DNA of 64,000 nt. It comes from Fimbriosthenelais zetlandica (taxonomy: Eukaryota). The position numbers were made by a program, and so were the translations under genes. The DNA is taken from positions 60,202,001 through 60,266,000 of the forward strand of contig OZ365109.1 of the NCBI GenBank assembly GCA_977030845.1. Reading direction: 5' to 3'. The notes below the pieces were generated by a model, which worked only from the letters and a program-made list of their open reading frames with translations, ran no database searches and had not been told where the DNA came from. Shown piece after piece: positions 1-64,000 of the stretch (position 1 is the first letter of the stretch; each line of letters starts with the position of its first letter).

Positions 1-772
1 TAAGCTGAATCAATGTTTTTTTATAGATGTTTTTTGTTTAAATAATATTTCGTACTTATGGGCCACCGTACCTTGACCCAAATACCTACTCCACCCGTTA
101 CTCTATATGTCACATCTACTCTGAATGGCACGCAGTTTTGTGGGCGTAGGGTCACTCGAATTCTTGTTGACAGTCAAGTAAACAATGATGTTTTTTATTC
201 AATTTCTGCATAAATAAACTACCCCCAAAGCTGATCTTCTGCAAAGTGAACCCAGAATATGTCTTGTGTAGGCTCGTAATGATAAATTTGAGCCAGACAT
301 GAAAGCAATGTCAGAAATAACCTCCGCAAATTACTTATATTCATGAGCGATTTGATGTCAGTAAACGGCTTCAAGCTGAACCATGCCTTTCAGATGAATT
401 GAAGCTCATTTCTCGACAAATACTTGGATTTAAACAGTCTATCTTACAGAACATCTTGCGGATATGTCAATCTGTCCATGTCATATTATGAATAACAGTG
501 ACACGGTGTATTTCTGAAGTTTATTGAGGTTTTAGTGGTCGCAGAATCCACCCGAAGTGATGATTTTTGATTATTTAAATGAGGGGCCCTCAGAGGGGGC
601 TCGATTCCCAAGATTAAAACGATGTAAAAGATTACAAAAACACAAAATGTCCCCCGGTAAGCGTGCATATCGTGTTGTACAAAGTTGATTTCACCACTGC
701 TATGATCTCTAAGAGGTGGATAGAGTTTTTCGAGTTTTTATTAACGTTTGTATTATTATTATATATAGAGAG

Positions 773-1255
773 GAGAGGGCTGGCCTCATGGGTTTTTCTA
801 AATTCAGGCTGAGTTTTGGTCCTCATTCTATATTCCTGGGGTGCAAAACAGCTGCGAAAAGGTGTGAAAGGGGCAAAATAAGTCAAAATAACCTTCGGAA
901 TTATATTATAAGGGTTTTATTTACCTAATGCACCAGTTTTAGCTCGGTTTTAAAGCCCTGACAGTTATTATTAGAGAAAATACTATTATTATATAAGACT
1001 TCAGTTAATTATATAAGTTGGAGAGGGCTGGCCTCTCGGGTTTTTCTAAATTCAGGCCGATTTTGGTCCTCATTCTATATTCCTGGGGTACAAAACAGCC
1101 GCAAAAAGGGGTGAAAGAGGCAAAAAAAGTCAAAATAATCTTCAGAATTGTATTATAAGGGTTTTATTTACCTAATGCACCAGTTTTAGCTCAGTTTTAA
1201 AGCCCTGACAGTTATTATTAGAGAAAATACTATTATTATATAAGACTTCAGTTAA
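773..1255 (+). repeat. Tandem duplication, two copies with 248-bp period (773-1008 and 1021-1255)
   Basis: Both copies begin GAGAGGGCTGGCCTC and end TATAAGACTTCAGTTAA, with only scattered substitutions between them. Confidence 0.9.
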
Positions 1256-1685
1256 CGATATTTCTTATATCACTTAAGTCTCCATATTTTCGTGGAATAA
1301 TTATTGGCTGGAGATGGGAGTGTGGGAATTAATTATAATAAATTTCATTATTATTTAACACTAATAAATATTGTAATTAGCGCCACTCTCATTTGACATT
1401 TTATGACGTCAATTGCCATCCGCAACCCCTCCCCCCTCCCCCCGCCTCCTACATCTTGATTTGCTTCTGACATCCCTGCCATCAGGTGACCTCTTTGTTT
1501 AAGGTGAGAGAGGCTAGGCTTCTGACCTATGTGCAACACTTTATCTTGCGTAATTTTGTAATGAGTTAATGCCATTATATAACAGCCTTGTTCTGCAATG
1601 ATATCTATTATCATGTGCACCTACCTGGCTCCACGAGGCGACAACATCCACTTGTGGCTACCATGGAATAGGCCTATGGGATTTA

Positions 1686-2671
1686 CAGTGCACCCTCGCT
1701 ATACCGCCACCTTTGGTACCTAGCCAAAAGTGGCGGTATAGCGAGGGTGGCGGTATAGCGAAATGGCAAATCTCTTACGTAATACATTGTACATGTATGC
1801 ATGTTAGTAGGCCTAAATGTATAATAATTTAAAGTAAAATATATTAACTCGCATAGCCTTTAATTTGTAAATTGAAAAGAATGATCTTTCCAAAATGTAG
1901 AATATGCGTCTAAATCTAAAAAATAGAGAAAATAGTACCAATATTAAACCTTGGAGATGTGGTTTTGGGGCTCATCAATTAAACAATTTAAAGCAAGTTC
2001 CTGAATGATATGGTTTCAAATATTGTTTAAATATTGTTTTAAATCTCTACATATCTATCGTTAACAGAACTAAGTTTAATATAATTATGGTGAATGACCA
2101 AAGCATGTTTAAAAAAAAGATATTTCTTTAATTCCCAAATTCTTTGAATTCTTATTTGTTTGATTTTGTGTAAATTTGTATGGAGAATTAGAGCGCAAAA
2201 ATGAATGAATATTGGATTATTCCTAGCCAGTTTTAAAATACTATTTGTTGAATTAGAATAACATAAAACATTTGTCATCATTTTAATCATTAGTGATTAT
2301 GTCTTAGTAACTCATATAGGCTATAAATTATCTGGTGATCTTTAACTGCCGTCTAAAAATGATATCAAGTGAGGCTTGTCTCGATTAATGAAAGGGTGTT
2401 GGTACAGAGACGCCGCCACATGTTTGTTTAGCAATAGCCCGCCCCTTAATCTCTTAGCTTGTTGTAACAAGCCAGGTAGAAAATCGTCACCAGTGGCAGT
2501 ATAACGAGGTGAGGAGGACTTTTCGTCCCCCAAATAACATGGCGGATGGCGGAAAGCGAGGGTGGCGCTTTATCGAGGGAAATAACATGGGCGGAAATCC
2601 GTTCTGGGTAAAAGCATGGCGGTAAGCGAGGGTGGCGTTGTATCGAGGGGCGGTATAGCGAGGGTGCACTG
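1686..2671. mobile_element. Non-autonomous Tc1/mariner-superfamily (pogo/Tigger-like) DNA transposon, 986 bp
   Basis: Perfect 23-bp TIR CAGTGCACCCTCGCTATACCGCC (1686-1708; reverse complement at 2649-2671), flanked by TA on both sides (1684-1685, 2672-2673). Repeated subterminal GGCGGTATAGCGAGG-like motifs. No transposase ORF. Confidence 0.88.
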
Positions 2672-5600
2672 TACCATGGAATACGGGAATAAGTAATACT
2701 CCATGGGTAGGGGAGAATAAAGGATCGATTGGTATGCATACCTGATGACAATATCAGATATGAATTTAAAAAAAGATTTATCTGTTTATGAAGGGAAAAG
2801 GATGCCAAATGATATCAAGATTCAATGGAAGGGACGGGAGAGGGAAGAGTGTCTGCCCTGTACTATTATCTACCAGGGACTGTTAATAGTGGCCATTACG
2901 ACCCTGCCATCGCCTTTAGATACCCTAAGATCTCCCATCGTTAACGGCTTTCAGCTCCTACAGACCACAGCCATTTGCTTCTATTTGTACACGCGTAGAT
3001 CAATTTGTGTTACCAGGACAACAGTTAGAACTGCTTAATCCCGGAACACAAAGGGTTAAATCGCATTTTAAAATGAAATATTCCATTTTCAAGAAAGGAA
3101 GCAAACAGCCTTGTATTCTTTTGTGATATTGGTTCTCCCTTTGGAATTTAATTTTCATAATGTTCAGAGCTTTTAGCTCACGTCTAATCTTTCTATACAG
3201 TGACTCTTCCAGTTGTATTTTTCTCGAATGAGGCATTTCCTCTTGTGTTCAGGAACGATGGATTCAATTTGGAGACGCTGATCTCTGTTTTGCTCGAATT
3301 AGTATTGATCTCTCAGTTCCAATTCAATCTGTGGATATGCTTCTGTTCACATTCTTGTTCACAGTTCTATAGGCCTCGGAATATCGAGCTGCTTATGAAA
3401 AATAACCTTTAAATGTCCTTCAATTTAGTTGAAGATAATTATAAATCTCCCTCCCAAATAGATCGTTAAGGAATCTGCACTTAAAGGAATGGCATCTTCT
3501 ACCACCTCATCACCTGTTTTAGGTGATCTTAATTCTTTGAATTCTACTCATTAGGTACGTGATAATTGTACCAATTCCAGGAGGGATTAGTCCTCAGATT
3601 GCCTGGTCACTATTTACTGAGAGGCAGCTCATTGAAATTGACAATTGGCCTCCTTAGCCAAGAGGCTAAGACGGGTGATGAAGGCCAGGAAGCTGGTTCC
3701 CAAGCTTCTTATCATGACGTTGATGCTCGGAGCTGCTCACTGAGCAATATTTATAGATGTATAAGGGACGCCTCGCTCCTCAGATCCTATCTATAATCCA
3801 ACGCCTCGACACGGGGCTGGAACCGTCCACATTCATGGCCGCTAATGATCAATTTGCATTGTTCCTCACCAGATGCTTCCTTAATGACCAGGCAGGTGAT
3901 CGGTATTAATAAATGCATTCCTGAGAGAAAATATCGTGGTGACCGTTTTCTGTACTGAAAGATTTTACCATGGCAGTCACTTTCGTTACCCATTTTGAGA
4001 TCTTCTCTCATATTAAAACAATGTCTAGATTGAAATGTTTATCATCAACCATGGCATGAGACGAAATGAGTCCTGGAAAACTAATTTATTAGTTAGTAAT
4101 AATGATCAAGTATGAGTAAAAAAAAAAACATTTGCAGCCCTGATATTTACTGTCCATGGGATGACGCGCGCGAATGTCCATCTTTAGAGAGAATGCATGT
4201 ATAAAAGGAAAGCTATTTCCGGTCTTGAGTAATAGTGGATTGCTATTGAAACATTAAATTTTCTGGTTTTGAGCTTATCAATTCCGACAAAAGATCATAC
4301 CGGATTCATTCACATAGCCGTAACAATTTGGCCTGACATTCTATGTCTAGTATATAATATATATGAGGGTTGGGAAATTGGAGAAGCATTCTCCATGAAA
4401 CTACTTATCAGGGCTTAGTCCGTCCATGGAAATTGACGGAGAGTCCATGTGCGTGTTCCCAGAGTTGGTGAGGTGGAGAGGGAGAAAGTGGAAAAAGTGA
4501 GAATCGAAGAAGAAGTAGGAGACGGAATGAGGAGGTGGGAGCAGGTGTATGAATGGAGTGGGGGCGGTAGTAGGACGGTGGTGTGTAGGTGCAGTAGGGG
4601 GGAGTAGGAAGAGTAGGTGGAACTGATTATCTTAAATCTGATCGTCTTGTGCTGACTGTGGTTACATTAATTAGCTGCGCATGCCAGTGGATATCCATCA
4701 ACCTGATAGAATGGACATCATCAAATCTAGCAGCCTTCTAATTAACAATCTGTTGAGCCACGGGGCATGCTCATTTAAATGTCCCCTTGATCATACGAGC
4801 ACAACATGGCTAGAGATTGGTCTGATTAGCTCCTGATAGTTTTTTGCTTCTTTTTTAGGAGAATGCCATCTATTTAACATGGTCTGGCAAAGGGGATAGC
4901 CTTGATCTTGCTCCAATAATAATTGTCTGGGGTATAATACTGCCCCTACGGAGATAACATTCATGGTCTTTTATTCACGTTATAATGTGTATTTCTGTAT
5001 CAACGATATCTCTTTTTTTGTTTTCCATTATCGCATCTAATTCCATATATAATATTATGATTTTCCATTTAAAAAATAAACTATGCGTCCTCTAGAAGGG
5101 ATGGAAAGATACAAAAGTATGTTCATAATGTCGTTTGTGAATGGGTCAGTTCATGGATTGGGCACTCTACTTGCTTATTTCACGATACTGGGCAAATCAC
5201 ATGCTCATTTCATGAAAATGGTAAATTTTCTGCCCAGTTTATGATATGGACAGTTGCCTAGTTCATAAAATGAGCTACTTGCAAGTCAGTTGCACAGTTC
5301 ATGAACTGGGTTGTTTCAGTAACGGATCTAACGATTACACATGCTATACATGTACATGTACTAAAAAATATCATGGCATTTTGAGTTCTTTCAACGCTAT
5401 TACTTATGTCCGTTCTTTATCTGCATAATGCCCATTATACCCAAGTATATTGTATGTGGGAATTGATATAATTATGTAGGTATTAAAATATTCCATTTGC
5501 ACGATATAAAGCTTGCCGGAGTCCTCCCCTTATATTTGTTCCCCTGGACCCCATTGCCACTGGTCTGTCACATTTCATTAAATACCAACAGCCATTCATT

Positions 5601-6379
5601 GTAGGCTGGCGTGCCTGCCTACCAATCTCTCCATTACTCCAATAATAAATGCACTGTTCTGATGTCCCTGGCTAAATATAGACCTGGCAGGCTGGCAGAA
5701 AGGAGCACAGATGTGTCTCTGTGGATTTAAATCTGGACGGTACAAAGGGACTGAATGGACAATAAAAATGAACAGAATCCATACATGATCAAAGAAATTT
5801 AACTGGGTTAACAACTTTTAAAACCCCTTTTAAAACTCTAATTTATCAATAACGTATGGTTGACTGTTACATTAACGCTTCTTCAATGAGCCATCATATT
5901 GATTGCTGTTTTCAGCTGTTTTTGTCTGTTTGACATTATCTATGTCAATCCCTACCGAGCCTCTATGGTTGATAATTAAATAGACCATAATTGCCATTGC
6001 ACTAATTCCTTCCGATGTATTCTCCCTTTTTTCAATTATCTCCGACAGTTATTTAAGAGCTATCCTGTCTTTCCTACCCTGCTTGCTCAGCAAGAATCGT
6101 CGGGATTTCCATCGACCCTTGGTCCTTTACAGAACCAACAGGGCCTGGTTGTCAGTACATTACCAGACTAATTAGTTCTGCTGGTCCATGTTTGCCCAGT
6201 GGCATGCACAGAGGGCTGTAAGTGGAATGGAGCATATACGTCAAGTCCAGCTGTTGAGTTGACTGATTTCTAGTAGTCTAAATACAATTTACAACGTCTG
6301 CTGAGATGGATATAACACAGACGATATACTGGAACTTGGTTTCAGTTTCCTGAAATGGATTGCATCCACTTTACCACAC

Positions 6380-7510
6380 ACTTACCTACCGATTGATTTT
6401 TGGTACCAGTATTTTGGGTCAAGTATCCTGCACATTTAATTTGCAGTCACTTGAACGTTTTAAGAAAAATCTGTTCATAGCTTAAATGTTTGGTTCAGAT
6501 TATTGGACATATAAAATCTATATGTTGGTTAGTTGCTCCAGTCCCTTGCAGATTTTGTCTCGTTAAGGATTATCTTTAATATTGCAATAATTATTTCTAG
6601 CCCATGATCAGTTCTGGCCCTTATCATGCTTCTATCAGTCATCTTATGTGGTATTTCTGATTCTGGTATTTTTTGCCTATAAATAGTATAGACAGGATGA
6701 TATGAACCTATGACCTTTATCTACTTCTGCCCATGGGAGATACTATCTCATAATGATAGTAGTGTGTGGAAATGTTACATTGTCCCTGGGTCCGTGTAGT
6801 AATCAGAGGAGTACAGTATAGTGGAAGTGGAGGAAGTATCCCCATCACATATAATAGAAGTACTGGGAAATGGTTCGAAGGATCTGGCGTCCTATACCAT
6901 TAGAGGTAATAATAAATTTCGTAGATATAATCTCCAGCGTATAATCTTCACCTGCGAGTTTTCTGCGAAATCTCATTCTGATGGCATGAACCATTATCCT
7001 CATACAGTGAAAGGGATATGCTTAGGCCTATTCATTGTGTTAAATTTGGCCAATTATATCAGGTTACTTCTGACGTCAATTCGTCACGTTGCCTCCAAAT
7101 TTCACGTGTTTTAAGGAGTTAAACTGGGCATTATTACTCAGGTTTATAAAAGGGGGCTACATATTTAGAATTTAGAATTATATTTTTCCGTTAAATTCTG
7201 ATTGTGTGGCTAGAACCGTTCCCAAGAGTACTTTTTCAGTCAAATGAAGATAATTATGGTTAGGTTTGTTTTAGCTTGAATCAACAATGCTATTGTTAAC
7301 CACATTCAGGATGGTTCCATGGGAAAAAACAGTATTTGTTAAGTGGCTAAAACCTCTACAGACAGCTCTATCACTCACGTACTGGCTCCCTTGCCTTATT
7401 TAAGTGTAGGAAGTCAGTTATATCACCGCTTGAGCACACCATTTACCATATGATTTAAGAAAGATGCTTACAGAGCAACAGAAGTAGACCACTGGCCCAA
7501 TCCCTCTAAT
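6380..7510 (-). mobile_element. Possible heavily decayed Ty3/Gypsy pol relic
   Basis: Minus-strand peptide fragments in pol order: DWASGLLL (~7490) and DFLHLNKA (~7400), RT-start-like; KIIRWRLYL (6922-6948), RNase H end-like; KILVPKINR (~6400). Many stops and frameshifts, and the spacing would require internal deletion. Confidence 0.25.
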
Positions 7511-8886
7511 AAAGTGCTCTCTCTGAGTCTCAGAGATTGTAACAGATGGTCTTTTTCTAACCTGTACCATTTTGACCATGGCAGTATATATAACCTACTG
7601 TAAAAGGCGTAGTGCAACTATTCATATAAGGAAAACACTTATAAATCAAACCCCTTACCTCATAAATCAAAATGGTGGCCTACACGTTTTTCTCTTTTAA
7701 ACTGCTAAGTTTTATTTTAAGATTAATAATTCGGTAAAATTCGGAAGGATTGTAAGATCGGGCTTTTTGCTTATCAAGACGTATATCCGTTTCTTGAATG
7801 CTATTCCCTGTGGGCCATATGGGCTATATATGTACCTCTATATGTCCTATACAAGTGATAAATGTCACTGGTATATGGACATTAGGCACCCGAGCAGGTC
7901 ATTTCCTCTAATGGAGACGAGGGGCTCTCATATAGCAGGAAGTTTTCTCAGGGCCTTGTGAATGAATACTTCCCACTGAGAGAGAGAGAATTTATTACAC
8001 TGCACCACGGGTTGTGTAGTGTTATAAATATCATCTGTATTGATTCCACTCTCGGGGATCTGGGCTTTCATACTCGTTCTTATCTCCAGTGTTGGTAACA
8101 TCCCCGCAGCAATTATTTACAACCGGGGATCCTGGATTTCAAGCTTGGAGGAAGCTCTGTCCCCGGTCTCCTTTCTAACTTCAGATAATATCCAAAATTC
8201 TAGAAGTAATTGTGTTAAACCAACTCTATATTATAATTATTATAATTAGTGAGTGAATATTGGTTTAACGTCCATGCAGTCAGAATGAGGAAACACAATG
8301 TTGGCGCATAATAGCCTGCTCTTCTCGAAAGGCAGCAATTTTGCTTTATATTACTCTCAGTGGCAGACATGGCTGCACTGAGTGGATACGGCAAATTGAA
8401 CCTGGGACCTGCCATATTCAGGTTGAACACTTTACACTGCCCTGTAAAATATTAGGCCTAGTTGACCCACCACGGTAGAATCTATGGTAAGCCCGTGTTT
8501 CCCTGGGTAAGTAGGTATACATCTTAGAATGATAATGAGTGGACCCGAGCGCATGGCATTGTTCTTCATGACTCAACCACTTTTCTTCCTCATTTACTGC
8601 AGTATTTGCTTCCACCTCAGCGTTGTGTGTAAATGCTGGACCTAATGCTCGCTTACCACGCCGCACTGAATGAGATAGCCCTCAAGATTGATGTCATGCT
8701 TTGAGGCACTGGTCTCCCCCGTCGCTGCCACTCCAGGCATTAACCTTAATGTGGCATTAACTCGGAGCAGCTCATGTAATGTGGCTGGTGGCCTTATCAG
8801 GGATCCGTCTTACTATGCTCGAGTAATCCGATGGATATGTGCTGCCTAATGTCGTGGTATATAATCCCCTCTGTATCTCAAGGACT

Positions 8887-8969
8887 CCCTGCCTCTCTCC
8901 CTTCCTCCCTCACCCTCTCCCCTCTCCATCTCTCTCTTCATACCTCTCCCTCTCTCACTCTCTCATCTC
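8887..8969. repeat. Pyrimidine-rich (CT) low-complexity tract
   Basis: Imperfect (CT)n/(CCCT)n run read directly. Confidence 0.8.
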
Positions 8970-11900
8970 AGTCGACATTAACATCAGATATTAACTGCTC
9001 ATAATCCCCTTGTGTCCCCTTGTTGCATAAGATCAGCGAGCACTCGTTGACCAACTGTCGTAGAAAATAAAATCGAAAAGTAGAAAAATATGTACAGGCT
9101 TTTCTGCGAGCTCTCGCTGGGCCTCCAACTTGAACTAACTAAAATGCTACGAGTGAAAATGCTGCGAAAGGTATCTTACAATTGATGCGGGATGTATTGT
9201 TAGTTCCAACGGTACTAGTGATATTATGCTAGCCATCGTTGGACTGCTCGTCCAATCTTCTCCGCAATTTTTTTTCCACGAAAATTCGCTACCAGCACTC
9301 GCTGAAGTTATGCAACTAGGGGAATATGTACATCATGTACCACTAATTAATCAAATATATGCACCATCTACAGTGCCATACAATGGGATAATGAGGTACC
9401 CTCATAATTATATTATTCTTGAATATTCTCCCCTATATAACCTTTAAATTCTCCTTGTTTCATGATCATGTAGCATCATCCTGAAATCAAAGTGCTGACT
9501 CAGCAACGAACCTCTTCTGCCTTTCAACGTCATTTTCTGCACAAAGAGCCACGGACATTTGGCCGTGAAAATAGCAAAGTTGTTTCACATAGTACATAGT
9601 GGCTTCCATTTTCTTTATGGTCGAGGCTTTGCATGACAAGTGTTTCCACCATTGCTTTGGACAGCTCTGAGTCACGCCATTTATCCAACAGTCCACCTAC
9701 CACTGCCATTATGGCTGGTCTTGTAAAATAATATTTGGTTCTCAAATATTCACGCCATTAAAGCAATAAATTCTATTTTGTATGCCTACGCAAGTGACCT
9801 ACGCAAGTGAAATCAAAACCATCCAGTGAATAATTAAATTGAATCGACATTGTAACATGATACAGTATATCATGGCCTATTGCCACGTCAAACATATGAT
9901 TGTATTTCTCTCTTCTGTTTAAAATATGAAAATGATAAATAGAAAAGGAATTTTATTCCTGAACCTGTGTGGGTGTAGAGTTAATCAAGTAAAGGAGTGA
10001 GCCTTATTTAATAAGATCCTAATTGCATTAAATTAGCCACACTATCGTATCCTCGACTCAACTAGCAAATCTCGCTCCAGTCCATTTCCCAATCCTTTAA
10101 AGGTTAGAGGTTAGACATGCAGTGTGGATACCAATAGATAAATATCAAATGCAAATGGATGATTTTTTACTTGCCTTTCTTAGCTAAGCAGGCTACGGTG
10201 ATCTTTTCGCTTATAGATTTATTAGGCATTTCGGCAGAATTTTGCCTACGCCGCTATTTATTTATATGACAGATCAATGTATTTATGAGATATCCTTTTC
10301 TTGGCCAGTGGTCTTGGTTAAACTATTTTCTAATGAGTCTTTTTCTTTACAAAAACCACAACAAAAACGTGTTTTTCTTGATATTTTCCTGGTCTTAATT
10401 TTTTCTATCAAGATTCATTCTCGGTTATGCCTTCTGCTTTTAGTACTAGAGTTAATGTGTTTTTGATGTATGTTCCCTTTTCATGTCTCACACCTCTAGC
10501 GAGAGACGCTTTCAGTATTCGCTGTGATGACCTTTGCATATTCTCAGAAATATGCTTCCCACTGCAGACCAGCAGGAACACTAAGCCCTTCTGTGGCAGT
10601 TTGTATTTGCCAATGTAGGCAGAAGAATAGGAAATTGCCAATCGCATAAGATCCCTTAAAATGCTACTGGACACCCCGCCTACTCGGGGAGCTCAACATA
10701 CATGTATTCCCACCAAGCAAATTTAGCAAGGCTTCTATTGAAAATACGTTTTTCTGCCATACATATACGTTGTATATGCTTATAGAGAATTTAAGGCTTT
10801 AATGAGCCTCCTCATTTCTTTTCTCTTCTTCCTCTTCTCCCTTTCTCCTCCATATTCTCTGCTAAACCTAGCACATCTTCGCCTTCCTGCCCCAAACTCT
10901 ACCCACCCCCATCTGACAGACTGTTCCTAAAGGGAACCGAATAATTTATAAGTGACAGCCAGGATTCGCTGGCCTCACAAAGATGGCACGGTCTCGTGAG
11001 TAAATGAGACACAAATCTGCTCGGTCGCAGCCTGAGCTGCTCAATGTGAGCATATAACATGGCAGGCCTTGTACATATCCCTCTGAACGGAGGTCAACTG
11101 CTCCAGGACTCTATACATCTCACTCAAGCCTGCTCTAGCTAAAGCTATATCTTTATCTACCAGCCCTCCATCTCTATTCATTCTATTTGACAAATTTTCC
11201 TAGTTTTATGTTTATCCTCTCGTCAATCTCTTAAGTACAAAACAGGATAAAGAGCATTTATATATAGTTTACATGTACACATGACTTTTCAAAATTAGAT
11301 TTTACATTTTTACTCGTCAACCCAATCTCGAGGTTGGCGATAATTCACGAGATGTAATACATATGTTATTATTACGATTTAGATATGCCATTATTTGGTT
11401 TGTATTAAAAATAATTTCACTCTGCTCAATCCTTCTTTACACATATTCACTGAAGTTGAACTTTCATACCAATGCCGTCTTGCAATCAGAATGAAAAGTT
11501 AAGAATTTGATGAGATAAGCACTTTACCTGTGTTATTTCACATTCATTTTGAACTTTTCTGAAAATGCCAATTAATTATTAATTTTGCTGATTTGCTCAT
11601 AATAGTTCACAACACCTATCTTTATCTTCTCCGAAATAACCTTTACTGTACCAGAGTAAAGGGAAGTTTCACATCAATTCTAATAGTAACTATAGATCAT
11701 TTGGGGTACGTTTCCTTGTAAACAGTTTTTGAGCCGTTTTTTCGTAAATACTCGAGACTTTCGATCTCGATCTTCCAGACGAGAAATTGATTTAAAAAAC
11801 AAACTTCAACATTTTAGGTATTTGTTTTAGGTGAGCGAAAGAACCACTAATCTCTCTTGCTATATAATAATAATAGTGTTTGAAGTAGAGTTTAATTCCC

Positions 11901-13110
11901 ACAGGTCTGGGAGATGATGGTGGCATTCCATGCATGTAAAGCTTGCTGGTTTTGTTTAGAAAGCCATGGTGCAGACAGCAGATCCCAAATCACATCACTC
12001 AATGTTTTTATCTGACAGTCTTGGCAGCCGGTGTTTTAGTTACTCGGAGTCTCCACTGGTGGCTAGCATTAAGCAGAAAAAAAATATATACTCAACGGAC
12101 AAAAAACAGATGTTGCCAGCTATTGATCATAAATTGTGTTTTAGTTTTGTTTTTTATGCCTGGGTGCGACAGTAATGAGATCTGGTGGCTGATGCCGGAA
12201 GCTTTGAAGTCTTCACGGAAGATTGAAAGACCTCAGATGCTGTTCAAAGTACATGTCTATCGAGAGAGAGACAAAATGTTCAAATGCTTCACCAAGGAGA
12301 GGTTTTATTTACTGAAAGTGATCCATGAACTGATGTCTTGCATTGTTGAAAGGAAACGGCATTTGACAAAAAATGTTCAGGAAATCTGAGAGTAGGAGGG
12401 GATGAAGGAAGAAAAATAATATGAAAATCTGACAGAATGAACTAGTGAAGGTAGGAAAGAAGCACAGTATTATTGGTGCACATCTGTGATAAAATGAGAA
12501 GAGCTCTCTAGGAGAAGGAAAAAGAATATGGACAGAGGGACATAGGAAGAAAAGAAACAAATTAAGGGGAAGAAGGGGAAGACTAAAAAACGGGAAGATG
12601 GTTATAATACAGGAATGGGAGATGAATCAATTCTGTATCGATCGTTTAGCCAAAAATATTTGTTTCCAACAAAAGCATTTCCTCATTTTGATCTGTTAGT
12701 GGAGTGGTCACCTCAATCCTTATTGAGACAGACGAGGCATTTGGACTTCCCTGGCCCACCAGTCTGGAACTTTTAAATGTTCTTTTATCGATCGTGGACT
12801 TTCACTTTCACAGACCACTGGCTCAGGAGACTTGGTCTGTATTCTCCTGGTCGTCTTCCTTTATTCGACTCAAATATAATAAAATTTATTGGTTCATAGA
12901 GTGTGAATCACTTAGCTCAATGAATTATTATTATAATTCTTTATCTCGGTATGGGACCTGTCATTCTCTCTAAAAATGTCTATGTGAGTCTTGTCTGTCT
13001 CTTTCTCTGAGACCCCAAGTTTCTCTATCTCTTTTATGACATCTCACTGTCTCTCTGTGTGTTTCTCCGAGACCCTTTCTGAATTCTCTCTATATATCTA
13101 TCTCTTCCCC

Positions 13111-13198
13111 TCCATCTCTGTCTCTCTGTCTCTCACTCTCTCCTCCACCCCCTCCCCCCCACCCCCCACCCCCTCTCTTTCGCTCTCTCTCTCTCCCT

Positions 13199-13245
<47 letters not shown>

Positions 13246-13257
13246 CCTCTCTCTCTC
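13111..13257. repeat. (CT)n microsatellite with embedded C-runs
   Basis: Long CTCTCT run at 13181-13257 and C-runs at 13146-13172. It explains the spurious Glu/Arg and Ser/Leu ORFs in the track. Confidence 0.92.
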
Positions 13258-14349
13258 ATGGGAATGGTCTCTCTTGAGCTCTGCAGGTGGAATCTGATAG
13301 TGGGATCAACAGCCAAGCTGAATCTGATTTGTAATTCAACTAAGTCTGATAAGTCTAAGGCTTCTCTACCGAAGCAGGAGTGGGAGGGATGAGCCGTAAG
13401 CCCCTGGGAGAAGGGCTCATGTTATAACTTCCAGCTTTTTCCTGGAGATTGTTGATATTTATAAGTATTGACATAGTCCACCTACGCCAAGACCTGGAGA
13501 ACACATATACATACCGTACATATAGTATTCTACATGTGTACACGATATGCAAACGTATTCATGTACATTCCCAAGAAAATTCTTACCTGTTAGTGTCAGC
13601 TGACGCACTGAGCATACAAGATTAAAATTCTGAGGGAAAGTCTGCGTTTGAAGCAAGAGGAGGGGATGCGGAACAATCTGCTACAAGGGATGCGCAGCCA
13701 GTCTGCAGCCATGGTTCGGATAACCAAACTACTGTAACCAATCATTGAATCTGCTGGGAACATTTGACCCAATCTGCAAAAGTGAAGACCCAGTCTTTTT
13801 GGTGTCAAACTCTTAAGTAGTTTTTGCCACAGGTTAATATATATATTTGCTCAATTCCGCACGTACCGAGATGAGCGAAGTTTGACATCATATTTTAATC
13901 TGTACACCCCCCAAAAGGCAGCCATCCTTCACAGGCAATCTGTTGATGTAAATATGATATCTGCTTGATGTTACTAATGATCAGTTACAGATTGCATTGG
14001 ACTTCTGGCTTCTAGCAGTGAGATGTGATGCAGCTGATGGGCCCGCCCACGCAACTTGTTTTTGTAATGGTTGTACCACAGTGACTGTTACTCACCTCCA
14101 CGCCTTCCTTAAAGCTAGAAGCCACACTACTGTTATATTACCAGCCTGCCTAATGTTATTGCTGGAATTGGCTTCCACGACAGGGAGACTGAGAATTACC
14201 ATTCAATATAGCTGGCACAATCCGAATACATTAGATCCGAACTTTACTGAGGCTTTTAAGCAACATTTTATTTCCCATTATGTCCCATTCTATATTAGAT
14301 CAGAGTATTGTACATGTACACATACCTACTTTTCTATATACATTTTATA

Positions 14350-15760
14350 GATCTATATATGGGATCCAATCTGCAGGAAACTGGTCCAGTCCGGTACAAA
14401 TCTGCCAAAAGCAGATAGGACCTGGAAAATCTGCAATGGATACCACACAGTATTTGTTGGTGTGGACTCCCTCATACTTCCAAGTGCTCAGCCCACTCAT
14501 GTTCTGAGGACTTCCATGTCAATACTGATATGTTCCCACTACACTCGGATGTCGATTCAGTTCCTAGGGCATCCAAAGATCAAAATCATTTTACGCCAGT
14601 CCAACAGCCTGGGACTTCTGTCTGTGTTCTCGGTACCATGTGTCATTCTGTGGCATAATCACTTTTAAGAGGTTAATGAGAATCTATATATGGATATCTA
14701 TGACATACTTATTAAACATATCCATTGCTTTAATATTAATTTTGGTTTCTTCTTCAGCCTCAGTGCAGATCATATTCAGTTTAAAACAATTTCCTTGTTC
14801 ATACGATATTTTTCAGCTGAATAATTTGGGTGTCAATAACTATTTAATACCGAGGCAGCGCCTTTAATGCTTTTACCCACGTGGGATAATGGACTGGACT
14901 TGTTGGGTCAAAATTGTCGGTCGTTGGTCTGACCTGGCAAAACCTCCATCATATAATATATTGATCCTGTAATGCATAAGGATTTCTGGGTACAAGTGGT
15001 AGACTTGATAATACCTCAGATTTAAGGTTCCAATAAGAAAAGTTGAAGTTGAAGGTAATGATCCAGGTGTAGGTATAGATTTGTAATGAACCCTGACTTT
15101 ATATTCGATTGAAGAAACTTTTATATTATGGAAACTGCTTGATACCAGACATGGGGAGACGGGAAACTGTGCACCAAGATTCGATCATCTGAGGTCCGAG
15201 CTGATTTGCTCGGGGGGACTTGACCAAATCTGCAATGGCATAAGTCCCCAAAGATACAGTATTCACAACTGCTGTGAATTATTTGTGAATTATGTTTGAC
15301 CAGTACATTTGTGAATTATGTTTGGTACATCTATCATTGACGCAGTGTATCTGTTCAGAACATGTAGTTGCACTGAAAACATTTTTTAGAAATTTGTTTT
15401 CAGTGATAGATTTCCTTCCAGTATTGACAAACCGACGGAATATTTCAGCCGGTAGTGTGGAGCCTGGCATTTGAGTTATTTTCTGAAAGAGAGCCAAGCT
15501 GAAAGAAATACCGCCCCAAAAGTTGAGTTTAGTCAATGTCGTTGCTCTTTTACCAGCAATTTACTTTAGTTATGGCATGCTTTGCCCAGACCAGCTGATG
15601 GCATTTGCCTTTGCAGTAAGGCCAGGCACGTAGCCCTGATTTGATTGTCTCCTCCCTCGTTTCACCACCTGTCTTAACGGTTGGAAACATTGTCTGCGAA
15701 GAACACAGAGGAGACCTGTAAATATTTCATGGCATTCACTAAGTACAGGCAAAACCCCAA
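14350..15760 (-). mobile_element. Decayed Gypsy-like integrase fragments
   Basis: Minus-strand fragments LSECHE (~15735), PPEQISSD (15194-15217), YPEILMHYR (14966-14992) and WEHISIDM (14515-14538) resemble Gypsy integrase motifs. Frames are broken. Confidence 0.35.
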
Positions 15761-18199
15761 AGTATTAGGTCTAAAAACTAATTGTCTATAGACCCTTTCA
15801 GAAAATTATGTTTCCCCTATATATATACGTCTGAATCCTCTGAGCTTTTTAAACCAATATCCAACCAATAATCACTGCCTTATTTTCACTATACAACCTA
15901 AACTTGAATTATGAAATGATAGAGTGTAGTGATCGACTGACAACGGAAAGATCCACTAAAATGGTATATAGTCTGAGAAAAGTCCCTTAACAACAAAGAT
16001 GTCTCTGCTAAGTACTCTAGACATAAGCCCAGCAGCTAGAGTTGGTTTGGCTAAGGTTTTATCTGGATAGAATATTCATCCCTCCCAGCTAATGTATGAC
16101 CCTCACAGACATGTCTGGTTTCTTTGTATAGTATATAATATTGATGAATGTAGCGAGTGGAAGACTCTCTAATGAACTGCTCCTTAGTTCCTCCCTCCAA
16201 GTAAGCCTACTGGCAGTATGTCCGAATATAAAGTCCGCAAAAATCTAATGTCACAAACTATAGGATACATCCGTTTTTTTTCTTCTTCCCCTATTTAATT
16301 AAAGAAACTGCGTTTGTGTGTCTACCAAAAAGGGTTCTTGAATAATTCTTGAATAAAATTTCCATTTGCTAATGGAGTCGACATCTTTGTTCAGAAAGAT
16401 GTTTTTATGGAAGCTCTATCAGCGCAATTAGTGTGCCACCTGCAAGGTTTCTTGGAAGCAATGGAAATCTCCCCAAAGCTGCCACTCATGTTTAGTTAAT
16501 TCTAGAAAGATGCTAATGATGCAACACTATCCTTGTGTGTGAACGTTAGCTGTTATCACAGGTGGAGCTTCTCGTTTCTTTCTAACAGATCTTGTGACAC
16601 GAGCCTTTGACTATATATATATTGGCACATCATTGCGCAGAGGTACATTTGCAACCGGAAGTTGAGGTCACGTGCCTTTTATTTTGAATTTGACCTAATG
16701 GTTCATGATGGCCTCAGGTGAACCAGTAGCTCTGTACTTACAACTGCGTAGTGTGGAGTATTTCTCTATGAAACAGGCGTCAGAAAAATATAGGCCTATA
16801 TATACCATCTAATATGTTTTATTCAGAATCATGTCTGTCTTTTTCTGTCTCTCAGGGTTTCTATCTTCCTTATGTTATACTCTCTGATCTCTATTCCTAT
16901 CCCCCACCCCCACAGGACATGGATTTGAAACTGAAAAATGAATTTGTAGCACCTGAACGTCACCCATCTATACTGGCCTACCATTTGCATGGGAGAAACA
17001 CATCCTGCTTTCTGATTTTTTCTGTATGTGTTTTTCCCAAGCTACATCCAGCCATATGATTAAGCCAAGCTTCTGATCCAGTGGGACCAAAATAGGACCA
17101 CATACTGTGTTGCTGTAGGACCACATATAGCCCACGTCCCAAATGATGTTGGTTGAGAGGTGATAAACTAATTTCAGTCAGCCTGGAGATGGCATGGCAT
17201 TAGACATATTCCCGCATAAACCTTATCTGTGGAGGTGGCATATTCAGTACAGAGTGGAGGTCAGGTTGGCACCTAATCTGATGTAGTTGACACATGCCTG
17301 AGTGGCATTAACCATCAGGCTTCGCAATGGTGAGGTCTAGAATGCTCGCAAATTATAAGTTATGGGTCTTCCACGAGCTCAGCTAAGTGTGCTCCCATGT
17401 AATATACATCTTTCTACATTTTATATTGGGTGCTTGCCACGCGCTTCCAGTTTCATAATGTTGAGATCAGCCCAGTTGCTCCACCCTCTATTATCGTATT
17501 CACCATTGAAAGGCCTATAATTGTGAAGATCAGACATTGTACTAGCCCGATTGTACTGGATTCACCACTCCCATAGCAGGCCTATATACATGAACAACGG
17601 ATCGTAGAATTAGTCTAATAGACTATTGTCTGAACTAATGAGCATGTAATCACTATCATGGGCAGTTGTGTATCATTCTATGTTTGTCTTATAGAAACAG
17701 GTAATACTCTTAAAGGGACCTTGCTGTCAGTTATTTCTACCTGTATAGTATTTACCTTATTAGTAGACTTTATATAACAGGTCTTTACTCTTGCAGATTG
17801 GGCCCAGTCTACTGCAGACTGGTTCCAGCCTCGTTCACAATATATGATCTTGCGGTCCATAAAGGCGTAGGATATAAAATATAAATCTTTAGCTTGTCAC
17901 TCCTAGAACTGAGCATGCCTAAACCTCATTTTACAGTGGATCCTAGATCCCTTCCTAATCCCCGATTATATCTCATAAAAGCTGTCAATATAGATAACCT
18001 AAGGTCAATAGCCTGCTAGCCCATATCAAGAGCATTTTCCCATCCCAGAACACATAGCCTATTCATTGAGGCTCGTGGTAAGATTGATCGGGGGTACCTG
18101 CTTCCATGCCATCCAACGATCTTGCTATACAAAGCCCCACATGGGCTGGAGACATTTTGGGCTTGGTGCCGTCTTGGGGATCATTCATTACAATTATAA

Positions 18200-18560
18200 T
18201 CCTCAGGAGACAGCCCCTATCAGCACTTGGTCATAACATTCATTTATACCCCATCGCCATTAACGTCACAAAATCCCAACTTGTCGTTTTGATTAATAGC
18301 CCAGATAGAATTGCACGGCTTGCCTTGTGGCTACAGGAGTATGGATGGCTGCAGGCATACGAGAATGTATAACGCAATGATTTTACAGCAGTGTCTAGAA
18401 TATACCGGGTCTCATACATATGTGTGACTTGATAATGGAATGGTATCGATTGCCTTGCCTTTTACATTATATACACCCCAGCTGGAGGACTTCATGTATT
18501 GGTTATTCCAAGCTGCAGTCATCTCCATTTCTATGGCACACAAAAAGTCTTCAGATAGCT
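18200..18560 (+). mobile_element. Decayed Gypsy RNase H / integrase N-terminus relic
   Basis: GHNIHLY...DRIARLALWLQEY resembles the Gypsy RNase H end motif (RLARWALxLQEY). It is followed, in another frame, by LVIP...HFYGTQKVFR, resembling the pre-integrase LVIP and GHxGxxKT motifs. Confidence 0.4.
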
Positions 18561-21500
18561 GGGTTGTGGTATCGGTAAATGCTCTGGTGGGGCGACTGAT
18601 CTTGATTAAATTTCATGACTGCTCGTAATCGGGATTTATTTTCAACACAGTCATTACTGCCTGGGAGGAAGGTAGAGTTAGCTTTTAAAATAGGATTTAG
18701 TGTTAATATCCCAAGTATGCATGGCCTGAAATGGTCCTTCTAATTAAATTTTACGTAAGAGATTTTATTGGGTTAGGATTATATTAGGTTATATAAATAA
18801 TTATTAATTATTCAATATAATTATAGGTGTGTGGGAAGTACGATATGATGTATCGGTATTAAGCAATTTCTTTTTGTACATACCAATTCAAAATTGTCCC
18901 CCATGTTAGTGTATAATTTCCCACTTTGGTGTTGCTATCCCAGAACCATTCAAAACCACATTCCTTCCCATTAATATGATCTTAAACTAATGTGATACTC
19001 CACACTGCAAATGAGCAGTGGCCTCTTTCAGTTCCAAGAAGAACATCATCTATAACCAAGCATGAGTTAGCAGGCAATATGTTTTCCCTCCTAACAATTA
19101 AATATGGATTGTTATCCGTCTGCCCATGGCAGGCTGGGTCTCACGGGTCCAGACAGCTGTCTACCTCTGACCCAAGCCTTGGATCGCTGAGTGCCAGCCC
19201 CAGCCTTTAATACCTTCCCCTGGCTTGCTCAGAGAAGACCTTTGGCCGACACCGAGTGGGAGATGTGGTATTGGAAAAGCCACGGCTTTCAGAAGGCTGC
19301 CAGAACGCCTGTCAAGGGTTCAAAGGCAGGAATGAAAGTACACTCTTCAGCTATTCCCCATGCATAGCAAACAGGGTGACAACAGCAAAGCTGCCTGGTG
19401 GAGATTGTCTTCTGTACTTTGCCATGCTTTGAGTAGCTCGTCAATGTATGGTGGTGGAGAGTGTTTGGCTGATAGAGGAGGCAAGTGGACAAGGTCCACT
19501 CGCCTTTAATGCACGATACCACTCCATATCCTCCATGGAAACGTGGCCATATGGTAGCCTTCTTTCCCTTTTTAGAGCACTGCCGGACAATAATATTATT
19601 GGCACCGATGAATATTTAAAATGCTGACAGTACTTTGTGTGATAATTAAATTTTGTAATTAGTGGAGACTGATTTGTTTTCTTTTATTTGATTGTAATAT
19701 GACATGTTTTTGTAATAGGAAAGGAAGTTCAGTTACATGAAGAGGCAGACAGGTTGACTCATGTAACTGTCAATGGAATAAATATTGAGTTTCATTTCTA
19801 CCAGATCAGGCTAAATGTTTGATGGTTGGGGCAGATTTCCTTATAGCTACCATATTCATTTGAATTTTGAAATGGCCATAGGAGACTACCTGGTATTTTA
19901 TTGCAAACTGTTTCCAAGGAGATATTCTTCCTAAAATATGTGAATGATTTACCATCACCTTTTAGTGAAGACCACTTTTTTCTCTATGGTTCTTTAACCT
20001 CAGTTCATTGCTCGCGTTCTCCTCATTAGGAGGAAAATTTCACACTTTCAATTAGCTTCCTCGCTAATTAAAACAAAGCAACCAACACCACTTCAGTTAT
20101 GAATAGTCTACTATCAATTCAGTGGCCTAGGAAAGACTGACTTATGAGAATGACTATCACTTCCCAATTCATCTTTCATAATAATTATACTATACAAGCG
20201 ATTCGTTAATTTATTTTATTCAAAACAATAAACCCTAGAAAATTTATAACATTGTTACAATCATCAGTCATTTCACCATTGTCTATGACGAATTTCCTAT
20301 TTGATTGAGTCATTTCTTTGGAACAATAGCTAAAATATTTTCTATCAAATCGCACCTTTTCTATCAAATTGCATCAGCAAAAATACTAACTATGTTATTT
20401 CCGTCTCTGTATTGTTTCCCATCTTCTAAAGAATATTATATTATAATGGGTAGTCTACAGCCTGTTTCTCATTGGTGGTATGGCCTGAACTAGCTTCGTG
20501 CCGCTAAATTTGCATTACCCCAAATTATAATAATTAAATTTCTGTCTGATCTTTCTAGGCGAAGAGAGTAGGTGTAACGTGCATCATCCTGCCTGGTGAG
20601 AACAGAAAAGATTACTCAGACCTGCCCAGCTTCATTACTGATGGACTAGAAGCTCATTTTGTCGACCATTACAAAGAGGTCTACGACATCGCCTTCTCTT
20701 AGTTACAATCTAATGCCTATAGGTAAAATCTTTTCCTTTGTCTATTACATACATTCACATTCACAGTGTCACATATGTATACATGTCAATATGCTCTGAA
20801 TAGAATATTCACCATTTCTGAATATTTTAAAACAGTTATTAAATTGGAAAGTTTCTTTGAAATGACTATTGAAACTTCAGGTGTGGAATAGATGTAGACT
20901 ATAATATGGTTTGGGTATTCGATGATTCAGTAAATTGTCCTTTGCATATTATGATAATTATTTGGCAATAGGATTTAGTCACTGTTTTTTATTTCTTCCG
21001 TAGAATATAATTATTATTATTATAGGATCTTGGTCCCAACCTCCCTTGGGCCATGTTTTCTGCCCCTCCAACTAATATTTTTGGATAAATATGTATGAGC
21101 CTAAATACCTTGGTCATCTAAACAGTTCCAAGAAGTCTAATATACCACATAGATGTTCATAAAAAGAATCGTTGGAGAGAAGAAGAGATTCGGTAATCAT
21201 GTAAATGATTTTAAAATAATGAATATGGTTGACATTTGTTAAAGTTAGGAGATAATTATATAAGACCCAAATAAAGTTATATTGCATATCCAGAATCTGG
21301 TCGATTCAGGTGTCTTTTATATGATAATGTTATACAAAAATGGTTTCTTATGAAATAGGCCCAGGCTATTCCAATAGTAATGGAAACCATCTCATCACCA
21401 CGGCTTGTTACTAAAAATACTCCCAAATATTATAGACAATAGCTGGACCGGATATTTGAGCTGTACAGTCTAGAATTTTGCCCCTTTTTCTCCAGATTTC

Positions 21501-22482
21501 CTAATATTATGGAGTCTTGACATTCAGCGAAATAAAGTTGCACAAGCAACGGTCCATTCTGTCAGACCCAGCCGAGGTAATTAAATTAGTGCTCAGACAA
21601 ATGAAATTTGGAATGCCAAGACCTGTGATTGTCTAAGCCAGCCAGGAAGCTTCTTTCAGGTCAGGTACAACACTTTGTTAAAATACATGTATAGGCTACA
21701 TAACATTTTCTTTAGTAGTTTTCCCTGATTCCCTGGGATGGTTAATTTCACTGTTAAATTAATAGATGAAATATCAGAATGGCTATTTTAAGTAGAAGTA
21801 AATATCTGCCAAATGTGCATACTGGGGATTTGCCAATAAGCCGAGCTTATAATGTGAATATGGCTCTGTCAATATTGCGGTATCTGTATTGCTGTTCCAC
21901 CATCCCCTCAGCCCTTGCTCTCCTGCAGTCAATCACCTATACCCACTCTGCACCTCCAAAATCTCTCCCACAGATGTCTGTTTACACTAAAATTCGTCTT
22001 AGAAATGTGCTATGAGGGGATCCGCCGGACCTTGTCTATCCATCAGTCCTATATTATTAGTACACCTAACAATAAAGTGAATTAATAATATGAGATCTGT
22101 ATTACATATATGTGGCATAACCATGGCAGCTATAGTCATTTGAGACGTTGTTTGTCCAATCAATTGCTGTCATTGCTGAAGGCACATTGCTATGAATAAC
22201 GTTAGTCATCGTCATATTTCAGCATCATTTACCAAAGTTTACCCAGGGTGTCTGGGGTATCATATTATTGGGTTTTAGTCCTAAGTCTCCAGCACCCATT
22301 CACATAATTATTATGTCGCCAATCAAGAATACAATATTGGCTTGGGGACTGACTATAATTATTGCCTTGCAGTTGGCTACGAAACTGGCTACTTGTTACA
22401 TAGGGAGAGGGAGGGTTTAGTTCGAACAGGCTACTTGTTTGGGTTATTAAAAGCTATAGTATTGGGTACTAGTAGGTTGGTT

Positions 22483-22510
22483 GGGTGGGTGGGTGGGGGG
22501 GGGGGGGGGG
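22483..22510 (+). repeat. (GGGT)n followed by poly-G run
   Basis: GGGTGGGTGGGT followed by about 16 G. Confidence 0.9.
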
Positions 22511-22849
22511 TTGTTACTGATCGTAACTGTTGCGGGGTTCGAGGCACAGGACAAGTCTCTAACTTAGCTTTCACACCTGCAGCAGCAACATGAAGAGAAC
22601 TGTGTAATGCGACAAGTCATCCGTTTTATCCTTGTCCATGACCGATAAGTTTGTCGCGCCAGTAAAACGGTAATCAAAACAAAAGGCCTCAAATAAAACA
22701 AACAAATTTGTAATCGTACCATTTGTACTTTATTGCGCAGAAATATATAATGTATATATCAATTTACATTGGATTTTCTCATCGAAACATTGACGATATT
22801 ACGGTGTGTACACAAATAGGTATGGTACAATAATACAATGAAAATCGGT

Positions 22850-23800
22850 CTTACTTGAGACATAAATATTCACCGGGGTTTCTCCTACATAGTTTACCTA
22901 ATCGGAATTTTTAATCGATCTTAATTAAACCTTAATTAAACAGTTAATTCTTCAACATGTTGAATGGCAATTAAAGCTTTTGAATAAGAAATCATCAAAT
23001 GTAACTAAATACTAGTGGGATTTCTTTCTTACTAACTTATTATAACCCCGGTGTTTGAACGATGTTACCTCTTAGTTTTCTAGAATATTTTTTTCTGCAA
23101 TGTGTTGTCGTAGTTGTTCTTTTAAAGTTCTAAATTTAAATTGACATGGTACAATTTCAAGTGAAGTTATGTAATATTCCATCTCCAATCTGCACCCAGT
23201 TCATATAGGCCTAATGTTGTTCGCCATCTGCAACCATTTTGGAGTGCATTGTATTTCAAACTATATACAAAGGTTCCCATCCATCAAAGGTATATATGCA
23301 CTTAACTTGCCCACATTATTGGATCGTGTCATATGAATTTTATACAATATTGAGCTATTTATATCACTAATTATGTTCAGTAATCAATAATCCAGAGGTC
23401 AAGAGCACCTGGGACAAGTGATTATAATTATTGACCAATTTCAGAGCTATTTTTTTTAATCATCTAACATCAGGTGATTATGAAAATATAAATATCCAGA
23501 GTCTAACCAATAATGCTCAGCAATCAATAAAAATATATACCATATCGATGTGGAATATGTACTCTAATAGTAAGGGTGCTGATTTGGGCGAACACTTATG
23601 ATTAGAGGGACATTAAATTCCACGGATACAAGGAGTACAGTATTCTAGGTTTTGGAATGTGAACAAAGTCGTAGCTTGGGAAAAGGAATGGCGTTAGACT
23701 AATATAATTGTATATTACTGGTAGCAAGTTTGAAAACTGGCATAGAGCGTACCCTGGCCTTCCCTCATTCTGGGTCATTTGATTAATTTACAGAATCACA
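22850..23800 (-). mobile_element. Decayed Penelope-like element (RT plus GIY-YIG) relic
   Basis: Minus-strand fragments in PLE order: LFTFQNLEY (23640-23666), CSPKSAPLLLEY, a degenerate ..LDD (~23470), then FNCHSTC...NYVGET (22877-22894), matching the PLE GIY-YIG YxGET motif. Multiple stops. Confidence 0.45.
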
Positions 23801-25908
23801 GTCTAATATATTTTACACCAGTCATGTAAACATATCCTCCCGGTAACTTTCTCAAAATACCAGGGAACTAGTCTTGAAAATATGCATCTAGAGAATATTT
23901 CAACACTAGGTATCTGTTTTGCATTAAAACTGTCCACTTTTTGAATATTGTAGTATATTCATTATTTAGTCTTCATGGTAAAGTTGAAATAATATTTTGA
24001 AATATTCACTCAAGAGTCTTCGGATCTGGAAGAAGCTTTGGGTTCTATGGTATGAGTATTTCTACGATTTTGTATTTCTCTTTTTCATGTAGAATTTTGT
24101 TGATTATAAGATCGATATTTAAATATCCATCGTCTTCAACAACACCATGCTTTTCTACAAAAAGCTTCATAATATTTTACAGACACTTGTAGAAAACATC
24201 TGAGATCGACAACAGTACTGTAATCAGTAATGTGTTAAAAGTCTGCCTAGTCAACTCGCTATGGTACAACATTAATTAGGCCAAGAGAAAAAAGATGCGT
24301 CTCTGGCTTTCAGCATGTCTACCTCATAATTTAGGTAAAGTCAGAATGACCTTTTCTTCATTATCATATCCAGCCTGAAATCATTTTTAATCCCTTTGAC
24401 AATAATTCGCATTTTACTGATTGACCCAAACATTATTTCCTATGTTACAAGGAAATTCTCTTGATTTCCTTCTCGTAATATCTTACTAGAATCACGTCAC
24501 TGTTAGATCCTCTTTCCAGTACACTATCAGTATCTCCAAGAAGAAATTCACTTCCTTCAGAGACTCAGGACTATTAATTCGGGGAAAATCCAACTTTTAG
24601 TCTAGGTAACATCTGCGTGCCATATCCTGACATTACTTTCATATATAATAATATTAAATTTTATACAGTACGGAATCTCCTCTTTTGTATCTGAGGTAAA
24701 CATCACAAGGTATTGGAGGGCAGTGACTACTGGTATCAATGAAGTTTGTACAGAGGGGATTACCCTAGAAAGTATTCAGTAATTCGAAGGGGAGATAGAG
24801 GTGTACTATCAGTCCCTCCTCCACTTACAACTTATTGAATGACAGTGTACATATCCGGCAAAATTCTATGACTCATCTATAAAAGCGTCAGAAACACAGT
24901 TCCCTACGTGCATACTGTACTGATATCTTTGCAATGCTTTAATTCTATAAAAAGCCGCTTAATTTGCACCTCTTCTTCACCTCTTCATATTTTCTAATTT
25001 TTATTGACAAATATCGTGCACTATGGTCATTGAAAAACTTATAATGATATCTCCTAGGATCCTAGATTTAGACGAAAAGTGTTAGGAAAATTCGAGAGAA
25101 CACTTGATTTGATTGAGATATCGAATCCATCTTGACACTCAACAGCGTCTGCTGAACCCACCTCATCACATGGCAATCACAGCAATACTTGCCCCATAGC
25201 AACTCAGCATGCAAGAGGCCCCCACTCCATTCTCATTTAGATTCAGATACTTCTTGGATCCTGTTTCAATGTATTACTCTAAAATGAGTTATTTTCTGAA
25301 CGCATTTAAGTGTTGATTTTATGTTAGACACAGTGCATTTACGTTTTGGTCTTTTTCACAAATCAGTTATTAACCCATAGTAGTGCATCGAAGGATATCT
25401 TTTGAAGAGTTCTTGGGAATGTAATGTTTTTGACGGACATACTGGTAGGGATATCCTATGTAACATTTTCTTGATTCGGTACATGGCTTGTTTTAGTTGA
25501 TTATTTAATTCCTTGTCAATATGGTTGATATGCATCACAGAGTACCGGGGAATGATGTGACTACCTTCCCTTGGGTCCCTTGCTAGAACAAACACACATG
25601 ATGAATTTTAATTTAGGGTCAAGTCCCATATGGTGCTCACTACTACAAGGTTACCTGGGGGTCAACTTCAAGGTCCACTGCGCGATTGTTTCTCCACCAA
25701 TTTGAGTGCAATTCCATTAACGTTTTGCCGATTGTTAAGCCATTGTTTCCTTTGTTTTACTCCACAAGGTCATAATGTCGTCATACACTGTTAACGAGTC
25801 ACAAGGACAACAGAATAATATACAGATATCCCAACGCATATGTCCGTGGCTGTTAAAAGAATAGTGACTTTTTTCTCAGCGTGAAGCCTTGTTTTCTGTC
25901 TTACAAAA

Positions 25909-26216
25909 TTACTCCTTCAGCTTATGCCATTCAGCAATCTGTTTGCGTGGACAGTTCATCACTTCGTTCCAGTGGTGTGCCTCTGGGCCTGTGAATTTTG
26001 CTCCCACTTCCAGGCGACCCACCACCTCATTCTTGGTCATTCGGTCCCAGTCGAGGACGAGGAACTCTAGGGAGATGTTCTGAAGACCCTCGTTGCATGG
26101 GACATCAAAAAGGAAGGACTCGTTGAACACGGGATTCAGTGTTCGTTTCTTAACGTGCGTTTTCTTCTTTGCTATACGTTGGCCGTTGTACAGCAAATAA
26201 ATCTTCACATAGGGGT
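25909..26216 (-). CDS. Syt4: Synaptotagmin-4/11 family, coding exon 4 (C2B C-terminal part; stop TAA at 25909-25911)
   Basis: Acceptor ttttcctcag|AC CCC TAT GTG, phase 1. Encodes [35 protein letters not shown]...[13 protein letters not shown]...[12 protein letters not shown]. 308 nt, consistent with phase. Confidence 0.96.
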
Positions 26217-26567
26217 CTGAGGAAAAGAGGAAAAGTAATGTTAGATTACAGTCGGAAATTCCATTTCTAAATGAAAAATAAAATTACGAGCACACCCCCT
26301 CTAAACACATCTCCCTGAACAGCACAATTATTTATTACATTTGAAATATTAACCTTCCAATACAATGTGCGTAGAATGTGACCAGAAAAAAAACTGAGGA
26401 TATGAATTTAATCAGGGCTATAGTAGGCCTAATAATTGAGTTTTGTACTACGAATTTAATCAGGTCAATACAAGTATAACATCATAATAATAACCTGCTT
26501 TTTACTGGTATTATACTCGTGTAATGATTCTTATTCATATTATAGTAGTAGGAAGTAGTAACCCAAC

Positions 26568-26691
26568 CTGAGAGTCCTGTGATGTCCATCTTGGGCAGAT
26601 TTCTGGCCTTGAGGACGACTACAGTGAGCCGGTTGGCAGCTGGCTGATAGCAGAGAGAAATGAGCAGCTCACCTCGGCCATGGCTGTGGAT
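26568..26691 (-). CDS. Syt4: Synaptotagmin-4/11 family, coding exon 3 (C2B start)
   Basis: Acceptor ccattacag|ATC CAC, donor TCA G|gttggg. 124 nt, phase 0 to 1. Encodes [41 protein letters not shown]. Confidence 0.95.
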
Positions 26692-29540
26692 CTGTAATGG
26701 CAATGATAAGGTGGATGTGAGTGAAGCTGGATATTGATGTCAGCGAGAACGTGACAAAATCATCCATATAATCCCCACTCTCTATAGGGAAATAAAAGAC
26801 GTCGGAACTTAACCCAATTCTAGAATGGTATGCAAAATATATAATAAAATCCTTTATAATTGAGCAGAGAACTATGAGGAAAATGTATAACTTTGTTATT
26901 GCAGAATGCCAGTTACTAACTGTGTCTTTCTGGGTACATTACATCATTTTATATCATTCAATCTGGAATCCCTTCAATATTAATTAGATTTCTCTGATGG
27001 AATTGAGGCCCGGAATTTAGGAGTTACACATTTAGAATTCATAGGGAAATAGTCTGTATTTATAAAGCAGTTAATGGTGTGTTACATCATTCATAGACCA
27101 TTCTATGCTAGCTCAACGGCATCATCTAGCTTGATGCAGCTATGCATGGCTACCCCGAGAATCCAGAACCAATACGAGTGATTTGATGCGTAGTAAAAAC
27201 CAATGGCTGGTAGAGAGAGATAAAAAAGAATTTTGGCTAGCCATATCATTGTGTTGTGAATCATGACTATTTGGCCTGCTCCCAGGCACTAGCCGTGGGA
27301 TTATTATCATCGACCCAGCATTGCTGAGTCACGACCGGAAACACCAAGTGTAGATGATAAAAGTGCGCATGCCCGTCAGGTATCGCTTCCTCGCCCACAC
27401 AAAGCTATCCCCATACTTCAAACCTCGCCTGTACTGTGCATCCAGTGAATCCCCAGTGGTAACTAGAGTCTAAAGGGGCCTTAAGAAATGATGCAGGGTC
27501 TATTATGGTGAAGCATTGTTTAAAGCTTTCTTCTATATAATTTGCTCCTCCTAACATCAGAAGCTTTTGTACATCACGGTTTATCGAAGTACGACATTTG
27601 AAGGCTGAAAAAGCTGCTGCTTTTAACACGTTAGATGTTAACGATTTCTATTCTGTTGGGCTGCACATTTGAGGGCATTGTATTACGAATGATGCCAGCT
27701 CGGGAGAGGTATATCTATAGATGTTAGAAGCCTCCTAGTCGTAGCCACTGAAACATTCAATCTAGCAAAGTGCATTTCTCCCTATTATAGGTTGTATTGC
27801 ATTCGAAAAAGCCCCCAAAATGTGCTTCAACTGTCAGTATGCAGCTTCATCTTCCACATTATTGGCAAAGTCAGTTATTTAATTCGAGAAATCGGCTTTA
27901 ATTTGACAAAAAGTCATTGGAAGCGTTCTCGATAACTGTCGCCCCTGCTTCTGAGTGAATCGCTTCATCAGAGGGTGATTCGATTTAGGTTTAATTAAGA
28001 GAGCCCTTGTTTTATTACATAAGCCATTAAGTATTCATGCTGCTCTCGGCTGCCTCAGCCTGATTACATTATTGGAGATACATTATTCACCCAGAGTCAC
28101 TGGGCAGCAGGAGAAAAGGATGCTTTACTTCTAGCAGAACCTTCTTTCTTTCTTACACTCATCAGCCTTTATTCATGCGAAGAAGGAAAGAACAAAAACC
28201 TACTGTTCTTCTTTCCCTGTAATTCCGCCTGAATCCTATTGATATGCTAGATAAGGACCCTGGGTCCTCTTATGAACAATACCTCTGGTACTGTGGCCGA
28301 ACAATCTCTATCATAACTCAGGTAAGGCCATGCATGATAATGGTAGCTCCAATGCCTGTACCAGTATCGTCCATGGGAATATGTCCAGCTGGATTATGAA
28401 TGTTTCGAAGGGAAGGGGCCTTTTCTGTACGCGATCTCATTTTTCTGTCCAACTCTATCTTCCCCGTATGTGTTCGGTAGTTATGGTCAAAATGAACATT
28501 GTGCAAGCAACTATAGTACAAGCACTTGCTTCATTATTAGTGGCTCATCCGTATTTATATGATTGTTAAGTGTGGCAGGCAATACATTTCAAATAATGAA
28601 AATCATTGCTTAATAATATACAATGTATGCTACATAGCCATTTTGTAATTAGAGCTACCTAAGTTGAACACATCAATTAGAGCATGTAAATACTTCTGTA
28701 CCGCCAATAATACAGAAAGCCACAGTTGCAAGATAAATATTCTGTATGAATAGATTTAGTTCTGAAGCTGTCGTATTCTATTGTATCAAACTGCGTATAC
28801 CTGTTATAGAATTTCGCAAAAGTCTAGTGGGTAATATAAGTCTGGGTGCTGTCAAGAATAAGAGTCAGTTTTCCAAGACAAGTCTGTCTTTAGTTTAGAC
28901 CGTACTTTTACCGTTCAAAGGACGTGAGTATTGATTTTGCACAGAGACCTCGAGACCTGGGAGGATGCACCGAAGATGCCTTCACAAAATGAAGAAAGAC
29001 ATGAGCATCAAACGTCTCTCTCCGGAACAGAAGTGCATCAACATCGATGCAAGCATTGATACGGGTCTCTGCTTGTCAGATACATTAATGTATATAATGT
29101 ACTTATATGACTTATACCTTTGACTTGCCCTTAGCAACATCCATATTGCAAGCTCAGATATTAGTTTCTGATACCATTAATGACATCCCATTGCTACGTG
29201 AACTTGACAAAACCACCACCACCCACCACCACTTTTATGTTTAAAAGAGTTATACTAAATAACAATCGGGTTTTGCTATATATAATAGAGATAAAGGTCG
29301 AAAGACAATATTATTATTAAGGACGAATGGTATAACACGTGATCCGTTTTTTCATTATGTACACTTAAGAATAATGTAATTGGATCCTTCTGCTTCCCTT
29401 ATATAATGCGATGTCGATAAAAGGTAGAGTTCTGAGTCATTATGGTTTATTATTAACCATCTATGTATATATGTTCGATATTAAAGGATTTTAGATTTAG
29501 TGGTGTTCCACGAAGGATTAAGTGCAGATTACATCAATTA

Positions 29541-29552
29541 TGACGTCACCTG
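29541..29552. promoter_or_regulatory. Intronic perfect CRE (TGACGTCA) overlapping an E-box (CACCTG); GC box at 29683-29688
   Basis: TGACGTCACCTG read directly in Syt4 coding intron 2. Function is inferred. Confidence 0.4.
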
Positions 29553-31353
29553 TCGATTAGTGGCAGTAAAATGCAATACATGATTACTATTAATGAGGTG
29601 TACGCTATGAGGCAATGTGTGAGTTGCTCTATTCAGCAGCTCTCTGTGGCCTACTGCTCTGCTGCATCAGCATTCTAAGCGTGGGCGGGGAGAGGAGGAG
29701 AGGGAGTGGAGTGTTGTATGCAAGACTTGTTTATGTGTGTTGGTGGCATCCCTGGCAATGAAGATACAGAGGAAAAGGCACCCAGGAGAGAAAGGCCTCA
29801 ACGCCTGATGAACCTTTCTCTACTCTAGAGGGTCTACACCTCAGGAATACCCAGAAGCGAGACAGTTTCCATCAAAATATCTGAATCCCATGAAATTCAT
29901 ATCTATTTTGTTCCCGTCTGTTCTAGTATGTGTCTCTCCAACGTTTTAACCTTTCTTTAATTACCACAAAGAAATCCTGGGGTGTAAGGAGGGATTTGGA
30001 TGATCAATAATGATCAGTTACGTATGAAAGACCTAGAAAAATGACATAGAATCTCTCTATTTTCCTAGACAATGTGTGTAACTTTTCTCTCTCAAATCTT
30101 TCAAAGATCTTCCTTCTTTTTCCACAAGAATCTTCAATTCTAGTATTAATCAGATGACAGATGACTGGAAAGCCATCCTGTCAGCCATGACAGACCAGGT
30201 GATAGATGGGGTGGCTAATTGAAGGATTGTCTCTGAATCATGATTATTATGAAAACTCTTTGCACGCAGTATAGCCTACAATTATTCTAACTACAACCAG
30301 CAATTGGTGGACACCATTGACATTGATGGATATTTATTCACACTCATTTAATTGTTGTTCATTGTATTAGTATTGCAATCGTCAAAAAGTATAATAATAC
30401 CAGTGATACTAAAGCCGCTGTCATAAACTATACTGCATTGAGGATTTGTACAGAGAAACTTCCATGACTTCCCTTCCAATCTGGGCTGACAAATGTCATA
30501 CCCAAAAAGGCATATAAAAAAGACGAGCCATTGTTACCATGACAACGTTACTGCATCATTAAACAATGTCACTGACGTGTAATGAAATGTTATACAACTG
30601 TATGACCCTTCATGGCCCATGTGGCAGGCGTCAGCCCAGCATGCTTGTTGTTCATCAAAGAGCCCTTTGTATGTTTGATGTGGGCCAAACTCTGAGGTAA
30701 ACACTCAGACAAATGAATATTGATTCAGGGTCCGGACGGGGAATATAATGATCATCCTCCAAGCGGAAGGACTGGCCAACTGCATAAATGTATAATGAAG
30801 TGCAAATCCAAAGCAGATTCTATATCCGTGCTGCAACTCTTGATATTCTACTTGCAGGGCCGACTGCTAATCAATGGCCGAATTTGCTTCAAACACATTC
30901 GATTCAAGAAGTTCTCTAATACTAAAACGTTGATTTGTTCAATTACCGAACATAAAAGGAAAGCACTTCTTCCAATTTAGTCATGGAATTGGCTTCTTGC
31001 ATGAGATCAAAAGGTCCAGCCAACACTGATTGAATCTATGGACTATGTTTAACATTTTAACTTCCTGGAATTCGGCATTGGATTTGGAAAAGAATTCCAG
31101 ACGATTGGGGTAAACCGTTATAGAATATTGATTACTTGAAGATACTTGAGTTTGGGGACTATTTGTTGGGATTAAGTAGCCCCAATCCGGACTGTTATCA
31201 ACCAGCTTTAGAACAAATAGTGCAAGCAAACAATAATTGCATTAAATATAGCCCCAGCTACTGATAGCCAGCAAATGTAAGCTTATAGGTCTATAATTCT
31301 CAAATGTTTTGAATGCTGTCTTTTTTTAACTAGATTGTAGAATAATTACATAC

Positions 31354-32192
31354 CTTCATATGTCTTGGGGCAATCTCTTTGCAAATAGAAACTTCTTGTT
31401 CACCAAGATCCACTCCTGAAAGTGGGTAAACCACCTCACCAATGATGTCGTCACGGGAGAAGCGATCGAAGCTTAGTATAACAAAATGGAGTGTTATGCC
31501 AGGGAGCTGGTTGTAGGACAAGCCGTAGAAGGTGAAGATTTCATCATAGACAGGATTCAGGGTCTTGCGCAGAACCCTGGTCTTCACTTTGTGACGTTTT
31601 TCAGGAAGAAGCTGAAGTTTGACGTAAGGATCAGAGGAGCCAACGTTGGGGTCCTTGGCCGGAAGGTCGCACGCTCTACTGATTGTGACAACCAGAGCAG
31701 TTTTGTGGTTGTCATACTCAACTGTAAAGTAGAGCGTTCCCAACTTCGCAACTTTGAGATCGTCTTCAGATTTCTCCTTCAGTTTCTCATCTTTCTCGCT
31801 GCCGGGTGATGCGATATCCTGTTTCGACTCATTCTCGATGTAGCATTCAGCTTTAATTTGTGCTGATTCAATGGCTGAATTGGTACTGGGACTGAGAGAC
31901 TTGCGCTTTTCGGGTAGTGTCATGTCAGGCTGTTGGCCTTGTTGAATGAGTGGTCGGCTTTGTCCACCTGTCTCGCTTCGTACACTTTTTACAGATCCTG
32001 TGCTGCGCAGACTGGGACTCTTCTTCATGCTTCCATTGTTAGATTCCTTTAAGCCCTTCTTGATGGCGGCAGAGAGACGGTTCTCATTGTTGCGCATGAT
32101 TCGCCTCCTGTAGCATTTGTAGGCTGTTACTGAGAGGCCGACGACAAATGCCAGAGACCCGAGGACTATTCCACACACAGCATACCACCGGA
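31354..32192 (-). CDS. Syt4: Synaptotagmin-4/11 family, coding exon 2 (TM helix, linker, C2A)
   Basis: Acceptor tctttcag|TC CGG TGG, donor ATG AAG|gtatgt. 839 nt, phase 1 to 0. TM helix AVCGIVLGSLAFVVGLSVTAY. C2A contains SDPYVKLQLLPEKRHKVKTRVLRKTLNPVYDE and LSFDRFSRDDIIGEV, which carries the Asp-to-Ser change diagnostic of Syt4/11. Confidence 0.96.
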
Positions 32193-35100
32193 CTGAAAGA
32201 CAAGAAAAGAATAGCTCAGTTGAATAATGTTAAATAATTGGAGCTAGTGTATAAAGTAAAAGTTGACTTCTTTAGGCAGTTTATAGGTTAATGCAATTAT
32301 CTTCTGTTGCAAACATGACCCTGATGGACCAACTAGAGAGACTGGTTTCATTTTTCTACTTTTATCTTTTTTCAACTTCCAGACTTCTCGAACTAATTAT
32401 TGATTTACACCGATGGCAAATGACATTGGTTCATAGCATTCCATCCAAACAAATAACGGTAGCAAAGTAAGGCCTTTGTCAATAGAAACTATCTAGAGTG
32501 CACGGATATTCTATATGTGACCCTAGATGCGTTCATATAATAGGCCAGAGGGAAGGGATTGCCTCTTAGACACATCCCATTGATAACCCCTGGGCTTGTG
32601 CTTAGTCTTATGCACCTCCTTCATTATTATTTTCCAGAGTGACCCTCTGGGTATTGGCGATTGTCGGCAATCCCAGATGATGGATATTGATGGTACGGAG
32701 CCTTAGTAGACAAGACAACACTACCGGCCTGCACTGACCTTCCTCCTCCTCGAGGAAAGGTTATGGATCCCCTGATCAATACTTGATTGCTTCCAAAGCA
32801 CAGCTTCTATACGCAAGGATAGTGCCTTCAGTGATGCTTTTTTCACCACGTTGCACTGCTCCTTCATATTACAGTAATGGATGGGTGCAAACAGGGACGA
32901 TCTCAGGCTAAAATAGTCTCACACAGCCTCCAAGTAACCAGGTTCAGGATGTGACATTACTCAAGAATGTATTACTTGCTATCTTTGGGTACGTTTCTCA
33001 TTACTTTGGTACGAGTCATTTCATCTTTCACAATGCTGTGGAGACCCTGGTAGCTCTGTCTTGAGACAAATGTAGAAAAGTATGTATACAGAGGCTCACA
33101 ACCTTGCAGGTACAAACCTTATTAAACCATACATATCTATAACATTACAGAGTTAAAAATTAGACCCAATCACATTTATTTACAAATGAGGTATACATGT
33201 ATACCGGAGGGAAAGTGAGGCAGTAGCCCATAGACTTACTGTTCTCCCAGTGCCAAATGTGGTAGGTTAGGAGGGAGAACTGTATTACTAACTAAATACC
33301 ATGGCCTTCTTCTATTATTTAGGTTTGGGAACATTTCTATATAGATTACCCTAAACTGGCAGAATTATATGCCCATAGGCATTTATTTGCTGAAATAAGA
33401 TCTATATCACGCCCGATATAGGCAGCCATTAAAATCAATATGATGAATTTTTCATCAGAGGTATTTTCGATCCGCACTAAATACCTGCCTAGACGCTATG
33501 AACGTTTATCATGCATTACGGCTGTTAGGAAAAAAGATATAGACCTGTAGGTCACACTGATCGTAAATGCATGGGATGCTTGCGTGTTCGCTATCATAAT
33601 ACATGTAGTCAGATGGTGTTACCACGTACATGTATGCATGTAATTGATAGGCCTACATTTACGCATTTATTTATGTAATGCTACATAATGAATTATTTTA
33701 GTTTCCAGGTATAGAGGGCAGTCTTTTATCATCTGTTACATCTCTTTGTCCCTTGTCAAAATATATCCGGGGTACAATAAAGGTGTGATACATGGACATT
33801 ACCCCATATGGTAAGCTTATGGGCGTTAATGGGCCCCGGCTCTCTGTTCATGAAGTATGATAGGCAAAATAATACTTAATATTTCAAGGATACGTGGGAA
33901 AAACATCACGTTATGGTTCTAACAAAACAACAATTTGCATGGTACTAACAATTAAGTTGGGACTCCCAGGAAAACATAAAAGTACACAAACAGAGAATAT
34001 TACAATCATTCTTGCTCAGTTAGTCATAAAACTACTCGCCTTAATTGTGCTGCTTGTTAGCGTCAACGTTATTATACTTAATATTTCCTGCCTTTGTCGA
34101 CATATGAATGGACCCTAACAGCACAATATATCTATTCACGCATAGGCCTACGTGGGTTACTGCCCAATGATCAAGTGCCCCGACAGCAGACAATCTTGGA
34201 TGTTCCTTGAGCAGTTGCTAACATTTGTTTAGTAAGTCTGTCTCGTAGTCTTCAAGGATACCATCAGCTGTCACCTTTAATGGATTTCCTTGCCTAGTGG
34301 GTAGCCATGGTAACTGCCTCCCAAGATGGGTCAAGTTAACCAGCTTTTAAGTGATCCAACCGCCTGTGACTATCCATACAGAACCACAAAGGCACAGGCG
34401 AAAAGGTCAACTCTGTGAGAAACAAGCTCTGCATCCGGGAAATGTCTCCTGAAGACATCCGAGGTAATTTTAATTAATTATTGACCCTGGAGTCGTTAGG
34501 ACTAAGAAGAAAGGTCAGGTCAATATCACTCGGAAGTTCAACGAAATAATTCCCCTCATTTTGTGCAAGCAGGTCTACCATAGTTAAAGGAGAAAACTAG
34601 TAATGAAACACTTTTGTTGTTTTCTGTACTAGATTAAAGCAATGTAAAACAGTGCTGTTCGACATCACTCCTGACCCTATAGTCTAGTTGAATCTAAGTG
34701 AACAATTGAATTAAGGCTTTTTTAATCTGTCATAATAATATGTTTGTCTTAATTTGTCTCCCTTATTTCTGTCTCCCTCATTACTATTAATAAGAAAATT
34801 AACTATTTTTGAACCAAGTTCTGATGGAAATGACAATGTTCTTTGGCATGAATCGAAAAGGGGCATATATGTCGGCGAGTCTCTGAGCCATTCGGACATC
34901 TTTATTGCAGTACTGTAGTAGGATGGGCGTGGGTGGTATTGCCATTTGGCAGATAAGAGAGGAAATTTATTGTCCGACGGTACCCAGCTCCTTGATATCT
35001 TCCTCTGTAGAGCAGTAGCTATCAAACCATAATAGGCTGAATAGGCAAATTTGGACATCAAACGATGAATGCTTATTATTCTGTTACTCTATGAGGAAAG

Positions 35101-36147
35101 ATAAATGCCTCTGCATCTAGGATACTGCCAAAAAGCCTTATATACTGTAATTCTCGTATCAAAGAGAGTTAATTGATATCAGGAAAAATACTGCTGGTCC
35201 AATCAAAGCATCAAGGATGAAAGCAATGTGAAAGTAGAGATAAATGGGATCTTGAGAGGGAAGAAGGTAAAGTATTATTGATTTATAACAGTTTGGCCAA
35301 TAATATAAAAAGGATTTATAAGTATCAGGAACTTGAGAATTGGCATTGGCTAGAACGTTCTTGTTTTTATGGTATTGAAGTAAAATTTGAAGTATACTTA
35401 TGACGCTAATAAGACGGGGGTCTGAAGCCTGTAAAATGTTGGCTGAGTATGGTCTGGAAGGAGATAAACTATTGAACCATATCTACTGTAGATCAATATT
35501 TATAATTTAAAGGTAGTAATACAGGCTGTTATCATCATTGCACTATCCTGCTCGTCGCCCCATTAGATAACATGTATGATCTAAATTCATGGGAATTGCT
35601 GTGACTAATAGCACTAACAAAAGCTCCCAAGTGATGTATTATTGATAATGGTACTCTCTGAAATCTACCATAGGAACCGGCTCTCGAATAAAGCCATGAC
35701 TGCCCCATAGGGAGGAAGGGGCTTCTTGATGAATGGGTGCTTTAAGCTACACTATATACAACTCCCCGCACCATTGCCTTCACATATTGTAGCCTCCAAT
35801 TGCCATATAAGCCACCTTATCAAGCATCCCATCCTATAACCTTACTATTTCACAGTTACTCCCTCAGAATATCAATGTCCAAGCGAAGCAGTGTATCGAT
35901 TTGAGTGGTATTGATTAAAATAGTGAAATAAGAAGGGTGAGGCCCTTGCCTCCATTGAAACAGGGTACATGCGTATGGAGCATGCGATAAATTATTAAAA
36001 TCCTATTGCCATGAGATGGGGAAGAGGCAAATGGCACGTTCTCGAGAGGGATTGGAGTAGCCGGGTAATCACGTAAATGTGTAGGATGAAACAAGACTTG
36101 TTTGCAGAGTGGATGTAATTTTGTAAAGGACATATGTAGTCACTTAC

Positions 36148-36193
36148 CTGGGTTGTTTATAATCTCTTGCTGGTCTTCACTTTGGCCCACCAT
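36148..36193 (-). CDS. Syt4: Synaptotagmin-4/11 family, probable first coding exon (short luminal N-terminus MVGQSEDQQEIINNP)
   Basis: ATG at 36193, strong donor CCA G|gtaagt, phase 1 matching exon 2. Total CDS is 46+839+124+308 = 1317 nt = 438 aa plus stop. Confidence 0.85.
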
Positions 36194-36482
36194 CTTGGGG
36201 GATATGTGCAAGACCAAGCTACACCTTTAAAACGTATAGTCCTTTCCCCCCTCTCCTGTGCAGTGGAGATGGGAGAGATGCCGTTAAATGGTTTTCACTG
36301 ATATACGGATGATCTTCTACCTCTCAGCATGGTCACAAAGTCACTGTAATCAAAAGAAAAGCCATTTAGTAAGCGCTTTTCATCACTATGGATACACAGA
36401 TGGTAAGGTTTATCCTCTGAACATTCACACCAGGCCTATATGGCATAGAGAAGCTGCATCTACTCTCCTCCTGCAGATTCGC

Positions 36483-36510
36483 TGACGTCAGTAGCTCTCC
36501 AGCCAATAGG
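36483..36510. promoter_or_regulatory. Perfect CRE (36483-36490) next to an NF-Y-type CCAAT box (AGCCAATAGG, 36501-36510), 290 bp upstream of the Syt4 ATG
   Basis: Motifs read directly. Function is inferred. Confidence 0.5.
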
Positions 36511-37477
36511 ATGGAGATGGGGAGGCTGGAGGGCAGAGTTTCCTGTCAAGCAAGATTACTGCCCGGTGTAACGTTAATAAAATCAAAAGCATCTCTTTAG
36601 GAAATATGGATTATAACAAAATATAATATAATTGAATTCCGTGAGTAGATAGTACCAACTACCTTTGAAACAACAGAATCCTAAAGGAGCTGACCCTATC
36701 TAACCAAAGGTCTAAAGTTTTCAGAGACAATGACGAGGACATTAAGAACGGTTGAAGCTCTCTCAATGGCTACACCGGTCGGTTGTCTCCCGTTATGGCT
36801 TTGCCACAAGCAGCACCAGCAACCATGGCATTGAGTTGCTGTGCAGGTCTTCTGCAGCTTCTGCACTGGCTGCTGCTGTTCAGGGCAACAGCTGTCGGAT
36901 GAGGGGCACTTAGGATCTATGGTGACTGCCAAGTGGCTTGTCTCCATAAGTTGTCGAATAAGTTTGAATCAGTCTACTTGTATGTGTTACTTGCAATTCA
37001 TGCGCCCAGAGATACCACAAAAAAACTGTCTTAATTTCTTTCAAGGGATTTCCCCTTATTATAGTGTTTCGTTGTTGCTCTTAAAATAACCTCTTTCTAT
37101 TTATAGTTGGAAACATATATACAATCCCAGTTTGTCTCAAAGTGCCCCCCCCCCCCTGAGCTGCTGCTACCATCCCTACCACAGCTCCATTCATGGCTTA
37201 CCACCAGCATCACGTCGATGGCTGGCTGGCGCAATGCCTCACATGGTTCTACGAGTGGATGCGTTCGCTCTCTACAGTGGGTGGCCCTGCTTGGACATGT
37301 TGGTAAACATAGGCTGGCCTGGCACCATATGGCCTTTGTGTTCATGACATTACAGATTGTCATGGTAATGAATTAAATCTGCATGTACAGGACCTGCTTA
37401 ATGAGGACCAAATTCACATCATTTTTGCTCACTGACTAAGCTCAAAGACGGGTATAGTCTTAATATAATATATTATA

Positions 37478-37749
37478 CAGGGTGTCTCAGTAATATCTAA
37501 ACCCAACTTTGTAGGACAACCATTTGCGAACTATCAGGTACCCATCATAAAGAAAGGTACTTTTCGCTAACACATTTGAAAAACAATGCTGCTCAATCAT
37601 GCGTGACCCCAGGAAACTAAAAAAATGTATCATTTTGAAGAAATTTGTCTCATCTGTCTGTTGGTACCTTCCTTTGTGCTGGGTACCTGATAGTTTGGTG
37701 GTCCTGGTGGTCCTACAAAGTTGGGTTTAGATATAACTGAGACACGTTG
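37478..37749. mobile_element. Tc1/mariner-type MITE, 272 bp
   Basis: About 85-bp imperfect TIRs (CAGGGTGTCTCAGTAATATCTAAACCCAACTTTGTAGGAC... and its reverse complement ending ...GAGACACGTTG). TA on both flanks (37476-37477, 37750-37751). Confidence 0.88.
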
Positions 37750-38381
37750 TATTTCAGTTTGCTTCTAAATAATTTATGAACGATACTTTCTCATGAAGGT
37801 CGTGAGGTCCCAGGGAGTCACATGTCTATTATTAGAAAGGTTATCAAGCAAAAATAGAATAGTATACAGACGCCCTCAGTCTTTTCCTATACGTTGTAAT
37901 ATAATAAAAATGGCATAGTCAAAATTACTGCTTAGATTTCATGAGTGATAAATGCTAAGAGAGAAGTCAGGCAAACAATGAAAAAATCGATTTTCCACAA
38001 ATTTAATTTGTATTTAGTGACTATTTTGTATTTAGAATAAATATTATGGTATTTAGTTTCAGCATTGCCATTAGAAGTTTTCAGGGCAAGCCAATATAGA
38101 AATTCTTAATGAGTTGGAATGTCAACCACTTCTCAATAATGGGGCAATCGTGCACATCAAATTTGTAATTAAAGTTGCGTTTGAATTTACAGCTTGTCTC
38201 TTCATAAGCTGAGGGAAAAGGCAAATTTTATTATCTGATATAACCTATTAAATCACATATTTAGAATAAATCTTGGAATATCAACTAATATAGGCCCACC
38301 ATATGTTGCATATCTCTTCATGCAATACATTGAATGTTTATGGTTTTGAAAACACGACAAAGGACAAAGATGGTAACTCAC

Positions 38382-38600
38382 CCGAAGTGAACTTGTATCC
38401 TGTAAAGAATAGTGGCTTGTGTTTGAAGTTCAATCGATATTCCTCTCGATGTTTAGCGTCTACAAAATGAAACGGATTTCTTTAATGGCATGTACGTATT
38501 TCCGTCAGCTGGAGTTTGAACCACGAGTTTTGAAACGCCTGAGATGTAAGAGCAGCTCCGAGCACAACACTGACACCTCGTGGCAGATGCTATAATCATC
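38382..38600 (-). other. Candidate non-coding first exon of Syt4
   Basis: Consensus donor TTCGG|gtgagt at 38381 on the minus strand, in CpG-richer sequence. A possible acceptor (cccccaag) directly precedes the ATG at 36193. The 5' end is unknown. Confidence 0.35.
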
Positions 38601-39208
38601 AGTTCATATATCTACCTAAATATAGGCCTATTGCTTCCCCTTAAATAGTATTATTTAATTCCTTCCTATCTAAGTAAAATTACGGCAGTTTGTAAATAAT
38701 GTTAAGTACTATCAGTTAATTGTTTAAATATTTTAATATTCTGTAGTGCCTAATCCCACATGATTATTTTGTTCAAACTTCTCGAGACCCACTCCTAAAT
38801 TACTTGAATAGAATGGCACATTTAAATCGATTTTATAAATCGTAATTTTAATATGTTTGCACCCTTTCTTCATCACCCCATATTTCATATTATTCTCGTT
38901 AGTGGCGCCCTCAGTGGCAAGTCAGGGGAAACTTGGTCTCAGACTGGTTATGGATATACTGCCGGGCCGCCGCTACCAATGCGCCACCGTCGACAATGGA
39001 GCGAACTAACATACGGCAGTTGGATTGGAGGCTAGTTGCTCTCACTGCGCTCGTAACTGATTCTCAACCATAACAAAAACTCTGATTTAATAAATGCTGC
39101 TTTATTTCATTGTGTTTGGCTGACATTGTCGTTGGTTTTGTAAATTAGCCTACCCGAAAACTATCCATTTGCTGCGAGCCTCAAAGCCCAACATCCGGGA
39201 ACTCTCGG

Positions 39209-39220
39209 TGTGACGTCACA
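39209..39220. promoter_or_regulatory. 12-bp palindrome TGTGACGTCACA containing a perfect CRE
   Basis: Read directly; lies in a CpG-richer stretch upstream of Syt4. Confidence 0.45.
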
Positions 39221-39685
39221 GCTTCGAGAAGGAGAAAGTGCCGGCGTTGGGTGCTTGTCTGCATTGGGCTCCTCCTTCTAAAGAAAATCCAAGGCTAAAC
39301 ATCTCGATTCCCAACTAAAATGTCTACTAATAATTGCGGTAGGTATTAAGGCATCGTTTGATGGCAAAATTAACTTGCTGATGTTGATGGTTAGTGGTTA
39401 AATTCGGTGTGATGTGTTGGGCTCTGGTTTGTTGATTCATGAATTGCAAATGGCGACTGGCTGTATTGAGGACATCTAGCGTGGGGAGTCTTAAATGTTC
39501 CGTAAGAGTAAATATTCCCAACTCATACTAATTTGAAGTATTCATGTGATTTATTGGTATGTTTGAGGTGATTTCTGCACTGTTTTCATGGGTTGGGGAG
39601 TGGATGGGAGATAAGGAAACGAGTTTAGCGGTCGTGGGGAGGAGGAGGAGGGAATGGTGGAGCAGGAATCATGATCGAAGAAGAA

Positions 39686-39697
39686 GCCGCCATCTTG
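39686..39697 (+). promoter_or_regulatory. YY1-type motif GCCGCCATCTTG, possible plus-strand TSS region
   Basis: Match to the CCGCCATNTT consensus. An orphan plus-strand exon follows at 40365-40504. Confidence 0.35.
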
Positions 39698-40364
39698 GAT
39701 TGGAAAGATTGGAATGTGGAAAATCGGTCGATTTATTAGCCATCCCTTACTGAAACACAATGAATCTGGGGTATTTTTACTCAGTGTTTAGCCTACAGTT
39801 TGTGGTAAATTTGGCGCCTTTTTGTCTTTATTTCAATATTTGGGTCGATATTTGCGGCTCATTGGCCACGGTGGACATTGCATCAGAAAAAATAGGTCGA
39901 TCAGTTTAAGGCAAAATTTTTTTTTTGTGTGTTTCTGTCTGCCCTGAAATTTTAGAAAGGTTCTAATATAATTTAAGGACGACTCTTCCATATTTAGATG
40001 TATATTTGAATTAATTCTTTGTGATTAAGATTAAAAATGGCTCAAAATTTTGTAATTTTTCACTTGAAACACATTTAAATGTATCATTAAATTGAATAGG
40101 CCTTTAATTAGGCCTACCTAAGTTTGGAAAATTCAAAAACCTAATGTAGGCCTACTTACTAAGATGTATTTACCATCATTATTTTTTTTACTAACATTAT
40201 TTTATTGATTTACCTACAACATTATTGTGTATTTTCTCCTTGATTTCTTTCAATGACAAATGATAGCCCAGTTAGCCTATTACCTTATTATCCAAACAAT
40301 ATATTTAACATTATTCCCAATTTATCCCTAAACAAAGTTCTAATTTTCCATGTTCATTTTCCAG

Positions 40365-40504
40365 GTTGAACCATGGTTGACTGGAGGGAAACAATTAGGC
40401 CCATGCAATGACCAATGATTGTGACCTGCTGCGCTCCCTCTGAACTTATCAACAAAACGGCTAGGCTCATAGGCCTAGATGACACTGGACCGTTGCCTTA
40501 ATTG
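40365..40504 (+). ncRNA. Candidate non-coding exon (lncRNA or 5' UTR)
   Basis: Bounded by gttcattttccag| and |gtaagc. 140 nt with stops in all three frames. Confidence 0.3.
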
Positions 40505-41205
40505 GTAAGCTTATTTATTTCAAATCTATTTTATTACAAATCAATTTTTTTTTATTATCTTATATGATGGCGAATTGTCATGTAAATTCATCATGCACAT
40601 GTATAGTTAAACATCAGAAAATTCTGTCACAGCAGCGAACGTCCAGTCCCTGTTGAGAAATATTAGAACTATCCTTACCGTTACATCTCTTTGCGTGAAG
40701 ATAGTTTCACCCACATTGTGTTATGGCTGCCGTGTCATATGGTTGTATCAAACATCTTAAAACACTCCCAAACTGGAATAATTATAAGATAATCAAGAGT
40801 ACAGGACAAAACCCCATATTGTACACTTATATGAACTGTATAAAGGTTGGTGACAACAGTGACAGAGTTGTCATGGCTGAAAACAAGAGGATTCAACACC
40901 CAACTCTCATGCCCATAGGCATAGGGCATAGGTGAGTGATGGTGACTGCATTGACCGTTGCTTAAAGTTAAAGCTGCTCTAACAGAAGTCTTGGATGAAA
41001 TTATCAAATGTGATTTTACAGGCTCATTTTTTGTATACAATTTAGCTACCTCATCAAGAATATACTATGATTTGTCCTATCAATCACCATACAAGTGTAA
41101 TTTTAACTATGATCACAAGATCTAGGTCAGAATGTAAGCCGACACTGTAAACATCAGGCCATCCGATGCTGCTCCACATTGAGTCAATTTCATTGATAAA
41201 TAAGC

Positions 41206-41388
41206 TGTTAAGCTAGCCATGATGGAGGAAAGGAAGACGTACAACACATGTGTCTTATCTAAAGCTTGGGACCCGAGAGAATGAGAGCTCCGCGTGGTCT
41301 TATCTTTTATTAGCAATAGTTACATACAAGCTCGTGTGGCGGCGCCACTATAAGTCAGACTAGTTATGAATGTTCACACCAGTTTACA
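41206..41388 (-). repeat. Copia 3' LTR (183 bp)
   Basis: No difference from 47933-48115 found by eye. Preceded on the minus strand by the PPT AAGTGGGGG (41389-41397). Confidence 0.96.
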
Positions 41389-41556
41389 CCCCCACTTGAA
41401 CATTTGATAACATGCTTCAAAAATTCATACAGAAACGTTTTCAGAAACTTCACATAACGTTTATCAGTTTATACAATCATGGAAATTTAACAATATATTA
41501 TACTGTCCGAAAGTGTATTCATTACAATTTAGAGTTTTGCAGTTATATAGACATAT

Positions 41557-41875
41557 TCAAAAACATTTATCATGATACTCTAACAACTTTTTCAGATAGC
41601 GTTTTTGACTCATTTTGACTTGATCATTTTCGACCTTGGATTCTATTCCTAAGAACCATGATAAGATTCCCAAGTCAGACATGTGGAATCTTTTCTTCAA
41701 CTTTGTTTTCACCTCAGACAACAAACATTCACTATCAGCAGCAAGTATTAAATCATCTAACCGGACCAACAATATAACATTACCTTGTCCATCGGTTCTG
41801 GTGTAGATGCACGCATCAACTTGTGATTGTACAAAATCATTTTGAGTTAGGTACTCTTTTAGAGTCCGATTCCAG
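41557..41875 (-). pseudogene. Copia RT distal fragment, truncated (no RNase H)
   Basis: Reads WNRTLKEYLTQNDFVQSQVDACIY...LLVRLDDLILA...MSDLGILSWFLGIE...SQKRYLKKLLEYHDKCF*. It resumes exactly where the long ORF is interrupted. The Y/WVDD motif appears as RLDD, and the frame stops before the end of RT. Confidence 0.9.
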
Positions 41876-44800
41876 CGTAATAGGCCTGTGGAACCTATAG
41901 ATACCTTGGTGTTTATTTTGACTGGTCAGGCATGGGGAAGGACATGGGATGGGGTTAACGCCCATGCACAAAGGATTCTGCACCTAGAGATAATGGGATC
42001 TTCTTATTATACAGTTATGAACTCTCATCTTAGGCCTATATCCAATTATTTTGCAACAGGTGCATGCACTTAAAGTAATGGCCCAACAATACAGGACACA
42101 ACGAATGTCCCACTGCATGCAGCCAAGCCTAATAGGGTGGCAGTCCAGTTACAGGAGCTTGTCGATCTATCTGTATAGATCTGAATAATAAACTGACAGC
42201 CGATTATGCAAAATAAAGAAACTGAAAACCATAACTACTCTGTTGGCCCATTGAAGAAAGTATTTTCAAATTGTTTTATACAAATCCTGTATAATATAGG
42301 CCTATTGAGTAGGCCTACTAGAATCTCTACATGTCTATTTTGGAAAGTGGGGCAAATGTTTGATAAAAACATAGTACTAGGCATACCCAAGAAGTCCCAT
42401 GGTACATAATGCTGCATAATGATGGTGGATTCCATATTCTACAAGCAATGACCATTTCCAAACATGAATAACCACCAGACAAAATCTTTCAATAGTAAAG
42501 TTTGTTGTGTACTTGTGACACATGTGAAAATTTACCAATGTAGACCTGCCAATATACCTTATTTAATCTACAAAACAAGATCCTTAACCAGTGGAACTTC
42601 AAACTGAAGCCATTGACATAGGCTATTTCGTGTGTGTGTCTATGGAGGCATATTTAAATAAAATGTGAAAAGAAGTGGTGTTTTGGGGAATTGGCGGTAT
42701 GCACAGCTACGCGAACCTGGCGGTATCGCTCATGTGCATACCTGTAGGGTTTTGTGTGAGCAGACATTTGTGACATGTTCTCATTAATGAATCTAAAGTT
42801 ACAAAAATTGATTTTGAGTGTTATAATGATATATATAATGACAAAATAACGCTTAGAGATGCGAAAAATAGTTATATAATTTCAATGAAATTTCAAGTAG
42901 TGAAAGCAGAAACTAGAATAAAAATCACTAGGAAACAAGAGAAAACGCACAAAGTTGAACCTTTCTCAATTTAACTCAGAAAAATAGTAAAGAAATTGTA
43001 TACTTGCTTTTAATGCAAAAATGCAAAGAGAAATAAATGCTTTCAGGCATGTAGCGCTGAAAGGGCCTGGAAAACTTTATACTCATTTAGTGAAAACGCT
43101 TCACATTTATTTAGAAACATTTTGACAACTAATTTTAATCATTGCTGACATGGGCAATGTACCAGGGATTTGTTAGCAATCAAATTCTGGCCAATACAAT
43201 TCCAATGGTACAATGAGGACTGCTGAACATGTGTTATGAACATGAATGGCATTTTATATGTATGATAATGATCATGAATATCAGAACTAAATTTATAATA
43301 TATAGAAAAGGTTGTGAGACTGAGGGTAAGTAGTTGAAGGCACATACAATATAGTCATCAGAGGCGGACAAGAGAGTAGTACAGAATATGTGAAGTAAGA
43401 AGCAGAGATCATACTGAGAAGTTGTGAAACACATAGGGATGGTGCAGGTAGAGAGGGGAAAGGGGGAGGAAGAGGAAGGGGGGGGGGGAGGGAAAGGGGG
43501 GGGGGGGGGGGAGGGAAAGGGGGGGGGGAAAGAGAAGGAGATAAGACACATCATTAAACCTCAATGAGTATAGGCTGTATATTCTAACCTAATTATGATA
43601 GGTAAAAGAGAAACATTTCTGAATTTCATTAAACCTACCAAATCAACTCATTCCTATATTTCCATCTGCTAATTATCAAAAGTACTTATGCAAAACAATC
43701 AATTATAATCTTTTCTGTCACCCGTTAGGCCAAGAAAATACCCTTGTTACTGGTACAAATATCAGTAACTTATTTGTAAATGCAGGCCCTGACATTGGTA
43801 TGTATAACAATGTCTCGTAACATAATTGTCATCAAACGCAAAGGCAATAGATTTGCTGTGGGTTAAGTGAATATGACAATTATATAGGGAATCAATGTGT
43901 GGATATTGACCATGGAAAGTGAGTTAAAAAAACAATTATTACAGTGCCGCCTCTTTATAAAATAAAATGCAACTGAAGATTTAAATTGTTCACATACAAT
44001 GGAGACTTTAGATTTTGTTTTTTCGTAAACCATACGATATATAGGAAAAAGACTATCTTGAATTAAATAGGGCATATTAGAGCAATGTCAAATGAATGAG
44101 TGGAGTTAGAATAGGCCTAGAAAAGGGAAAAAGAGATTGTATAGGCATGGTTAATTGTTTATAACATTGCCGAAAATTGTGTGTGACTGAAATTTAATTT
44201 AATGTGTATTATAGGGATATAGCAGTAGCAGGTTTACAAGATGCATGGCAGTAAAAAAAACATCGTGTAGATCATTGTTGCAAATATAGACGTACCAAAT
44301 GTGCGAATGGGAAGTCTATGGCGTATATATGCTGTGGTGGTTTTACCCTAAATGAATGACCCAATGTTTTTTCTCTATGTTGACCAGGCAAAATAAGCTT
44401 TAGGCTATGGAAGTTGTTGATACCCAATCACTGAGTTATAATTGTTTGAATGGAATTTTCACAGATCAGTGGTCACGGTTTGAAAACGAGACCCGGTAGG
44501 GGAGTAGGGGCAAGGTACTTGAAAGCAAAGTGGATGCCTATAATATATAGTCTATACCCGGGCTCTATGTCAAGGACAAGGCGAGGCTATGGATGCTTTA
44601 TAATGTTGCTTTTAGTACAGTAACTTCACCTTGTTTAATAAATGTCTTTAAAAGGATGTCTTTTTAAACATAAAATGCTGAGGAACAGTAAGACGGTGAA
44701 CATTGAGCACAAACATGCACACCCAGTTTAGTTGGAAGTACCCCATGGATTATATTGGTTGTGTTCGAGAACCGTCGTCCTAGTAGTAAATAGTAGTAAA

Positions 44801-45055
44801 ATATTAACAGTTTTATTTTGTCAATTTGTCATCTTTTGCTTCTGATAAATTTCTTAAAAATGGCATAAGATCCAATATAGGCAATGTTTAAATCATTTCA
44901 CGCGGAAAAAATACAACGTTAATGGGGAGATTATTGAGAAATCAGCATGGAAAGATGTCTACGTGTTTGAGTCTTTTTCCTTCTTAGCGTGGGGCCCTGA
45001 TTTGGGATTTGGTATACCTTGCAGGCCTACAGAGGCCTAACTGGGGCCGATTTGA
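41876..45055. other. 3180-bp unidentified insert inside the copia RT
   Basis: Flanked by CCAG on both sides (41872-41875, 45056-45059); removing it restores GRNW-NRTL. No TIR, LTR, poly(A) or long ORF seen. Confidence 0.85.
43447..43530 (+). repeat. G/A-rich tract with long G-runs
   Basis: GGGGAAAGGGGGAGG...G-runs. It gives the spurious poly-Pro ORF 43234-43554. Confidence 0.85.
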
Positions 45056-47947
45056 CCAGTTTCGACCACTTTGTTTCAATCCATAGAGAGACTTGTTTAG
45101 TCTCCACACACAGTTTACATCGTTACCAGTAGCTTCATAGCCTTTAGGCGGATCAATATATATTTCTTCTTCATTGGGTGCGTTCAAATAGGCTGTCTTC
45201 ACATCAAGCTGATGTACAATAAGATTGTTTTGGGCAGCCACCTGGGCTAATCCCCTTAGTGAGGTCATCTTTGCTTTTGGGCTGAAGGTTTCTTTATAAT
45301 CAATGCCCTCTACCTGACTATAACCTTTCGCAACATATCTGGCTTTATATCGCACCTCTTTACTTGCACCTTCTTTATCATTATACACCCATCGACCCCC
45401 CACTGTCTTCCTACCATCTGGTAAAGGGGTTACAGAGTAGGTGTCATTTTCCCTCAGAGACTCCATTTCTGTCTCCATGGCATCTCTCCAACAATTTGAG
45501 TCAATGGTTTCCACATAGGTTTGAGGTAGACCCAACACTTTATAACAATAATCAACATTACAATTTACCTTCTCACCGCTAACATAATCATCTAACCTTT
45601 TGGGCGGGCGCCTGTCTCTGGCGGGGTACCTTGCCTCCCTTACCTCTTGGTTACCTTGGGCTCCCTGCGCCTCGTTTCCCTGGTTTTCTACATTTTCATT
45701 TTGTTCATCGCGATCATAATTCTCAATTAACACATCTTCAATTGGCATAGGGGCATTGATAGGACCTTCTTCTATTATGTCAGTGAATCTGACGTTCCTG
45801 TATTTCTTTACATTTCCCGTATCTGGGTGATACACTAAGTATGCAGGGCTTCCCCTGTCGTATCCTACAAACCTTCCCTTTTTGCTTTTAGCATCCAACT
45901 TCTTCTTGTAATCATTATCATATGCATAACACACACTCCCGAATACATGCATCTTTGAAACATCTGGTTTCTTACCAACAAACATGGAAAATGGTGTCTG
46001 CTCTATACGTTGGTTGTAACATCTGTTTCTGATATAAGCAGATGCCATAACCGCATACGTCCACAGGTTTTTAGGCAACTTTGCCTCTAACAACATACAT
46101 CTGGCCATTTCAAAGAGTGTTCTCCATCCCCTTTCGGCCGAACCATTTTGGTGTGGTGAAAATGGTGCTGATGTCTCGTGTTTAATCTGATTTTTAATCA
46201 GTACATCTCTGAATTCTTTACATGTATACTCGGTACCGTTATCGCTTCTTACACATTTTATCTTGCCATATGGCGCACAATCAGCTAGGAAACGCTCTAA
46301 TGCTTTCACAGAATCACTTTTATGTTTCAAAAAGTATACAAAAATAATACCAGAAAAATCATCTGTAAAGGATATTGCGTACCTAAAGCCCTCTCTGGCT
46401 GTTGGATCAATTGGTCCAGCAAGGTCGGTGTGAACCATCTCGAGAATAGATGTAGCCCTTTGTCTCGGAATGCTACTTTGTGGGTTCGTTTGTTTTCCCA
46501 TGGCACATGTTTCACAGTTGAACTTTTCTTTACTAATACACATACCTTCTGATACCTTTTCAAGCTGTATGATATCAGGAACATTGCAATGTCCGAGGAT
46601 ATTATGCCATGTTTTCAAGTCGCAAACTCGGTTCACACAGTCAATAATTATGTCACTTTCACACTTCAAATAATATAGGCGTCCCTGCTGTTTTATAGCG
46701 AACTTGGTTCCATCTGGAGTCGTCATGTACGATTGTTCCTGTCTCAGTGTTACTATTGCTCCTTTCTGTGTCGCCACTTGCACAGAGAATATGTTGTGTG
46801 GATATGTCGGGATGTAGAGTGCATTTTGGAGGGTTATTTTCACATGTCTACCTTTATCGTTTTGTATCACTACCATGGCGTCTCCCCGCTTCATGGCTAC
46901 ATTATTGGTCCTACTACCGTCAGCCAGTTCGATGTAATGTTCACTAGGTAGAAAGGAATTATCAAAACGTGTGAAAAGAGACTCATCTGTAACAATGTGG
47001 GTTGTGGCGCCACAATCAACTAGTAGTGAATATTTGTTGTTTGAAACATCCGTTGAATTCAGTTTGAACACAAACGAATGACTATCACTCGTGTCTGCCA
47101 CACTGCCTCCATCTCCTACTACTTTTGCCCTATCAGTCGTTCTCCCGCCATGTGCGTTCTGCCCGCCATGTGCGTTCTGCCATCTACACGACTGGTCTGT
47201 GTGGTTAGAGCGTTTACACCAGCTACACCACATGCTCTTCCCGTACTGTTTCTGATTTTGTCCACAGTTCATGGCCATGTGGCCGTATTTCCTACATTTA
47301 TAACACTGTCTATTATTTCTCTTTGACTCCGCATTCATAACACTGTCCTCAGTGACGGATCTTGCCGTCTCTGTATCTTCATAGCTTCTTAGCATGACTT
47401 TAAATTCTTGGAACGACACTTCTCTCTCCCTTTGTGTTACAACAACTACAAACGACTTGTATCTATCAGGCAGGCCTTTTAGAACCATTGCTGTTAACAG
47501 GCTATCACTCACCAGTTCACCAGTATTTCTTAGTGCTGTGGCGGCCTTCTCTGCTTTGATGATGTAGTCGGTGATGGATTCATCCGATCCTTTAACTAGG
47601 GAAGTCAGTTCCGTATATAGCGCGATAATCCTGGGTTTTCCTGTACCCGCATAATGTGCCCTCAATATGGCCATCGCTCTCCTTCCATCGTCAGCTGCAT
47701 CCCTCATAACCAACGACAGGCTTCTATCATCTAGGAACTGTATTAGCTCGGCAAAGGCTTCTTCGTTTTTGGCGGCAAATCCTTCTGGCTCCACAGCATT
47801 GGTTTCCAGTTGAATAGTTTCCTTTAATTTCCTGAGCTTCATGTATCCTAGGAACTTGCTCTCCCATAGCTCGTATTTCTGTTCATCTCCATCGAAAAAT
47901 AATCTGCTCCAGCGGTTGCTGGGCCCATAACCTGTTAAGCTAGCCAT
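45056..47947 (-). CDS. Copia gag-pol polyprotein (gag, two CCHC knuckles, protease, integrase, N-terminal RT), interrupted at 45056
   Basis: Likely start MASLTGYGPSNRW (ATG 47947). CYKCRKYGHMAMNC and CSWCKRSNHTDQSC knuckles; protease LVDCGATTHI; WHNILGH...CETC; integrase HTDLAGP, SDNGTEY, NGSAER; RT YKARYVAKGYSQVEGIDY, QLDVKTAYLN, SLYGLKQSGRNW. No stops across ~960 codons. Confidence 0.95.
47918..47932 (-). other. Primer-binding site complementary to the 5' half of tRNAiMet
   Basis: Minus strand GGTTATGGGCCCAGC directly follows the 5' LTR. The plus strand GCTGGGCCCATAACC matches the anticodon-arm region of initiator tRNA-Met, the PBS type known from Drosophila copia. Confidence 0.9.
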
Positions 47948-48115
47948 GATGGAGGAAAGGAAGACGTACAACACATGTGTCTTATCTAAAGCTTGGGACC
48001 CGAGAGAATGAGAGCTCCGCGTGGTCTTATCTTTTATTAGCAATAGTTACATACAAGCTCGTGTGGCGGCGCCACTATAAGTCAGACTAGTTATGAATGT
48101 TCACACCAGTTTACA
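47933..48115 (-). repeat. Copia 5' LTR (183 bp)
   Basis: TGTAAACTGG...GCTAGCTTAACA on the minus strand; contains the gag ATG. Confidence 0.96.
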
Positions 48116-48438
48116 TAAGCAATCAAAACTGTCTAAAATCATACAAATTAATGATAAGTGAGACTGAACCTGATTGAACTGTGAAGAATTTACTGGTATA
48201 TTCATGTCATATCTGGTGTGGGACAGTAGGCCTATATAGAGTAGCGATGACGGACGAGCGGCCGCGAACCCGCTTGCTATTCTGTCAAGTGCTAAACTGT
48301 CAATAAGTTTGTGTCACACTCAGAGCTTCAAACTCTCTATTTCCTCCTTCTAAATAGTGTACTAGGGGTAGAAATACCTGGATAATTGATTTCTGGCATA
48401 AGAATCGGGGTTTTTTTGTACATAAACTGTAGTAATTG

Positions 48439-48492
48439 CCGGAAATGCGCGCCTATCTCAGAGCGAAGGAGGCCCAATGGGCGCCGCCATTT
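48439..48492 (+). promoter_or_regulatory. CpG-rich promoter-like island with ETS (CCGGAAAT) and YY1-like (GCCGCCATTT) motifs
   Basis: Motifs at 48439-48446 and 48483-48492, with local CpG enrichment from 48240 to 48500. Confidence 0.4.
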
Positions 48493-49019
48493 GCTTTTTG
48501 GAGCTCCATGATAGAAATGGCTCTCTTAGTGTGAATTATAAGCCAATCAGCATCAAAGTTGGCAACTATGGTGTTTTGTTTTGTATGCTGTTTTCATGTA
48601 AACAAGAGTCACATTTCCTTAGATATCCAGAGAAACGCGCCTACGTGCAGCATGACCATGCTTCGTTTACAAATAGCTCGTACTTCTGGTTGTTGTCGGC
48701 AGCTCCGACTCCGATCAAAACTATCTTCACAGTAGCCTATCTACATAAATATAAAAAAACCCCATAAAACAAAACATTAAAAATCCCCAAATATTTTATT
48801 CCGGCCTCGATCTTTATATAGATCTCCAAAAGTGTTTTCCTTGATTAGGCCTAATAAGGCCTAGGCCTAGGCTATAGGCTCTAATAATTTCAATAGGCAT
48901 AGGCCGAGGTTTTAGTGTAGGCTACCGGGTAGGCTACTGGTAATCAATAATAAATCAATCAGTAGTTGTTATGAATCATTTTCGATGCCACAAATACATA
49001 GGTCTTTTCAATTTTCCAG

Positions 49020-49185
49020 GCCTGGGAATGATCTGCACGGGCTGAAAGCTAGCTGAATCATATGGCGTCTGTGGTAACCACCAATGTGATTCAGGCGCCC
49101 TCTATCAATACTAACAACCACTACATGTATACACTACTGTCAGTAGGTGCACCCATGGCGCCATCCACCGTCACCGTCACACCAT
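49020..49185 (+). other. Candidate exon with ATG (49062) encoding MASVVTTNVIQAPSINTNNHYMYTLLSVGAPMAPSTVTVTP
   Basis: Bounded by ttttcaattttccag| and |gtgagt. Frame is open from the ATG to the donor. No downstream in-frame exon identified. Confidence 0.35.
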
Positions 49186-50829
49186 GTGAGTAGACCTAGA
49201 TGCATATGTTTTCATTTTAGTTTGTGATAACTTCATGGGGAATCGGAATGCCTTTTATTTATTTGATCAATGTAAACTCTTGATCACCTCATGATGTATT
49301 AATGGTGATTTATTTTTATTTTGGACAGTTAAACTAGGCCTTAATGGAAGTGTCGTTTGTTTAATTTGACCCAAGCTTCACTGTTTACATTAAAATTAGT
49401 AATTAAGTAAATTGATTGGCAGCCCTGGATTGGCAGTAACGTTAGTGCTAAAATAAGATAATATGAATAACTTGTGGTTCTCTATACATGAAGGGTTATT
49501 TGAATTTGTCAAAAGCAGAAGAAATACTGCGCTCCGGTATTAGTGACCTAGAATAGATGTTAATTTTATAGGTCCTTAAATATATGTGTCCAGTTCCAAT
49601 ATATATTTATATAAAAACAAACGAAAGCTAGGAAGGTTCATCCCGATAATACATATATTTCGTGGTACCCGGTACTCCTTTTATTGCATAATAATATCTA
49701 TAAGCCTATTATTTACAAATTGAGTTGAATAATTAGTTTGTTTGGCTATAGGCTACAGAGGTATACCCGTAAATAGTTAATTCAATTTGAGTAATTTTCA
49801 AATTATATTATAGGGGTCAAAATTAAATTCATTGTGACTTGGTCAAATATATGAGTGACAAAATGCTAAAATTTTAAATTAAAACATGAACGTACATGAT
49901 TTTATAAATGAATTTTTAACCTTTAATGGCTAATCATAGTCTAAGTACAGTATGTACCGGTACGAGTCGGTAGGCTAAATGATCAGATTATTGGAGTTTT
50001 TTAAAATCAGATATTTGTCACAAGTAGGCACCGTGATGATACATTATAACAAAGATTGTTGATAGTATTGTTAAACAACCGTGCAATAACAATTATTGTT
50101 TAATTATATACGTTCATATGGACTGTAAGGTCTGCAGGTGGGATGAAATACACGTTTAGGGTATAATATATGAGTAAGTCGTGGTGAGGCAGCACTGCAG
50201 AGGCCTTGTCCATGGCCCAGGCAAAATAGTAGAAATATGCAATAAATTCACACAGAATTAAAAGGTGTAGGTATTTCTGAATTAGTATTAATCCTGTCAC
50301 TAGTGTCAGATCTTAATTTGAACTTTAATGAATTACAACGAATTTACTCGTATTCCAAGTCTGTTTCATATCCATGGCAACTACATATATACATGTATAT
50401 TATGTGGTTTTCAAAATAAGATAAATAGCATGCAATAGGAAAGATAGCTATAATTTTTATTTTGGCCTAACCATTTGAGTTCGAGTTGACTATCACTGCC
50501 ATTGAACTGGGCCTGACCCCCACAAAAATGATCAAAAACAGAAATAATGACTGAAATAAAAAAACTCAATCTAAATACAAAGCTTCTCCCAGCTCCGTAC
50601 ATTCAGATGTGTGTAACATAAAATAAAAATAAATCTGTGAATAAATAAATGAATAAATTAATGAATTAGGAAGAAGCTTATCATATGTCACTCCGGGTAA
50701 ATTAGGCCTATGATTTATTACATTTTAGATATAATTATTGGGTTTTCCCACTTTTTTATATATAAATTGGTGACCTAATTTTTTTATAGTGGTAATAAAT
50801 AAATGCCCTTAGCATTTTATGTATTTCCG

Positions 50830-51247
50830 CAGGGGTAGAAATTAGGAATATTTTTATCAACCAGCCGGGCCAGCAGATAACTGAATTTTTACTTAGACCG
50901 TCTGTAATCTATCTGGACCGATCATTTATGATCATGACGGTTGTAAGTTCTTTGAGGGATACAGAATACAAATAAACATGTTTTTTTGTCTAATAATTTT
51001 AATAACCAGTTGAGTTGCAGTTGAACTGGGCCTGTTAACACCAACAAATAACTAATGAAAATCAGAAATTATTACGGTGGTACTGAAATGAAATAATATT
51101 TAACAAATAATAAGTTATAAACTGAAGTATCAGTTTCATATCAGATTTTTATCTAGACCACCGGGCCACATAACATGTGATCTTATCTAGACCGAAGGTT
51201 TTTTTACTGGCCTCGGGCCACCGGTCTTGCCTTAATTTCGAACCCTG
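50830..51247. mobile_element. hAT-like MITE, 418 bp
   Basis: TIR CAGGGGTAGAAATTA versus CAGGGTTCGAAATTA (reverse complement of 51233-51247). No clean 8-bp TSD. A lone TIR-like copy lies at 48363. Confidence 0.6.
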
Positions 51248-51554
51248 ATTTCATATGAGGCATTTTCAAATGTATTTGGCCATTATTGCCATTATTATGT
51301 TTGGTGTCTGATGTTGAAGTATGGTGTCTGATGTTAATATTTCTAAAAATAATTAACTGTATATTATATAGTCTTCTCACTGTATATTATATTTTTGCTT
51401 GTTTTAATATTTTAGATATCATTTAAAATATTATATTTTAATATCTTCTATTTCCCTTCTGGATAGCTCTGACAGACAGCCCTCTCCCTGAAGGATGACA
51501 AGGTCAACGTCAAGGTCACGTGAGGTCATGAGGTCAACACTCCAATACGACGGC

Positions 51555-51705
51555 CACTACACTCATCACCACTGCACTCGCCACCACTGCGATCACCACC
51601 ACTGCGTTCACCACCACTGCACTCGCCACCACTGCACTCACCATTACTGCACTTGCCATCACTCCACTCACTACCACTCCACACACAACCACTCCACACA
51701 CCTTC
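51555..51705. repeat. 15-bp minisatellite (consensus about CACCACTGCACTCGC), degenerating 3'
   Basis: Units read directly. Open in all three forward frames (His/Cys-rich, Thr-rich, SPPL-rich). Confidence 0.85.
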
Positions 51706-52120
51706 TACTAGAACTACTACGCATTTTACATTTAGTTAGAACAAATAAATATTTATTCATGAGACAGTATAGGTCGAATAAAATACTCGCTACTGGTTTG
51801 CTGTGTACCTGTATTGTATACATGTTTATTTTTACATCTTCCTATGCTACATTAAAATACGAAATGTTTGGTGGTCCAAGAATTTAGAATTAAAATTCAA
51901 ACGGATTATTCTTAGTTGGGAGACCCTTCAGGTGGATATGTGGTTTTTATTTCAATAAACTTAATTGAAAAATTCAGATTTTGAAAATGGAGCAATTTTC
52001 GTCCGTCAGCATTGATCCCTATGGAAGAAGCAAGCAAACGCGCCGGGCTTTGTTTTTCTTTTCGTTTGAGTTACCGATGGGAAGAGTGTCGTGCAATGAC
52101 CTGACAATATGAGACAGCGT

Positions 52121-52201
52121 GTGCGCGGTAGTCTAGAGGTAAGACACTAGCATGGAACTCGAGAGACCTGGGTTCCGTTCCATGTCCATTACACGTTTTT
52201 T
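52121..52201 (+). ncRNA. tRNA-derived (SINE-head-like) Pol III cassette, degenerate B box
   Basis: A-box-like GGTAGTCTAGAGGTAAG, B-box-like GGTTCCGTTCC, T-run at 52196-52201. Confidence 0.65.
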
Positions 52202-52284
52202 CGCTGCTCCCCACAGTGGAAGCCTGCCTTCAGTGCTATATAGACTTAACATTCGCCTATGGCGGCAAGCGTGTAAACTTTCCC

Positions 52285-52365
52285 AAAAAGTATTGCCAGG
52301 CAGGGAATCGAACCCTGGTCTCTAGAGTTCCATGCCAGTGTCTTACCCCTGGCCTACCTGGGGCG
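52285..52365 (-). ncRNA. tRNA-derived Pol III cassette
   Basis: Minus strand GGTAGGCCAGGGGTAAGACACT...GGTTCGATTCCC, then TTTTT. Confidence 0.7.
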
Positions 52366-53809
52366 AGCTGAAATATAACGCGGGCAAAAGGTAAGTTATA
52401 CTAGGCTGTATGAAGCCTCGCCTCCTCGCCTCACCGGGCCAGACACTTCGCTTGTGATCTCACCAATGCTGAGCACACTCTACACCTGGAGAGGGATAGA
52501 GACCGAGAGAAAAGTGTATGTGGGAGGGGTGGGTGGTTGGGGGGGGGGGGGGGGGGGATGGAGAGAAAAAAACCAAATCAACCAGTAGTCTCAATGACAA
52601 AAAAATAGCCGCCCCAGCACCATCTCCCCTGCCCAGCCCCCACCCCTAACTCCCATCCTCATGATCCATTTTTTTTTTAACCCTAAATCGATATGGCCCG
52701 TAGGCCTACATGTCAAAATGTTAACTTTGTTCAATGTTAGGCCTACTATAGCCTGCACCTCGCCTCGCCCCAAAACCTAAATCCCACCACCGATCTGATC
52801 CACTCCCCATACCCCGAACCCCAAGTATAATCCCGCCCCACCCTTATTGTACCAGCAGGAGTAGGGAGCGTTGATATCGCTGCTAGATCATAGTAAGCTA
52901 GTTCAACTTTTTGCCGCTGCATATATCTCGGGTCGCTTCAGCGCGCTGGCTTGTTCCTTCCATAGAGTCCAATGCTAAAGACTCAAATTGATGACATTTT
53001 GAAAAATAGAAATTTTAAATTAATCTTACTTGCACAAAAAGCACATAGATACCTGGAAGTGCTTCCAACTAAGAATAATCCGTTTGAATAGTAATTTTAG
53101 ACCCATTATTCACAAAGATATTCAGCTTTTTCGACTTTTAGTGAGAGGGCGCTGTTAAGGTTTTTAAAAGGCCAAAATATAGGCCGGTATACGCGCGGCC
53201 GATTTGTCAGCTTCGCAGAAATCGGGGTTTTCCTCGGTTTTCCTCTCCGCTCTTTTGGAGTTTATTAGTAGAGGTCATAAGTGATACATAACCGGGGACT
53301 TGAGTCAAAATGATATGTATTAGGTAGAGAAAAACCGATTGGAGTGGACTGGCAAACCGGCTCTGTAGCACACATCCATGTAATAGTGAGTGATTTTTAA
53401 CATTGAGCCTATGGACGGGACACTTTTGCTGTATCCAATGGATTTAGACAGGTTAGAAGCATAGGATCTGGCTGGATTTTTGGGAGATGGTAGGTTCAGG
53501 TACTGGGGGTATACAGGGGGGTTGGGGTGGAGATTGGGGGCCGGGGAGGGGTCCGGGGGCTAAATAAAATTTTAACATTGGAGCCTATGGGCAGTACCTA
53601 CGTATGTGGCTATTCCAAGCGATTTTGACAGGTTAGGCATTACAAATCGGACTGGGGTTTTCGGAGGGAGTTGGGGGATAGACATGCGGGTTGGGGTGGA
53701 AGTTGAGGGACGGGGAAGGGTACGGGGGCAACGTAATGATAGACATTGTGATTCAGCCTTGCCCTGGGTGGGGTGCCATAAAGTGACATGAGAGCGTCTG
53801 TTAAAGAGT

Positions 53810-53891
53810 CAGCCATTTAGGCTAGAGGTACGATGCACGCTTACAACGCGAGCGACCGGGGTTCGATTCCCATTCTTGTAATTTACTTTTC
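53810..53891 (+). ncRNA. tRNA-derived Pol III cassette in the palindrome loop
   Basis: TAGGCTAGAGGTA...ACGCGAGCGACCGGGGTTCGATTCCC (B box 53860-53870), then TTTT. Confidence 0.7.
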
Positions 53892-54152
53892 GCTGCTTCA
53901 TGGTAACCATTTATAAATTTTTACGGCTTAGCACTGTTGCTTGCAGAAATAAACCTCCGCGATTGGAGGCGAGAGGCGACAGAGGAGAATATGGAGGTAA
54001 ATCTCCGTAAAGAACAAAGGAATAAATGGATAAAAAAGTGAGAAAGTATTCTCCCTAACGGTACCCTACAAACGGAGTCAGACTTCAGTGATCGCATTGC
54101 CAACAGGTCGACCCTCCGAGGCGGTATACGTGTAGCGACACATGGAGCAGAC

Positions 54153-54232
54153 AAAAACATTCACTAGAAGGGGAATCGAACCCCTGTCACTCGCGTTTCA
54201 GTTCAGTGTCTTACCACCAGACGACCTGGCTT
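54153..54232 (-). ncRNA. tRNA-derived Pol III cassette in the palindrome loop, facing the 53810 copy
   Basis: Minus strand GGTCGTCTGGTGGTAAGACACT...GGGGTTCGATTCCCC, then TTTTT. Confidence 0.7.
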
Positions 54233-55203
54233 ACTGGTGGCTAACCTACACCCCTTCAATTTAGCCTGAACTGCCCAGGACAAGGATGGATTAAAATGTG
54301 TATAATTATTTTGCCCCCGGACCCCTCCCCGACCCCAAGGTCCGACCCCAAGCCATATGTCTACCTCCAGCACTCCCCTCAACTCCCTTAAAAACCCAGC
54401 CCGATTTGAAACAGCTCACCTGACAAAATTGCTTGGAATAGTCCACTGTGTAGATACCGCCCATAGGCTCCAATGTTAAAAATTATTTAGCCCCCCGGAC
54501 CCCTCCCCAGCCCCAAACCTCCACCCCAAGCCCCTTGTCTACGCGCAGCACCCCAACCAACACTCTCCCAAAAATTCAGCCCGATCCTATGCTTCTAACC
54601 TATCTAAATCCACTGGATTCTGCAAAAGTGTCCCGCCCATAGGCTCAATGTTAAAAGTCACTCACGATTACATGGATGTGTGCTACAGAGCCGGTTTCCC
54701 AGTTCACACAAATCGGATTTTCCTCTACCTAATACCTATTATTTTCACTCAAGTCCACGGTTAGGTATAACTTATGACCTCTACTGATAAATTCCAAAAG
54801 AGCGGAGAGGAAAAACAAGGAAAACCCCGATTTCTGCGAAGTTGACAAATCGGCCGAGCGTATACCGGCCTATAATTTGGCCTTTTAAAAACCTTAACAG
54901 CGCCCTCTCACTAAAAGTCGAAAAAGTTTAATAACTTTGTAAATAATGGGTCTAAAATTACAATTCAAACGGATTATTCTTAGTTGGAAGCATCTCCAGG
55001 TATCTATGTGCTTTTTGTGCAAGTCAGATTAATTTAAAATTTCTATTTTTCAAAATGTCATCAATTTGAGTCTTTAGCATTGGACTCTATGGAAGGAACA
55101 AGCCAGCGCGCTGAAGCGACCCGAGATTATGCCGCGGCCAAAAGGTAAACTACGCTGCTATGATCTAGCTAGTTAAGGCGGGCTTCCACCGTGGGGAGCA
55201 GCG

Positions 55204-55285
55204 AAAAAACGTTTAATGGACATGGAATCGAACCCCGGTCTCTCGCGTTCCATGCTAGTGTCTTACCTCTAGACTACCTCGCACA
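55204..55285 (-). ncRNA. tRNA-derived Pol III cassette, inverted partner of 52121-52201
   Basis: Minus strand GGTAGTCTAGAGGTAAGACACTAGCATGGAACGCGAGAGACCGGGGTTCGATTCC, then TTTTTT. Confidence 0.72.
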
Positions 55286-58175
55286 CAATGTGTTATATTG
55301 TCAGGTCATTGCACGACACTCCTCCCATCGGCAACTCAAAGGAAAAGAAAAACAAAGCCCATATCAACACTATAAGCCGTATACATGCGTAGCGACGCTA
55401 CCAATGTTAAATGTACATTCACCCACCACCTGAGGGCGCCACTGTGCCGCTGGCAATTTAGCTTTAATCTCTTTGCTGGGGTTATTCTTCATACAGGCAA
55501 GAGAGATTAATGCTAAAGTGCTCAAATTACCATCATTTTCAAAATCCGAAATTTTAAATCAATGTTATCACTTCAAACTTGGCCACTGTTTGAAATACAT
55601 CCTAACTAAGAACAATCCGTTTAGTTTGTATTTTTAGACCCCATAATTGCGGAGATATTTAAGATTTTCGAAATCAGAGTCTTGACACAGATTGTGACAA
55701 GTCCTTGTCCGACGAAATATGCACCCTCCTCTATCTCATGTTTAGCTTGATTCCAGTCGTGAACGGCGGAAGTGTCCCCGCGCCTGGCTTGAGCAGCTGC
55801 GCAATGAAGCACGAGACCATAATAGTAAGCTAGTTCACCTTTTGGCCGCTGCGTATCTCGTGTTGCCCCAGGTAGGCCAGGGGTAAGACACTGTTTCCAA
55901 TCCGACGACCCGTCCGAAGCACCGGCAAGGTAGACACCAAAAGGAATATGAGCATTGCTAATTAAGTCTATGTTAACTACACGTCCTTATATAAATTTAG
56001 ATGCTAATTGTTGCTTTATATATTCTATAGATTGCGTGATCGGGTGATATCATATACTGCCGTTTCAAACTTATCTTGAAGGTTCTTCAAATAAACGGAA
56101 GGTTAGGTTATTTTGAATTATGGTATATGCATGTATGACGGTATATTGAAATGGCTTATGCTATATACCGAAAGTTAGACAATGAGAGAAAGATGATATT
56201 TGAATTACACCAGGTAGTTATTAGCAATTTCATAAACTATAGGCGCCGTATACAAAGAGGTACATGTACAACAAAATCTTAAATTAAGTTAAGAATAGAA
56301 CATATTTTTGTAAGAAATTTATTTTTTTTCAAAACAGCATGAGACAATCATCTGCATAATTATTAATTTGTTAGAGATGTGCAAGCTTCATTGGTGGTGT
56401 GAACTAATAACGTTGGCAGGGAATATAATAATATTCATATCATATGGAACAAGCTATTCCTCTTCCTTATAATTGTGCGTTACACTTTCTCCATATATAG
56501 ATGAGTATGGGAACTAGCCTGTCACTTGATTTTGACTAGTTAAAATTCTGCAGTGTAATTATCTAAATGAAGATGATGTAATGCTATATTGAACTACTCA
56601 ATTCATGTATTAATAGGTTCACAAATATTCACATGTACTTCCTTCACAAATATCTCCGTTTGGATCAGTAAAGTCATGAAAGTAATGTTTTTAATGGTTG
56701 GCTATTTTTCTTCTGACAGGTTCCTTGGGAGTAACCGGAATTAAGAAATAATGTTTTATATTTGATATGCACACTAATCCGATTTTCCATCCGATAACTG
56801 TCCGAAACTATCTATTTACACCAAATGCTTGTAATTTGGACAGACGTTTACACAAAGCTAGGTAAGGCTAACCACTGACACATTTTCAATCATTGGATGC
56901 CATTAGAAATGGGGATTCGGATGGCGATGGATTGGAGAATCGGATTAGTGTGTTCCAGGCTTTGATTCAGCTAAATCATGAACAAAGTATTTTTAAACTT
57001 TTGCATTGTTGCTCAAATATTCTATTCTCCATATATATAGATTTTCTATGGGTCAATATGGCAGTTGCAATGATATTTCTCAATTATAATTTAGGTGACC
57101 AATCACCAATGGGCTAATCTCTGACGAGGTACATAACAAGTTTACATTCTACATCATAAAATTATTCACATATTACAGCCCACACATTGATTTACAAAGA
57201 TACATTATAATACAAGAAACGAGAACCGTAACGGTTGACACGGTAACAAAATCTAGTTTTGGAGTCAAGTTTACATACTGCTACTATAGCAATAACAAAT
57301 AATAGGTCTTCAAAGAGAGGTGTCAAGTAAAAGAATTAAGTTTTACTAAGCATTTTGGAGTACAGAAATCCAGAGTATTCCAGGTTATAGAATTAAAGGA
57401 AAACTTACACCGAACCCTTAAAATGTTCTGATGTCCCATGTAGTATATCACAAAAGTCAGGAGCAACATTAGGCCTATAATAATTGATGTAATGAAAAGG
57501 TTAAATAAAGAACTATAATGATAAAGCGTAATCCGTAAAGATGATTATGAGAGACTCATAAGCCTAAATGAGCAACTCAACAAAGACTATAATATAGGCC
57601 TAGTCTTCTTTGTCTTTTTTAGGTTTCATTTTAGGCCATTGCCTCGAATTCTTAGTTCTTCCCATCTTTTTGTCAAACCTTACCTCTAATTTATAGATAG
57701 ATTTGCACTTGGTATTCTGTTCTGCCAATCCAGATGTTCCTGTTTTCCACCTCTTCTTCATCCTCTTCCTTTAAATTATCTCTTTCCCCTTCTTACTCCA
57801 GACATCTTAAGCAAATTTAAAGATTCTTCATAATTTCATAAATCTTTGCGGAGAAAAGTGAAGAAATCGAAAGGAAATGTGGAGAAACCTAAAGGACGAT
57901 ACATGCATCAATCCTGGCATAAGTCTTCAATAGTTATCCTCAAAATATGCCATAATAGTGTAGTATCCACATGAATTACAACATCATCTAATGCCCTGAA
58001 TTCTTCTGGGGATCTCATTCAATGTAAAAGAGTTCCCTTCCGTCTGTTACATTATTCAAAATGATAGAATTACACTGCTCATTTTCACGTAGCGAGGAAA
58101 AATATACAGTTATGTAAAGGATGCCATTCATATACAAATTTAGGTTAAATTTCAGTTAATACTACTATGTGTACT

Positions 58176-58513
58176 TCAACGTGTGCTCATTTCTACCCCC
58201 CTTGACGAATCGTCGGTGGATTTGCTATAGCCCCCATTGGCAAAACATTGTCGTGATGATAAACTGTCAAAACGACACGAGGTGGCGTCTGTGTCGGCCT
58301 CGCTAATGCTGTTGGTGTCTGCGCGCGACTCTTCATCGTCGGTCCTTTCGCGGGCACTTCCGGGACGACAAAAATCACGACGCCATCGCCGGAAACTGAC
58401 GGCCACAACAACAAAGAGGATGACACTGAGTGTGACCATCCAAACAGTGGTGCCGATAGATGTTGCTGCTACAGCGGCTGGTTCCAAAACCAACGCTGAA
58501 CTCGAACCTCCAA
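58176..58513 (-). CDS. Collagen/EGF type I membrane protein, last coding exon (TM helix and cytoplasmic tail)
   Basis: Acceptor ttgtatttgaag|TT GGA, phase 1, 338 nt. Hydrophobic TTVWMVTLSVILFVVVAVSF followed by the RRWRR stop-transfer motif. Stop at 58176. Confidence 0.85.
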
Positions 58514-58741
58514 CTTCAAATACAAAGACAATACATACATGTCAGTTATTGAAAGACAATAAAATTGATATATTTTAGAAAATTAATTGGACTGGTTCTT
58601 TTTCAAAGGAGTATTTGCGTAAATTAGCAGATCCTGTACTTAATTGGTTCACAGGACTGCTGCACTATATTATATAGCCACGGTTTAATCATGTAACGGT
58701 TGTGTGTTGGCCCCAGCTTTTCAAGAATGAAAACAACTGAC

Positions 58742-58861
58742 CATTTGAAGTACTGGCTGGATTATGGGCTGCGTATCCAAGTCGTAAACACAAGTAACTT
58801 CCCACCGTATTTATACATATTGTGCAACGACCTCTACTTATTCTGTCACATTCGTTTTCAT
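58742..58861 (-). CDS. Collagen/EGF membrane protein, exon with a truncated 4-Cys cbEGF-like repeat
   Basis: tttatag|AT GAA...AAT G|gtcagt, 120 nt, phase 1-1. Encodes DENECDRISRGRCTICINTVGSYLCLRLGYAAHNPASTSN. Confidence 0.85.
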
Positions 58862-58961
58862 CTATAAATAGAATCAAAAGAGATATTACAAAGACCATCC
58901 ACTATCAGACAAATTTGAAAATTTTACGTCTATTAATTTAGGCCATTATAGGCCTACTTGC

Positions 58962-59087
58962 CTTCACAAGTCTTTCCATTTCGAGTTAGCACAAAACCTG
59001 CAACACATCTGCACTCGTAGCTACCAATGTTGTTGATACATGCATGCTCACAGCCACCCTGATAAATATCTTGGCACTCATCAACAT
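58962..59087 (-). CDS. Collagen/EGF membrane protein, calcium-binding EGF exon with GC donor
   Basis: ttttcag|AT GTT...GAA G|gcaagt, 126 nt, phase 1-1. Encodes [42 protein letters not shown]. Confidence 0.92.
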
Positions 59088-59281
59088 CTGAAAAATGGTC
59101 TCTGGCTTTATTTCACAAAACAAAAACTAGAAGTCATGTTTTACGTCCACCACTGACACCTCAAATTAAGAACTCTAGTCAGCTAATGATAAATTAATTG
59201 GTAAACTCAAAACAGATTTGAACCTAAGTGATTTTTATTCCGATTACAATTAATAACTATTTTATATGAAGTTATAATTAC

Positions 59282-59404
59282 CTGAACATGTTGTTCCATC
59301 GGAATTTAGTTGATAGCCATCTCTGCAATCACACTTAAAGCTGCCTACAGTATTTATACATATATCTTGACAATTGTTCTGGTTTGTTGCGCATTCATCT
59401 GTAT
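59282..59404 (-). CDS. Collagen/EGF membrane protein, calcium-binding EGF exon
   Basis: ttaacag|AT ACA...TCA G|gtaatt, 123 nt, phase 1-1. Encodes DTDECATNQNNCQDICINTVGSFKCDCRDGYQLNSDGTTCS. Confidence 0.93.
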
Positions 59405-59733
59405 CTGTTAAGAATAATAGAAATAATCTAAATCTATTAAAGGTAAGAATTATGAATATTCTATTGTTGAAATCATTCAAAAATCTCCAATCAGTGAGCC
59501 ATGGCAGTGACTGTAGGCTCCTCCAGCGCCGTGCTCAATGAATGGTAGAATGTGGTTGTCTCCTCTAGAAACCACAGTATAAATGCAAATTAAAACAAAA
59601 AAAAACAATAAACAGCTGGCCAAATCCCATACACTTTCTATCCACTGCATTGAACAATACAGATTGCCATACTGCAATGAATTGACCAGAGGTCATCATT
59701 GGAATAATTAATCAAATCATGAAAATACCACAC

Positions 59734-59946
59734 CTTTAACAGCTTCTCCAGGTCGGCCAGGTTGACCTGGAGGACCAGGTGAACCTCTTTCTCCAGGTCG
59801 TCCTGGTGATCCAGCTTCCCCGCGTTCTCCGTTCAAGCCGTTCAGACCTGGCAGACCCTGGTCTCCAGGACGACCCACAGGTCCTTGAGGACCAGCAGGT
59901 CCTCTGGCTCCGGGAGGTCCAGGAGGGCCAGCTATACCAGGTATAC
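59734..59946 (-). CDS. Collagen/EGF membrane protein, collagen exon (22 uninterrupted Gly-X-Y triplets); not in the ORF track
   Basis: aatttacag|GT ATA CCT...AAA G|gtgtgg, 213 nt, phase 1-1. Encodes [70 protein letters not shown]. Confidence 0.93.
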
Positions 59947-60161
59947 CTGTAAATTACAGCGTGTACACCTTGTACTATATGTTCAAATTTGAGACTTCAA
60001 TAATCATATACATTATTAGCAAAATGAAGTCTGGGACAGGGGGCTTGATATCCATCAAATATTATAGAAAATAATACGTACATTTACAAAGAATAAGCAT
60101 ACTGTACTATTTTAATACACTTTTTAAAGATTAAATCATATAAAAAAGAGATCACCCTTAC

Positions 60162-60381
60162 GTGTGTCAACTTCCACAGCTGCAGAATAAACAGCTGGAT
60201 AAGGGAGAACTTGAAATGAATATCTATTTCCGACTATAGGGTAAGTTCTGTTCTCCACGGCTCTGAAATACACTCTATAGCGTTCAAGGAAGTCAAAGCT
60301 GATGGGGATGGAATCATCTTCAAATGTAAAGCCCATGCGAGCATCCCTGGGAATTCGAAAATTATCACCGGATACATCCAC
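60162..60381 (-). CDS. Collagen/EGF membrane protein, exon encoding the C-terminal part of an unnamed beta-rich domain
   Basis: ttctttgcag|GTG GAT...ACA C|gtaagg, 220 nt, phase 0 to 1. Encodes VDVSGDNFRIPRDARMGFTFEDDSIPISFDF...YPIVGNRYSFQVLPYPAVYSAAVEVDT. Confidence 0.85.
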
Positions 60382-60538
60382 CTGCAAAGAATGATCTTTA
60401 TTCTCAGGTGCTGATTCTGACAATAACATCCATATAATTTAGTGTATTGAATGATTATAGTTAGCAACTGTCACTTGCATGTCGTTGAAATACACAAAAC
60501 TAACATTCTTTAATGCCTTCCTGGCACTCAGCACTTGC

Positions 60539-60677
60539 CTGCATTACCCCTACTCTCATCCCAATTGAAGCTTTCCTCTCGTAGACTAGCTCATACTCTC
60601 GGGTAGAAAATGTCCTCCATATTTGTAGTCTAATGGTCGTGCCAAAACTCTGCATTCGATCAATATAGAATCGGAAG
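60539..60677 (-). CDS. Collagen/EGF membrane protein, exon encoding the middle of the unnamed domain (donor at 60539 GC or 60548 GT)
   Basis: cacatttccag|C TTC CGA, phase 2 to 0. Encodes FRFYIDRMQSFGTTIRLQIWRTFSTREYELVYERKASIGMRVG(VMQ). Confidence 0.8.
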
Positions 60678-61732
60678 CTGGAAATGTGAAATACGCAGTC
60701 TTTACAGCGAATTATTGTTACCAACAGAACTCTGCATGGGGCTACATGGAGACAATTGCAACTGGGACAACTATGCAGTTCTGAACAGTTCTACATGTAG
60801 GGCATTCTTATCTGGTCCCAAGACTCCAGGAGACAGAACCCAAATTGAACCTGAAGAGAGCCAGTCTTTAGTATGCAGCAGAATGGATTCCATTCTGCAG
60901 GAGCAAGACTCTTGATGGAAGGTAAATCAAAACCATCTTGGAGGCATTTACCCTCTTTAAAATGGTAAAGACCCGATAAGGAGTGGTAAGTGCTGGTTTA
61001 ATATCTATGTTCGATGCATCACTTCACCTTTTGATCAACAATACAACATGTAAACTTTAAGAGAGCGTTTCTTATAACAAGTGATCATTGCTCGGAGAAG
61101 ACACTTATAACATACATGATTGCAGGTACTTTAGCCTTAAGCTTCAATTGAAATTAGGTCATGTACTTATAGGAATTATCAAGCATGTCTAATTGACAAT
61201 ACCTGTTACTGTAGAGCAATAACAAGAGGAAAGTAGGATAGCCATTTTAATATTTATCATATACATCTTTGTGTTAAAGTTGAGTCTTATGCCCTCATTA
61301 GTAATTAATTTCGCGTCATTGGGCTATTAAAACTACAAAACACATTACACTTTTGCATATCTCAGTTGCCTTTGGCCCTAGCAATTTCATCCTTTCTGGG
61401 CCATATCTCATGCAGACGAACACAGTCTCCTGCAGATTGGATTCTGTCTCCTGCAGATTAGGTAAATTCTCTCATGGCCAGTGACCATAAACATAATAGG
61501 CCTATAAGTAGGGTCATGAGTGTCTGAGTAACTGAATGAAATACATGTACAGTTGACGGGCCTTCTGAGCAAAACTGACCTTTCTGCATGTATGACCACT
61601 GTCAAGACAGTAGGCCAACACCTGTAGGATAATAACTCCGTATAGGGGTAAAGTGACCATAATATGAGGTCTGACCACTAAGGGAGAGTGAACTGTAAAT
61701 ACTGTAACTGTAAGTACTGTAAATGTAAGTAC

Positions 61733-61861
61733 CTGACGAGTCGTCCTGCAGGGATAGGTACATCGTAATCCACCCATGATCTTGGAGCTGCCGTCCTCTG
61801 TGTTCTGTTTCGTGCGATAATAGGATGACCCCAGATCTCAGTGACACCATCAGAACTTAAC
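61733..61861 (-). CDS. Collagen/EGF membrane protein, most upstream exon I can place
   Basis: gacatacag|G TTA...GTC AG|gtactt, 129 nt, phase 2-2. Encodes LSSDGVTEIWGHPIIARNRTQRTAAPRSWVDYDVPIPAGRLVS and joins in frame to the 60677 exon. Confidence 0.75.
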
Positions 61862-63499
61862 CTGTATGTCACTAAGAATAGAGAAAATGGTAATTATCAA
61901 TATAAATCCAGTTTTCTCATGTAACAATAGCAAGATATTTAGGTACCTCCTTATAAAATGTTCCCTAAAGTTGGTGCTTTCGTTCTAAACAATAGGCTAA
62001 TTGATACCTTAATTCTAACCAACATTGGGAGGAAATGTACACATGTCTATCACACATCATAAAGATTCCATTATAGATTAAAGAAATAAAAAAGAAATAA
62101 TCTTCGATTCTTCAATGTGATTATCCCAAGTCCAAACTAACAATTTTGTCCCTTCTCTGTGACACAACTGTTGATAATATGTGACATTTTCTATGGACAA
62201 CGTGAACCAGTCCTGTAGATATGTGATTTGTTGTGTGAAAATATTAAAACATTTATATTATGTTGTACAATTCACAATAAATGGTTAAATGAGTATATAT
62301 TTATAAGTGCTCAGGGGAGAGAGCTGCAAGTGAACTACTGTATATTTTGCAAGACTCAGGGGCATAGGATAATTGACAATGTGACTTTTTCTTGGTCCTG
62401 CAATGTGTGCAAAAGGTATACCACCCCAGCCAGATTCCATGAGCTGTGAATGGAAATTTGCTTGTGACCTAACATTACACTACTATAAAATGATGTGAAA
62501 CATGAGGTGTCTACACTAAAAAGATTGGGCCTCGTTCGTTTCAGATTGAATCCTGGAGACCCACTCTCCTTGGTATAGACATCCACATGTATGTGATTTA
62601 TTTGTCCACAGATATGTGTATCCATCCTCAAGGGCACCAGAGGCCTATTGCAGAAAGGTGCACTATATTACCCCATTATATTTGATAAAGTAGAGCATCT
62701 TGGTATGGAATAGGCCCCTGACTATCCGGTGTAATACCTTTCACCAGATTCTAACCTTACCTTCAGCACCATTGATAGCCACCATTTCCGTCATATCTAC
62801 ACCTGGTATATTAAAATGATTTGATATCTACATGAAGAACACAACCCAATAAACTAATAATAATCGAAAATATATTACATTACAGGAAGAACATGCAACG
62901 ACGGACTCTCTTAATCACATAGATCTTAAATGTTAACAAAGTTTAAAGGCATTGAAAATGACACACGGGATATGACACACTATGTGAGCATCTAGTCATG
63001 CATCAACATGCATGTTGTTGTTAACTGCTTGTACACACTGTTATCATATCAGACTCATTATTATGCAAAATTATGAAGTTAAGTTACAACTCAATCCATA
63101 TCTTTCTCGACATCACTCACATCTTCAGTGTAACTTCTTTAAATAGAGCAATCACTGGGGTTATTACGCCTGATGGAAAGGTCTGGAGCCCATTTCAAAA
63201 AAAAATTAGCCATAGGCTTAGCATTGCTAATTTTTCTTTTGAAATAGGGCCCCGAATAGAAACTGGTCGAAGTGCAACCCGAGTCGTACGTATAACATTT
63301 AGGATCTAAATCTTGCTTGTAAGGGTCAAACTAGAGATAGAAGGGGGTCCATAATTTATAAATCAGTCTGACAGGAGAAAGGTGCTAGGGGACAATGATA
63401 AAGTTGTTATGCTGCCACTACTGTCGGTGTATGCAAGATAAATTGTCAAATGTGTATTTTGAGTAAAAGATTGGAGTTATGTATAATGCTAGGCAATGG

Positions 63500-63720
63500 T
63501 TGAAGATCTGGGATGGTAAGGTTATACAGCAAGTACTGTCTTGGTCATGGTCTCATATTCTATTGAAACTGGTACTTAGTGAACATCCCGTAACTGAGGG
63601 AGAAGATCCGGCCAGCAACAATGTTTGGCATGCCTCGAACGTGCTTATGTGATGATTTTGTTTTGGTCTAATCACCCATCTGGAACGCATGCACCTTCAG
63701 ATAAAGTCCAATGAAATGTT
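63500..63720 (-). mobile_element. Possible decayed retroelement RNase H fragment
   Basis: HVRGMPNIVAGRIFS (63599-63643) resembles the HxPGxxNxxADxLS motif. Surrounding frames are broken. Confidence 0.2.
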
Positions 63721-64000
63721 GATGGCAAATAATATGGACTTTCAATGTACCTGTTTTATCCCTCAGTCGCCAGAGGTCAGTATATAGGAATATGGGTGGC
63801 TAAATAAAGTAAATTTTAATGAAATACAGGACTATTAGGAGATGTGTCCTGTACATTATGTAATAAAAAAATCATGTGAATAATGGATGCATTAATACCT
63901 GTAAGAAGGTATTATATGGTGTGTATGCATTTAATTGAATACTACTGGAACAGATAATTCATAGAATTTATATTCAAATTGTCAACTACACGGAGGGACA

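What the first reader, a model, noticed from the sequence alone, without database searches (positions are those of the whole stretch)
41206..48115. Freshly inserted copia that cannot replicate itself: identical LTRs and intact gag-PR-IN, but three separate RT/RNase H lesions
Seen: the LTRs look identical (183/183 by eye), the TSD is perfect, and ~960 codons of gag-PR-IN-RT carry no stop. Yet RT has a 3.18-kb insert, the catalytic motif reads RLDD, and the RT end plus RNase H are deleted. Known: LTRs are identical at integration. Inference: so many RT-specific lesions are unlikely to post-date a very recent insertion. This may be a non-autonomous lineage that keeps particle and integration functions and borrows RT in trans.
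Basis: partly seen in the sequence, partly recalled or inferred. Interest (0 to 1): 0.72.

Follow-up and report, generated by a model that had tools for sequence, protein, structure and literature searches.

The report
Semi-autonomous copia hit by nested repeat
This is a young copy of a small copia retrotransposon family whose members have all lost RNase H and changed the reverse-transcriptase active site yet kept spreading, and the 3.18-kb "insert" is a later, private insertion of an unrelated repeat; this kind of semi-autonomous element is already known.

Summary
A minus-strand Ty1/copia element lies at 41206-48115. It has identical 183-bp LTRs, a GCTTA target duplication and 964 stop-free codons. 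RT is interrupted by a 3,180-bp insert, reads RLDD, and ends with no RNase H.

The three lesions have different histories:
- **RNase H/RT-end deletion:** present in all 8 internal-bearing genomic copies. The five complete copies checked each have their own 5-bp target duplication.
- **RLDD:** present in all young copies. The clade's normal motif is WVDD (115 of 120 relatives), not YVDD. An older copy (about 94% identical) has the deletion but still reads W-V, so the deletion came first and RT eroded afterwards.
- **The insert:** private to this copy. Sibling copies show the exact empty site. The insert belongs to an unrelated dispersed repeat family of at least 25 copies.

At clade-conserved columns gag and PR show no departures (0 of 91). 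RT shows 8 of 85, more than any of 67 relatives.

No matching full-length partner exists in this assembly. The only intact copia is about 38% identical. The non-autonomous reading is therefore supported, trans-complementation is inferred, and the helper is unidentified. This is a new member of a known kind.

The parts
41201..41205 (-). Target-site duplication, downstream copy in element sense (GCTTA; TAAGC on + strand)
   Evidence: the same 5 nt flank both LTRs.
41206..41388 (-). 3' LTR (183 bp, TG...CA)
   Evidence: 183/183 identical to 47933-48115.
41389..41397 (-). Polypurine tract AAGTGGGGG abutting the 3' LTR
   Evidence: Read directly. The same 9-mer abuts the LTR of the 50%-identical relative L034.
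41398..41556 (-). Non-coding stretch between the stop codon and the PPT, where RNase H would be in relatives
   Evidence: tblastn with the C-terminal 330 aa of 67 full-length relatives found only RT-end matches just upstream of and around the stop codon, and no RNase H remnant.
41557..41871 (-). RT distal piece (104 codons plus stop). The catalytic motif reads RLDD at 41752-41763
   Evidence: In the uninterrupted sibling L002, RVT_2 is matched over positions 1-228 of 244.
41872..41875 (-). CTGG (CCAG on + strand), second copy of the tetranucleotide at the insert border
   Evidence: the empty site in L002, L003, L005 and L031 has a single CTGG.
41876..45055 (-). Nested 3,180-bp insertion of an unrelated, non-coding dispersed repeat. 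Not part of the copia lineage
   Evidence: at least 25 dispersed copies at 93-98% identity; ends conserved in about 20 copies with unrelated flanks; no long ORF, no Rfam match, no TIR or LTR.
45056..45448 (-). RT proximal piece (RVT_2 profile 1-132), ending in the first CTGG
   Evidence: (RVT_2, E 4.9e-44).
45782..46681 (-). Integrase (pre-integrase zinc region, rve core, SH3-like domain)
   Evidence: The HHCC and D,D,E residues can be read.
46760..47023 (-). Protease-region beta-barrel domain
   Evidence: Pol_BBD, E 7.7e-11. 0 of 27 departures at clade-conserved columns.
47024..47947 (-). gag (copia-type gag domain and zinc knuckles). The ATG at 47945-47947 lies inside the 5' LTR
   Evidence: 0 of 64 departures at clade-conserved columns.
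47918..47932 (-). Primer-binding site, complementary to the anticodon stem-loop of a tRNA-Met(CAT) gene of the same genome. It is translated as part of gag
   Evidence: its exact 15-nt complement spans the anticodon of ARAGORN-called tRNA-Met genes in L042.
47933..48115 (-). 5' LTR (183 bp)
48116..48120 (-). Target-site duplication, upstream copy in element sense

Best explanation
The element is a young copy of a low-copy, semi-autonomous Ty1/copia family of about 3.73 kb. An ancestor lost the RT end and the whole RNase H domain in an internal deletion. Its descendants kept transposing and kept an open gag-PR-IN reading frame. On that lineage the leftover RT then eroded, including the catalytic motif (W-V in the old copy, R-L in the young ones). 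The family makes its own capsid, protease and integrase and must get reverse transcription and RNase H from another element. That last step is inferred. After this copy integrated, an unrelated 3.18-kb non-coding repeat inserted into its RT remnant. That event is private to this locus and unrelated to the family's defect.
For: - **Deletion is family-wide:** all 8 internal-bearing copies have the same short 3' structure. They are the window copy, C13:6.10M, C1:18.69M, C10:11.95M, C11:33.97M, C1:48.02M, C11:41.25M and the old C10:14.05M.
- **Independent insertions:** the five complete copies have different perfect 5-bp target duplications and 0-2 LTR mismatches.
- **Open frames:** two siblings carry uninterrupted 1,067-1,069-codon ORFs in which RVT_2 stops at position 228 of 244.
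- **RLDD is shared:** it is read in 6 of 6 young copies. The C1:48.02M copy was not read directly; its RT region is 100% identical in protein to C13.
- **Clade norm:** 115 of 120 relatives read WVDD.
- **Order of events:** the old copy L036 has the same deletion junction but still reads W-V. It also keeps the clade-conserved T, I and F at three other RT positions that are changed in the young copies.
- **Domain contrast:** departures at columns conserved in at least 90% of relatives are gag 0/64, PR 0/27, IN 4/103 and RT 8/85. The RT value exceeds all 67 relatives (Fisher p = 0.023).
- **Selection on the active lineage:** substitutions shared among copies are 14 nonsynonymous to 18 synonymous, omega about 0.2, p = 1e-5.
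- **Insert is private:** it is absent from every other copia copy, the exact empty site is present in siblings, and it matches at least 25 dispersed copies end to end.
Against: - No matching full-length (RNase H-bearing) element was found. The extra DNA in the C11:33.97M copy is two other nested repeats, and the three additional family LTRs that were fetched are solo LTRs.
- The nearest RNase H-bearing relatives are about 50% identical and broken (L034).
- The only intact copia is about 38% identical, with a YVDD motif and a different PPT.
- Inactivity of an R-L-D-D polymerase is inferred, not measured.
- The within-family dN/dS comparison of RT against gag/IN has no power.
- The conserved-column excess in RT is modest (p about 0.02).
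- A single assembly cannot show that the insert post-dates integration. A parent copy carrying it may simply not be assembled.
Confidence: 0.8

Rival explanations
1. Recurrent-deletion model. A full-length master, not assembled here, repeatedly gives rise to the same short form, for example by reverse transcription of a spliced or template-switched RNA. The short copies would then be dead-on-arrival by-products rather than a self-propagating defective lineage.
For: All copies share one deletion junction, which a fixed splice or switch point would also produce. Subgenomic spliced RNAs are known for Drosophila copia (own knowledge). No master can be excluded from a single assembly.
Against: The young copies share derived, radical changes in the RT remnant (R-L and three other conserved columns) that the old short copy lacks. 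A functional master would have to carry these too. No full-length relative above 50% identity, and no matching RNase H fragment, was found in a 447-Mb, 79-contig assembly. Mosaic sharing of variants among short copies (all four combinations at element positions 985 and 1876) fits recombination among co-packaged short RNAs.
Confidence: 0.08
2. The family is still autonomous. An R-L-D-D polymerase works, and RNase H activity is dispensable or supplied by a host enzyme.
For: RVT_2 still scores 236 bits over 228 of 244 profile positions in uninterrupted siblings. Both catalytic aspartates are kept. No helper was found.
Against: None of 120 relatives has a non-aromatic residue at the first motif position. 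RT carries more departures at conserved columns than any of 67 relatives. LTR-element replication needs RNase H to make the PPT primer and remove the tRNA primer (established knowledge). About 246 residues are missing.
Confidence: 0.05
3. All three lesions, the insert included, were inherited from a parent copy. The 6.9-kb composite would then be the transposing unit.
For: The LTRs are identical and the copy has only 2 private substitutions, leaving little time for a secondary hit.
Against: No second composite copy or junction exists in the genome. Four of the 8 family copies carry nested insertions of different repeats at different sites, so secondary hits are frequent here. The insert family is itself young, with copies 96-98% alike.
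Confidence: 0.05

Closest known systems
Semi-autonomous LTR retrotransposons of cereals (RLG_Sabrina_SA, RLG_WHAM), described in PMC9744471
   Same: Whole families keep part of the coding capacity (GAG-protease there, gag-PR-IN here) and lack RT function. They are thought to be cross-mobilised by another family with little sequence homology.
   Different: Those are plant gypsy elements with thousands of copies that lack RT and IN entirely. This is an animal copia family of about 8 copies that keeps IN and an eroding RT remnant, and its partner is unidentified.
BARE2 (barley) and Tos17 (rice), non-autonomous copia elements with partial coding capacity (PMC9744471; PMC3977881)
   Same: Copia elements that have lost one essential function, still transpose, and are presumed to be complemented in trans.
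   Different: BARE2 and Tos17 lack gag function and keep pol. Here the defect is the reverse: RT and RNase H are lost while gag, PR and IN are kept. BARE2 has an obvious close partner (BARE1); none is seen here.
Marine-animal copia lineages (GalEa, Hydra, CoMol, CoMar clades; PMC3587641, PMC11889832)
   Same: Short LTRs, a total size of about 4-5 kb, and hosts that are aquatic animals. The nearest database proteins that carry an organism name come from a coral, fishes and a clam-symbiont metagenome bin.
   Different: The PBS differs from the GalEa PBS quoted in PMC3587641. The clade here has WVDD and a PBS matching the tRNA-Met anticodon stem-loop. The clade name was not determined.
Helitron / IS91-type rolling-circle transposons (for the 3.18-kb insert only)
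   Same: No TIR, no LTR, no poly(A) and no true target duplication. The ends are 5'-TC and 3'-CTGG (CTRR). Every copy sits immediately 3' of a CTNG tetranucleotide, as IS91 does next to CTTG/GTTC (own knowledge).
   Different: The canonical A|T target is not met, no convincing subterminal hairpin is present, and no Rep/helicase-bearing relative was looked for. The class is left open.

Membership tests
Ty1/copia LTR retrotransposon | Domain order gag - protease - integrase - reverse transcriptase | tested here: met
   Retrotran_gag_2, Pol_BBD, gag_pre-integrs, rve, SH3_retrovirus and RVT_2, in that order.
Ty1/copia LTR retrotransposon | Direct LTRs ending TG...CA, flanked by a 5-bp target duplication | tested here: met
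   identical 183-bp LTRs with a GCTTA duplication. Four sibling copies have their own 5-bp duplications.
Ty1/copia LTR retrotransposon | PBS next to the 5' LTR complementary to a host tRNA, and a PPT next to the 3' LTR | tested here: met
   the PBS complement lies across the anticodon of tRNA-Met(CAT) genes of the same genome. The PPT AAGTGGGGG is read.
Ty1/copia LTR retrotransposon | RNase H domain downstream of RT (needed for autonomy) | tested here: not met
   68 residues follow the start of the motif, against a median of 314. No RNase H remnant lies before the PPT.
Non-autonomous / semi-autonomous LTR retrotransposon family | The defective form itself has transposed repeatedly | tested here: met
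   8 copies share the same deletion. The five complete copies have distinct target duplications and near-identical LTR pairs.
Non-autonomous / semi-autonomous LTR retrotransposon family | Retained genes stay under constraint while the lost function decays | tested here: met
   gag 0/64, PR 0/27, IN 4/103 and RT 8/85 departures at conserved columns; shared substitutions have omega about 0.2. RT changes arose after the deletion. Statistical support is modest (p about 0.02).
Non-autonomous / semi-autonomous LTR retrotransposon family | An autonomous partner in the same genome that shares cis signals | tested here: inconclusive
   no matching full-length element. The intact L037-type copia shares the PBS type but not the PPT and is about 38% identical. 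The relative that shares the PPT (L034) is broken.
LARD / TRIM (non-coding non-autonomous LTR elements) | No coding capacity between the LTRs | tested here: not met
   sibling copies carry a 1,067-1,069-codon gag-PR-IN-RT ORF.
Helitron (the 3.18-kb insert) | 5'-TC and 3'-CTRR ends, with no TIR and no target duplication | tested here: met
   ends TCAAATCGG... and ...TTACGCTGG in all of the roughly 20 copies read at both ends. The flanks are unrelated and there is no TIR.
Helitron (the 3.18-kb insert) | Insertion between host A and T, and a GC-rich hairpin 10-12 nt from the 3' end | tested here: not met
   the 5' neighbour is always CTNG and the 3' neighbour is mostly A. Only 6-nt palindromes lie near the ends, with no stem-loop at the canonical distance.

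The most novel reading that the evidence does not exclude
The family has been propagating, up to very recently, with no matching partner. Its reverse transcription and RNase H would come from a copia of a different clade (about 38-50% protein identity), while its own Gag, protease and integrase stay indispensable. A variant of this reading is that the truncated, catalytically altered RT is kept as a structural subunit of a mixed polymerase. Either would be cross-clade complementation of the polymerase alone in an animal LTR element.
Probability: 0.22. Interest if true: 0.65.

Novelty: new member of a known kind. Interest (0 to 1): 0.38.

Why it matters
Partly coding non-autonomous LTR elements are well described in plants, but mostly as gag-defective or fully non-coding forms. 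Here the order of decay can be read from natural copies: RNase H was lost first, then the RT active site changed, while gag, PR and IN stayed clean. This is a clear animal example of an LTR element moving from autonomy to dependence. The lack of a matching helper in a chromosome-scale assembly makes the question of who supplies the polymerase testable with population data. For annotation, the practical point is that identical LTRs plus a long ORF do not mean autonomy. A large 'lesion' inside a young element can also be an ordinary nested insertion.

Tried and rejected
- **Full-length candidate (C11:33.97M):** its two extra segments (about 0.53 and 0.69 kb) are other dispersed repeats nested in the same short form.
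- **LTR census for a partner sharing only LTRs:** the three near-identical extra LTRs I fetched are solo LTRs with their own duplications. Two sit in duplicated flanks.
- **Large protein search for a close full-length relative:** the best hit is about 53-59% identical. The family's own ORF is not in that collection either, so absence there says nothing about this species.
- **dN/dS by domain within the family:** there are too few substitutions to separate RT from gag/IN. RT between the old and young copies gives 0.64, not distinguishable from 1.
- **GalEa clade membership:** the GalEa PBS quoted in PMC3587641 differs from the PBS here. The clade is left unnamed.
- **Rfam scan of the element and insert:** no match at E <= 0.1.
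- **Internal repeats of the insert:** only one low-complexity G-rich tract.
- **Canonical Helitron assignment of the insert:** the target rule and the hairpin are not met.
- **RNase H remnant in the 168 nt before the PPT:** none found.
- **Procedural note:** a script joined the two flanks of the window copy in memory to measure distances. I deleted those files and did all later comparisons on separate pieces.
Full report
**What is at the coordinates**

The region holds one Ty1/copia LTR retrotransposon on the minus strand.
- The two LTRs (41206-41388 and 47933-48115) are identical over all 183 nt. They run TG...CA and are flanked by a perfect 5-bp duplication, GCTTA in element sense.
- The reading frame starts at an ATG inside the 5' LTR (47947). 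It runs through the primer-binding site and stays open for 964 codons to the insert junction at 45056. It then reads 24 codons into the insert before a stop.
- Pfam finds copia gag, the protease-region beta-barrel, pre-integrase, the integrase core, the SH3-like domain, and RVT_2 positions 1-132.
- RT resumes at 41871 for 104 codons, reads R-L-D-D at 41763-41752, and stops at 41559-41557. A non-coding stretch and the polypurine tract AAGTGGGGG then lead into the 3' LTR.

**The insert**

I searched the whole element against its own 447-Mb assembly. The query splits into three parts:
- the copia 5' part;
- a 3.18-kb middle part that matches at least 25 dispersed loci at 93-98% identity;
- the copia 3' part.

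Sibling copia copies join the 5' and 3' parts directly. The empty site reads ...GAAACTGG|AATCGG..., and the window copy has CTGG on both sides of a 3,180-bp insertion at 41876-45055. No other copia copy carries the insert.

About 20 copies of the insert family were read at both ends. They share the same ends and have unrelated flanks. Each sits immediately 3' of a CT[A/T/G]G tetranucleotide and ends in ...TTACGCTGG. The insert has no long ORF, TIR, LTR, poly(A) or Rfam match.

It is a non-autonomous repeat of unresolved class. Its ends resemble a rolling-circle element (5'-TC, 3'-CTGG, no true target duplication), but the canonical Helitron target and hairpin are not met. The insert is a private nested insertion, not a family trait.

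**The deletion and RLDD are family traits**

Eight copies with internal sequence exist in the assembly:
- the window copy;
- C13:6.10M (L002);
- C1:18.69M (L003);
- C10:11.95M (L005);
- C11:33.97M (L031);
- C1:48.02M (L032);
- C11:41.25M (L033 and L035);
- an older, degraded copy at C10:14.05M (L036).

All have the same short 3' structure. The five complete copies are 3.72-3.73 kb once nested repeats are set aside. Each has its own perfect 5-bp duplication (GCTTA, ATAAA, TGTTC, GACCC, ATATA). Their LTR pairs differ at 0, 0, 2, 1 and 1 positions.

Two siblings carry uninterrupted ORFs of 1,069 and 1,067 codons, in which RVT_2 is matched to position 228 of 244. Relatives have a median of 314 residues from the catalytic motif to the C-terminus; the family has 68. 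No RNase H remnant is detectable before the PPT.

RLDD, with the same codons, is read in all six young copies examined. The C1:48.02M copy is 100% identical in protein to C13 over this region.

**The native motif is WVDD, and the deletion came first**

Among 120 database relatives (at most 59% identical), 115 read WVDD at this position, 2 YVDD and 1 FVDD; the other two (one WVDE, one offset in its alignment) also carry the tryptophan. The 50%-identical relative in this genome (L034) also reads WVDD and has an RNase H domain.

The old copy L036 has the same deletion junction. It still reads W-V at the motif, and it keeps the clade-conserved T, I and F at three other RT positions where all young copies read K, N and S. 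So the RT end and RNase H were lost while the polymerase motif was still native. The RT remnant eroded later, on a lineage that went on to insert at least seven more times.

**Which parts are still constrained**

I compared the family with 67 full-length relatives at columns conserved in at least 90% of them. Only changes shared by three family copies were counted.

| Domain | Departures / conserved columns | Comparison with relatives |
|---|---|---|
| gag | 0 / 64 | none |
| PR | 0 / 27 | none |
| IN | 4 / 103 | ordinary: 21 of 67 relatives are as high or higher |
| RT | 8 / 85 | higher than every one of the 67 relatives |

- Fisher's test of RT against all other domains (including the gag-to-RT linker, 1/13) gives p = 0.023.
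- Substitutions shared by two or more copies are 14 nonsynonymous to 18 synonymous. That is omega about 0.2, p = 1e-5 against neutrality. Private ones give about 0.5.
- The within-family data cannot separate RT from the other domains.
- RT between old and young copies gives 0.64, not distinguishable from 1.
- Variant sharing among copies is mosaic, with all four combinations at element positions 985 and 1876. This fits recombination between co-packaged RNAs.

**Who supplies RT and RNase H**

I found no matching full-length element.
- The extra DNA in the C11:33.97M copy is two other nested repeats.
- A census with the LTR found the known copies, one 90%-identical old remnant, and further LTRs. 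The three I fetched are solo LTRs.
- Protein searches of the genome show the next relatives at about 50% identity and broken: L034 has an in-frame stop, split ORFs and a truncated 3' LTR.
- The only intact copia lineage is about 38% identical. It has 5 copies with 1,262-1,313-codon frames. L037 has identical 205-bp LTRs and a YVDD motif.
- All three lineages share the PBS core GGTTATGGGCCCAG. Its complement lies across the anticodon of tRNA-Met(CAT) genes of this genome, so priming is of the internal-tRNA type known from Drosophila copia (own knowledge).
- The family's PPT is identical to that of the broken WVDD relative and differs from that of the intact YVDD element.

Trans-complementation is thus inferred from the anatomy and the repeated transposition of the defective form. 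The helper is either a matching element missing from this assembly or a heterologous copia.

**Age**

Zero differences in 183 nt bound LTR divergence only below about 1.6%. The copy has just 2 private substitutions in about 3.7 kb and is 0.56% from its nearest sibling, so it is among the youngest. Four of the 8 family copies carry nested insertions of different repeats. A secondary hit in a young copy is therefore not surprising in this genome.

**Comparison with what is known**

Semi-autonomous and partly coding non-autonomous LTR elements are established:
- RLG_Sabrina_SA and RLG_WHAM encode only GAG-protease and are thought to be cross-mobilised by a family with little homology (PMC9744471).
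- BARE2 has a disrupted gag (PMC9744471).
- Tos17 lacks gag (PMC3977881).

This family is the mirror case in an animal copia clade, so it is a new member of a known kind. Membership in GalEa was considered and dropped because the PBS differs (PMC3587641).

**Limits**

- The organism was not identified. It is an animal genome and not human-like.
- Polymerase inactivity, dependence on a helper and the timing of the insert are inferences.
- Misassembly cannot be excluded without reads, though clean junctions to a known repeat with an exact empty site argue against it.
- In one search a script briefly joined the two flanks of the window copy to compute distances. The files were deleted, and later work kept the pieces apart.

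Noticed in passing
window 41872-45059; loci L006-L030: Every copy of the 3.2-kb insert family read at its 5' end lies immediately 3' of a CT[A/T/G]G tetranucleotide, and all copies end in ...TTACGCTGG, mostly followed by A. There is no TIR and no real target duplication. This looks like rolling-circle (IS91/Helitron-like) targeting, but the canonical Helitron A|T rule and hairpin are not met.
   Followed up: partly
L005 (C10:11.95M copy, RT region, element position about 3143); L036:3420-3435: There are 6-7-bp insertions of the form TA-GGCC(C)-TA at TA sites inside copia copies (GGCCTA in L005, GGCCCTA in L036). Another reader saw the same TAGGCCTA in a different copia (s1-188417). They look like excision footprints of a TA-targeting cut-and-paste transposon.
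   Followed up: partly
G000:C1:32.87-32.90 Mb and 33.26-33.31 Mb (L042, L043): Long tandem arrays with a period of about 1.27 kb carry tRNA-Gly(GCC), tRNA-Asp(GTC) and tRNA-Met(CAT). There are dozens of units. The tRNA-Met anticodon stem-loop is the complement of the copia PBS.
   Followed up: partly
L037 (G000:C13:24277428-24282345): An intact 4.9-kb copia of another clade: identical 205-bp LTRs, an AACTC duplication, a single ORF of about 1,280 codons, a YVDD motif and a full RNase H. Four more copies have 1,262-1,313-codon frames. It is probably active.
   Followed up: partly
L031:4787-5474 and L031:4122-4651: Two small repeats are nested in the C11:33.97M family copy. One is a 0.69-kb element with CTGCCCTGTG terminal inverted repeats and a GAATA duplication, present in at least 35 copies at 94-100% identity. 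The other is a 0.53-kb element with an A/C-rich tail and a duplication of about 12-13 bp (SINE/LINE-like).
   Followed up: partly
window 47918-47947; L034:664-700: The gag start codon lies inside the 5' LTR and the PBS is translated (M-A-S-L-T-G-Y-G-P...). The 50%-identical relative has the same layout.
   Followed up: no
G000:C11:8755108-8756087: In a degenerate relative (55-75% protein identity), an integrase C-terminal match directly abuts an RNase H match. This may be a different derivative that has lost RT.
   Followed up: no
L038 and L039 (G000:C29:13.00M and C33:0.56M): Two solo LTRs of the family share the same TAGGC duplication and nearly the same flanks, so the solo LTR lies inside a duplicated segment or another repeat.
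   Followed up: no
window 52293-52363: ARAGORN calls a tRNA-Ser(GGA) on the minus strand, inside the palindromic region that another note (s1-203959) flags.
   Followed up: no
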